Source: Anthoceros angustus
Taxonomy: Eukaryota > Plantae > Anthocerotophyta
Direction of reading: 5' to 3'
Assembly: GCA_010909165.1 (NCBI GenBank)
Contig: MU008165.1
Location: forward strand, 1,922,001 to 1,986,000
Length of the DNA: 64,000 bases
Shown here: piece after piece, positions 1 to 64,000 of the stretch
Position numbering within the stretch: the first letter of the stretch is position 1
Layout of the letters: each line of letters begins with the position of its first letter
Notes under the pieces: model-generated
Told to the model about the DNA's origin: nothing
The model's database searches: none
Seen by the model: only the letters and a program-made list of their open reading frames with translations
Position numbers and translations under genes: made by a program

Positions 1-1052
1 GCTTCATGCTCACGATAGAATTGGGTTTTACCCGCTTGGATCCGATAGTCTGTACATATTGTGGGATGGAGATGACTTTCTTATTATATCCGCTTTATGT
101 GACGACAACTTCCTTTTCAAGATTTCTTGGTGTTGATGGCCGAATCAAAAGTGTTCTTTTATCTCGCTTTGACATGACCGACCTTGGGCAACTTTGTTTT
201 CTCTTGGTGTTCAGCCCAGCTTTCTCAAGATAGGCATACAGCTTGAGTTGCATCAAGAGCACGTCACTCGGCTACTTGGTTCAACATGGCCGAGGCACGC
301 CCGTGTCAACACCTATGTCAACAAGTGAGAAGCTATCCAGGAACATTGCCCAACTACACGGAAGAGAAGGACTTGATGGCCACTCGCCCATATAGGCGTG
401 GTATAGTCTTCTATATCTAGCATCTTGGACAAGGTTGGATATATCCGGTGTAAGCAATGTTTCTCAATTTTAGAGAACCCGGAGAGGTGCACGGGGCAGC
501 TTAAGAGAATATTCCGTTATCTTAAGGGAACTCCTCGTTTAGGCTCAAGTATACCAAGTCTTTGGATTGGAGCTAGTTGGTTTTTGCGATGGATTGGGCT
601 GGTGATCCGGATTCAAGAAGGAGCATAGTAGCTTATTGTAACTGTTGGGTGGCTCGGTGGTATCTGGTCTAGCAAGAAGCTTACGACCATTTGTCTATCA
701 TCCACTAAGCTATGGAGCACGCTCAAGCTGCCCGTGAAGTCATTTGGTTACGTTCCTTTCTACGTGGTCTTCAGTTGACCGAGCTACAAGGTTGTGGTGT
801 GACAACCAATCGGCTATAGCACTTACAAAGAACCCGGTTTTTCACGCCCGCTCCAAGCATATCGAGATTACACATCATTTTATTAGACAAGCTTATGACA
901 AAGGAGAGGTAGATGTTCGATATATGCCAACAGGTGAGAATGTTGCTGATGTCCTGACAAAAGCACTTCCAAAATTGCTGCATCTGAAGCATATGGCAGC
1001 AGCAGGGATCAGCCAAATATCACCTTCCCTTGGAAAAGGGACAGCCCACTAG
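1..1052 (+). mobile_element. Decayed Ty1/copia pol fragment (RT to RNase H), frameshifted
   Basis: Copia RT motifs SRFDMTDLG and KRIFRYLKGT. RNase H motif WCDNQSAIALTKNPVFHARSKHIE...ADVLTKAL in ORF 744-1052. The frames are broken by many small deletions. Confidence 0.9.
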
Positions 1053-1411
1053 TCTACTCCTCCTTGCAGCATGCTCCTAGATTTATGAAATAGCCCTTCT
1101 CCGATTTTGCCTTGGTGTGCCGGGTCGGTCATCCAAGAGACCCATGCAATGTAAGTGGCAAGGTGAGTTGAGCATGCTGGGGAGGTAGGTTAGCAGGAAG
1201 GCAGGGTGGATGAAGCTCACACGTACTTGTAAGCGCCTGACCTTCTGCATCTGGGTCGTCATACTTTCTTTTCTTCTGCTTTCCCTCTTCAGAGGGAGTC
1301 TTATCACTGCCAGTGACCTTATTAGCCCGCATCAGTATCAGCTGGTCTTCTTTGTTGAGTGCCTTCTGTGCCTCCGATGTGATTCTGTATGCATAATAGT
1401 ACTCAAGCTCT

Positions 1412-1528
1412 TCTTCCTCTTTTGGCATTGCTTTTCAAAGATAGCATCCTGGTATTGCTCCTTGGTCGTCTTCCTCTTTTGGCATTGCTTTTCAAAGATA
1501 GCATCCCGGTATTGCTCCTTGGTCTTCC
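1412..1528. repeat. 57-bp tandem duplication (2 copies) inside a decayed minus-strand ORF
   Basis: TCTTCCTCTTTTGGCATTGCTTTTCAAAGATAGCATCC starts at 1412 and again at 1469. Confidence 0.85.
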
Positions 1529-4500
1529 TTCAAGGACACTACACTTGGAGTGTCATAAGGTCGAGCCTTGTCACCAGCAGTTCCGTGTCTCGACATACCT
1601 TGTTGTAATCCTTCGGTCACTGCTGTGCTTTTGGGCGTTGATGTCCAGGAGGATGTTCGCATAGAGTCATGTAGAGTCCACGCCGAGGTGAGAACTTTGA
1701 GGTGTATCCACTCCCTTCCACTGTGAATGCACTCAACGCCATTGGGAACCTTCGCCATAGGATCCTCGTGGTTAGCGGTTACAACCCAATGACCATATAC
1801 CTACTGCATATTGTGAACCAACCTGTGAGGAGCGATTAGATTGCAAATCTCAAAGCTGGAGATTTGGAGCACCATGGTATTTGTATCTGGATTTAGAGCG
1901 CAACAGGCTGGCTGGTGGACAGAGGAGCTAGGAGCGTAAGTGGTGAGTGGCGTAACAACTTGCTGGTCACGAGGAGCGGGCGGTCAAGTCCACAACTGGC
2001 AAATCATTTTGATTCCTTTTTCAGTTTTGTACTGAAACCCAAATCAGGGTTCTAAGTTTAAGACAATATTTTATTGCTTAAATACTTTCTCTTGGGCTGT
2101 TCATTGCAACCAAGAGGGAGTAATGAAATAGTTAAGTCACCTAAAGTTAGGTTGACTCTATGCTAGTGGTTTTATGAAGTTATAACCACTTACATAACTT
2201 TTGTATATATGCTTGATTTTCCCATGAACTTAATAACTGCTTTTCATTTTCGCGCTCATGTGCACACCTTGCCTTGAATGATCCACACTCGCTTTACCCC
2301 CCACTCACCATCTGAAATGATTAAAATCTGGACTTCCCGTCAGCAGATTTTGACCCATCTTCAAAACCTCAAAAACTTTGACAACCTAGATAGTGGCTCC
2401 TCCTCATGTAGTAGTGATGACTCTCCGAGCTCTCTGGCAAGCCTCTTGGCCCACCGGTGCCTTACTAACTTGTGGACCAAAAAGCTTGATACCCCCTCCC
2501 TACCTCCTTTTAGGAACCCTATCTTTACTCATTTTTAGAGTGGGAGAAGGTCTCTGTCCTCGATTTCTATACCTTTGTAGATCACCTGGTTCCAATGCAA
2601 GATTTAGGGAACGCAAGGAGGAACTCATGAACGCTACCAGAGATTTTGTGGAGGCTGGTTCTGCTGGATGCCTCGACCGTACCACTTCCATCCGGCAACA
2701 ACAACAGTTAGTTATGCTCTTGTCTCGCAGGCTGCAAGAAAGCATCAAGATAGAACTTCTGCATTTGTTCATGGACAACGTGTTCAATGTTCAATGGCAA
2801 GCAGGACCTCCGGGGGTTTTGGGTCTGGCATGCCATATGACACTAATATGAGCGCTTGGGTTTAGTATTTTATTAGTGTTAATTAATTCAATTATTTATC
2901 TTTAAGTAATTAATTAATATTAATTAAATTAAAGTAGTTATGTTAATTAATCGCTGAATAATATTGATTAAACTTGGTTAGCAATAGCTAAGTGGATAAG
3001 TACAAGTTATGTGCTTTAGGATATTCTTTGCATATTATAGTGTATTCTTAGGATATTTTGGGCATATGCTGATGCTAATAGGATATCTTAAGAATATGCC
3101 GATGCCAAGGGTTAGTATATGTAGACCCTTTCACAAAGGTTAAGCTCAGAAGTTTGTCCTCTTCTAGATATGCAATACCAGAGTGTTGTGAGGAGGCCCA
3201 AGCTATGCCTCCGAGAGTGATATGTGAGGAATTTACGTGTTGTTCTCGTGGGGAGAGTGTGTTTGTGCTACGATTAGTTTGCACCCATATTTGTATATTA
3301 GATTTGTTTTGCTTGGTTGTCTGTTGAGGAAGTGCTCATATGAATGCAAGTGCTTACCTCGTGTGACAGAATAAGCCCTAGGATAAGACCCAAAACCCGG
3401 ATTAGCCCAATGAAACTCAAGGAGTAGATTCCTCAGAGCGAGTTGGTCAACGTTGAAGTTGCTTAATTAATCCGAACCATCAAGGAGGCTAAAGAGTTCA
3501 CGCGCTCTCCCTTAGTATATGCTCTAGAAGATCTTCTCTTTGTCCAAGTGGCAGGCAAAGACAAGAAGAATTTTGTTCCTCTCAAAGGTATTCTTTCGAA
3601 CAATCTCCAGTGCCGGGTGGTTCAGTGGCTACACTCTCGGGTGTGTCGCCTCACCATGGCCACACTTCACCACACAATGAATGACCCTAATGGGATAGAG
3701 CCCTCTCAACGAGGTCGATTAGTTCTTTAAATAGTTCCTCTTTCCGTTGTATAGAGTTGACCTAAGCTCTCCTTCCCATTCTGGAAACCTTTGTAAATCG
3801 TTAATATAATGCTCTAGTTTATCACGAAAAGAAAATCCTGTGCACGACGCCATGGCCTTGGTGTTCAATAAATGCTAAAGGAAGCTTGGGGAGCATAAAT
3901 TTTTCTAAACCACATGAAACGATAAAGGACAGCGTCTTGGTAATTGTGAAGAAGAGCCCACAGTAAAATTTTTTTTCTAGAATTACTTATCATAAAAGAA
4001 TAATTTATTACAGAAAATAGATCAAAACTTGCTTAGGTGCTCTGGGGTTTACATTTATCTTCAATGGTGTCAAATTTTAATCACCAATGGGCCCGTGCCT
4101 GTATGAAGAGGAAAAGGAGTAGCCACAACATCTTTGAAACTTGGTCTAAACAAAAGCACATTAACGGCTCGGATAATTATCAATTGAAAAAATGATCAAT
4201 TGCTCTCTATGTAGGCTGAAATTAAAAGCCATTTAATTTTGCAGCCTACAAAGGCTGCAAACAATGAAAGGAGGAGAAGAAAGGTGTTTGATGTATGGAT
4301 GCTATTCATGGATTGAATCAGAAATGCATTCAGCAAAATAGATGTTTTGACTGAGGCTAGTCATGTTATCATCCTTACTAAGAAAAAAAATTTGGTGAAG
4401 CATTTTTCAACGCTTATAGTAGTATGTGGACTACAAAAAGCATTTTAAAAGCCTGTGACAATTGGTTTTGTTTGCGTACTTCCATTTGCGTACCTTTCCC

Positions 4501-5822
4501 AATGAAGAAGGCTCTAATCTCTCTTTGATCTCACATTGAGTTTCGCAATTTCTTGAATATGCTTGGCAAAACTACAACAAAAATAATGCATTAGGGCGTG
4601 AATTGGAAGGCACAAATCTGGTGATGTTATGACGATCCCGGATGGTGGAGGAGCTGCCTAAAAACCTTGTGCACATAGACATCTTAAACCATGCCAGATC
4701 CTCTAGTCACGTGGAAATGTTGTTAAGTAGGGCTAGGATTACGCCACAGGGTTGCTACTGTGCAAGATGACCATCTCTCCCGCCTCCTACATGTACCTTT
4801 TGGATAGTAGCACGTTGCCGCCCTCTGACGCCGCTGGGCATGTTTATGGATGCCATGGCGTGCTGGTTCAAGTTGGTGCTAGTGAAAGAGAAGCGATGGT
4901 GTCACATGGATAAACCCAATCATCTCAATTCATGTCAATTCCGCAATCAGGAGTTGGAGTGTGACTACCCACACCTGGCAAGTAAGTGCAATACCAAGAC
5001 CTTCAACTTCACCGGTCAAAGGGAATATACATGACACCTGCGGACACTAGCAAAGCTATCTAGCAGTGTGTGTGTCATAAGCACAACACAGTCTGACTTA
5101 TGTACTCTAATTGTGAGGCTATTCACCTAACCTCTTAGGCTCTTGCCTTCTATCTACTTGACCCTTGGCCTTCTGTCTTATAACTATCTAGTCAGCTGGA
5201 GTAGCATATGATTGAATCTCTAACCCTCCCCTTTCAAGGGAAGGCTGCTTCACAAATCAAGCTTCAAACAAATTTGCGCCTCCTGTGCCTTACAATTACG
5301 ATACTATATAATTATGGACCATCAAATATCTAGGATAATAACACCCCTTTCTTCCGAGGCAAGCAAGCACACGGTTAAGAGCAACAACACCCACATCAGA
5401 CTCCAACACTAGGCCTCCAGTATCCTGCTGTCCTTCCAGAGACGACTCGCAGACAAACACCTCTGCTGCTGCTCTTTACTGTAGCAAGAGTTCAACATGA
5501 GTACATAAGAAATAAGAGACAAGCTCCCCATCTTTGCCTCAGCTAGGTACTTAGCTATGTCACCTCGATCTCCTCCTCAAAGCTCTCCTTTGGACTCACA
5601 CTCATACTGTGAGAGCCTCCTCAAAGCTCTCCTTTGGTCTCACGTTCACACTCTAGGCACCCACAGCCTAAGTCAAGGCACCCCATCCTATTCAACAAAG
5701 AGTGTAGCACAAGTGCTAAAGAAAAGCTGTACAGCTAGCCTCACCCTTGAATAAGGAGGCTTACTTCATCCCCAAGTACCCACCTAAAACAGACTAGCTT
5801 TCTTAAGGCTTAAACAAAGCCT

Positions 5823-6016
5823 CACTATCACTAACCTCATTTCTTACTAACTTAGATGTATCACTAACCTCATCCCTTACTAACTTAGATCTAGGGCTGG
5901 CATGTATCTCACCAGCATGCATGGCTCTATCCTACTACATCACACAAGTACAAACCATAAGATAACTATGTGCATATTACAGACCACAAGATAACTATGA
6001 ACATATGCAGACCATA
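5823..6016. repeat. Two short imperfect tandem arrays (~33 bp x2 and ~29 bp x3)
   Basis: TATCACTAACCTCAT...TTACTAACTTAGAT occurs twice at 5826-5890. ACCA(T/C)AAGATAACTATG-like units recur at 5952-6016. Confidence 0.65.
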
Positions 6017-6246
6017 ATTAAGGTCAACACCACAGTACAACATGTAAGCCACCTGGCCCAGAGCGATTCAAGCAAGCACCCCCATCCCCAAGACCCCACA
6101 AGGGGCCAAGATGCTCCATAATTTCAGGTCAATGGGAAGCTGAATTAAAATATTGATCCTAAACTATACAATGACGTATCCCATTAAGTAAAGAGTTCCG
6201 TGGCCTACCGTTAAATTAAAAAACAGATAAATTAATGATTCTGGTT

Positions 6247-8902
6247 CTATAATATGATCTCTTTCTGCACACTCTGGTTCAAAAGCTTGTGGGGCAACAC
6301 AATGCTGTTGACTACTACCACCTCATCTTCAACGGTGACGTCCTCGCCTAAAGAGGTGAAAAATTTCAGCAGTGACGGTAGCAAGTCAAAAGCTATGGAG
6401 CATTCAAGATAAGCAACTCACCCAAAATTGTGATCCCGAGCTTGCTCGTGTAATCGCCTTCCCCCTGCAGGAGTCAATGATAACGTGATGGATCGGGCAA
6501 ATACACAAAAGGAAAAGTCTCGAGGGCTAACAAGATGCAAGCGTGGAGAAGGGCCCGAACTTGCCTGCACTCGCGACCAGCGCCCAATAGAAGACTTCCA
6601 ACCAACGATGGCATGCATCACAATGGCATGCTCCTGTAATCCACAGATTGTTAGGGTAGAACTCAAAAATTGCCAACATGACATAGTGAGCACACTACCG
6701 TGGGTGGAATCTTATGGTACCCACCTTAACCTCGACTTCGTCCAAAACGATGCAGCTCACTAATCTTACTCCTGGACCGATTCGCACATTTGCAGAGATG
6801 GACACATTCGGTCCAATCTGATGAAAACAGTATTGTTAGATTGAGTGGAGAGATATCACGAGAAGCTGCCTACGGGAGCCCACTGGAAGAGACCGAACCT
6901 AAGGGACAGACTTACTTTTGAAGTCGGATGAACTTTTGCGGATGGATGAACATATACGTCTCCAACTATTGTTGCACCATCATTTTTGGCCAAGAGCTCA
7001 GGTGTGTCACGTCGATATTGGGCCAAGTAAAGGGAAGAACACTTCAAGGACATGCTGATACGAAGAAAGCAATTGCCTCAGAGTTAGAGGGAAGCAAACA
7101 GAAGTTAAACCTCAATCACAATCATGTGGGAGGTGAAGTTTACCCCGGGGTCTTGATCTGCTCCCAAAAATCCGGTGTTTGGAAAGTGAAGAGTTTTCCT
7201 TTGCCAGCTAGTGGCGTCAAGATGTCCTGGTCAAGCCTTATAAATCCTGTGGGAATCGTCCTGCATTGGGAACATTCAGCAGATCCCTAGTCATGTTGGC
7301 GAAAAGCCTTGATCCATTTGCGAATCATTTTCCGCACTTACTTCGTGGCAGATTGGAGAGCCTCAAAACTAGACACACGTTGCAGAGTTGCTGCATGGAC
7401 AGAGGAAGAGAATGATCAGAAATCCTGCAGCTTCAAATGCAATTCGACATCAGGTGTGCACTAACCTCTGGTCTTGCGAGAGCTCTCCACCTCACTTATA
7501 GCCATGAAGATGTCAGGGGTAAATATGTATACCCCACAATTAATGTAGTCACTCACCTACAATAGTACCAACAAGTTGTCGTCACGGTTTTGTAGCTAAA
7601 TGGACAACAACAGGAAAGGGACCTCCCGAACCTGAGCCTTACATGAGTCTCTGGTTTCTCTGTGTAGTGAAGGAGCTCCCCAGTCTCAGGATCGGCAACT
7701 AGCTCCCCAAAATCTTTTGCTATATCCGCTGACACCTGCAAAGGATTGATTTAGTCGACAGGGAAGAGTACAGGGTAAATACGACTATCATCAAGTGCAA
7801 AACATGCCACAAGCAGGCACTCATCTCAACCTTGAGCTAAGAAAAACACGCTACTAACCTTCTTTATCAATAAAGTGCCCATGCCCCCATGTTTCTTGTG
7901 TGCCACTGTTGAAAAAGCCGTGCTGATTAGACGTGCTACAACGTCACATCACATATCTACGCCAATGTTTAAAAATGACCTATCTGGGCTAACCCACAAA
8001 GACATACCAAGCAAGTCTGCCAGGGGAAAACTGCAGCAGACGTCACAATTCAGAACAATGATGTGCTCCTGCACAGCATAACCGAGTCTTCAGGCAAGCT
8101 GCAATAAACTGCTTCCACCACAAACTTGAGTAGGCTCATTACAGAAGGTAACGACGGTACACCCTCGCAAGAATGAAAGCTTACGGGATCGTCTTCCAAG
8201 ATGAGGTCTTTGAATTTGTACAGACCACCTGCTGAGCCATCTGGTTTATCCTCACGCAAATACCTGAAGCCAAACGCATAACTCTTAGAGCACATTAAGC
8301 GTGCAAACAAAGCAAAATATATGCAGAGTTTCCCACTGTGTTCAATCACCTTACTGGTAGCCGCAGCTCATTGGAAAGAGCTGAGACATACTGTGCAAAC
8401 TCCTTCTCCTCGTAGAACCCTAAGAGGAAAACGTGTACCAAGTTGGGGATCTGAAAGGAGGAGAACACAGTAAGCGCTCTGCCAGTTCAACACTCTCCCC
8501 AACGAACATTGAGATTGTTACTGAGAAAAACATACGTTTTTGCACGCAAGCACGGGGTGGTGCACCATCGGTCGACCAGCAAGCGGAAAAAGCGGTTTGG
8601 CGAGGTTGAGAGAAAGGGGTCGAAACCGTGTGCCTGCACAAAGCAGAAAGACGGATCCTGCCTCTGAAAAAATCTAGCTGGAGAACAGCACGGCAAGGGA
8701 CATTGGCAAATTTCCGCCACAGGTTTGCCCCCCAGTATTTGACCACAGATGTGCATTAGAAGATGAAATCAAAGCCCAAGCTCAATGCTGAAATCAACCA
8801 ATTGTCAACAGAAGCCTGCTGCAATACCAATCCTCTCATCGCACCTTTAGTAGGTCCCCCGATCATGATGACAGCAACCGCCTTTCCACTACTGTGCACC
8901 AT
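6247..8902 (-). CDS. GMPPA: Mannose-1-phosphate guanylyltransferase alpha-type subunit (GMPPA / KONJAC-like), multi-exon
   Basis: Spliced translation: [112 protein letters not shown], and [19 protein letters not shown]-stop (TAG at 6247-6249). Confidence 0.93.
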
Positions 8903-9592
8903 TGTTTCATAAGAGGTTGCCTCCAAACAAGAATATTTCTCTAGATCTGAAGCTCCAAAACCCAGAATCGAAAGCCCGTCACAGGATTGAGTCCTCCGAT
9001 CACCCAAAAATCGACACCCGAGCTCCTGCAACCTCACACGCCGACGCCACCGAGCTGATGCACAGGATGGATCTCTACTCGCAGCTGGAGGACATTCTCC
9101 TGCAGATCTCCATAGTGGAGGAAACCGAAGTCTTAAACAAGTGTCGACAAGCCACAGATCTGTTCAGCCCTGCTCCCCCACGCCAGGTGCTGTCGTCACG
9201 CCCGGAAGTCCGGATCCCACCTGGGCGTTAAATTTTTAAACCCTGGGCATATCAATCGTGCTTACAACTCTTTGCTCGATTCCAGGAAGTCTGCCCGAAG
9301 ATGGACGGCGTGCCGGGTGCTGATCCGATCCTCCGTCCGGCTTGAGTGCCGTTCCAACCCGAGTTGGGCACAGACTCATCCCTGGTTTGAACTCGGAGTC
9401 AGAAACTTGTCCTTGCTCGCCTGCTCTCCTTGGAGCCTTGCAGAGCCTGGGACAAGGAACAGCAATCATGGGCAACGTTCGGATCGTGGGCCTTGTTTGC
9501 TTCCTTGCACTCTCTCAAGTGTCTGCGTGCTGTCGGCAACATCCATGGCTCGGCATCCGGTTGGGAGCAAAGTTGATGAAGGAAGGATTAGG

Positions 9593-10867
9593 TCACTGGA
9601 GAAGTTGAGCTACAGTCCTTGCCATGGCCAAGGACGAGGTCAGGCCCGGAGACTCGATGCCAAAAAGTTGAACCAACCCAGGAATTTTGTGCACATCGGA
9701 AGCCTGCACCACGAAATCCGAAGCTCCCTGCCCGGGCCCGGAGAGCTTGGGCCGGATGCCGGCGTAGTCAGGAACCAAGCAATTGTTGGGCAGAGCTGGG
9801 TAGTATTTCCTGATCTCACCGTAGAATCTTTCCGCTCTGGAGGAATCAACAGAGTAATCAAACTGCTCGATGTTGCCAGCATCGTCGGGAGGGGTGGGAA
9901 GCCACTCCACATCAGGTCCAAACCTTGTCTGCCCAGCCATGTCCATGGTGACATGCACTCCGATCCCGCCTTCTTCAGGGACCGGGTAGATGAGCCGAGA
10001 GAAGGGAGGTCTTCCCGCTCCTGACAGGCTGAAGTAGCATCCTCGAGCGTAATGGCGGCCCGGGATGGAATCAGGAGGGACTCCCTGCATGGCCTTGGCC
10101 AGGGATTGTGCATGCAAGCCTGCAGAATTGATGACAGTCCTGGCAGACAGCGTGAAGTGCGGGCAGGATGATGGGGAGGAGAGCTTGAGCGCTAGGGTAT
10201 CGCACACCCGCAGCAGGATCCCCTCCGAACTGGCCTTGCCTCCCACAACAGCACAATTCAGAGCGATGGAAGCTCCTAGGCGTTCAGCATCTCCCTGGAG
10301 GGCCAGCATCAGGGCGTGGCTGTCAACAATCCCGGTGTTGGGTGACCACAGGGCCTGGATGCAACGGAGCTCAGGTTCCATGTTCGTGGCAGCCGAGGGA
10401 CCCACCATCTCCAGGCCCGCCGCCCCGTTCTGCTGCCCCGTCCTGAGCAGTCTCTCCAGGACCTGGACTTGCTCCTGGGATGTTGCAACAATCAGCTTGC
10501 CGAGGCGCTTGTGCGGAACTCCATGCTCTTGGCAGTAGGCGTACATGGCCTGGCTTCCTTCCACACACAGTCTGGCCTTGAGGGAGCCTGGAGGGTAGTA
10601 TATCCCGGCATGGATGACCTCACTGCTGCGGGAGCTGGTGCCGGTGCCGATGCTCGGGGCTGCTTCCAGCACTAGGACGTCCCTGCCTCGCATGGCCATG
10701 AGGCGGCCCACAGCCAAGCCCACAACTCCAGCTCCCACCACTACACAGTCTGCTTTCTCCGTGCCTCCACTACTACAGAAGCTCGCGGCTGTTCCATGCC
10801 TGCTTCTCAATTCAGTCCTCCTCATCAGCTGCCATGCAGCAGCCGGCAGGGAAGTTTTGCTGCCCAT
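9593..10867 (-). CDS. L2HGDH: L-2-hydroxyglutarate dehydrogenase, mitochondrial-type, intronless
   Basis: FAD-binding motif VVGAGVVGLAVG, TSSRSSEVIHAGIYY, LIYPVPEEGGIGVHVT, FGPDVEW, YAGIRPK, LFGIESPGLTSSLA. First in-frame ATG at 10867 gives an Arg/Ser-rich presequence-like N-terminus. Confidence 0.93.
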   Translation of the reverse strand: MGSKTSLPAAAWQLMRRTELRSRHGTAASFCSSGGTEKADCVVVGAGVVGLAVGRLMAMRGRDVLVLEAAPSIGTGTSSRSSEVIHAGIYYPPGSLKARLCVEGSQAMYAYCQEHGVPHKRLGKLIVATSQEQVQVLERLLRTGQQNGAAGLEMVGPSAATNMEPELRCIQALWSPNTGIVDSHALMLALQGDAERLGASIALNCAVVGGKASSEGILLRVCDTLALKLSSPSSCPHFTLSARTVINSAGLHAQSLAKAMQGVPPDSIPGRHYARGCYFSLSGAGRPPFSRLIYPVPEEGGIGVHVTMDMAGQTRFGPDVEWLPTPPDDAGNIEQFDYSVDSSRAERFYGEIRKYYPALPNNCLVPDYAGIRPKLSGPGQGASDFVVQASDVHKIPGLVQLFGIESPGLTSSLAMARTVAQLLQ

Positions 10868-11093
10868 GATCAATTGGACTGTAAATGTGCCTGCCCTTGC
10901 TCTTGTAAGAGCCTCGTGAGCCTGCAGATTTGCAGTCGCAGATTCTTTTAGGACCTGGCGGAAAAAGTAATGTGGAATGCATGGTCTTGGGAAGGTGCTG
11001 TGATGCTGTTTATATGCAGGACGGAGGAACAGTGCCCTTTTTTTGCGCTTCACTGCATTGCGAGGATGCGAGTTTCTTGTCTACCTCACGATG

Positions 11094-13293
11094 CTACAGG
11101 GAGATGATTGCCGCAGCGAGGATAGGCAGGAGGAAGGGAATCAGCAGCACTACAGGTCTGAGAGCGGCCGAGAATTGAAAATCGAAACTTGGTGCTGCAT
11201 TTGTCCCGTTGGAACACTGGCCGGTGGGAGATCCAGACTGCACGAAACAGAGAAGACATGGGTGTTTAGAATGTGGCCGTGTTTGGAAGGACAGGATTCA
11301 TCGGCAGCAGCAAAAAAAATGCCAAGGTTCACGGGTACCAGGCAGAGGTCGGGGCTGCTGCAACCGCAGCGGATTTGCCCGTTCAGGTAGTCTACCGCTT
11401 GGAATGCTCCACCTCCTTCACTTTGCTGCGCAAAAGAATGGGGGAGCAGGCATCAGGAATTAGGGCTGAAATGATTGTACAGATGCTGCTGCAGAGAGGG
11501 TTGTGAGGGCAGGTGTATGTACCTTGTAGAAGTCTACGGCCAGGAAGTTGGCCCAGCGGTTGCCTGCAGCAGCGCTGCATGCTGGTAGCATCTGCATCAG
11601 AGAGCCGGCGTTTTGCACGCATGCTGTGGCGAGGTTCGGCTGTGTTGAGAAGTAGTTTTCCAGGACTAGAGATCTGCTTGTATCGCCCAAGGCAGCAGAT
11701 TCATTCCGCTTGGGGCACTGGCCAGCCTGGATTCCGCCATCACCGTCTGCAAGGTATAGGCAGCATGAATCAGCAGGCCCTGCAGGCATGTGGCCATCTG
11801 AAGAGCAGTAGCAGAGAGTAGGTGGAGAAGCTTAGAGCTCGTACATTGGTTTTCCACCAGATACTTCCACTCGAAGGGGATACCCTCACTTGCCTCTTTG
11901 GATGGTATTGAGGTGAAGACAAGCAATCTCCAGTTGTTGGCGACCATCTCTCTGACCGTAGGCCAGTCCCCTCCATCTTGAGGCATGGATGCAGCGGGGA
12001 ACCAGTATTCGTGAAGCCCTGTCGCCTTGAACAAGTTCGATAGTCCATTGGGGCTCTGAACATAGTCCTCCAGAATAAGGGTGATGATTTCAGTGGGGTT
12101 TGCCGCCAGGAATGATTGGATGACTTCCAGAGTGTTCCGCAAGGGTTCCTAAATGCCACAGTATAACATCCTTGAGTCAGGTTACAACGCTCTGGATGTC
12201 ACACATTCATGACCTTGGTGAACAGCATTCGGATGCGTTCATCAGGCATGAGTCATGAGCGACTTACAAAGGATGTGAAGTTATAGCAGACACCTCCAAA
12301 GGAATGACACAGCCAGATATCTCCCAGAAAATCATAGGTGTCCAGCATCAAGCCCCTAACACCATTCTGCAAGGGTTGCATTAGCGCCGCCGCTCCAGAA
12401 ACTACCAACACCACGGAAGAAGTGTACAAGACTTAACGATGAAGGATCAGTTAGATAGTGCTCACTTGGAGCTGATCTGCAATGGAATCCTCCTGGTTGA
12501 TGGCAGTGACCCGGGGCCCTGTCAGCAGAGGGGCACCCGTCCATGAGAAGGAATTGTGGGTTGTAAGCCATGCGTACTTGTTGAACGGCAGGGAGTCGTC
12601 CTGTAAAGAAGACACGGCGTGACTTTTAGCTCAATACATCGCTAGCAATCTAGCCAGCATTGATCTCTAAGACTTCCGCTGCTGCACTTCCCTGCTCACG
12701 ATAGCCAAAAGCTCCCCTGCCATCGCACCGTGCTAATCTAATCAGCCTTCATCCTGCATGTATCGATATCATGTGCGATGCAGACTAATACCTTGGCCGT
12801 CGCCGAAGAAGCCCGAGTTCTGAAACATTGGGGCAGAATAGCACCTCCCAAAATGCAGGATTCACATCCCAGTCCTCGCGCACAGTCCGCATCTGTGAGG
12901 CAAAGATCCAAGATCTGCAACAAGGAAACACCATCGACAAGAACATCGGTTTATTGAAGATTTCAATCAACGTTCCCGCTGTACACACTTGCAGAATGCA
13001 GGCCTGCGACAAACAAAACTTCACTAAATCACGGACCCTCTTCCAAATTCGCACATACCTGGCACGTCCCATTCACACAACCCGCCGCCCTGGATGGGCC
13101 AAATTGAATCAACACCAAACCCACAACCAAAATTTCAACAACCCAGCTCAAGCTCAAACTCCGGCTCCACCTGTGCAAGCCAAGAAACCAACCCAAGACT
13201 TCAGAAGCTCGCTGGCATGGCTAACGTCGGTCTCAAGCCCAACCAACAAATGAATCGACCACGTCCAGACCTCGCCATCGCCTTCCCGGCCAT
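11094..13293 (-). CDS. PI-PLC X-domain-containing protein (At5g67130-like) with signal peptide and GPI-anchor-like C-terminus
   Basis: Exons encode LPFNKYAWLTTHNSFS, NQEDSIADQLQNGVRGLMLDTYD, TEIITLILEDYV, WPTVREMVANNWRLLVFTS, NFLAVDFYK, and a hydrophobic tail PVVLLIPFLLPILAAAIISL-stop (11094). The start (13293) is tentative and needs a weak donor. Confidence 0.87.
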
Positions 13294-14899
13294 GGCCCAA
13301 ATTTACAGGTCTCAGAAGTCCGAGACCAGGATCGACGGCACCCGGACAAGGATTATTTTCAAATCTGCAATCCAGGGATTATTCCTTTCCCGACCCGATC
13401 TCCGGATCCCGATACGGGATCCTGTCGAGCCTGAGACCTCACACCACAATGCTGCAATTCCTCGGATGCACGGATCCTCGTCGAACTTCCTTAATGACTC
13501 GCGTCCTGGCTGCCGGGCGGGAATAATGGCCACAGCTACAGCCGGCGACGTCGTTCTCCGGTGGTTGGTCGATTGAAAGCTGGAGTGTACAGTCCCGGAG
13601 CAGCAGCTACCACCATACTGGGAAAGCGACGTAATGCAATGACGGGCATCCGAAGTGATTCGGGCACAGGCACAGGATGAGGTCGATCCTTGTCCGTGCG
13701 GCGTGACGATCGTCCAGGGTCCAGGCCGGTCGTGTGGAGACGAGCGGGAGAGCCGTGCTCGCATTGGCCTGTTGGGTCTGGGTGGATCGTGGATCAGAAA
13801 CGAATTCCTCCAGTCCGTATTCCGACACTGGGCGAGGTCACAGGTGGTGGGAGTCGGCGACCGGTGGGAGTACGAGGCCGGTAGTGAAGGCCGACCGCAC
13901 AGCGCGGGACCGGCCGCAAGCTCACGACAGGTGACACGCGGTTGTTGAAAGCCGTTGGAACCCAGGAGCGTGGAACCTGGTCGTTGCCGGAACTCGCCCA
14001 CATTTCCACTCCCCTTTTTGAGAGCATCAAACCTAGGCATATGCATTTATCTGCAGCGGAACGTGCAAACGTCAGATGACTTGACGTGGGAACCCTACGG
14101 AAGCCGTTTTGTCGATTTTTATGATGCGATACCATCAAACCTTGAGGTGGTGTGCGCCGATGGCACCGGTACCTGTCCAACGTCCAACCGGCCCCGCGAA
14201 GCGACGAGCGTGAGGGTCGTAAACATCGTGACCGGTTTGGCATACGGTAATAAAAGAAGAAGTAGCGATTTATTCAGGATTCAATTTTTGATGGATGAAC
14301 GAGATAGAGCACCCGGGCAATGGCAATCCGGCATATCCTATGCTTTAGAAATGGGGACTTGCTCCTATCACTCCCCTCTGGCCCCTAGCTCCCATCCCGG
14401 AGATTATGGGGAGGGGGATTTCAAGTTCATATAGGAAAGTCTTTCTATGTCGTGTGCAGTTTATCGGGCTCGAAGTTTTATGAAATGGGTCCTCTAACTC
14501 AAGTCCACCTCCAAGGTAGGGAGATGGTCAGAAAGTGTTCTTTTATTTGTAGGAAGTGTTGAAAAACGAGTGACATTGATTTTAGTGTGATGTTTTATTT
14601 GTAAAAATTGTTGAGAAATTAACAATTTGTGCTAAATGAGCAGAAGGTGTGTTGTTGCATACATATTAAGCGTATAGAATAAGTTATTTCAGGCATAATA
14701 AAATTGTGTTCAATATTCTTTTAAATAACTTGGTCATCGAAGTGGGGTAGGTAACGTTAACTCCAAAATCACTCGTGGTAGGTAGTGGTGAGAAGAGCGA
14801 GGCTTTGAGGTAATACACATACGGAACGAGAAAGGCGGTGATCGATCCTGAAGATCAAGATGACGAAAGTAGTATTTAGGACTAGGACGCGACTAAGGG

Positions 14900-15952
14900 A
14901 AGCATTTGCTATTGGTCTTCTAAGCGATTAACCCCAAAGCGTTCACAACTCTTAAACTTCGAGCTTTAGTTTTCGATTCCTTGTCAAATTGTAAGGCGAG
15001 AAATTCTAGAAGCTCTGTGGACGGTATTATCCCCTAACGAACAAATTGCTTGTCATCAAGAGAAGAAATGAAGTTGGAGAAAGAATGCCTATCAAGATAT
15101 ATGTGACTGGTGGTACCTCAGTCTAAAAACCATATTCCATGCTGCACAGCAAGAGAATTAAGGCAGCCAACAAGTGTGAAAAAAGGCTTAGCTTTGGTGA
15201 CAGTGAAGTTAGACTCAAGAATGACAAACTCCCTTCTTAGCTCTCTATTCTTCTTCTTCCGGTAGTCCTCTCATTGTGATCTGGAAGCTTACACCAGTTG
15301 CAGATAAATATCTTCTTCTGTGCAAAAGGTGGATGTTGTTGTCCGGAAGTAGGGAAACCACGTCATCTTCCTCTACCTATATATCCACCTCATCCTCTTG
15401 AAGCAAATAGAATTCTCGAGTTGATAATTAAAGCTCCTCGAGTCTTAGTGCAAACTGTGGCCACGTTCTTCAGCAAGAAGTGCTTTAATGACTTCTTCGA
15501 GAGTCACCTTGGGGGTTTTATCAGTACTAGTAGCCTGAACTGCTGCATGTATCGTGACATTTTAACTTCCAACAAAATGTTGATAGTTCTCTGGAATTAA
15601 GAGATGCCAGCAGAACTACTACTTATACCTTAGAGAGTACTGAACCACAGTACACTAGTTTGGCTTGATGTGTATTATACTTGTTAATACAAACATCAAC
15701 TGGCTTACCTTCGTTCATTCTCAGGTTGAAAAAATTTTGATAAGCATACACAAAAGATTCTGAGCTCTTGTTATGATAGCTTAAATGCGTTCCACATATC
15801 AACAGTGATGGCAGCACCTATGGTATGTGGCAACATAGTTCGATCCAAGGGAAAAATGACCGACGAATAAATCTAGCTCTTTTGTTATTGCACTCGCAAG
15901 CTAACAGTGCATCAGGTGATTGTGTAGTTGTAATAACCTTGTTGACAATCCG
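14900..15952 (-). mobile_element. Older degenerate Ty1/copia, left part (gag C-half, zinc knuckle, protease)
   Basis: Minus strand reads FVYAYQNFFNLRMNEGKPVDVCINKY (retrotran_gag-like), TLEEVIKALLAEE, CNWCKLPDH (zinc knuckle remnant), and WFLD*GTTSHI at ~15100-15133 (copia protease WxLDSG motif with a stop). Confidence 0.75.
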
Positions 15953-15957
15953 AGTCA

Positions 15958-16196
15958 TGTAAGAGTATTAAAGCCCAATGTACTTAGACTAATACGCTTA
16001 GTCTAAGTTAGGTATCATTAGTTTAGCTGAAGCTAATAACTAGGAAGCTTCTTGTACTGCTTCCTAGGGGCTTCTTGTGGAGCTTCCTAGGAGCCTATGG
16101 AGGGTATAAATTTCCAGCCTCATCTCAATGAGAGAGATACATTTGCTTCCTCCTCTCCTCTCCTCTTTCCACCATCATGGGCCACACGATCCTTCA
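15958..16196 (+). repeat. 5-prime LTR (239 bp)
   Basis: TGTAAGAG...CCTTCA. Aligns with 21924-22169 with roughly ten substitutions and a few small indels by eye. Confidence 0.92.
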
Positions 16197-17403
16197 ACCG
16201 GTATCGAGCTTTGGTGGTTGTGTTGTGATGCTAGAAGATTCTAGCCGCAGCTGGCGCTGGAATTGCAGTGATCCATATCGCGGCGAGGGCCGTGAACGCC
16301 GCGTGGCGCAGCCGCGAGGGCGAGGCCGCGAGGCGCCGCGGGGCGCGGCGCAGCCGCAGCGCGGGGCGCGCAGCGCGGGGCGCGGTGGCCACGGGCGAGG
16401 TGCGCCGCGTGGCGCAGGGCAGCGGGCGCGGTGGCGCCGCGGGGCGGCGTGGCCGCGCGCGCAGCCGCAGCGCGGGGCGCGCAGCGCGGGGCGCGGCCGC
16501 GGGGCGCGGCCGCGAGGCGCATAGAGCGCCAGGGCGAGAGCACCGCGGGGCGCCAAGAACCCGCACCAAAATAATCGCGGTGCAACGCCGGCGGCGGAAT
16601 ATTCGCAAAATATCCGAATAGTCGGCAATACACGGGCCGCACGGCAGGGACCCGCAACGGTGGACCTCAACGCGGGTGGTTGAGAAACTCCACGCCACCG
16701 ACAAGTGAACCACAGGCGGTGCATATGGACGACGAAGACAAGGCATAATTACCACAACGGTAACTTGCAATTTCTACGTTACAAAAACAATTCTTTGACT
16801 TTTCTGACAATGTGAGTCGAGTGTTTCTTCTTTATCGATTTTTGAATCATGATGTCTTCATCATCAGAAAACGTCATGTTCAATATTGAGAAGTTAGATG
16901 GTACTAACTTCCCGTTCTGGAAAGAACAAGTGTATAATGTTCTAGTGGAAAAAAGCGATCAAGCCCATAAAGTTGTTAGGCCAAACCGATAGTATGACAC
17001 GGATGAGTGGCGGGACTGGATGAGCTTGCTAGATCTACTATCATGCTAACATTGTCAAAAACAGTACTTCAATGTGAAAGATAAGACCACAAGTTATGAC
17101 GTGGCGTGTGTGACTGTGAGAAGCAAAGTGCTTCGGTGTATTGGTTGAAACAATGGTGGACTTGAAGATGAAGGAAGGGACGAGGATGTCCGATCATCGA
17201 ATGATTTCAATACCATTTTCAGCCATCTCATCTCAAGGTATCACATTCTGATTCCGTGAGAGCTATGTTTGGTCACATTACGAGAGTTGGGACACCTCAG
17301 ACATGAGTAATTCCCCGCTAGTGGTCTTACCATTGTAAATGTAGAAGGTAGCTGTTAACCGAGGAGGTGAACAGAAAACATGGAACCTTCCAAAGGTTCC
17401 AAA

Positions 17404-17487
17404 GCCCTCATCTCAATGAGAGAGATACATTTGCTTCCTCCTCTCCTCTCCTCTTTCCACCATCATGGGCTGCCACACGATCCTTCA
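17404..17487 (+). repeat. Internal partial LTR copy (R-U5) starting the duplicated block
   Basis: GCCCTCATCTCAATGAGAGAGATAC...GGGCTGCCACACGATCCTTCA matches the 3-prime LTR at 22086-22169. Confidence 0.9.
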
Positions 17488-17489
17488 AC

Positions 17490-17501
17490 TGGTATCAGAG
17501 C
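17490..17501 (+). promoter_or_regulatory. Primer-binding site complementary to initiator tRNA-Met
   Basis: TGGTATCAGAGC directly after the LTR CA end. The copy after the 5-prime LTR is degenerate (CGGTATCGAGC, ~16199-16209). Confidence 0.9.
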
Positions 17502-20500
17502 TTTGGTCTGGTTGTGTTGTGATGCTAGAAGATTCTAGGCTGCAGCGCCTGTGGAATTGCAGGTGATCCATATCGCGGCGAGGGCTGTGAACGCCGCGGG
17601 CCGCGAGTGGGGCGAGGCCGCGAGGCGCCGCGGGGCGCGGCCGCGAGTGGGCGAGGCCGCGAGGCGCCGCGGGGCGCGCAGCCGCGGCCGCGGGCGCGGG
17701 GCGCGGTGGCCGCGAGGGCGAGGTGCGCCGCGTGGCGCAGGCGCGGGGCGCGGTGGCGCGCAGCCGCAGCGCGGGGCGCGCAGCGCGGCAACAGCAGCGC
17801 GGGGCGCCGCGGGGCGCCGCGGGGCGCGGTGGCGCCGCGGGGCGCGGCAGCAGCGCGCCAAGAACCCGCACCAAAATAATCGGGCGCCGCGGGGCGGCGA
17901 AAGGCTATTCGAAATACAATCAAGGCAATACACGGGCGCACGGTGGTGGACCCGCAACGGTGGAACCTCAACGCAATTCGTGTTGCGAGAGAATTTTCAA
18001 CTCCACGGCTACCGACAAGTGAACCACGGTGCATATGGACGAAGACAAGGCATAATTACCACAACGGTAACTTGCAATTTCTATTACAAAACAATTTTTG
18101 ACTTTTCCGACAAGGCAAAGTGTTTCTTCTTTTGAATCATGATGTCTTCATCATCGAAAACGCGTCATGTTCAATATCGAGAAGTTAGATGGTACTAACT
18201 TCCCGCTCGAAAGAACAAGTGTATAATGTTCTAGTGGAAAAAAGCATCAAGCCCATAAAGTCATAGGGCCAAACCGTATAGTATGACATGTGATGAGTGG
18301 CGGGACTGGATGAGCTTGCTAGATCTACTATCATGCTAACATTGTCAAAACGTGTACTTCAATGTGAAAGATAAGACCACAAGTTATGACGGCGTGTCAG
18401 GACTGTATGAGAAGCAAAGTGCGGCTTCGTGTATTGGTTGAAACAATGGTGGACTTGAAGATGAAGGAAGGGACGAGGATGTCCGATCATCCGAATGATT
18501 TCAATACCATTTTCAGCCATTTCTCATCTCAAGGTATCACATTCTGATTCCGTGAGAGCTATGTTTCTGGTCACATTACGAGAGTTGGGACACCTTCAGA
18601 CCGAGTAATTTTGCCTCGCTAGTGGTCTTACCATTGTAAATGTAGAAGGTAGCCTGTTAACTGAGGAGGTGAACAGGAAAAATATGGAACCTTCCAAAGG
18701 TTCCAGTGCCCTCATAGTGAGAGGGAGGTCCACTGCGAAGGGGAAGCAACCGGACAGAAGCTTTTCTCGTAGCAAATCTCGTAGTCGTAACAAGAATGTG
18801 GAGTGTCACTATTGTCACAAAAGGGGTCACTTCAAAAGAGAGTGCGAGAAGTTCAAAAAGGACCAAGGAAAAGAGAAGCAGGACGACAAGAAGGCGACTT
18901 CAATGTCAGTTGGAAGAGTTAAACTGCTGAGGACGGAGATGTCCTTATCTCTTCTTACTTGAATGCCGCAATTAATATGGATAGTCATTTATTTAATTGG
19001 ATAATTGACTCGGTGCATCTTTCCATGTTACTCCTCATAGAGAGTGGTTTAGCACGTATGATGCTACAAGGAAAGGATGCGTTAGGCTTGGAAATAACTA
19101 CGCATGCGATCGCAGCGTGGTGATGTGCAACTCAAGTTTGACAACGGATCTTCATTCATGCGGACGTTAGGCATGTTCAAGTTGACAAAGAGCATGATTA
19201 GCGCAGATGCTTGGATGATGTGGTTACCACTGCTTTGGTTTGGATCACTCTTGGAAGATCTCCAAAGGTTCTCTTGTGTTAGCTCGTGGATCAAGTGTGG
19301 CACTTTGTACTCACTTGTAAACATCAAAAGATCATATGATCACAGACAGAGCCCAAATGTTTCCTTGTGGCATTGCTTGTTAGGACATATGTCTAAGGGA
19401 ATGAAGGTTTTATCTCGCTCGTTATATCCTCGGTTCTTAACTTCTCTGATCTCTCGATGTGTGAGCACTATTTATATGGGAAACAGACAAAATCATCACA
19501 TCGAACAAGAGGTAAAGGTAGGAGTAAACCTCTTGAGTTGGTTCACGATGTATGTGGACCTATGCTCATCGCATCATTAGGCGGTGCCTCCTATTTTGTC
19601 ACTTTCATAGATGATTTCTCACGCAAGGTGTGGGTTTATCCTTTGAGGAAAAAGGATGAAGTTCTGACGGTGTTTCAGAAATTTGTCACCCTTGTAGAGA
19701 ATCAGTCCGGCCACCGATTGAAGTGTCTAAGGACAGATAATGGTGGAGAGTATGTTTCAAAGCTTTCAGTCATTCGTGATTCCAAGGGAATCAAAAGAGA
19801 ATTGATCACTGTATACTCCTCCACAAAATGGTGTGAGCGGATGAATGTAACCATTGGAGAGGATGCGAGTTTGTTGTCAAACTCGGATTGCCTAATGGGT
19901 TTTGGGGCGTATGTTCATCAATTCATCTTATTAATGATCTCCTAATAAGGTTGATGAGCAGTTCCAGAGGAGCTATGGTCCGGAAAGAAACCATCCTACA
20001 AGCATCCGCGAGTGTTTGGTGAGGCATACCGCCATGTTCCAAAAGAGTTTCGGGACAAGTTGGCACCTAAGTCCAAGAAATGTATTTTTCTTGGCTATGG
20101 TGATTCGGTGAGATGGGATACCGCTTTGTGGGATCCGAAGAAAGGTTGTTCGTACTAACGACGTGTTCTTCAATGAGAACAAGATGCACAGGAAGCCTAC
20201 TCCAACTGTGGAGGCGGGTGATCTTCCAAGAAGATGGACATGATCATCATGGGCGTTGATAACCGTGGTAATGTGCAGCACATTCCTCCACCTAGATGAA
20301 CCAAGAGTCGAACAAGCTCCTATAGAGGTGCTCGTGGAGGTCGCGGATTACACGACCTCGATGTATGATCCATCTCGGATTATGTCATGTGACAGATTGT
20401 GGGGAACCCTCTTCTTACAAAGAGGCCATGTCAATGAGTAACAAAGAAGTGGAGAAGGCCATGCATAAAATGAATTACGCAAGAACCAAACTTGGGAGTT

Positions 20501-21912
20501 GGTTCTTTAGGATAAGAAGGCACTACTGCAAATGGGTGTACAAGATGAAGGTCATACTTGATGGCAAACCAAAGTACAAGGCACGATTGGTTGCTAAGGG
20601 TTTCAAGCAACAACAAGGCATTGACTTTGATTAGATTTTCTCAACAGTAGTCAAAATGACAACTTTGCGATGTGTTCTTGCTTTGGTTGCCGTGAATGAT
20701 ATGGAACTTGTATGATGGATGTCAAGACGGCATTCTTGCATGGTGACCTTCAAGAGGACGTCTACATGCGAACCGAAGGTTTTGTTGAGAAGGGCAAAGA
20801 GAATGTGTGGTTAGGAAGAGCCTTTATGGTTTGAAACAGCACCCGAGAGTGGTATCACAAGTTCCACTCATTTATGCTTTCTCAAGGCTACAAATAGCGA
20901 TGAGGATCATTGCCTCTATACGAAGCAAGCTAAGGATCAAAGCTTGCTCATTTTGATCCTCTATGTGGATGATATGCTAATTGTGAAACAAGATCGATGA
21001 GATTTGTTGAAGTCAAAGTTGAATGCTCACTTTGAAATGACAGACTTGGGAGAGGCGAGCCATATACTTGGCATGCGTATTCGTAGACATAAGCGTGCTT
21101 TATTTGTCTCGCATTTTAATACATTAACAGTGGTGCTTCAACGCTTCAACATGGAGAAGGGAAGCCATTGGGTACTCCATTGCCTCCATATGTGAAACTT
21201 TCTGCGGATTGCCCAAGCTCGAGGAGGACAAAGTCGAAATGGAGAAGGTCCCATACTCATCACCGTAGGGAGTTTGATGTATGCAATGATTGCTACACGC
21301 CCGACATTGCCTTTGCGGGGAGTGGTTAGCGAGTTTATGTCAAACCCCGGCAAGAAGCATTGGGAGGCGAAAAGGAGTTATGAGGTATCCGAATGGTACA
21401 AAAGCTTTGTGCATATGTTTTGGTAGTGAAGATGCATGTGGTTGGGTACGATGTCGATGCAGGGATATGGACAAAAGGAGGTCCACATCAGGTTATGTCT
21501 TCATGTGCACTGGAGGGGTCTCATGGCGATCTCGTTTGCAGTCGTGCATTACGCTATCTACCACAGAGGCCGAGTATGTTGCAGAGAATTGAGGCTTGCA
21601 AGGAAGCCATATGGCTTGCTCGTTTAGTGGGAGACTTGGGGATCAAGGTTGAGTGGCCGGTGTTGCATTGTGATAGCCGAGTGCTATCCAATTGGCAAAG
21701 AATCCAAGGTTTCATGCGAAGACTAAACATGTGGATGTGAAGTATCACTTTATTCGAGAGGTGTTGGATGACAAGAGGGTACAATTTGTCAAGGTTCACA
21801 CCATCCAGAACCCTGTAGATATTCTTACCAAGGGACTCTACGAGCAATTTGCACAAGCTGGACATCGATGGGCATGAGGTAGTCCATTCTTCACGAAGGT
21901 AAATTGGCCTTT

Positions 21913-21923
21913 AAGTGGGAGGT
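21913..21923 (+). promoter_or_regulatory. Polypurine tract
   Basis: AAGTGGGAGGT immediately before the TG of the 3-prime LTR. Confidence 0.8.
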
Positions 21924-22169
21924 TGTAAGGGTATTAAAGCTCAATGTACTTAGACTAATACACTTAGTCTAAGTTAGGTGTCATTAGTTTAGTCAAGCTA
22001 ATCACTAGGAAGCTTCTTGTGCTCCTTCCTAGGGGCTTCTTGTGGAGCTTCCTAGGAGCCTCTGGAGAGTATAAATACCCCCAGAGCCCTCATCTCAATG
22101 AGAGAGATACATTTGCTTCCTCCTCTCCTCTCCTCTTTCCACCATCATGGGCTGCCACACGATCCTTCA
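21924..22169 (+). repeat. 3-prime LTR (246 bp)
   Basis: TGTAAGGG...CCTTCA followed by TSD AGTCA. TATA-like TATAAATA at ~22070. Confidence 0.93.
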
Positions 22170-22174
22170 AGTCA

Positions 22175-23075
22175 AAGGAGTTTACAGTAGTGGAGTCTAC
22201 GGCAATCGAATTCAAGACAAATGAGAAGGAGCCAATTATAAGTTTGCACCCAATGGGCGGATTCCGCTGAAACGGAGAGAAAAACGGCTCTTTCGCGTAG
22301 TAAAATGGGGCATACTTAACCACTTTTGCAGACTCTTGGAAAAAGTTTCAACAACACATCATTTATTACATAAAAATCTCGGAAAATGAGCTTGGAATGG
22401 TGGTCTTGCACGCACTGAACCTTGACTTAAACTCCTCCATTCTTTGACAGCTGACATTCTACATAACATGATGTTCTTGTTTTTATTAGTCATTTGAAGG
22501 AACAAGCAGATTCCAATGAAAATGGAGAGCAATTGCAACATTAAAGATCTAAATATTCGAGACAGTGAGACGGAACATTCTAAAAGAAAATGAGATTTTC
22601 CTCTAGGATTTGAATGAGCCATAGAGATCAAATATGGTAGTTAGTACCGTTGAATCTGACAATGTCATGAAATTCTATCTTCAAAGTGGAAAAGCTTGGT
22701 GCATTAGAAATGGTGGTGAGAGATAAAGACAATATGGGAAGGTGGATGGCCTACAATCTTGCGATCCACATGCATGGGTCAATCCCATGCTCTGACATCA
22801 TAAAGGAATCTAAGGTAGGATTCTAATGGTACTGTTCGATGGAGCGATGGACGATGGCCAATGCGAAACAAAGTGAGCGAAAAATAGATATGCCTTGAAT
22901 TGAATTGAAGTTGTGATTGAATTGATAATGAAATAATATAATATATAGTGTTAAGAAAATAATTTGATAACGGTATAATTACATGGCTACATGGAGAGTA
23001 ACTATAACTAGATCAACCGTTGGATAATCTCTTATTCTATTTTTACTATATTTATTTTGAGCTATTAAAATCCAC
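22175..23075 (-). mobile_element. Older degenerate Ty1/copia, right part (gag N-terminus, degenerate PBS, probable LTR)
   Basis: VRFNGTNYHI* at 22628-22660 (copia gag N-terminal FNGxNY motif). Minus-strand TGATGTCAGAGC at 22789-22800 is two mismatches from the Met PBS. The LTR limits are uncertain. Confidence 0.6.
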
Positions 23076-25458
23076 TACGCTCAAACTGAGACTTTGGAGC
23101 TTTCGTTTTTGATTCCTTGTAAAATTATAAGGCCAAAAATTGTGAAAGCATTATTGAAAGTTGCACAAGGCCATTGCGGTCAAATTCATGTGCCTCGTTA
23201 TGAACATTGTTCAGGGTTTGTTGCCTTAATGATGCCGAAATTTGAAGTTGCCTCCCGAACTCGTAACTCGACACACTCACTATGGGTTGTCGGATTTGTC
23301 TAATTCGTTGCGGTAATTGCAAGCCCAGGATCGCAGTTACCGCGACGATGACTGCTTACTCTTTGCAGTGACCCATCGGTGCCTTCAGGTCTACTTCCTA
23401 CCACTACGAAGTTGTTCTTCGTTCCATCACTTTTTAGTGAATGTTTGGCAAAATTTCTGACTCCATTAATTCTATCCTTCCATCTTCTGTGTTTCCATTG
23501 CTCCCTCAAATGCATGTAAGATGATTTGCAAACCCGGTTACGTCTTCTCATGACGACTTGGCCAGACGATGATTCTATTCCAATGCAAATTTCAGCACTT
23601 CGAGAAGCGATCCCATGCCTCAAGCCTTTATAGCCCTCCAACTTACTCGTACCGAGACCCCTCCGTTTCGTTCGTATCGAGACAGGTCAACCGAGAAATG
23701 TCAATAGATAATTTGGCAAGGCTACGCATATTGTGGCCCCTATGGGCTGATGACTAGTTGGCTGTGTGTGATACGACACGAAATGAGGCGTCATACGCGT
23801 GGGCAAAATGAATGTCTAGTTTTGGAATTGCTGGCCTCATATTTTGCTTGCTATCTGCGAGCACGGCTAGGAAGCCGATTTTGCTTTGAAATTCAATTGT
23901 TATCTCATTTGTTTGTAGTTACCTGTATACAATTTTTGTATGGATGGTAGAGCACTGCAAGCACTTTCAAATGACGGGTCAGGGCTCTAATTTAGAGCCT
24001 TGTTGTGTGATAACTGCAGTCAATTGTGATTGCGTAAAACAATTGCGGCATTGCTTTTAGAGGCTCTAGTGGAGGTGTCGGTGGTCGGTGCTGGAAGATG
24101 AATTGCTCATTGTGTGGCCTCAAGCAGGTGCTCATACGTTGAAAATTTCAGGATTTGTCATGAAAGATCCAGAACAAAATAATTATTCTTGCATAATTAT
24201 TGGTTCACTAAATTTCCACCGACTCGTGGATGCTTTGGGGTTGAGTAAAGTCTTATTTGGTGTGTGCTATTTCTTGCGGACTTGGATTGTTGCAGGAGTG
24301 AGCACATCCGCTTGGTGGCATGGAGGAGTGCTGTGAAGGCAGCGGGAAGCGGGGTGTCATGTGTGAGTGTGTGATTGTAGATTGTCTACTTAGTGTGCGA
24401 TCTCCCATAGTAGTAACACGACAACAAGAATAATGTAACTCTCGTCACATGAGTTTGTTTAGAGAGAACAGAAAGCATGGATGCAGTTAGCAGAAATTAT
24501 GTGATCATAGCATAAAGTATTCCACAAAGAGAGCGGAGATGTGATCATAGCATACTTTGGGCCATTTTACGTTGTGTTTTTTTTCATTTGGTGACAAAGC
24601 AAAAATCTGCTTTCAATTTGGCAAGCCAAACCACGAGGTGAGCTGTGTGCGCGGGTGCGAACAGAACACATTGCTTTCAAGGGTGGCATCTCGGGCAGAC
24701 ACAACAAACCACGAACCGGAAGGGCCTGCCCTAAAAGCTTTCAAGAAGAAAGCCGGCCCTAAATTTTGAAGAAACCCATCCAAGTGCGTATCCACACCAT
24801 CACGATAGCGATGGGGGCACATGGGCATGAGGTGACACGTAGACGCAGGGCATGAATGCATGAATCGCGTCGGAGATTGGAGGTCTAAATTCAGGAGACC
24901 GTACGGACGGAGTGATGACGCCACGGACAAGTGGGTCCTCTGTGTCGTACGGGGTTCGTTCGCCTTTTAACCCCGGAGTCGGCCAGGCGTGTGGTCCTGA
25001 TTCAACCATTCTGGACAGTTTTAGGTCCTCTGCGTCGGCAACCGCAGACAACGCCAAGCCGCCAGGAGAAAGCAGGGTTTGTGTTTGTCTGTTGCTAGTA
25101 AATGGCCCAACTAAAGCTTGGGGACAGAATCTCTGAATTGCTTGAATCCGGGTGAATCTGGATCTGAATCTCGTGGTTTGTGCGGCAATCGATACAGCAT
25201 CTGGGAGCGAAGTTTCGCTGCAAACAAGTGGCTAAACTGTCACAAAGGTGGAGACACTTCACGCCTGGACTACGTAAATATCACACTGCTGTGCCTCGAA
25301 TGACGAGGCTAACAACGACAGAGGCTTCACGCCAGGGGCATGCCAGGTTGGAAAGAGAGACGCCGAGGGTGTCACTGCCCATAGCCAAATCACGCCCCGT
25401 TCCGTTCCAGAATGCATTAAAATATCTAATGGTACACATAAGATAAACAGCACGCTCT

Positions 25459-28400
25459 TCACATACGCAGGCGTTTCCTGTCGGGAACCTCTTCATCATG
25501 GTCTGCAGCATCGGCGTAGTCACCGCTGCCTGACTTGTCCTTCTTCTTTCTGTCCAGAATCTGGTTGATCTTGTGAAGTTCGTTCGTCAGCTTCTGGTCC
25601 TTGTTCTGCTTCCGAGTCTTCCTTCCGTCCATCATCTTCACTCCGAACTGAAAGGCAGCCTTTGGCATGGCTTCCTTCTGCTCATTGTAGCTTGCCCACT
25701 CCTCCTCCGTTTCGAAGTCCCATCTGTGCATCCGTCCCTTTGCCTGTGCAGGACGTAAGACAGAAATCAGTACACGCTTTCTCTGGTCAATGGGGGAGGC
25801 AGTTCTCACATGCTTTTCAAGGCGAACAGGAAGACCACTCACCCTTCCTCCCATATCCATTTTAGTCAGATCTTCCTCCTCGTCACTGTCCACCACCTCA
25901 CGATTGTACTCCTGGTAGCCAGGATAGCACTCAGAATAGCTTTCGGATATGAAGTTGGGGTCCTTCTCCCTCGCATCCCGCTCCCTACACTGTTGGAGGC
26001 GTTGGTCATCACGCTTGAAGACGGAGCCAAGCCCTCGGTCCTTTTCATCCTGTGTCATAATACGTGCATCTCTGACCGGCAGAGATGCTTGTGCACCACC
26101 TTCACCAGCCTGATACTGGTCACCAAATCCATACTGATCTTGGGGCCAAGGGCCAGGAAATTCAGGCTGCACCGAAGGAAACTCACTGCTCCAGTCCCTC
26201 TGGTAACCGGGATATGAAGCTCCTTGCGCAGAATCATAGCCCTGCAAAAATGGCATAGCTCAAAGCACTTCAAAATGAGACAACCATGGCCCCTGGCAAG
26301 ACAAAAAGGGGCCGAACATACCGGCTGCTGCCATTCCTGGCCTGCAGGTTGTGGCTGAAGTGAAGCCCCAAAAGTAGAAGTACTAAAGTATGACTGTTTT
26401 TCGTTGTCTCGAGGTGACTCTTCCATGTCCTCTGACAAAGGACTGCCTCCCCTACCATTAACAATCAGATGATGCACACCAGCCCCTTGAAAAATGTCGT
26501 CTTCCTCATTCCTTTGCACAGTTGCATCTGCTGTAGCTGGCTGCTGCTCCACTTTACCTCCAGCTGGTACTTGCTTGCTAGTGCGGCCAACATCTCCTTG
26601 CTGGAGTGGCAGTGGTGGTGGTGGCATCGCTTCCTGGTCTTGCAGCTTCCCTGAAACACCATGGATCACCTGCGATAACTTTTTCTGATCGTCCACGAGA
26701 CCACCACCTAAAAGGCAATAGCAGCCAAATCAAGAGCTCTTGAGATTGACATGGCCAATGGACAAACAATGAGGACGCCACACGGAATGCAATAACCAGC
26801 AACGAAGAAAGGAAACACACAAACCTTTACCCTCTTTCTTCTTCTTCTTTAAGACCTAAATCACAATCCACGGCACAAGCCTTTAAAGTCATTCCAAAGA
26901 CTCATGACCACACTTGCAGAGGCAATATTACTCGTTCAATAACGATAGTCTGCACCTTTCCAGATGATCCTAACCGAAGGTAAGCCATAATTTTTGCAAT
27001 ACGTTCAAGTACAGTACCATCAACACCAACAGTGACCGTTTCCTGCAAGCAACCAACACCAGTTAAAACCATGTTCCATTGCAGCAATGGTAATCATTTC
27101 ATCGCTGGACTTGACATCTACCTGTGCTCCAGGGCAATCAGCCTTGCTCCGATACACTGTCGTAGGTAAGTCATGGGAGATGTCTTCATCCTGCAAAGTC
27201 CAATCCAAGTTCTATCTCTGACCAATCCAGAATCAAAATCTGTGCACATGTGCTCTGAAGCCTGACAAGTTCAATGGATATCTTACCATGCTGAAGACAA
27301 AAGCCATCCGTCCAGGGAGGAACATTTCATTTGCCTTGGCCCCTGTTTGAGGTTTCACTATCCATTGGTACACCGTCTGTCAAAGGATATGTCAATTTAC
27401 TGCTAAACTGCATACGCAATCAAGTGAGGTCGATCTAGTAGTGGGCAGCACCTTGGCTATGGACATGCGGAACGTCACCGCTTGATCCTCTTTGAAATGT
27501 CCTCCTCTGAAGTTCAGAGAACAGGTGCCACACTGTAAGAAGAGAAAAAATGACTGAAAGCACCAGAACACTCCACAAAACAGAAAGCTGAAAGATCCAA
27601 ATCCTTCCTACCTCCGTTTCTCCTCTTCCTCTTCATCTGGTTTGTGGTCAATTTCACTGCGGACTTTATGAAGCAATGCGTAATCAAGTCCTTTCACCAG
27701 ATGTGTGTGCTCAACATCACCTGTTCCAATCCAGTGCCAGGCTTGGCGTTAGAGTCTAATCCCTCCAAGCAGCACACGTCACCAACTCTTTCTCAGCCAG
27801 CACAAAGTTAACCTCCGAGAAATTTGCTCTTCTCTATTGAGATCCTGTGAGCATCAGTGGTCCTGCCAGAAGAGGATAAAAAATGACAACCATGTCAGAG
27901 AAAGTGGTCTGTAGCCGAGATCAATCAAAATTGGCCAGATTCAACACCATAGCCTAGAAGCAGCAGAAAAACTGATCCTGAATTTGCTCCCGGTCTGAAA
28001 GCTGCCTTCAGCAGAAGAAACATTTCACTACACGCACCGCAAATTCACACTGCCAGGTGGAGCAACTGCATTGAGAGAGCCGAGCTCAGCTGCAGTGTGG
28101 CTGTAATCTGGATTCTGATCTTCCCTGCGCTCCTTAGCTCGATCTCGATATCTATGCAGGTCCGAATCATCGTTCTTTTCCTCCCTACATCACACAGAAT
28201 GGGTGAGCATACAAAGACAAGACTCCTGGCGTGCAGAAACAAAACCAAACAGACTCACTCACTCTTTCAGCTTATTCCAGTGTCTTTTCTGCTTCTTCTT
28301 CTCTCCATCTCCTTCATCATCATCATTTCGCTTCACCCGGCTGCAAAATCCGTGAATCACCAGTCACGACTCTGTGTGGCAAGGCTCCATCTCGACATAC

Positions 28401-28628
28401 GCCAACTGCACCGTACCTGCGAGGCCGATCTTTCCCGGACTTCTCATCCCCACGGCGAGGGGTCTCCATAACCATGCGTTTGAAGTCGGCATTGGAGAGA
28501 TTCTCCTGCCGCATACCTGCAGCATCCCTAAAGTCCACATCCTCGCTCGTGTCCCTCCTCCCCGGCCGTGGCGGCGGCGGCAACGGATTGCTGGTGGCCG
28601 CCTCCTTGTTCTCCAACGCAATCCCCAT
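25459..28628 (-). CDS. SMU2: RED-family splicing factor (SMU2 / IK homologue), multi-exon
   Basis: LSNADFKRMVMETPRR, SPLSEDMEESPRD, EREKDPNFISESYSECYPGYQEY, and GRMHRWDFETEEEWASYNEQKEAMPKAAFQFGVKMMDGRKTRKQNKDQKL. The start may be 28628 or 28700. Confidence 0.92.
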
Positions 28629-29632
28629 CCTTGCAACTCCCAGCTCCGCTCCCTGCCGCTTCTCTTCCTCCGCTAATCGGCCCCGTAACAATGACCTCAA
28701 CGGCCCGTAACAAATTACGGAACAGCGTCCCCGAAATAACGGAACGGAAGCCTTATCTCGGCGTTAACTACGCACTCCAAGCACCTCGAAAGGACCCGGC
28801 ATGGTTCAAACGTGGCTGGGACAATGGTACTGCGTTCCAATACGTGGCGCGCCAGAATTCGCCTTCTCCCAACCGCCGCCACTCAACGCCGGCGATGAAC
28901 ATGCAAGATCGAGCTCGCGAGTATCGCCAGGCTTTCGCCTGATGCAACTTAAACCTGTAGAAAGCGCCACACGAACCAGTATGGTCTGTCGGCCGCTGTT
29001 CAATCTGCGGCGGTGCTCTGGTCGAGGCATCGGGACTCGCATGCTATTTGTCGCGTTTGCTCGGACATTCGGAATCGGAATGTCGCTGCTCTTGCGTCAC
29101 TGATTCCGCGCCTTTGATGTGATTCTGCAAGCCTCGGTAGCGGCTGGAGCTGCGGAGAGGCGCTGCTGGTTTTGTGGAATCCGCAGGCCCTCCCGGTGCA
29201 AATCCCAGGCCCCCCCGCTCTAATTCCGTGTTCTCCCAGCTGCCGCGGCAGCAGATGCGCTCTCTCCCGGCCCGCGGATTTTGAATTAGGAGAATGTTTC
29301 TAAACCCGCCATGCGTTGGCCTGCACTGAGGTACGGCAGGCGGCAGGCCTAGAAAGCATTCTCTGGGTTGGAGAGGGAGCTACAGAGAAGCTTTGTGTGG
29401 ATGTCTGTCTTTGTCATTGCCAGGCGGCAGCTTTTTCCGTGCAATGTGCTGGCAGGATTTTGAGCTTTAGGACGCGGGTCGGCTTTCGAAGGAATTGGCT
29501 GGGGTGAGCGCTGTGGGGTGGAAGGAGTTGGAGGATAGGCGCGGTAATGTTTCATGGTGGAGACGTGTCGGGGCGCAGGCTCGATTGTAAGGAATTCGGA
29601 GAAAGCAGAGTCTTGCAGCAGCGGCTGGAGCA

Positions 29633-32600
29633 ATGTGGATGGCCAACAGGATGCATAAGTTGGTGCTGGAGACTGGGGCGCAGCAATTTCTGACGTCGGT
29701 TGTGAACTTCGCGTTCTTGGTGTTGTTCTTGTGTGAGGCTGTGCTTACGCAGTTGAGGTCCCGGAAGGCGCGAGTTGGGCTCGTCAGGGAGCCTGTTAGT
29801 GGGAATGGAGTCGCGAAGGTGGTGCTTCGGCGTGGAGTGTTGTTCAAGGCAGTGTTTGGGTGCTGCCTTGTGCTCGCTGTGGCGAATTTTGCAACCGTTG
29901 CAGCGATCGTGTTTGAGAGGAGTAGTTTGAGATATCCTGATGACGTTTATGGGTTTGCAGTTCAGGGATTGGCGTGGCTGGTAATGAGCATAGTCGCGGA
30001 GAGGACAGCAAGGGCTGGGAAAGGATACTATCCTAGACTGTTACGGGCGTGGTGGATTGTCTCGTGCTCGTTTGCTCTGTTAACTCTCGGGTTTGGCATC
30101 TATGCCCTTGTTGAAAGTCCTGCCAGTTTTGGGATCCGAGATTGTTTGGTCGCGTTGTCAGCTCCTGTGAGTCTTTTCCTTTTCGTGGTCGCTGTTTATG
30201 GCAAGACGGGTGTAGACGTTGTTGAGGATGACTTGCACGAGCCTCTGCTTTCGTCTCCGCGGGACAATGACGTCGAGGATGATAAGGTTACTCCTTACAG
30301 TAGAGCTGGAATTTGGAGTCTGGCTACCATTTCCTGGCTCAATCCTGTTCTTGCAGTGGGGGCTCGTAAACCTCTGGAAGCAGGGGACCTGCCCTTACTG
30401 GCATGTGAGCATCGGGCAAAGACAAATTATCGTCTGCTTCAGGGTGCTTGGAATGAGTTGAAGCTGGAAGCACCTGAATCACGTCCTTCTCTTGTGAAGG
30501 GCATCGTCAGAACCTACTGGAGAAATGCAGCTTGGAATGCTTTGTTCGCGGGAACAAATGCATGTGCAGCCTTTGTTGGTCCCTATCTTATCAGTGACTT
30601 TGTGGAGTTCTTGGGCGGGCAGCAGCGTTTTGCTCACGAAGGCTATGTGCTGGCAGTTGCCTTCTTCGGTGCCAAGTTGGTGGAGTCGTTGACGCAGAGG
30701 CAGTGGTACCTGGGAACAGAGTTTCTGGGACTGCGGGTTCGTTCGGCTGTGACTGGATTTGTCTACTGGAAGGGGTTGCGCTTGTCGAGTGAGTCCAGGC
30801 GAAATTACACAGCTGGCGAGATCATCAACTATATGGCTGTCGACGTCCCTCGAATTGGAGATTTCGCCTGGTATATGCATGACATTTGGATTCTGCCTCT
30901 GCAAATCACTCTCGCACTGGCTATTCTTTACAAAAGCGTTGGTGTAGCCACATTGGCAACATTGGCTGCAACTATCTTTGCTTTGACTGCAACCTCGCCC
31001 ATCGGGAGAATCATTGAGAGGTATCAAGGTCGCTTGATGAAAGCAAAGGATGAGAGGATGAAAGCGACAGCTGAGGCACTACGCAGCATGAGAACGCTCA
31101 AATTACATGCGTGGGAGAATAGATATCTTCAGAAAATAGAGCGGTTAAGGAAAGATGAAGGTGTTTGGCTTGCCAAGAGCTTGTACACCATGTGCTTCAA
31201 CACTTTCATATTCTGGGCTGCTCCCACTTTCGTTTCTGTCTTCACATTTGCTACTTGCATGATCCTTGGTATACCTTTAACTGCAGGCAGAGTCTTGTCA
31301 GCTCTAGCCACCTTCAGGGTTCTGCAGGAACCCTTGAGAAACTTTCCTGATCTTGTGTCAACAATTGCACAGACCAAAGTTTCGTTGAGCCGTATTTGGC
31401 ATTTTCTTCAGGAGCCTGAGATTCGGTCTGATGCCGTCACCAAGCTTTCCACGGACTCTGGAATTGGAGAAAGCCTGGGCCCTAGTATGGCAATTGAAGT
31501 CGACGGAGGAATATTCAGCTGGGACACGTCTCTGGATATGCCTACCCTTCGCCAGGTGGATTTGCAGATTAAGACAGGAGAACGGGTAGCTGTATGTGGA
31601 ATTGTTGGCTCGGGAAAGTCGAGTTTGTTATCATGCTTTCTTGGTGAGATTCCAAAGATATCTGGCACTGTAAGATCACTATTCCTTTTCCACTTCTTCC
31701 ACGTTCGTGTGACAGGTAACTGGCGGTAGGAGTGCCTGCATTCTGTAAAGTGCTGTTCAAAATTACTTTTACCATTTTATTGAAATTAAGTGAGTGTGTG
31801 CAGGTGCGTGTGAAAGGAAGGACAGCTTATGTTGCTCAGACGCCCTGGATACAAAGTGGATCGGTTCAGGATAACATTCTTTTTGGAAGTCTGATGGACC
31901 GTGCCAAATATGAAAGAGTTTTGGAGGTATGCCAATTGAAGAAAGACTTGGAGCTCTTCACTCATGGTGATAAAACAGAGATTGGTGAGCGTGGTATTAA
32001 TCTGAGTGGAGGGCAAAAGCAACGTATTCAACTTGCACGTGCAGTGTATCAAGACGCAGATATCTACATTTTGGACGATCCCTTCAGTGCTTTGGATGCT
32101 CAAACGAGTAGCCAAATTTTTCAGGTGTGCACATTTTGGAATGACCCTCTTAATGCTTCGATGCCCAATGATCTTCCTTCCTTGCTGTTAGTGAAATGGC
32201 TGACAATGCTTTCTCACTTTGGGTGCAGGAGTGCATTCTCCAAGAGCTGGGCCCGAAGACTGTCGTATTCATCACTCACCAGGTGGATTTTTTGCCCGTT
32301 GCTGACCACATCCTGGTAAGGAACCTACTTCTGGTAGGGTTGTCCTCCACTGTGGTTCATGACACTGGTTGATCTGTACTGCTGTGATGGAGAAGTCCTA
32401 GTTCCTTTCGGCATGATGTGCATTTCGACATCGTTTGCAAGTGGTTTCAGAGAATGTGGTACTGGTGAACTCTGTCTGAATGCTTGTAGTAGCTTTGTAT
32501 CAACAGGTGCTACGTGATGGAGAAATAGTTGAGCGTGGGAAGTATGATGAGCTCTTGCAAGCAGGAACGGACTTCACCAGCTTGGTGAGTGCGCATACGG

Positions 32601-35384
32601 AGGCTGTTGATGCCATGGAATCTCAGGCTAAGGAGGATGAAGATGAGGAAGAGGAAGAGGAAGAGGAAGAGGAGCTGCTTGTAGAAGATTGCATCACTAC
32701 AATCACAGAGAACGGTCATGAAATCGAAAACTCTCCATGTATCTCTGATGATGTTCATAAGGAGAAGCCTGCAGCCGAGACTATTGATGAGAAGAAAAAG
32801 AGGAAAAAGCTAAAGAAGAAAGGGAAGGGCAAGAAGCAGCTTGTGCAAGAAGAGGAAAGAGCTCGGGGCAATGTCAGCAGGCATGTCTATACATCCTACC
32901 TGACAGCCGTTTACGGTGGAGCACTTGTTCCGTTGGTCTTATTGGCTATGATCATGTTCCAGGTGCTGCAAATAGCTGGTAACTGGTGGATGGCATGGGC
33001 GACGCCCACTACAGTAGACGAGAAAGCCAAGATCAGTAATGGTACCCTTATAGGCATCTATACAGCACTGGCATTTGGAAGTGCATTTTTTGTTTTCGTA
33101 AGGGCCGCACTGGTTGCCACAGTTGGTCTGCTCACGGCCAATAAAATGTTCTATACTATGATCGGATCCATCTTTCGAGCACCCATGTCCTTCTTTGATT
33201 CCACACCAACCGGCCGCATCCTCAATAGGGTACGCCCTGCACTACCGTGACTAGGATTGTCTTGGCTCCTGCGGCATGTTGTCAGGATTACTCTCCTAAA
33301 CTTCCTCGTGTCTTCTTTGCTGATGTTGTGGACTGTCTATGAAAGTGCAGGCTTCAACAGACCAAAGCGCATTGGACTTGGAAGTCCATGCTAAGTTTCG
33401 GGCATTTGGATCCATGACGGTCCAACTTTTTGCTATCATATGTGTGATGGCCCAAGTGTCATGGGTGGTTATACTTCTTTTCACACCAGTCATCGGACTA
33501 TGCATACTCATACAGGTTCTTCCCCTGTTAAGCTCCTTTCAAATTTTCGCTTAGTTCATGTGAACTAAGCGAAGCGAAAATTCCTGAAGACTTAGATGCC
33601 AAGCAGTGATGAAAGTGACTCTTGGAATCGCTGATCCACTTTAGATATTTGTTTGATGCAGCGATATTATATTTCCTCGGCCAGAGAATTAGCTCGGCTT
33701 GTCGGCATACAAAAGTCTCCAACAATTCATCACTATGGGGAATCTATTGCTGGAGCAGCAACTATACGAGGATTTTCTCAAGACCAGCGATTTATGGCAA
33801 CAAATCTCAAGCTACTCGATACTTATGCCCAGCCCTTGTTCCATAATTTTGCAGCCATAGAGTGGCTGATTTTCCGAATGGAGCTGTTGTCTGTCCTGAT
33901 TTTCGCAATTATGTTGTTGCTGGTGGTCAGCTTTCCCAACTCGGTTGATCCCAGTGAGTGTCTACATACAACGCAGAGTGGAGCTTGAGGATGGAGATGT
34001 TGGTTACAGTTGATCTACAATTGAGGTCGGTTGTCTGCAGGCATGGCTGGACTTGCAGTTACCTATGGCCTTCAACTTAATTCCAGGCTGTCCAAGTGGG
34101 TGTGGGAGCTTTGTAACTTGGAGAACAAAGTTATTGCAGTTGAGAGAATTCAACAGTACAGCAATCTCCCGAGTGAAGCCCCTGCCATCATTGAAAACAA
34201 TCGGCCTCCTAAGGATTGGCCAATTCAAGGAATAGTGGATCTTAGAAACTTGCAGGTCAAGAAGGCAGCCATCACAAAGAACAGTGAAGAAATGTCTGTT
34301 ATAGTTTCCTTTTCGTCCTTTAACTAACGTCTCACTTCGATCTTGCAGGTGCGCTACAATGCACACGCGCCTTTAGTTCTGCATGGAGTATCCTGTACGT
34401 TTCCTGCTCGGAGTAGGATCGGAATTGTTGGCCGCACTGGATGTGGCAAATCAACACTTATCCAGGCCCTCTTCCGCATGGTCGAACCAGCTGGTGGGGA
34501 GATTTTAATAGATAGCCTGAATATCTCCAGCATTGGTCTCCATGATCTGCGTTCCAGGTTGAGCATCATTCCACAGGATCCTTTGCTATTCGAAGGGACA
34601 GTACGGGGCAATTTGGATCCCCTTGAAGACTATTCTGATGCAGAAATCTGGGAGGTCAGTGTGGTCACACCTCTATAGTTGCCTTCCATCCAGTTTGGAC
34701 ATCTGGTATTATCTCATAACAAATTCTGCATCTCCTGCAGGCTCTGGATAAGTGTCAGCTAGGAGGGATCGTTCGTGCCAAAGACGAAAAGCTGGATGCT
34801 CCAGGTACACACAGTGCAGGATGCAGTGTCTGTTGTCCGAGTGTCTCGAGGATGTGCATCCACTGTGAATTCTTCTGATTTCGTTTGTCATGCCTTGCCT
34901 TGCAGTGTCTGAGAATGGTGAAAACTGGAGTGTTGGGCAGCGCCAACTTCTTTGTCTGGGCAGAACACTCTTGAAGCGCAGACGGATTTTGGTACTGGAT
35001 GAAGCTACAGCGTCAGTGGATACATCAACTGACAGTGTGATGCAGCGGACAATCCGAGAAGAGTTTGTGGACTGCACTGTGATAACTGTGGCGCATCGAA
35101 TTCCCACCGTCATCGACAGTGACTTAGTGTTGGTCCTAAGTGATGGTATTTCACTGGAGTGGATGTTAACCTGCCAGTGGCCAGGGGATTTATTACTTCA
35201 GTTTAACTCCTCCTAACTATTGTTTGTCCTTGTGCACGCAGGAAGAGTGGCTGATTTTGACACACCGGCCAAACTTCTAGAGAACAAGTCATCGATGTTG
35301 TCTTTGCTCGTTAATGAATATTGTGCAAGAGCCGCAAACTTGTGCGACCTGGCAGCCAGCGGCCGTTCTGAAAATCGACTCTAG
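29633..35384 (+). CDS. ABCC5: ABC transporter C family (MRP), closest in motif to ABCC5/MRP5
   Basis: TMD0-TMD1-NBD1-TMD2-NBD2 layout. [24 protein letters not shown], Walker A GIVGSGKS and GRTGCGKS, signatures LSGGQKQR and WSVGQRQL, linker [10 protein letters not shown]. All introns checked are GT-AG. Stop at 35382-35384. Orthology to ABCC5 is by recalled motif similarity only. Confidence 0.9.
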
Positions 35385-35875
35385 CTAAAATTGACCTGCA
35401 TAACAGCTCGAGTTGGGATTGGCTACAGTGCATAACGACCGTCTGTCGAAGGTAAGCTGGACTCCACCCCGTTCAAGCGTTCAAGCTGAGTAATTTCACG
35501 GGTGGAGATGTTATGTAACTGAAGTTGCGTCTCTTGCCAGATTACCGAGGAGACTGCACCACCTCTCTGAGACTATACGAGGGGACAGAAATGTGTAGTG
35601 CCCACTCTGGTTCTAATCCGGAGCTCCTTTTTATAGCTCTCTAGTATAGACTAGTGAGATATGGGGATACCACAGCAGATCCCCATTAGGTGACCCAAAA
35701 CGGTCATTGGCTACATTCACTGTTCCAAGTTGTGGGCATTGTACAGAATAGCTGAGGCCGCCAAGTTTGCTTCCTAGTTCTCAGCCAGGAAATAAACCAA
35801 CAGTGCTAGTCTCTCAGAGGCAGATACAGGTAATACATCTCCCCCATGCCATCAGACTAAAATTAGAAATGCACA

Positions 35876-38800
35876 CTACCTAGTCAGGGTATTTTTGAGT
35901 ACATTGTCTGAAACACCTGCTGCTTTACATCCTCCGTCCCATCGACGTGTCCACAAGCTACGTAAACTGAGGAGAAAATTGCTGCTCTTTCCTTGCTTAC
36001 GAGATGGGTCCATTCCCCCTTTGCTTGTCGTGTTACGGCCAGGGGTTGCAGGTTGGCGTGGTTCAGCTTCATCGGCTTCTGGGTCCTGCATGTTTTCCTC
36101 ATCTACTTCATCAACATCCTTATTCTTTGTTGAGCCCCATCCACCACTGAAAGAACTGCCTCTCCTACTTCTTCCTCCAGCCGGGACCGTCTTGGTTTTC
36201 TTGTCATTTGCCTCTTTAGAGTCTGTGGCTGGAACAGGAAGACGAGGTCCAACTCCGCCTGATGTCCTTAGGGGAACAGAAACACGTACGTCTTCCTTGT
36301 GGTCAGGCCAGATTGTGTCATCTGGAGATGAATCCCCTTCAATAGCAGAAGCAACCACCTCCACAGCTGCTGCAACCTGAACAAGGAGAGCAGCAGAATC
36401 AGACGTCATGCGATGAACGAACAAGGAAGACGAACCAACGGATAGACATGGGTCTTATTCCACCTCGGCCTCCTTGACTTTGCTTGCTAGCTCCTCCACT
36501 CCACTGAGAGACGTGGCTCGCCTGCGACGAGGTTTAGAAGATTTCGATGCTTTGACGGCTTCTGTGTCCACCAATGCAACACCTTCCAGGTTTCGATGGT
36601 TCCTCATGAGTTCCAGAAGCCGGGATGCTCTTTGCTGCGCTTTCGGACTACCCAAGAGCGCCATCTCCACAAGAGCCGGCAGGATTCCTTGTGCAGCCAT
36701 GGTTTTTTGTCGAAATTCAGGATCTGAGGTGAGCGAGAGAAGAATACCGGCAGCTTGCTCCTTTGCACTTTGAGATCCAGCCTGTATGTTTAGGCCATTA
36801 GATGTCATTGGTGCAGACAACATCGTAGTGAAAGCCTCAGTGAGGTGAGATGTTTACCTTCAGCACATGGAGAAGCACGGGGAAAGTCTCCGGAGCTGCT
36901 GCTACACCATCCCTCCCTTCCTGGGTCATGTAGAGGTGGCTCAATAGCAGCATGCCCTTGTCTCCTGCCTCCATAAAGTCTCGCTGGATGTGAACATAGA
37001 GAGGAGCAATGGCCCCTGCATGCACGATCTTCTGACGGTGTGGCTTGAAAATGGAGAGGTTGAGAAGCGCTCGGCACGCATCGGACCGGCCCTGAGTGGT
37101 CCCGTTCTTCAGAATATCAACGAGATGAGGAATGGCAGCTTCAAGATGAGGTTTCAAGGTGTCAGACGCAGCCAAAGACAGGATCACAGCTGTGGCACTT
37201 TCCCGGAGAGAGATGAAGGACTGTGGTCTGAGGAGGTCGATCAGCAGGGGCACACCGCCTTCTTCGTAAATGGTTAGCTTGTTCCTGAGACGAGAAGGAA
37301 CTGGATGAGCAAGGCCCATGTCGCAAAAGATGAGACGGGGAATGGCATTTTTGAATGAGGATGTGCATACCTGGTACAGCCTATAGCCAGGTTGAGCAGA
37401 GCCAATGCTGCAGTATGTCGGGTCCCCATGTCATGATCCGGCATGAGCAATCTCAGCAGAGGTGGTATTGCACCAGCCTCACTCAGCGCCTTCCGAGCAA
37501 GCTCTGAGTGCTTGGCTGCTGCTCTGACCTCCCGTACTGCAGAAAGTGGCGTGACTAATCCCAGCTCTGCTTGTTGCAGCCTCTCGACAATGCTGCTGTA
37601 CTCATATGCGTCATCCTCGGCATCCATGCTTATGGACGATCCGTGAGTCGGATCTGTAGACTCACGATCACATGCATCGAAGTTGGGGATTTGTAGCTTC
37701 CCGAACATGTGAGAGTTCATCAGTAGCTCTTCCGCCATCTCGGCAGCCGGAGACTTGCTCCTCTTATACAGAATGTGGGTTGCCGAGGCTGCAGAAGCAC
37801 TGCCGCTCAGGTACTCCTGGATGGTAGCGATGCTGGTGGTGTCAGTGGCCGTGTCTGGTCCACTGCCAGTGTCTGTAACAGCAGCGACAAGGGAGCTCCA
37901 TCAGTGACAAGCATCCAACACTCCAATCCCCCAGCAGCAGAGAAATGTTGCAGAGAATGTACCTGTGAAGGTGTCCGGTGGATCATCCATGGCATAATTG
38001 TAACTGGAGGCATCAGGCAAACTTTCAACACTTCGAGATCTGAGGGGAAACGACCGGGAGGAAGGCATCTGCACTGGAGGTCTGTTCCCAACTTCCGCCA
38101 TCGAGTGAGACCTTGGAGCAAGGTTTTTGCTGCTGCTAGTGCTTCCAACCGAACTGTACGACAGCTGAGAGATGTCATCTGACAGCACGTCTGGCTCTGC
38201 ATCGACAGGTTCAAAAAAGTGAATCTTCTTGGTAGTCCTACGAGATACCCCTCTGGTCCGAGGAAGATCCGGCTTCCCACCAGCCATGCCCGAGCCAACA
38301 TCGGATCGATTCATACTTCCCCAGGTACCACGATGCCCTTCAGCAGGACGCAACCCATACCCTCCACCTTCCGAGGACGACATATCATCACTACCACCAT
38401 CCCTCTGCTCCTCCCAGCCGTATGAGCCCTTGGAGTTCCCATCATTCCGCAGCCTGGGAGATCCAGTTCCCCTCACCAGCCTGGGAGACCCACTCATCAG
38501 GCCTCGGTTCCTGCTCCCAGCCTGGCCGATGTCACTGGAATCCACCTTTCCCACTCTAACTTCAGCTGGCCTTGCAGGAGCAACTCGTGGACTGTCAATG
38601 TCGCCGTGACCCAAGTACTGACCGGGCATCGCCCCAGCTTGCTGACCCCCACCTGTTCGTTTTTGTTATGCATACAGGCACACAGATTCATCAGCTTGCA
38701 GTTCGAACAACCGAACCCACCAACCCAGTGAGGGACAAATTATCCCACATTGCTCAGCTCAGCTATGGGACACATGGGAGAGAAGAACCCTAAGATTGAT

Positions 38801-39197
38801 AGACCTCGCATTGGTGGTCCGAATAACTCTGAGAGGGGAAGAATGCCTTTTGCCTGTCAGGAGAACAGATATGAACAGGTGCGAGCGAGAGAGAGAGAGA
38901 TAGACTGATGAACTTACGGGGAAGATGGGGAGGCAGAGTCACTGCCCCCTGCCGGGATGAGAGCTTTCTGGGGCTGCGATCCGGAATCCCCGTCCCAGAC
39001 CGAGGGCTGCTGGTCTCCCCATCTCCCGGGAGCTGGTGGCCACCCTGAGGCTCCCTGTTCCTGATCCGGCGAAGGTAGTTCCATGGCTGGGACCCGGAGG
39101 ATCCCTTTTTCTCCAGGGCCTGGGCTTCCGTCTCCAAGTTCGAAAATTTGGTGTCGTGCTGCCCAGGCTGGTGCCGTATGGATCCATGGCCCTGCAT
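35876..39197 (-). CDS. ARM-repeat protein (~905 aa) with long disordered N- and C-termini and no visible U-box
   Basis: Exons 39197-38918, 38652-37963, 37872-37371, 37284-36858, 36781-36464 and 36376-35876 sum to 2718 nt in frame with GT-AG introns. ARM motifs: ALSEAGAIPPLLRLL, EEGGVPLLIDLL, IVHAGAIAPL, GSPKAQQRASRLL. The ARM core is well supported; exon 1 less so. Confidence 0.78.
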
Positions 39198-39663
39198 GAA
39201 CACCTGCTGACAACAGTGCTATCAGAAGCACATGGTGGGCAGGAACCGCTGGCAGTGCACAGCGAGAAGCAGAATCAAACAATGGGCGCGAGAGCACAGG
39301 GCTTCTTCCGCCGGTCAATGCCTGCCCCCACGATTAAAGTAAATTGGGTGATTGTCGTCACCACAAGCCTGGATTGAGTGGTGCCTAACTGGGGATGTGC
39401 TGGCACTCTGTCAGGAGTGGGGTTGTTGGATTCTGATTAGAAAAAGGTGGAGTTTTGTCCAAGGAATCTCGTCATCTGGCACAGGCAGGCGGCTCTCTCA
39501 GCAGTTCGAGGGACGGACAGCTGAGGATTCCTACTCTCCGGGAGCAAGTAGCCTCGCTCCCACCAACCGCCCTGCCCTGGGCAGCGTGCAAAATGGGTCT
39601 TTCCCCGGGCCTGGTTCCTTCTCTCGGCTGCCTGGAGGCGGACTGTGACCCCGCATCTCAAGC

Positions 39664-41016
39664 ATGAAGGGCCTCCTCATCTTCGTGCGCCTGCCTGTGG
39701 CTGGCAAGGTGAAGGCTCGGCTGGCAAGCCATGTGGGGCTTCAGGCGGCCAACAATTTCTACCGGGCCTGCGCTGAGCACACCATTGTGGAGTCTGCACG
39801 GTGAGATCTCGGGTGCATTTCGTTGGGTGCTTGCTGCTTCCTTGGCAGTGGCTTCGATGAGGACGGGAAGGGAAGGGAAGGGAAGATTTTTGTTCACCTC
39901 TGCTCTGTTCTTCGCACATTGGGCTCGCACAGGCTGGAGGGCATCACCAGGTTCATCTACTTCGCAGACAGCGAGACCGCAGAGCAGGTGCAGCAGTGGA
40001 TGCAGAGCATCAACCAGCAGCAGACTCTTGAGCTGCGGCCTCAGGTATGACCTGCTCCGCTGTGCTGCTGCTTCCTCCTGCAATGGATGGGTCTGGATCC
40101 GGAATTTCTCACCGAGTAGGAACGTGTGGTGGCAGCTCAGACGAGCACACCCGACCCAGGGCAGCGCATGTCGGATGCTCTCAAAGCTGTCTTCGCCATG
40201 GGAGCTGGCCAGGTACTCCAACACCCCACCACCTCCTCCTCCTCCTCCCCTACCATCACGTTCCGTCCCTCTCCTAACACACACGACATCACTCTATCCA
40301 TGTGCAGGCAGTGCTGATCAGCTCAGATGCCCCTGACTTGAGTGGTGAAGTCATCTCCAACGCATTCAAAGCTCTGGAAACCAGCGACGTAAAGCATCCA
40401 CCCTCTGTCCCCGTCCAAGCCATGCTCTAGTACTTCCTGTGCACCCACGCTCCTCACAACACTCACTCACTCACTCACTCACTCTCGCCCTCCTTCACTG
40501 TACAGGTGGTACTGGGCCCTGCTCACGATGGAGGCTACTGCGTAATAGGACTGCGAACATTCCGCCCGTCCCTGTTCCAGGTCTGCACGTACTAACACTG
40601 CATCACTTTCACCCTACTCTCCCTCCCGCCGTGTACTGTTTATGCAACTTGATGCAACAGTCTCACATCCACAACACGACCCAACAGTGCCATCCACAAC
40701 ACGACCCACCAGTGCCATCCACCATGACCCACCTCCCTCTAACTCCTGCCACCCTTCGGGTGTTGCTTCCGTCCAGGGAATCTCGTGGAAGACAGACAAG
40801 GTGCTCCAGCAGACGGTGGATGCGGCCACAGCCGAGCACCTGAAGCTGGCCCTGCTGCCCGCCCTCTACAGCATCGGGACATACGCACAGCTGCAGGAGT
40901 GGGTGGAGCTTCCGGGCAGCAGGCACAGCCCGCTGCATCCGCTGGCCTGCAACCTGGTGCAGGAAAGCGCGGCCATGATGGACGCGCTTGCAGAGACAGG
41001 CTACACTTTCTCGTGA
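39664..41016 (+). CDS. DUF2064 / TIGR04282-like (CofC-like glycosyl/nucleotidyltransferase fold) protein, 6 exons, 238 aa
   Basis: Exons 39664-39800, 39933-40044, 40141-40212, 40308-40388, 40506-40580 and 40777-41016 (717 nt, all GT-AG). Family motifs LIFVRLPVAGKVKARL, DPGQRM, VLISSDAPDL, VLGPAHDGGYCVIGL, GISW. Confidence 0.85.
40668..40735. repeat. Imperfect ~26-bp tandem repeat in intron 5 of the DUF2064 gene
   Basis: CACAACACGACCCA(A/C)CAGTGCCATC repeated about 2.5 times. Confidence 0.65.
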
Positions 41017-41217
41017 CCTGCTCCACATGCCATGCCGCCCCGCATGCAGCCATGCAGCCATGCAGGCTTCCTTGTCCATCAATAAACCAGCGGTTAACGC
41101 CGTGATCGGCACTTGCACACGCTCCAATCCTCCGCTGCCTGATTGCCTGGCTTCCTGCTCGCCCCCACACACCGCACACCCTGTCCTCCAGACAGCTGGT
41201 GCCGTCCACACCTGTCC

Positions 41218-41253
41218 AGTTTCGCCAGTTTCGCCAGTTTCGCCGGTTTCGCC
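41218..41253. repeat. 9-bp tandem repeat (AGTTTCGCC) x4
   Basis: AGTTTCGCC-AGTTTCGCC-AGTTTCGCC-GGTTTCGCC seen directly. Confidence 0.8.
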
Positions 41254-41551
41254 GCCCCTGCCCTCCCCGCCCTGCCGCCCGCACGCCGTGCAAATTCAAA
41301 ACTCCAGACGGGACCTGCCTTAGATCTGGACGGCTTTCCTTCCTAGACCTAGCTATTCTTGTTGACCGGGCTGCTGCCTGCATTAAATCTTTTTTCTCGT
41401 GGACCTGCTCGCCATTTTAGTGAGAACAGAGCGAGATATATTCGCCTGCTCGCCATTCGTTGTCACCGGTATTATTATTTTAATAGCCTAAAAAGTTCAT
41501 GAATGTAAATACCTAGATAGTAGAGAAGAAGAAGATGATACTACCGTATAC

Positions 41552-41590
41552 AAGAAGAAGGAGAAGAAGAAGGAGAAGAAGAAGAAGAGA
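41552..41590. repeat. (GAA/GAG)n microsatellite
   Basis: AAGAAGAAGGAGAAGAAGAAGGAGAAGAAGAAGAAGAGA. Confidence 0.8.
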
Positions 41591-42521
41591 TCTCTTGTAA
41601 GTCCACTACGTTTTGCTGTGGGTAGATGGATTTATGGTGTGTCACTATGGGTTAATATGTTTGTGATGTGGATCATTGAATTCCCATAATCAAAGTAGTT
41701 TTCTCATGAACATAATAAGCATGGAAACAAGCTTGGAAAATGGAAGTGCATGTGGCAGTAAGTAAGAGAGAGAGAGATAAGAGGGTGAATGGAGAACTCA
41801 TGTGTATTCTTTTTAACTTTTCTCCCATAGCATTGAGATGATGTTGAGTTCTTCCTAAGAATTGAATAGACATGAAGAGAAGTAGGGAGAATGAAAGAGA
41901 CTTGTTCAATAGACTATTTGCAAGGGGCTTTTAGGTCTACCAGAAACGATTTGAAGTGTTTGATGAGCTGTCGAGTAATTTTTATGATGGAGCTCTCCGG
42001 GATTTTTGTCGATTGACCTACTGCCTGTTTAAATGTCGTAGGAATAATAAGAAGTCTGACCTTCATGTTTAGGAACCTAGTTTTGCACCTTGAAATATTT
42101 TAGCTCATTTTTTTAAATCAGCAAAAAAATATACTAACTTTTCCTTAACCTATTTAGCTCCCAGTAGAGTGTGCTCTATACTCTAAAAACACCTAGGAGA
42201 GCGTGGTTTGTATTAAGGACGTGCCTACCCAGGCCCGGACCCCTTTCAAACCTGAATATGGATACAGGCCCGACGTTAACGTTGTGAGATCGTATTATGT
42301 ACGCACATAAAATTTCCAAATTATCCACCACTTCCCACTCTGGTTGAGGTTGAGTTGCCCTAGATGCGCCGCAACGCGTAAGTAGCCTTTGGCCGTCTCC
42401 CAGCCAGCGCCTTTTCTCTTGCACTTCCTCCTCCTCTCACTCAGCTCTGTGTTGCCTTCTCCGTCCCCGTCTATCTGCTGTTTTGCCCAAGCTCCCCTCT
42501 TGTCCAGAGGGCTCAGCCGTC

Positions 42522-45152
42522 ATGTCTCTCCGGCCGAATGCCCGCACGGAGGCCAGGAAGAAGAGCTACAAGCTGGCCGTGGACACCGATGAGGCCCGCA
42601 GGAAGAGGGAGGACAATATGGTGGAGATCCGGAAGAACAAGCGGGAAGAGAGCCTGCTCAAGAAGCGCAGGGAGGGTATGCAGGCTCAGTCGTATGCGGT
42701 CTCCGTTCCTTCATCCGTGATCGAGAAAAAGGTAAGCACCTCTGCTCTGCCTACTTGCCGCCTTGCTCAGCTGGCCCGGTGGCCGGATCTGGCGTCTGGT
42801 GTGCTGCTCGGAGGCCTTTTGAGCCGGACGTGAGTCGGTAGGTGTCTGGATGTGGAGCCGTCCGCTAAGACTTGCTATCTCTCTTTTTTTCCAGCAGCTG
42901 GAGAGCTTGCCTGCTATGGTAGCTGGTGTGTGGTCAGATGATCCCGTCCAGCAGCTGGAGGCCACCACTCAGTTCCGGAAGTTGCTGTCGATAGGTATGT
43001 CGTAGCTCCCGCGCTGTACTGCGCTCCCTCTCTCCCAGCGTGATCGGGGCCGGGATTGGGTAGTGAGTGTTGTCGGTTTCGTCCTTGGATGATCCTTGTC
43101 TGTGGTGCTGTGGATCGCGGTCTTAACCGCGGGTACCGGTTGCTCTTGGCAGAGCGAAGCCCTCCGATCGAGGAAGTTATTGCTGCAGGTGTGGTGCCCC
43201 GATTTGTGGAGTTTCTGCTTCGAAATGAATTCCCTCAGCTCCAGGTAAGTGCCAGTGTAATGTTTTGCATGGTATCTGTCCCAAGTCGGGCAGTTGTGTA
43301 GGGGCGCTGGTCTGACTTGCGCACTGTCGATCGTCAGTTTGAGGCGGCGTGGGCGTTGACCAACATTGCATCGGGGACGTCTGAACACACTCGAGTTGTC
43401 ATCCACCATGGTGCTGTCCCTATCTTTGTGCAGCTCCTCAGGTCCCAGAGTGATGATGTCCGGGAGCAGGTAACTCACTTGCTGTCTGGCTCGCCCTGCT
43501 TTTCGTTTTGTTTACCCTTGTACTGTACTGCGGTTTTCACAGTGAGGCCTTTGATTTTTGCACCGAATTTTCAGGCTGTCTGGGCTCTTGGAAACGTGGC
43601 TGGAGACTCTCCTAAATGTCGGGATCTTGTGCTCAACAGTGGTGCCCTTATGCCACTGCTTGCCCAGCTTCATGAGAATGCCAAGCTCTCTATGTTACGT
43701 AATGCAACATGGACGCTGTCGAACTTCTGTCGTGGGAAGCCACAGCCCCCATTTGAACAGGTAGGAAGGCCTTCTTGACGTGTCTGAGGTTTCCTGTCCG
43801 ATGTCTTTGCAGTGTTTGTATCTGGATTGCAGACTGATTTTCTTTGTACGATGCAGTCAAAGCCTGCTCTTCCAGCTCTGCAGCGCTTGATCCACTACAA
43901 CGATGAGGAGGTTCTTACAGATGCCTGTTGGGCGCTTTCGTATCTTTCGGACGGCACAAATGATAAGATACAGGCTGTAATTGACGCTGGCGTCTGCAGG
44001 CGCCTTGTCGAGCTACTTATGTGAGCCGCTCTGCCTCCTCTAAGATACAGTGGCCTCACTGATGGTTGGAGGCTCATGGTTGTGTTGATGAATTCCAAGT
44101 TTTTCTCATTCTCATCTTTGAATCTGTGGTTTATCATGCAGCCATCCTTTTCCAGCTGTTCTCATTCCAGCTCTTCGAACTGTTGGCAACATTGTTACTG
44201 GCGATGATGTGCAGACTCAGGTTCAACTCCGCATCTCTGCTGCTGCTTATTTGCTAAATCAGTTGACCTGATATCTTTGACGGTGATTAAAGATATCATG
44301 CTGGACCCAAGGATATTATATCTGACCTTTGTGTTTTTGCTTTGTTCAGTTCATCATCAACAACAACGCACTTCCATACCTTCTGAGGCTTCTTACCAGC
44401 AGTCTGAAAAAGAGCATTAAGAAAGAAGCTTGCTGGACCATTTCTAACATAACTGCTGGAAATAAGGATCAGATCCAGGTGAGTATTGGAGCACACTACT
44501 GTTTACTGGTTCACAGCATCAAAATCATCGCCTTACATAATTTTCTGTTGCCAGGCTGTGATTGATGCCAACATCATTCCCCCTTTGGTATCTCTGCTCG
44601 CTAATGCTGAGTTCGACATTAAGAAAGAAGCAGCCTGGGCAATCTCCAACGCAACTTCTGGTGGCACCCATGAACAGATCAAGTAACATCTCATGAACTT
44701 GTCTCCTCGTGAATAGGTTCTGCCGCTCCTGAAGCTCTGAGTTTAACAATCATGTCTATGCCCGTTCCAGGTACCTTGTGAGCCAAGGTTGTATCAAGCC
44801 CCTATGTGATCTTCTGACTTGCTCAGACAGCAGGATTGTGACGGTCTCTTTGGAGGGTCTGGAAAACATATTGAGGATTGGGGAGGCAGAGAAGGATCTT
44901 GGAACCACTGGTCAAATCAACCTGTATGCCAGGTACATTGATGAAGCAGAAGGAGTGGAGAAGATTGAAGCACTGCAAAATCATGAGAACACAGAGATAT
45001 ATGAAAAAGCCGTTAAGATTCTTGAAAATTATTTTCTGGATGACGAAGAAGAAGCAAATGCAGTTGCCAATGCTGATGGTAATCAGCAAGCTGGCTTTAC
45101 ATTTGGTGGGAACCCACCACCCGTTCCATCAGGCGGCTTCAATTTCGGTTAA
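42522..45152 (+). CDS. IMPA: Importin subunit alpha
   Basis: IBB domain [17 protein letters not shown]...[29 protein letters not shown] repeats [40 protein letters not shown]-terminus [23 protein letters not shown]...GGFNFG. Confidence 0.96.
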
Positions 45153-46719
45153 GGTCAGTAGTCCTCTGTGACTTGTGAGCCCTTGCAACTTCTCCCTGGC
45201 TGGTGCACTTCTTCTGACTGGCTTGTTTTTTTGTCGTTGGCAGTTCCATTCAAGAGTCATGTTTCTGGCCTCAAAAAAGGGAAGGTGTCTGGGCTATCCA
45301 TGTGGAGCATTAAAGCTGGATGTTCAGGTGTCTGCTGTGGGTCTACATGCTGGCTGATACTAACTGTCGGCAGGCTTTGTCGGTCTCTGGATTGGTCTCC
45401 ATTTCCTTGCGGGGGCCTGTCCCGTCCGAGACCAGTCAGGATCTTTGCGTTCGTCCTGCTAGTAGTGCAAATGCTTGGAATGTTAAATTGACCCTGTGTC
45501 TGTGTCTACTGGGCATGTGTTCTGGACAGGATACCAGACGCTGTCCCGTTTGAAGCCTACCAAATCCATTTTGGACCTGTTAGGCTGTCTGGGTTATCCA
45601 TTTGCTAAACGAGCAAACTGCCTTGCTTGTTGAACCTAATTGACACCGCATCGCCTTTATGGCATGCTTCCTTATTGCAGAGAGTAACTCTCAAGTTACC
45701 CACTGTGATCATGTTGGCTCGAGAGCCAAAGAGTGTCCTTAAAGATAAGTAGCCGCGTCTACTGTCTGCTGACTACACCCTGCCATTGTCGAGTCCCACA
45801 TCGGCTTGTCTGCCGTATGGAGTCTTTTGAGTCCAATCGCGTTTGGACTCGGACGATCGTTTTGACCTGTCGTCAAGTCTGGTCAGTCGTTGTCACGTCA
45901 TGTCATTGTCATGTAATGTGAGCCTTGCCTCGCGCCACAATTATGATCAAGGCTTGTATGTTCCCGCTATGGTCTCAAATCTGTGCAGAACCCTTCTCCT
46001 GTGCTTAACTACTTCAGTTGGAAAAAGGTGTGCTGCTCTTGTGTACCTGCATCTTGGAGGTTCCAAGTTCCGCTTACTCCAGATCTCCTCCAGGAGTTTG
46101 CCTCCGAAATGTAAGAACAGTTGTATGAAGCTACATTGGCTACTTCAGGGTGTACTGCCTGCAAACTTTGTTCGTAAAGACGGTGTCCCCCGCGGTCTCC
46201 TCCGCCCTAGTTTCCCTCCAGGGAGCTTCTTCGAAGATTGCTCGGCGGGTTGTCGGTGACAGTCTCGCAAATGTCTTGAGTCGAGAGCCTCATTTCCCGT
46301 GGTGTGGCAGAAAGAGGCTGCTTTTCCGCGATATACCTCGACACAGAGTTTCGTGCTCTTTGGCCTTCGCACGTTGAGTATAATGTAACACTGGACAAGC
46401 GAGGGTGCTGCCTTGCATGTGCGCAAGTGTGTTGGTCTGGACTTTGGACCGTTCAGAGGATGTACGTGCGGATGAGTTGCGCCGGCGTCAGCCGTGATGG
46501 TGTGTCAGAATTAGGTGCAGGCCTACAGCAGCCCACATGTTCCAGGTTGTCGCTCTGCAGGGAAAGGGAATTATAGAGCTGGCGCGGGAAACCCTGCCGG
46601 CACTGACGTTATAATATGAAGGAAACGGTCTCTGACCATGACGCGGTTGCTGAGTCGAGGCCGAACGGCCTCATTTCTCGGATGCATCGTCCCCCCAGGC
46701 TGGCGGCGAACATCTGCAG

Positions 46720-47526
46720 ATGAGCAGTCACAGCGTCCAAGAACAGGCCCGGTCTGTCGAGTCTCAAGAGCCAGACTGCAGTGCTGCGGAGTGGAAGAAG
46801 GCTCAGAGCGTCGACGTGCTTTCCGGAAGAAGCGTGGACTGGACTGCTGTCTTGAGTCCTTTCTTTTGTTTGGAGATCTCGGTTTGAAGCTTTGCGTGGC
46901 GTGGCGTGGCGTGGCGTGGCGTGGCGTGGCGTGGCGTGGATATTTTTTGTTAGTGCCGAGTGTGCGCATTCTAGCAAGCTCGAGGCGCAGCCATGGGGGT
47001 CCGGATCAGGCATCATGTGAGGCGCTACTTCTGCGCCTGGTGCGGGAATTCGGCTCCCATCAGAGTCGTGTTGGCGGAGTGCGGAGCCCTCATCAACCTG
47101 GAGTGGACCCTGACAGTGGAGGAGCTTCTGGTGCTGTGCAACACCTTCAACCATTACGTGTGCGAGGTGTCTTGGCCTGGGATGAAGGCGCGCGGGCTTA
47201 GTTTCTCTACTATCAAGTCGCGGATCAGCCAGGGCCCGGCCCTGCTGCCGCTTGCGCACAAACTGCGGCACGGCCACTTCTACTGCATCTGCCCTCTGCC
47301 ACAGCACTGGAATCCCGATGTGGACTATCTTTCCTACTCTCTGCAATCGCTTCCCGGACAATTGAACAAATCAAGCAGGAGCGACGAGTACGACCCTTTC
47401 AAGCCGGCTTCGCTCCCTTCCAGTGGCCCGATCAAGCCAACTTCCGACTACTCGCGCCTACAGAATCAACCGTTGTTGAACAGGACAGGCAGCCTGTCTC
47501 CAGAGGTGGTTGGCTGGCTGACATAG
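46720..47526 (+). CDS. Hypothetical Cys/His-rich protein (orphan); core ORF 46993-47526, possible upstream exon 46720-46880
   Basis: 177-aa ORF with GC3-rich codons and CxxC, HGH and CxC motifs. An in-frame phase-0 acceptor at 46974 could join an upstream exon. No family recognised. Confidence 0.5.
46895..46939. repeat. (CGTGG)9 microsatellite
   Basis: Nine perfect pentamer copies, probably in the intron or leader of the orphan gene. Confidence 0.9.
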
Positions 47527-48011
47527 TCGGTTGCTGCCACCTTTGCTCTTCGACCTTGAGTTGTGTCTTCACCTAAGTTGTGATCTTTTGGTTTGCTATG
47601 CTAGACTGTCCATTTTCTTGGCGCACCAGGCAGAAGCCCGTCGATCTCGGCCTTCCCCGACAGTCCCTCATTTTTTTTGCGCTAGGGACAGGGACAACTC
47701 ACCTAATGTTCTTGATCGTGGTACCTAATACGCTCACCGACCACTGGTGTTGCAGTTCCCACTTTTTAGTATGGACTTCAAACAGTCAGCGGCGCCGTTT
47801 CTGGTCAATTGACCTTCCAGAAAAGGGCTAGGACCTCTCCTGAATTCAGCTTAGGCAATGCGATTTTTTTCAATCCCGAATTCGGGTGGATGTTCCAACA
47901 ACCATTGTTATTTTTGTAATTCTTACTCCTACTGGAATTCTAGCACGTGAAAAAGCAAGAGGCACCTCGACTGGCGACTGGCTTGCAAATACTGACCGAG
48001 AGTCTTCCTTC

Positions 48012-51000
48012 TCACATGCCCATTCCCAAGCCCCAGTAGGCCTGTAAATAAGCCAGATAAGCTGCATGCTGCTGTTGTATGATAGCTTGCATTGCGGTGA
48101 ACTCCTCCTGCATGACATGTCAAACTTTCCAGCATGATCTTGCTTCTCCCAGCCTGCAATTTGCAACCTGAATCCACATCCCAGGACTGCCCAAGGTGTT
48201 CAACCACGCCTTCCATTTGACAAGCATTCCCCACAGAACGATTTCTCCATAAGATATTTCTACCAGTGCATTCCTTCAACCCCCCACCCCGACAAAACCC
48301 CACCTAACATGGCTTGTTGACACTGGATGAGGACAAGCCTTCATCCGAGCATAGCACTCTCAGCAAACATTTTACTCTGGCACTCATGCAAGCTGGGCAA
48401 AGACAAGGTGGATCAAGAACCTGGGTTTGTGGCATTTGAAGCATCTGTGGTATCTGCACCATCTGCGCCATCTGCGCCATTTGAGCCATTTGAGCAATCT
48501 GTGCTATCTGTCCTGTTTGTCCCAGCTGCGTCAATGCGGAGACCGCACTCGCTGGTTCCATAGAGGGAATATTTTGCTGCTCATTCGCAGGTGGTGGTGG
48601 AACAGGTTGGCTATGGACAGGTTGGCTATGCATAGATTGGCTGTGAATGGATTGAGTGTGGACAGGTTGGCTCAAACACTGGTTCAGTCCAGGCTGCGGA
48701 ATTCCAGATTGAGCATTCACGTTTTGGGTCAAACCAGGCTGATTCATCATAGATTGAGCGTGACTCATCATAGACTGCTGATTGTGGTTCATTGAAGGAG
48801 GCTGGGGGTTTAAATCAAAGTGATGCTGCTGGACATCATTGCTCGTCAGCTCTGGTCTCCCGATAGATGCCAAAACTTTTGCAGCTGCTTCTCCCGGCGG
48901 AGGGTGATCAAATATGCAGGATGCCCCAAATTTGCAAGACCCAGTCTTCATGTAGTAGGCACACGGTGCCGAACTCTGCCATCAAAGCACATGAACCAAG
49001 TACAAGAGTAAGGAATGGATACAAGTCATCATCTGCATGACGACCAAAGGCATCTATGAAGGATGACCATATATGACAGGTCGGAACAACAGGACCATCT
49101 GTACTTTCTAGCAAACAGAGCAGGCTTTCCATCATGCAAATCTGTATGCCAAACCGTGATGGAGAGCAGCTGTTGAAGTCTGCCTTGCCCTCACAACCTT
49201 GGGCTGGCTTCTTTCTCAAGATAATTCAACACTCATCAACCGTTGTCACAGACAAATTGGAGCCAACCGCTGAGGGAGAATCATAGGCAAACTCACCTCT
49301 CGTCTAGGAAGACCAGCAAGAGTCATCCTAGAAGCTGTGACAGGGAGTACAGCATTATTGAAAGGCGACATCATAGATGGCCGTCTTAGAGCTGTAGGCA
49401 ATCTGTTTGCAGGATGATTAAAACGGCAGCCCAGCCAATATTTGCAACCCCCCGTTTTTATATAATACTGTGACACCACCCATGCCAAGGTATGAAAAAC
49501 AGCTCTAATTACACACATCATAAGGAAGAGAAGGGACTAAGGCTGCGATGTACATGCAGCACAACTGTCACACGTAACATACTGGACAATCCTCTGCACC
49601 AGGTCTTTGTGGATGCAAGCTGCTTCCATAAACAGTATGAAGACCCTGCGAAAAGGTCAAAGACGATATCTGGTTCATGGAAAACACCCAAAAAAGAGAA
49701 AAAGGGACCTCAAAAGCTTGCTCTGATGTCGCTGCCCATGCCTACAAGGACGTTCAGCTTTCAATCACCTAAAAGCTGTTGTAGAGCAAGTAAAGGCTTA
49801 ACATCCTACAACATTTAAGATGCATGCACTTGTGCGTACCTTGGTTGTCTCACTTGGAGGTATGATTATATTTGAAACTGAACCTAAAGCAAACGAGTTC
49901 AAGTAAGCCTGCAATGTAATGTGGTCCACCAACACTAAAAGGTACATGAAATGCAATGTGGACTGTTACCTAATCTAGATTCTGGATGATTGAACTTGCA
50001 AGAGACACTGTATTTGCAGCTGCAAACAGAAGAACCGCAAGTCAGAAGCTTTACATGTGAAGAGAAATGTGTCTAACACAAGGCAATTCAAGCAAAGTTC
50101 ATTGTGAGACACCAGGAATGCAACTCAAGTGACCCTGGTTTTCACCTCCCCGTCTTCATGAAGAACACACAATCCACACAGCCCTGCACAGTTAAGGACA
50201 AACCAACTCAGGACCCATAGGGTACTTCAGTGTTGTGACCCAACTCTGACTCTTATCATTGCGACACCTGCGAAATTCTTGGTACAATTGCCGTACGGTT
50301 CTTATGGGCAAGCCCTTGGAATTGAGGGAAACAGCTTTCACTTCGGGTAGCCCTGGCACACCATCATCCATGATCCCGGAACCAGGTTTTGAGTCTCCTT
50401 TATTTGTCTGCAGTGCCCTTTCTGGGGGATGATTAAACCTGCACTTGGCACCATATTTGCAATCTCCTGTTTTCATGTAGAACTGTCGTAACATCATTCC
50501 AGACACAGCTGTCAGCAACCTTGCCAAAAAGGACCAAAACCAATCAGCAAGCCCTTCCTGTTTCTACTGATTCTGAAACGTGACTCTCCTTTGTATACTG
50601 TTATGTGCACATAACATATAGAGAACAGCATACATAACATAAGACAGTAAAACCCACAGGTCAGCATCCTTACAGCGCAATCAGGCTCTCCTGGTCTAAC
50701 AGGCAGCGGTCCCTTTTCCGCATTGGCAGCAGCCTGCGGCTGGAAAAAATTGTGTTATGTTGAGCACCTTCCCACTCCTGAGGGCCTTTGAACAGCATTG
50801 CTGCACAAACCAAAATGTACTTACATCCTTCCAACCAGGAATGCCTCCCGGTGGCACCCAAGTGGGATGATCGAATTTGCAGGTTACTCCAAAGCTGCAT
50901 GTCCTCGTAGACATGTAGTAGGCACATTCTTTCTCTCCTGGTCTCTGTGGATAGAGTGGAACACTAACATTCGCAGCGGCAGCAGCAGCAGCAGCGGCGG

Positions 51001-52506
51001 CGACAGCAGCAGCAGCTGAAGTAGCAGAGCCATTCTCCTGCCTAGGACGCTTGGACACGACACCAGGAGGTGGTGAAGCTTCTATTGAATAGTAAGTACC
51101 ACAAAAAACCATGACAGGATATAGAACCACCATGGAATACACATGCAGAAAGGTTAAGTGAATAGAAGTCACCCAGGCCCGTCAGTGTATAGATGACATA
51201 GTCAGTATAAACAAAACAATATTCGAATTCCACATCATAATGAGGGTGTAGATTAGTATATAATATACCGTATTGCAGTTTACCGCGGTAGTAGGAAGGG
51301 CCAGATATTGATAGAGCCCAACATATATTGTATAGCAGCACACCAAGTAGTAGCCAGCAATTTCCAGTAGTATATTGTACCAATGCAACGGAGCAACACC
51401 ATTTGTCAGATTATGAATCTAACCTTTCTCACAACTTTTCTGAGCACCAACTCTGGAGTTTTATTCTGTTTGAGAACCACTCACAAACCTTTCACAAAAA
51501 TGACTTCTACAAAAGGACTTCTAAGCACAGAAGCCTGAGGGTGCCAGAAAACAAACTTCTCATCAAAGTTGCATACAGTGGCATTGTAAGAGAGTGCAAT
51601 GAGAAGCTCTATGTATAACACTGCATCTACGCTATCTATGAAAACTGCCTACACAGACTCTAACGAACAGACAGGTGCAGCTTTGTAGTCATGGAACACC
51701 CGTGAAATGAAAGCTTCCACAATCAACGATCAAAGATGCAAGAATAAAAAATCTCATCTTCTGCCACGGTAGGTAGTACTCGTATAGATATGTATAAAAT
51801 TTCATGACTATCGTATTTAAAAAGTTATTATGTCCATTATTCATTCATTCAGGCCGTATAAACAATATATTAGCAGCCAAGACATAGTTACAAGCCTGCA
51901 ACCAGTTATCCCCGCAGATACACACTCGTGCAAGAGAAAAGGTGATCCACATTAGGTTATCAATTGAACTACAAACCCATGTACTACAAGCTGCACCTGC
52001 ACTGAATTAAGTACATATCGTTATTCACATCTCCTAGGACAGGACAACAGGGTTCTCAGACGGACGCTGGTACTGTCTGGTGTTAGTTGCAGACGCTGGT
52101 ACTGTCTGGTGTTAGCTGCAGCTGTACGTGCGCAAAGAAAATCTATAATTGGCTGACGAGGTTGGAAAAGAGTGGTCTAAATCCAGACAAGAGAACCCGC
52201 AGAAATGAAGGGCACGTACACATGAACATGCTGGAAGACAGACAAACAGAGACCAGAACCCACAGCCAGAAAAATTCCATGAAGCATACCTTCTTCATTC
52301 GGCCGCTTGATCCCACCCCCTCCTTGTTCGTAAGCGTACGAGTCGGGCGGATACATGACTGGGTAAGACTGCGCAGATCCCGACTGTTGTTGCCCACTTC
52401 CAGGAGGAGAGGAGAAGACCGCAGTAGTCTCGCTTGGCGGAGGGGGATGGAAATATGGACCAGTGTACTGCGTCTGGGGGTAAAACTGGGGAGTCGGGGT
52501 TGCCAT
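48012..52506 (-). CDS. HUA1: HUA1-like tandem CCCH zinc-finger RNA-binding protein
   Basis: [61 protein letters not shown] and [23 protein letters not shown] match the HUA1 pattern. Last exon EEFTAMQ...GLGMGM-stop (48012) is inferred from splice phase. Confidence 0.87.
52063..52120. repeat. 29-bp tandem duplication in HUA1 intron 1
   Basis: GACGCTGGTACTGTCTGGTGTTAG(T/C)TGCA at 52063 and 52092. Confidence 0.85.
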
Positions 52507-53174
52507 AGGCGCAATCACCAACCCACCACCAGCAATTGCTGCCCCCTCTACTCTCAAATTCAACCTCCAGCAGTTACCGCCAGAGCATTCGCCGATCCAT
52601 CCTCAAGTCCCAATCAGCAATGTCCGCTAGCTGCACCCCGGAAGCCAACACTCTCAGCTTGTCAAGGTGAGGCCCTGAATTGAAGGACACCTCGCCTTGC
52701 ATCGCCTCGCCTCACAACACAAAGCCCATCACTGTTACCGCCCACCGGGACCAGGGATCCACCTGCCTCGGACGCATCACTGAGCTCACAGCACGGACCT
52801 GATCTCTCTCCCGGGCGAACAGCATGCATGAAGCCCGAGTGTGCAGCCCTATAGCAGTCCCCTCCATGCAATGTGCCTCATCCTGGGAGGGATTCCGGAT
52901 CAGATAGCATGCCGGAGCAGAATTGCGGACAGGGAGAGCAGGGAAGGTAGAAATGGGCAAGGAGGGCAGAAGATGTGGGAGGGATCGAGATGGGAATTGG
53001 GCGATGCGTGCGTGTGGTGAAGAGGGAGCAGGCGGGTGGGTGGGAGCAATCTGGGAAAGCGGGGCAGCAGGAAAGCCAAGGGAGAGGGAAAGGAGAGAGC
53101 AGGAGGAGTTCGGGGCAGAAGGAGTTCGGGACAGAAGGAGGCCTAACTGAAAGGGGGCAAGGTGCGGGAGGGAG

Positions 53175-53184
53175 GGCCCACGTG
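53175..53184. promoter_or_regulatory. Overlapping site-II/TCP-like (GGCCCA) and G-box (CACGTG) motif between divergent HUA1 and C2H2 genes
   Basis: Sequence GGCCCACGTG seen directly. Function is not demonstrated. Confidence 0.3.
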
Positions 53185-54828
53185 GCGGCGGGGCGGTTAT
53201 CTCTTCCCCTTCAGTTTGCAGCTTGTCGGGCAGCACCATCGAATCTCCCCCATTTTCGAGCGCTCCAGCCGAGCAATCGGGACTGCCTGCCTGCTTCCGG
53301 CGCGCGGGGGGGCAGGGCTATGCAGCACCAAGCTGCCAGCCATGGCATTAGCAGCAGAGCTCCAAGCGGTACAGCCGCCGCCCCCGCCTCCGCCTCCGCC
53401 TCCGGCTGATTCTCCCTCGCCGAGGCTGTTTGCTGCAAAAGGAAAACACGAGGCGTCGCGGCCCTTGCAACTCTTGATCTCCGCTGCTGCTGCTGCTGCT
53501 GCTGCTGCCTCTGCTGCGGCTGTCGCACTGCTAGCCTAGCGTGGGCCTCGCCACGCCCCGCCCGGCGGAGGCTACCCTGCGCGCTGCGCCCTGTCCCCTC
53601 CCATCCCGGCCCACGCCCGGCCTCCTCTCTACCTGCCGGCTCCTCCACCTGCCTCGCACACTTGGAACTCCCCTCCGACTGCTGCTTCAGCTCGCTTCTT
53701 GGTTGCCAAGCTTATGCGGCTTCCATGGAAGCTCCTGCCGCTCCTGGATTGCGCTCTCGCTGCTCACCACCGGGAACTTGACTGCTGCAGTGGTATCCTT
53801 CTGCTCTTCTTTTTCCTCCTCCTCCTCCTGCTGCTCTTGCCTGCCTATGCACTTCATCAATCATCCCCGCTGCCATCGCGTCTCCCCGTCCCAGCAAGCA
53901 GACTGCCATCTGCAATCAATCCATCTAGACCTTTGCATTTCCTGTTCTTCATGCCAATCTCTGACACGGAACAGTCCGAATCCAGCTTACTGTCTCCCTT
54001 TTCTTGGGCATTCCGGGTTGCACTGCATTGGGTGCATACATCTGTCACTGCTTCTTGTATATCATCTTTGTTTGTTGCGGACGCGACTAAGCTCGTCTGC
54101 AGCTTTTGCACCCATCTTCAAGTCTTTCCAATGCCTTCAATTCTTGACATACACGCGCTCCACTCTGCCAGTCACAGGCAGATGAGATGTGATTCCTTAA
54201 ACTCATAAATTCATCCATATCTGCTTTGAACTGTCTTCTCCTCAAAGTCTTGAGCTCAAAGCGACATGCATCACTCGCTAAGAATCCCTACATAACTTGG
54301 ATCACGTCAAATTCAGTTGTCTCACAGCAGGCCAAGAAGTGGAAGGATTGTGAACCAACTAGCAATTTGAATTTCAACAATTTCTGTGCGGACACTTCGA
54401 CCCCTTCGTTGCCTTTCATGCCCAACCTTGCTCACAGTGGGCAGGTAGCTCAAATGGGTCACAAATCAGCTGCTTCCCACTAGGGTTTCGACTTTCCTCT
54501 TGCCCACAGGATGTAGCTAGCTAGCTGACAGCGTCCCTGCTTCCAGGCCTTGTGACGATTTGTGCCATACTTTCCTTCACTCACATGACAAAACTGATGC
54601 CCATGTCGTCACCTGTCTTTGTTGTTGGTTCTCTGCAGGGCAGCTGACACAGTCTCTCGGAGATCCCATGTCACAGTGGCGATGGAGCAGGGCAGATTCG
54701 GGCCTCTTCTTTCCGTCTTCGTCTCTGACTGTGACTGAATTCCGAGGCTGGACTTGGGATCGTTAAAGTCATGACACGGCACACCACACAAGCTGCGCAT
54801 CAACCCGTTCTCATCTGCGGCTGGCACA

Positions 54829-57489
54829 ATGGAAGGAGCTGTTGGTGACGACGGCAGCTCGCGAGCTGCCATGCAGTTGCGATCCAGCACGGAGTGCAAA
54901 AATGAAACATGCGTTGGACAACAGCCTTGTTGTCATTGTGATGAGGAAGAATCCATGTGTTTGACACTTGAGCAACACCTACAATCCAGTGAGCTTGAGC
55001 TGGGAGCTGAGGAAGCGGCCAACCAAAAGACCAAGAGCCTAGTTATCTGCTGTGACCTGGGTGATGGTGAGAAGGCACATGCCTGCCAGTCTGGCGATGA
55101 TGAGCCTAGCCTGAACGACGAGGAGCTGCAGCTGGAAGACGATGGCAGCAGTATCAACATTCCGGAAAGCGGCACTCACATCTGCCGCCTGTGCAAGAGG
55201 AGGTTCTCGTCTGGACGAGCCTTGGGAGGCCACATGCGGGCCCATGGCTCTCTGTCACTGGAGGATGGCGGCGGCACTTCTTGTTGCAATGGTGTGGATG
55301 ACAAGGAGCAGGCCGGGGATGGTGGTGGCAGCTCGGAACTTGACTGCTCCAGCAGTGGGCTTCCCCTCTTTTTTCCCAAGGACATCGCCAGGGTGTCAAT
55401 GCAAGCACTGCAAGGCCCACCCAAGGACTTTGACATCGGCAAGCAACACCTCGGCATGGATCAGGACGAAGAGAAGGAGCACAGTGCAAAAAGCAGCACG
55501 GAAGCAAGAGAGGAGGAAGAAGGAGGGGCCGAGGCACATGCAGTGACCACCACCCACGTTTGCGAGGCCTGTGACAAGGAGTTCGAAAATGCCGCGGACC
55601 TGGACCTCCACAGGAAGGTGCACCCTCAGTACGGCCTGCGCAGCAACCCGAAACGCAGCCGCAGATTCATCGACCAGGACTACACATTCGATGAAGCAAC
55701 ATCCAGTGTGCCGGTGAAGAAAACCACCTCCATCTTCAGCGAGAAGGCTCGGGCATGCACAGAGTGCGGCAAGGAATTCTCTTCCTGGAAGGCCTTGTTT
55801 GGGCACATGAGATGCCATCCCGAGAGAGAGTGGAGGGGAATTCAGCCCCCAGAAAACGCCTCTAAGCAAGGCAGTGGAAGCAGCTCCGCACCGCTACCAC
55901 GGCGCAGGAAAAAGCCTCCCAGCAGTAACATAGCCGCAGCCGCCGCCGCCACAGCCACCACTCCCGTCACCACTGCTGCTGCTGCTGGATCACGTGACCT
56001 GCACACAGTCTGCGAGCCGAAAGAGGGTCAGAGTCATGACATGAAGGTGAGCTTCTCGGATGATGAGAGTGATACTGAGAGCATCGAGGCAGCCTACATG
56101 AATGGTAGCATGCACCCCAGCTTTCACGGCTGGATGACTGGGAAACGCTCGAAGCGGCCCCGACAATTTGTGCGCTCACTGCAAGATGCTTGTCAACATG
56201 CTTCCGATGGCACCCCATCCACCACCACACCCACAGAGATCAAGGAGGAACAGGACATGGCCAACTGCCTCGTCATGTTAGCATGTGCTGGGCGAACCCT
56301 CAGGCGGACCAGCTCTGATCAGCAACTGGACAAAGACTCCACCTCTTTGGAATCGAAGGATCACGGCTTTCAGATGGACACCAAGGACTACATGGAGACC
56401 TCCACAGGAACCATGTCTCCTAGGAATGGCACTCGTGTCTTGCCACAGGCCAAGTATGACAGGGAGATGGACAGGGATTTGGATGGGGGGAGCCTGTGTG
56501 AGGAGAACGAGGAGGAATTCGACGGGGTTGATCCGGGAGCTGGAGGGTGTAGGCTCAAGTATGAGTGTACTACATGTAAGAGGATCTTCAAGTCTCACCA
56601 AGCTTTAGGGGGCCACCGTGCCAGTCATAAAAAGGTTAAAGGTTGCTTTGCCAGAACAAACATGAGCACTGGCTTGCAAGAGATTCAGGAAGATGGGATC
56701 AGTGAAGAGTTCCTCAAGTCCAAGGAGCTACTGTCGACTTTCGAGCTTCAGGATACCTCTCAAAGTGAAGACTGGAAAGAGACATACCTGACCAAAGAAG
56801 ACAGTGAAGAGCTCATGAGTGTGGCAAGGAAATCCAAGGGCCATGAGTGCTCCATCTGCCATCGAGTCTTCTCCTCTGGCCAAGCTCTGGGAGGCCACAA
56901 AAGATGTCACTGGGGAGGCGCTGGAACCAGCTCGGATATGATTAGTGTCGTATCAAGCAACACTAAGCAGCCAATGCTCCAGTTGAGTCAAACACCGACT
57001 TTCAAAAAAATCCTTGATTTGAATTTGCCAGCCCCCGTAGACGACCCAGATTGTGTGCATGACCTAGCAGCCCCTTTTCTCCCAGCATATGTTAATAGAC
57101 TTGCACCCAGGTCAAGTCTGGCAAGTGCTGAAAGGACCATTGACTTCCTTGTTCACAGGAAAACTAGGAATAGCCTTGATATCCTAGATGATCCAACCAA
57201 ATTACACGACGAGGATGAGGAGTGTAACCTTTATAGCACAGAAGAGTGTGTTGCTCCAAATCAAGCTGATGAAGAAGTGGAAACCTCGTTGATGAGCAAC
57301 CAAAATGGCATGGATTTGACATCAAAAACGGGCTTAATGGAAGATGGTATAGACTTCAGTTGCACAAGATACTTGAGGTGCAACATCTGTGACAGACTGT
57401 TCACCTCCATGGAAGCCTTCTGCAACCACCGTAAAACCCATGCTCCCATGATGTCGTCTGTTCCTGGCCTCACTCCAATCTCTGCTTAA
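54829..57489 (+). CDS. C2H2 zinc-finger protein (QALGGH/C1 family) with EAR motif, intronless, 886 aa
   Basis: Fingers with RALGGHMRAH, WKALFGHMRCH, QALGGHRASH and QALGGHKRCH plus two non-QALGGH CxxC..H..H fingers. YGLRSNPKRS motif, L-box DMANCLVMLA, EAR motif LDLNLP. In-frame stop upstream at 54772. Confidence 0.92.
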   Translation: MEGAVGDDGSSRAAMQLRSSTECKNETCVGQQPCCHCDEEESMCLTLEQHLQSSELELGAEEAANQKTKSLVICCDLGDGEKAHACQSGDDEPSLNDEELQLEDDGSSINIPESGTHICRLCKRRFSSGRALGGHMRAHGSLSLEDGGGTSCCNGVDDKEQAGDGGGSSELDCSSSGLPLFFPKDIARVSMQALQGPPKDFDIGKQHLGMDQDEEKEHSAKSSTEAREEEEGGAEAHAVTTTHVCEACDKEFENAADLDLHRKVHPQYGLRSNPKRSRRFIDQDYTFDEATSSVPVKKTTSIFSEKARACTECGKEFSSWKALFGHMRCHPEREWRGIQPPENASKQGSGSSSAPLPRRRKKPPSSNIAAAAAATATTPVTTAAAAGSRDLHTVCEPKEGQSHDMKVSFSDDESDTESIEAAYMNGSMHPSFHGWMTGKRSKRPRQFVRSLQDACQHASDGTPSTTTPTEIKEEQDMANCLVMLACAGRTLRRTSSDQQLDKDSTSLESKDHGFQMDTKDYMETSTGTMSPRNGTRVLPQAKYDREMDRDLDGGSLCEENEEEFDGVDPGAGGCRLKYECTTCKRIFKSHQALGGHRASHKKVKGCFARTNMSTGLQEIQEDGISEEFLKSKELLSTFELQDTSQSEDWKETYLTKEDSEELMSVARKSKGHECSICHRVFSSGQALGGHKRCHWGGAGTSSDMISVVSSNTKQPMLQLSQTPTFKKILDLNLPAPVDDPDCVHDLAAPFLPAYVNRLAPRSSLASAERTIDFLVHRKTRNSLDILDDPTKLHDEDEECNLYSTEECVAPNQADEEVETSLMSNQNGMDLTSKTGLMEDGIDFSCTRYLRCNICDRLFTSMEAFCNHRKTHAPMMSSVPGLTPISA

Positions 57490-57731
57490 GTACCATTTCT
57501 ATGTCATTGTTTCTTAACCATTCAAAGCCTAACCCTGAATGATGGTAGATTGACTAGGTCATTTTTGGGGCACAGCAAGTTGTGCACACCTTGTTTCCTC
57601 ATAACATGGTATATTGTTTTCCTTCATTGAATCACTGACCCACATGGGTCACTTGTAATATTTCAATATAAGAGATTTGGCAAAATCAATAAGCCTGTGC
57701 CGTGAACCAACCTCAAACAACCATCGTGAAG

Positions 57732-60700
57732 CTACACCTCTGTTTCATTCTGCTCTAAGTTAAGCTGAGAAAGCAGAGTTTCCAGCAACTGCGAGCAGGT
57801 GTCAGGTTCAGTCGTGGGTCCGACAAGCAAATAGACCACGTTGCCCAGCGGACGTGCGTAAACTCCGTTATCCCTAAGTCCTCGCAGAAGCCATCTAGCT
57901 TGCATCGAGGCATACCTGCAGTTTTGCGATTGAGTGGTGTTAAACGTGTGGAAAAGGTTTCCTTCCAAGCTCCAGGGAACCGGTTTCATCATTTCAATTT
58001 GTGGCGCGCTCTAAGGAAGAGAAAGAGAACTTACCCAGACTCTGATGGGCTCGACCTCAGCTCTAGGGCAAACAGTGTACCAATATGCACAACTCGCTCC
58101 ACTCGTTGATGCCGTGATATAGCGTTCACCAACTGAGGATCCCACAACTGCAAGCCAACTGTGTGAGCTAAGCCATCTAGATGGTTGCAGGAAGCTCCAG
58201 TGCATTTCACTCTCTCAAATAACTATGGTTACCTCCTGCAGTCTTCGTGGATTAGCAAGGAGGTTAGGGTTCTTTGCAGGGTCAGCAAAACTTTGGAGGG
58301 CTGTCACTGCCGCCATGCAACCGATGGGATTTGCGGAGTAGGAGTGGCCGTGCAACAGGGCATTCAGCTGATAAAAGGAGAAAGTTAGCGTCAGAGCTAC
58401 ACATAATGAATATGAGCTCGAACACGTAGGCCCCAACAGCTTGTGCATGCCCACCTTTGACTGGCTTCTAAACACATTGTAGACAGCCTCGGAAGCGAGA
58501 GTGGTTGCCATCGGTACCATCCCACCAGTGAGAAGCTTTGCATAGCACGCAATGTCGGGAGTGATGTGGAGAAGCTCCGCCGCAGACTGTAACCAAGCGC
58601 CAACTCACTTCAGTGCGGCTTCATCGAAGGTGCCGATGCAATCTGACGTTCCAGAACATCTCACGGCTTTGCAAGACAGCCAAATGCACAGGGATCCGTG
58701 CTCATACCTCTGTGCCGAGTCTCCAGCACCCAGCAAACACTTCATCAAAAATAACTGGAATGCCATGTTGCCTGCACTTCCGCACGAGAACTCGCTGGAA
58801 TAAAGGGTCCAGCATATGCATGCCTCCAGCTCCATGTACCACTGAAGAGTATACAAAGTACCATCAGATACCCAATATACCATCGAGTGCATAACCGTTA
58901 AAGAAGCAGAAGTTTTGTCGGAGAGCATCGCATTACCAGGTTCCAGTATCAGCGCAGCAATCTTTGTTGTATCGTGCTTTGATACAGCCTGTGAAAGCGT
59001 TTGATCCATAACGGCACCATACACTCCAGCCAAAGTCGTGTTGTCCCTACTCTTTGCGAAAATGTCCTCCCTCCTATTCCAAACGAGTGACACTGTACAC
59101 AAACCAAATCCTTCACCAACTCCAGCTAGCCACCAACGAGTACAATGACGCAGAAAGTTTAGTCACGACACTTTCATTAACTAAAACACGTACCTGGATC
59201 CAGCTTGTGGTATGCTTCCGGCAGGTGCAAGAGCCAATGATGGCCTGCCTGAAGAGAAACAGTCGGCGGATCCAAGAACAAACCCCGCCCTGAGTACCTG
59301 TCACGATGGATTTTGAGACATTGAGGTACCCGCTCATGTTAAACACACCACCATTTCAAGTGCGAAGTACATAACACACCAAGGCTGTTGGAGAAATCCA
59401 GTGTAGGCAGATGGCGCTTGGGCTTCCATAGCGCCTAGGGTATCACCATGGTAAGAACCCTTCAGGGCTAGAACCTGAACAGAGTCATTCAGTCAGTCAA
59501 GTCTTCACCTCATGCTCCAATTCCAGGGATGAAATGGTACATGCGCATCATTCCAACCTTGAACTGCAGGCTATGCTCTGATGACAGCGCCCCGCTTTCA
59601 TGTAAGGCGGCATACCCATGATCAACGGCAAACTTTCGGAAAGCCATTTTTATGGCTATCTCGATTGCGGTGGATCCATTATCGGAGAAATACACGCGGT
59701 CTGCCCAGCCTGTCATAGAAACAGAGAGTACACTTGCAGCCCTCAGGACAAAGATTCGTAAGCAGCCATGTACCCTCTCTCAACGATGATGCATCATACC
59801 TCTCCCGGGACCACTAAGAAGGAGCTCTGTGCAACGTAGAGACGGTTCGTACACATTCTCAGGGAACATCACATGCCCGTAGCGCCCAGCAGCATATGCC
59901 ATTTCTCTTGCAAACTCCAACTGCCGAAAAGAAACACGTGTTCAGGTGAGAAATAGGTAGCATTTATGACAAGACTGTAATATGCATGGCAATCATTTAA
60001 AGGATAGTACCTGCAATTCCGCATTGGGTCCTTGTGTCCACCAGCTTGCACAGCCATCAAACTGTTTCCTCATCTCAGGCCTGTTTGATTTGGGATCGAT
60101 CTGGACAGGTAGGACTGTCGGTAAAGTACATGCCCTGATGACGTTGTAATGAAGGAGAGGAAGCTGCTATGGGCTCAAACAAACCTTAAACACACTGAAA
60201 TGCCCTCCACAACGTGAGTCAATTACAGTGACATCCTCTTCGCTCACAAGTGAGTGCTGGGTGAAAGGCCACCACAAGGACTGCATAGCCTTTGCAGGCA
60301 TGGTTCGCAACCTGTTGAGCCTATGCAGATGAGCCTCTTCCAGTACATTCCGGAGCTGAGCAAACACTGACTCGGATCTTGCATACCAGTCTGCCAGATC
60401 CCTGACAGATTTTGCAGGGACGGGAGGAAGACAAAGTACGGGAACCCTGGAAGCCAAAAAAAAAAAAAGATGACATGGCGACATCAGCTGATCCCTGACT
60501 ACCAGACCTGAAGAGCAGAAATAGCAAAAACTAAACTCTGCACGATTGTAATACCTGCTTGGCAAACACTTTCGCAAGGCTTCCTCATTGCCCAGACCAG
60601 AATCTACCAGGATGACAGCGTCAGTGTCATATCCACGCAGCTGAAGGCTCTCAAACGCAGCAATTGTGGAGGAAATGCCCCCCAGCTTCCCATCCCCCAC

Positions 60701-61703
60701 CAACAAACTTGGCAACCTAAGTGGTCTGTAGACACAGGTTTTGCAGAAGCGGAGGTGAGTATCACACCGTGTCAAATTCAGTCAGTCCTTCACCAACAGT
60801 CCACAAAAAACCTCCGAATTACCTGTACAAGTCGCATTGCAGCGTTCCAGAGGGGGCCGGACTGGCAATACCACCGGCAGTCTCAACAATGGCCCACTTC
60901 TTCCTCAATGCATCACTCCCACCAGCCATCTTCCAAAGAAAACTCTTCACCGTCTGAACAACAGACGAATCGGACACCACGGTCGCCTCCTTCGCAGCAG
61001 CAAGGTGAGGCGAAACAGGATCATACCACGACCACACAGTCTCGCAAGATAGGCGAGAAGCAGAACCGGAACCAGCCTCCCTCTCCTTATCAAACCCTAC
61101 CACTTGCTCCTCATATCTGCTCAGGTCCACCATACCTTGGCTCTGCAACAGCCCCGGCTCCGGGAGCCTCAACGACTCGCCTCCACACTCCTTCATAGCC
61201 GCGTGCACAGCCGGAGAAACTTCCAGCGTGCGGTTGCTCAAAACGCATTCCTCTCCCCGACTCCCCACTCTCCTGCACACCTGCTCAAACACAAACCTGG
61301 CATCCGAGTCCTGCGGAAATCCTGTCTGCACAGGCTTCAAGTACAGCACATCCCTGCCCCGGCTTTGCTCCCTCTCCCTCTCCCCCTCGCTCCCGTCTTG
61401 CACTTCCCGTCCGAGAATCGACCCGGCCAGGCCGGCACACACCAGAGTCTTTCCAACGTCCGTGTTCGCTCCCCAGACAACGTAGGTCGGAAACGAGAGA
61501 TCCACCCCCTTGAGCTCCTGAGCCACAGCGTCAGCGTCAGCGTCAGCCTCCTCCTTCCGCTCCTCCTTCCTCTCCTCCAGCGCGCCCGCCCGGGAGCTCA
61601 GACCTCTCCCGAAGACACTGCAATGCCTCATGGCCGATTCCGCGACAAGCACCCGGGAGCGAGCGAGGCGAGCTCGCAGGAGAGGGGAGAGCAAGGCCGC
61701 CAT
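57732..61703 (-). CDS. BIO3-BIO1: Bifunctional dethiobiotin synthetase / 7,8-diaminopelargonic acid aminotransferase, mitochondrial-type
   Basis: WGANTDVGKT P-loop, YLKPVQTGFP, VETAGGIASP, WWPFTQH, QFDGCASWWTQG, YFSDNGSTAIEIA, SYHGDTLGA, and PLP-lysine motif DIACYAKLLTGG. All introns checked are GT-AG. Confidence 0.96.
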
Positions 61704-62117
61704 AGCTCGGGCACAGGAAAGCTCATTCGTGAAAAAGCAGCGGGAACAGCGCCGCCATCACCGGTCCATCGTCCAATTGCAGTTTGTCCAGTTCCCCAGT
61801 CCGACAGGCCACAGGATATGGATTCCAAGCCCACACGCTACCAGATTCTCACCAACTTGCGGCGGCTGCCGGTGGACTGTCGTACAGAGCGTTTGGCGTG
61901 AGTATATACATATGTCGGCTGAAGCTTTTCCGTAAAAGATAAAAGGAAACGGACAAAACCCTTGAAAGTCCGTTAGGTTACACTTCACATATCTACAACC
62001 TCCAACTTCTTCGGCACCTCTGGAAAGACTGTCACTCTCCTACTCAAAACGCCCACCACTTTGCGAGCCTTCTCGAGGTTATAAGCCTGCTGTATGTTGC
62101 GAGCTTTCTAACGCCTA

Positions 62118-62169
62118 GATTTTGTGCATCTTTTACAAAGAGGGATTTTGTGCATCTTTTACAAAGAGG
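62118..62169. repeat. 26-bp perfect tandem duplication in the divergent promoter region
   Basis: GATTTTGTGCATCTTTTACAAAGAGG at 62118-62143 and 62144-62169. Confidence 0.9.
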
Positions 62170-62586
62170 GTTTTCAATCGAGCTATTACAATATTATCTT
62201 GTGTTGGTAGTAGTATCTAAGATTGGAGGTTGAGCAATATAGTACTTATTAAACTATTTTTCATATTATTTTTGGAGCAATAATTTTAGTGAGATGAAAA
62301 AGTTTTGGGCAGTCTGACATATACAAAGTTGACAAATAACAAGTTGGATTTGAGGAAAGATATGTGGAACGTAGAATACATGGTTCTTTATTGCTTGTTG
62401 GAGCATTGAAAAATTTGTAGCATTTGGTTACCTTCTTGGTTACAACAGTACATATGTCATTTTTCGTAGTATGAAACAGTAGATTTTGTTCATGAGAACC
62501 TTGGAATCACTAGCCTCGATCATTAAGCAGAGGGAACAAGATAAGATGAATGCAAGTTGTGCTTCCAAAACTTATCCCGCATTATT

Positions 62587-64000
62587 ATGATGGTAGCAAT
62601 GCATAGTGGAATGGAACGCATGGAATACAAAGAATGGGGAGGTGGAGAAGTGTATCAAGGAGGGCATTTTGGGCAGGACGCATGCCAGCTAGATGAGGAT
62701 AATTTCTCTTCCCAGTTTGTGGCAATAGATACATTTGATGATGACATTGATTGGAATGGTACACATTCGTACACATGAAGTGCTTGAATGTACATGTGCT
62801 ACTCAAAGAATACAAAACTTTGATTGTAGCTTGTCTTGTGGACTTTGCTTTTACTTCGCGACCAAAACCTGAGGAGTTGTCTTGCATACTTTTTATGTAC
62901 TTTCTGATCATTATTGAAGAAGTGTCTTGCAAAATGTGAAGTCACTACTACAGTTACATTGCAATGTCTTGTGAAGTAGATTCTACTCACAACCATAATT
63001 GCATTTTTCTTTTGCAGACTGTGAAATTACTTCAGAAATACCACCTTTGCCAAAGTGTTCCCCAAAGATCTCCCCAATTATTGGAAAGACCAAAGTGTCT
63101 GCTCGAAAAAAGACCAAGAAAGGTCCTCCGCAATTTTCTTCTAAATCACATGTGGAGGAGGCAGCTTCGTCACAAGAGGACACCCAAGAAACTTGTGCAG
63201 CTTACGTAAAAAGCATTCACTCAAAAAGGAAGATTGAAAAAACAAGAAGTGTATTTCAAGGTAATAGACATGGCTTACTAGAAGCAGGCATTGCCCTAGT
63301 GCCTGCTTCGACTCTTGAAAAGCACGATAAAGCTATGAGAAAGTGTCCACAAGGTGCAAAACGGCCCCCACGTTCTCAACAAACTCAAGATACAAATGGT
63401 TATGAAGTAAGTATTATGGTTGATCATTATATTCATCAATTCAATGTTAAGAATTATCTTGAGTCCTGACTTAGTTTCCTATAAAATCTATGTAGATTTC
63501 TGCTGAAAGCTCTCCTTGGACCTATCCAATGGAGTATGATCAATGTTCTATAGCTTCATGCTCTAACTCTTCAGGAAGTTATCCAAGTAAAGATGATCAT
63601 TATCAGCGGAGTGGGATAGATATTGGTATCAGAGATACCATCAGTCGGGAGATTTGGGATTTAGCTGGAAAGGACCCTTCAACGGCGACACGTGACATGG
63701 ATGAAGTGTTGTATGCGACAAAGCTTCATTCTTCGAAAACATTAGAGCCAAAATGTAGCTCGCTTCAAAAAACAACTGCAAAGGAAGTAGACAACTATAC
63801 TCCAAAAGACAATCTTGCAGAAACAGAGAGTATCAAAAGCAATGAAAAAAGAAATCAAAAGACTGTTCAGTTCCAAAAACCAACACAAAATGGTAAGATG
63901 GAAACCACACAACGTCATGCCATTGTGAAAGGGTATACACGTAAAGGAAAGAACTCTACAACTATGCCTAGAACCGACTCCCTTGATTTGTGTATGAATG
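62587..64000 (+). CDS. Partial multi-exon gene, unknown Ser/Lys/Thr-rich protein, runs off the window
   Basis: Exons ~62587-62758, 63018-63406 and 63496 to beyond 64000 join in frame across GT-AG introns (phase 1, then phase 0 with GTAAGT). The third exon is stop-free for 168 codons. The start is uncertain. Confidence 0.65.

Follow-up and report, generated by a model that had tools for sequence, protein, structure and literature searches.

We analysed a 64-kb stretch of DNA from the hornwort Anthoceros angustus, hereafter the window, which contains a gene of the DUF2064/TIGR04282 family at positions 39664-41016 on the plus strand. Read directly from positions 39300-41500, the gene has six exons separated by GT-AG introns. 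Its parts and flanking signals are as follows:

39646-39648, plus strand: in-frame TGA, 15 nt 5' of the ATG of the gene (from the sequence and the list of open reading frames)
39664-39800, plus strand: exon 1, 137 nt, starting with the ATG and ending in phase 2 (TIGR04282 profile positions 1-39, 33.3 bits)
39933-40044, plus strand: exon 2, 112 nt, ending at the invariant Q of the family (from alignment to orthologues)
40141-40212, plus strand: exon 3, 72 nt, with D-P-G-Q-R-M (from the acceptor favoured by homology; also 72 nt in Calypogeia and Klebsormidium)
40308-40388, plus strand: exon 4, 81 nt, with the S-D-A-P-D motif (PF09837 positions 63-89, TIGR04282 positions 99-125)
40506-40580, plus strand: exon 5, 75 nt, with G-P-A-H-D-G-G-Y-C-V-I-G-L (PF09837 positions 90-114; 68% identity with Calypogeia)
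40777-41016, plus strand: exon 6, with G-I-S-W-x-T, L-Y-S-I-G-T and the TGA stop (TIGR04282 positions 151-187)
41081-41086, plus strand: AATAAA, a possible polyadenylation signal 65 nt past the stop codon (from the letters only)

The reading frame of 717 nt is intact over the six exons, and all ten splice sites are canonical. Introns 1-5 have the form GT..CAG and, with the 40141 acceptor, lengths of 132, 96, 95, 117 and 196 nt. A preliminary description of this DNA had proposed a six-exon model with five introns and four sequence motifs; direct reading recovers all of these, the motifs being P-V-A-G-K-V-K-A-R-L, D-P-G-Q-R-M, S-D-A-P and G-P-A-H-D-G-G-Y. The first is a nucleotide-binding loop of the form P-x-x-G-K-V-K-x-R-L; it lies in exon 1, which matches Calypogeia exon 1 (137 nt) in length and phase. 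Two in-frame acceptors had been pointed out for exon 3, at 40120 and 40141, and each is indeed a real AG that preserves the frame. Use of 40120 adds seven residues (ERVVAAQ) with no counterpart in any homologue. We favour 40141, since it gives the 72-nt exon 3 that is common to the window gene, Calypogeia and Klebsormidium. The upstream in-frame TGA at 39646-39648 excludes any N-terminal extension encoded within exon 1, so that the protein has no transit peptide, as previously suggested; it should be cytosolic. The surrounding genes are eukaryotic: ARM-repeat genes lie to either side, and genes for an ABC transporter, a C2H2 zinc-finger protein and a RED-like protein are also present. These neighbours indicate that this is nuclear DNA and not contamination. 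We conclude that this is a real plant gene, carried in the nucleus and spliced.

Several other features of the window were recorded. The ABC transporter gene (29633-33250, plus strand), 6-10 kb upstream, is full-size, with very long exons and two matches each to ABC_membrane and ABC_tran. ARM-repeat coding pieces at 36837-38629 (minus strand) and 43317-43778 (plus strand) flank the DUF2064 gene, point away from it and may be two paralogues in inverted orientation. Many C2H2 zinc fingers are encoded in a single 886-aa open reading frame at 54829-57489 (plus strand). An uninterrupted 486-aa frame at 9593-11053 (minus strand) contains a full-length DAO FAD-dependent oxidoreductase domain (201 bits); because it is intronless while other genes of the genome are spliced, it might be another bacterial-type gene. 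Tandem repeats are present in intron 1 of the DUF2064 gene ((GGAAG)5, 39861-39885), in intron 4 ((CACT)6, 40460-40484), in intron 5 (a 25-nt unit repeated 2.8 times, 40666-40733) and in the 3' flank ((CCAGTTTCG)4, 41216-41253). An Rfam search of the window gave no match.

The assignment to DUF2064/TIGR04282, previously made from motifs, was evaluated by scoring the exons one at a time against profiles. Exon 5 alone scores 32.0 bits on Pfam PF09837 (positions 90-114), above the gathering score of 25.8 bits, and exon 4 scores 19.4 bits (positions 63-89). Against NCBIfam TIGR04282, a model that NCBI rates as a 'hypothetical equivalog', exons 1, 4, 5 and 6 cover the profile (1-189) colinearly, at positions 1-39, 99-125, 126-150 and 151-187. 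Their scores (33.3 + 18.7 + 30.9 + 15.5) give 98.4 bits for exons scored apart, the 134-bit cut-off of this model being meant for a whole protein. Exons 2 and 3 have no match alone in the single-exon search, and they fill the profile gap between exons 1 and 4 by way of alignment to orthologues; exon 2, for example, aligns with residues 48-81 of the proteins P0003 and P0005 and residues 59-92 of the Klebsormidium protein P0006 (see below). That exon ends abut exactly in an independent profile is beyond chance, and confirms the family assignment together with the splice sites. In the nucleotide loop of the window protein, L-P-V-A-G-K-V-K-A-R-L-A, the K and R correspond to residues found in 199 and 200, respectively, of 201 family members. 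The orthologues P0003, P0005, P0006 and P0009 pass the TIGR04282 cut-off, with 151-192 bits against the required 134. No window exon matches TIGR03552, the model for CofC of F420 biosynthesis (cut-off 105 bits), and the orthologues score 22-49 bits on it, indicating that they are not CofC and that the likeness is one of fold rather than family membership.

We searched for relatives of the window protein in large protein collections. An exhaustive search of 1.84 billion representative proteins with exon 6 yielded one true relative, P0003, a 241-aa protein of the leafy liverwort Calypogeia fissa (CAM6119476.1) with 44% identity over the whole exon. Three other matches were long repetitive proteins with many short matched stretches, and were taken as spurious. 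With P0003 as the query, a collection of 5.8 billion clusters gave 349 matches. The eukaryotic ones were Calypogeia, P0005 (80% identity), Klebsormidium nitens (KFL_006570060, P0006; 49%) and the trebouxiophyte Nannochloris 'desiccata' (Ndes2526B_g01151, P0009; 40%). The other sequences among the best 120 of the 349 are bacterial, with 31-45% identity, and the bacterial matches are often titled 'rSAM/selenodomain-associated transferase 1' or TIGR04282. Relatives from mosses, Marchantia, lycophytes, ferns or seed plants were absent from the P0003 matches in the 5.8 billion clusters, where they would have ranked near the top; this bears out the earlier remark that no angiosperm homologue is known, the only eukaryotes found being of liverwort type, Klebsormidium and Nannochloris. 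P0005 is a liverwort-like protein encoded without interruption on a Logan contig of 1137 nt, where a stop codon in frame precedes its ATG; the contig thus resembles a spliced mRNA, and its start agrees with that of the window model.

Every exon of the window gene has its best or near-best match in Calypogeia (P0003 or P0124), the mRNA-derived P0005 or Klebsormidium P0006, and over 211 aligned sites the window protein is 53% identical to the Calypogeia protein and 47% to that of Klebsormidium. Exon 6 has 41-44% identity with Calypogeia residues 158-239 and includes a C-terminal tail that is common to liverworts only. Neither the window protein nor another hornwort relative was found in the protein collections (the 1.84 and 5.8 billion sets, and a word search with the exon 6 open reading frame). 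The searchable literature contains no mention of DUF2064, and none of TIGR04282 in plants. Likewise, the horizontal-transfer list of the Anthoceros angustus genome paper does not include the gene in those parts of its text and supplementary files that were available. The gene is a new plant representative of a known family, and apparently one that had not been described before.

The exact exon chains of the annotated orthologues were rebuilt and compared with the window model:

Window gene (stop codon left out; 40141 acceptor): exons of 137/112/72/81/75/237 nt
Calypogeia: exons of 137/106/72/81/75/252 nt
Klebsormidium: exons of 161/115/72/81/75/175/548 nt

Introns 1-5 interrupt the same residues in all three genes, in phases 2, 0, 0, 0 and 0, and exons 3-5 have identical lengths (72/81/75 nt). 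Nannochloris has one intron in the same phase as intron 1 and 0-2 residues away from it, depending on where a small gap is set. The positions shared with Klebsormidium indicate that the gene and its introns are older than the split between Klebsormidiophyceae and land plants, and that the acquisition was not a hornwort or bryophyte event. The Klebsormidium gene has, in addition, a sixth intron and a 180-residue C-terminal extension (P0006 residues 226-409; L002, 13020-14669) for which there is no Pfam match.

Phylogenetic analysis gave a consistent picture of the green members and a less consistent one of their bacterial neighbours. A careful maximum-likelihood tree was built from 94 sequences, whose green-lineage members are four proteins, the window protein not being among the rows. 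In it, the green-lineage members form a single clade with moderate support (bootstrap 87, SH-aLRT 85; 97/86 for streptophytes), and branching inside the clade follows the species tree. A FastTree of 201 rows likewise has one green clade, with no further sequence inside it. In both trees this clade stands beside a cyanobacteria-rich clade with weak support, and in a quick tree it joins a candidate-division FCPU426 bacterium, far from cyanobacteria. Since the bacterial neighbours differ between trees, a cyanobacterial or plastid origin is neither shown nor excluded. Thus, the tree of cyanobacterial and other bacterial homologues proposed in the preliminary description returns a single green clade and a donor lineage that varies from tree to tree. 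The idea of an endosymbiotic or horizontal acquisition retained in seed-free plants stands in so far as the origin is bacterial and ancient and no seed-plant relative was found; the trees do not discriminate between endosymbiotic and horizontal routes.

A family so overwhelmingly bacterial naturally raises the suspicion that hornworts acquired the gene recently by horizontal transfer, or that bacterial DNA contaminates the assembly. Five spliceosomal introns placed as in the liverwort and Klebsormidium refute these explanations, and the eukaryotic genes on both flanks and the single green clade that branches like the species tree also argue against them; we consider them extremely improbable. 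Judged by its introns and phylogeny, the gene is not a recent transfer and is inherited from early green algae. We propose that it would have entered the green lineage from bacteria in a single ancient acquisition, at the latest before the Klebsormidiophyceae/land plant split and probably before the chlorophyte/streptophyte split. Vertical descent would have followed, with patchy retention in the hornwort A. angustus, leafy liverworts, Klebsormidium and a trebouxiophyte.

We examined the neighbourhoods of bacterial homologues for clues to function. The preliminary description had stated that the family co-occurs with the radical-SAM family TIGR04167 (ArsS) in prokaryotes, and ArsS is indeed encoded within 6 kb in 23 of 80 loci from named bacterial genomes; among the same 80 loci, 35 have a TIGR04283-like GT2 gene and 13 an ArsM-like gene. 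At one locus of a candidate-division FCPU426 bacterium (L035, 5176-6579, plus strand), TIGR04283 and TIGR04282 are fused in one 468-aa frame, beside genes for ArsS (TIGR04167, 414 bits), an ArsM-like methyltransferase and a PHO4 phosphate transporter. Genes for GT2, GT87, DUF2064 and ArsS lie in a row on two metagenome contigs (L007 and the P0007 contig). A nucleosidase gene that overlaps a bacterial homologue (L005) was considered as an arsenosugar clue and rejected, since it encodes futalosine hydrolase. We know of no enzyme that has been identified as finishing arsenosugar synthesis after ArsS. ArsS itself carries out the first committed step of arsenosugar synthesis, the adenosylation of dimethylarsenite to 5'-deoxy-5'-dimethylarsinoyl-adenosine (PMC13598754), and chlorophyte green algae make arsenosugars (PMC10456119). 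The genome search for partner genes (TIGR04167, TIGR04283 and ArsM) that had been proposed was run on the 64-kb window and the three eukaryotic loci L001-L003, and within these we detected no ArsS, ArsM-like methyltransferase, GT2 or GT87 gene. A protein search with ArsS is uninformative on plants, the matches listed being bacterial and at least 58% identical.

Structural comparison places the family among nucleotidyltransferases. A predicted model was made of the liverwort orthologue only, P0003 (pLDDT 92.8). Its matches are, in order, 3cgx, FbiD (6bwh) and CofC (7p97 and 2i5e), followed by cytidylyltransferases and sugar-nucleotide pyrophosphorylases, with TM scores of 0.77-0.80 against 3cgx and 0.60-0.79 against CofC/FbiD. 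In a search of structure entries with the family profile, the match to 3cgx had an E value of 5e-58, whereas CofC chains gave weak matches. These matches suggest two-metal nucleotidyl transfer, rather than Leloir glycosyl transfer, as the nearest chemistry to have been characterised. The earlier designation of the family as CofC-like transferases fits the predicted fold of the liverwort orthologue, the closest solved structures being CofC/FbiD nucleotidyltransferases rather than classical glycosyltransferases. The literature that we found reports no assay of any TIGR04282 protein. By analogy of fold, canonical members may be nucleotidyltransferases that activate a phosphorylated intermediate, plausibly an arsenoribose phosphate made downstream of ArsS, which the TIGR04283 GT2 glycosyltransferase partner would then transfer. 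The TIGR04283-TIGR04282 fusion fits two such consecutive steps. We also observed a 404-aa metagenome protein (P0065) in which a NUDIX hydrolase domain is joined to DUF2064, a hint of nucleotide-linked substrates for the family.

FbiD binds the substrate phosphate through two Mg2+ ions held by D116, D188 and D190, a motif that CofC also conserves (PMC6450877). Profile alignments place S-D-x-P-D of the TIGR04282 family on the first FbiD/CofC aspartate and pair its C-terminal D-I-D-T with D-x-D of CofC (7p97 and 2i5e). Aspartate occupies these three positions in 201/201, 201/201 and 199/201 family members. The corresponding codons of the window gene are:

40326-40328, plus strand: first metal-binding Asp, in exon 4, kept (D in 201/201 members)
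40870-40878, plus strand: S-I-G (agc-atc-ggg) in place of the D-I-D of the family, whose aspartates are the second and third of the two-metal site (from alignment)

Thus, the window protein lacks a complete three-aspartate metal site: the first Asp is kept, D-x-D is replaced by S-I-G, and no acidic residue near S-I-G could stand in for the lost pair. The window protein also has D-G-G-Y-C-V where the family sample has D-G-G-Y-Y-L, a motif whose invariance is overstated because the sample was partly collected with it. The possibility that a glycoside pathway works in this hornwort is weakened accordingly, two of the three conserved metal-binding Asp being absent from this copy. An active TIGR04282-type enzyme in an arsenosugar or related riboside pathway, with S-I-G tolerated or compensated, would account for the retained nucleotide loop, first Asp, D-G-G-Y and G-I-x-W-x-T, and for an overall rate of change like that of a working protein, and would agree with the arsenosugars of green algae. 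Nevertheless, we consider such an enzyme quite unlikely, given the near-invariance of the D-x-D pair across sampled members, the binding of two catalytic-site Mg2+ ions by the matching FbiD residues, the lack of an acidic substitute nearby and the absence of partner genes from the window.

The remainder of the protein looks constrained. It keeps 21 of the 25 invariant columns of our alignment (A2), and GC3 of its coding exons is 0.75, compared with 0.55-0.57 (about 0.56) for GC in its introns. With Klebsormidium as the outgroup, changes private to the window lineage are not in excess over those of the liverwort lineage (28 versus 25 for Calypogeia, p = 0.78). These observations, like the intact 717-nt frame and the wholly canonical splice sites, speak against a unitary pseudogene in early decay, in which function would have gone with the Asp replacement and the frame would be intact only because little time has passed. 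Such decay would explain the loss of two near-invariant catalytic-site residues and the change from D-G-G-Y-Y-L to D-G-G-Y-C-V; it would also agree with the placement of nine of the 28 private changes in exon 6, and with the absence of any annotated or transcript-derived A. angustus protein from the protein collections. On balance, we regard it as unlikely. The loss of two of three Asp from an otherwise constrained protein suggests instead that canonical metal-dependent catalysis was most likely lost or changed. In the window copy, the canonical catalysis has probably disappeared or changed, in a gene that otherwise looks constrained, and the product is probably retained in a non-catalytic or re-purposed role.

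Overall, we favour, with moderate confidence, an ancient bacterial acquisition followed by vertical descent and patchy retention in the green lineage, with a window copy whose canonical catalysis has been lost or changed and whose product is non-catalytic or re-purposed. A bolder extension, which we offer as a speculation of low probability, is that streptophyte algae and some bryophytes keep part of an arsenosugar or related organo-metalloid riboside pathway in which TIGR04282 would provide the nucleotidyl-activating step, the hornwort copy being a conserved, catalytically dead pseudoenzyme, for example a binding or regulatory partner.

The small intron-bearing green clade of TIGR04282 points to a very early entry of the gene into the ancestors of plants, and to its later loss from mosses, Marchantia-type liverworts and vascular plants. 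The Klebsormidium, Calypogeia and Nannochloris proteins are eukaryotic candidates with which to ask whether arsenic-sugar chemistry reaches streptophytes. The window copy represents a naturally occurring change of the active site. Should it prove to be expressed and conserved among hornworts, it would exemplify an enzyme turned non-enzyme; otherwise, it would be a record of loss in progress.

Compared with its green orthologues, the window protein has an N-terminus like those of the Calypogeia, Klebsormidium and Nannochloris proteins, which also lack a transit peptide; these orthologues and P0005 keep D-I-D-T, whereas the window protein does not. Its domain is common end to end with that of the bacterial TIGR04282/DUF2064 proteins, which carry the NCBI name 'arsenosugar biosynthesis glycosyltransferase' and of which 3cgx, from Desulfovibrio G20, is a solved example. 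Shared with bacterial TIGR04282 proteins are the P-x-x-G-x-V-K-x-R-L loop, S-D-x-P-D, D-G-G-Y and G-I-x-W-x-T. In contrast to its bacterial counterparts, the window gene is nuclear, has five introns and belongs to no operon, and its protein has S-I-G for the near-invariant D-I-D, P-D-P-G for G-D-L-G, and a C-terminal tail. With regard to the cyanobacterial ArsS/ArsM arsenosugar pathway, bacterial relatives of the gene adjoin ArsS, ArsM-like methyltransferases and TIGR04283, whereas the window and the three eukaryotic loci have no ArsS, ArsM-like, GT2 or GT87 partner. The CofC/FbiD guanylyltransferases of F420 biosynthesis are the closest characterised folds to the family, as judged from the liverwort model. 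The family shares with them the three-aspartate, two-Mg2+ site and the C-terminal D-x-D..DL motif, from which the window copy departs by lacking two of the aspartates.
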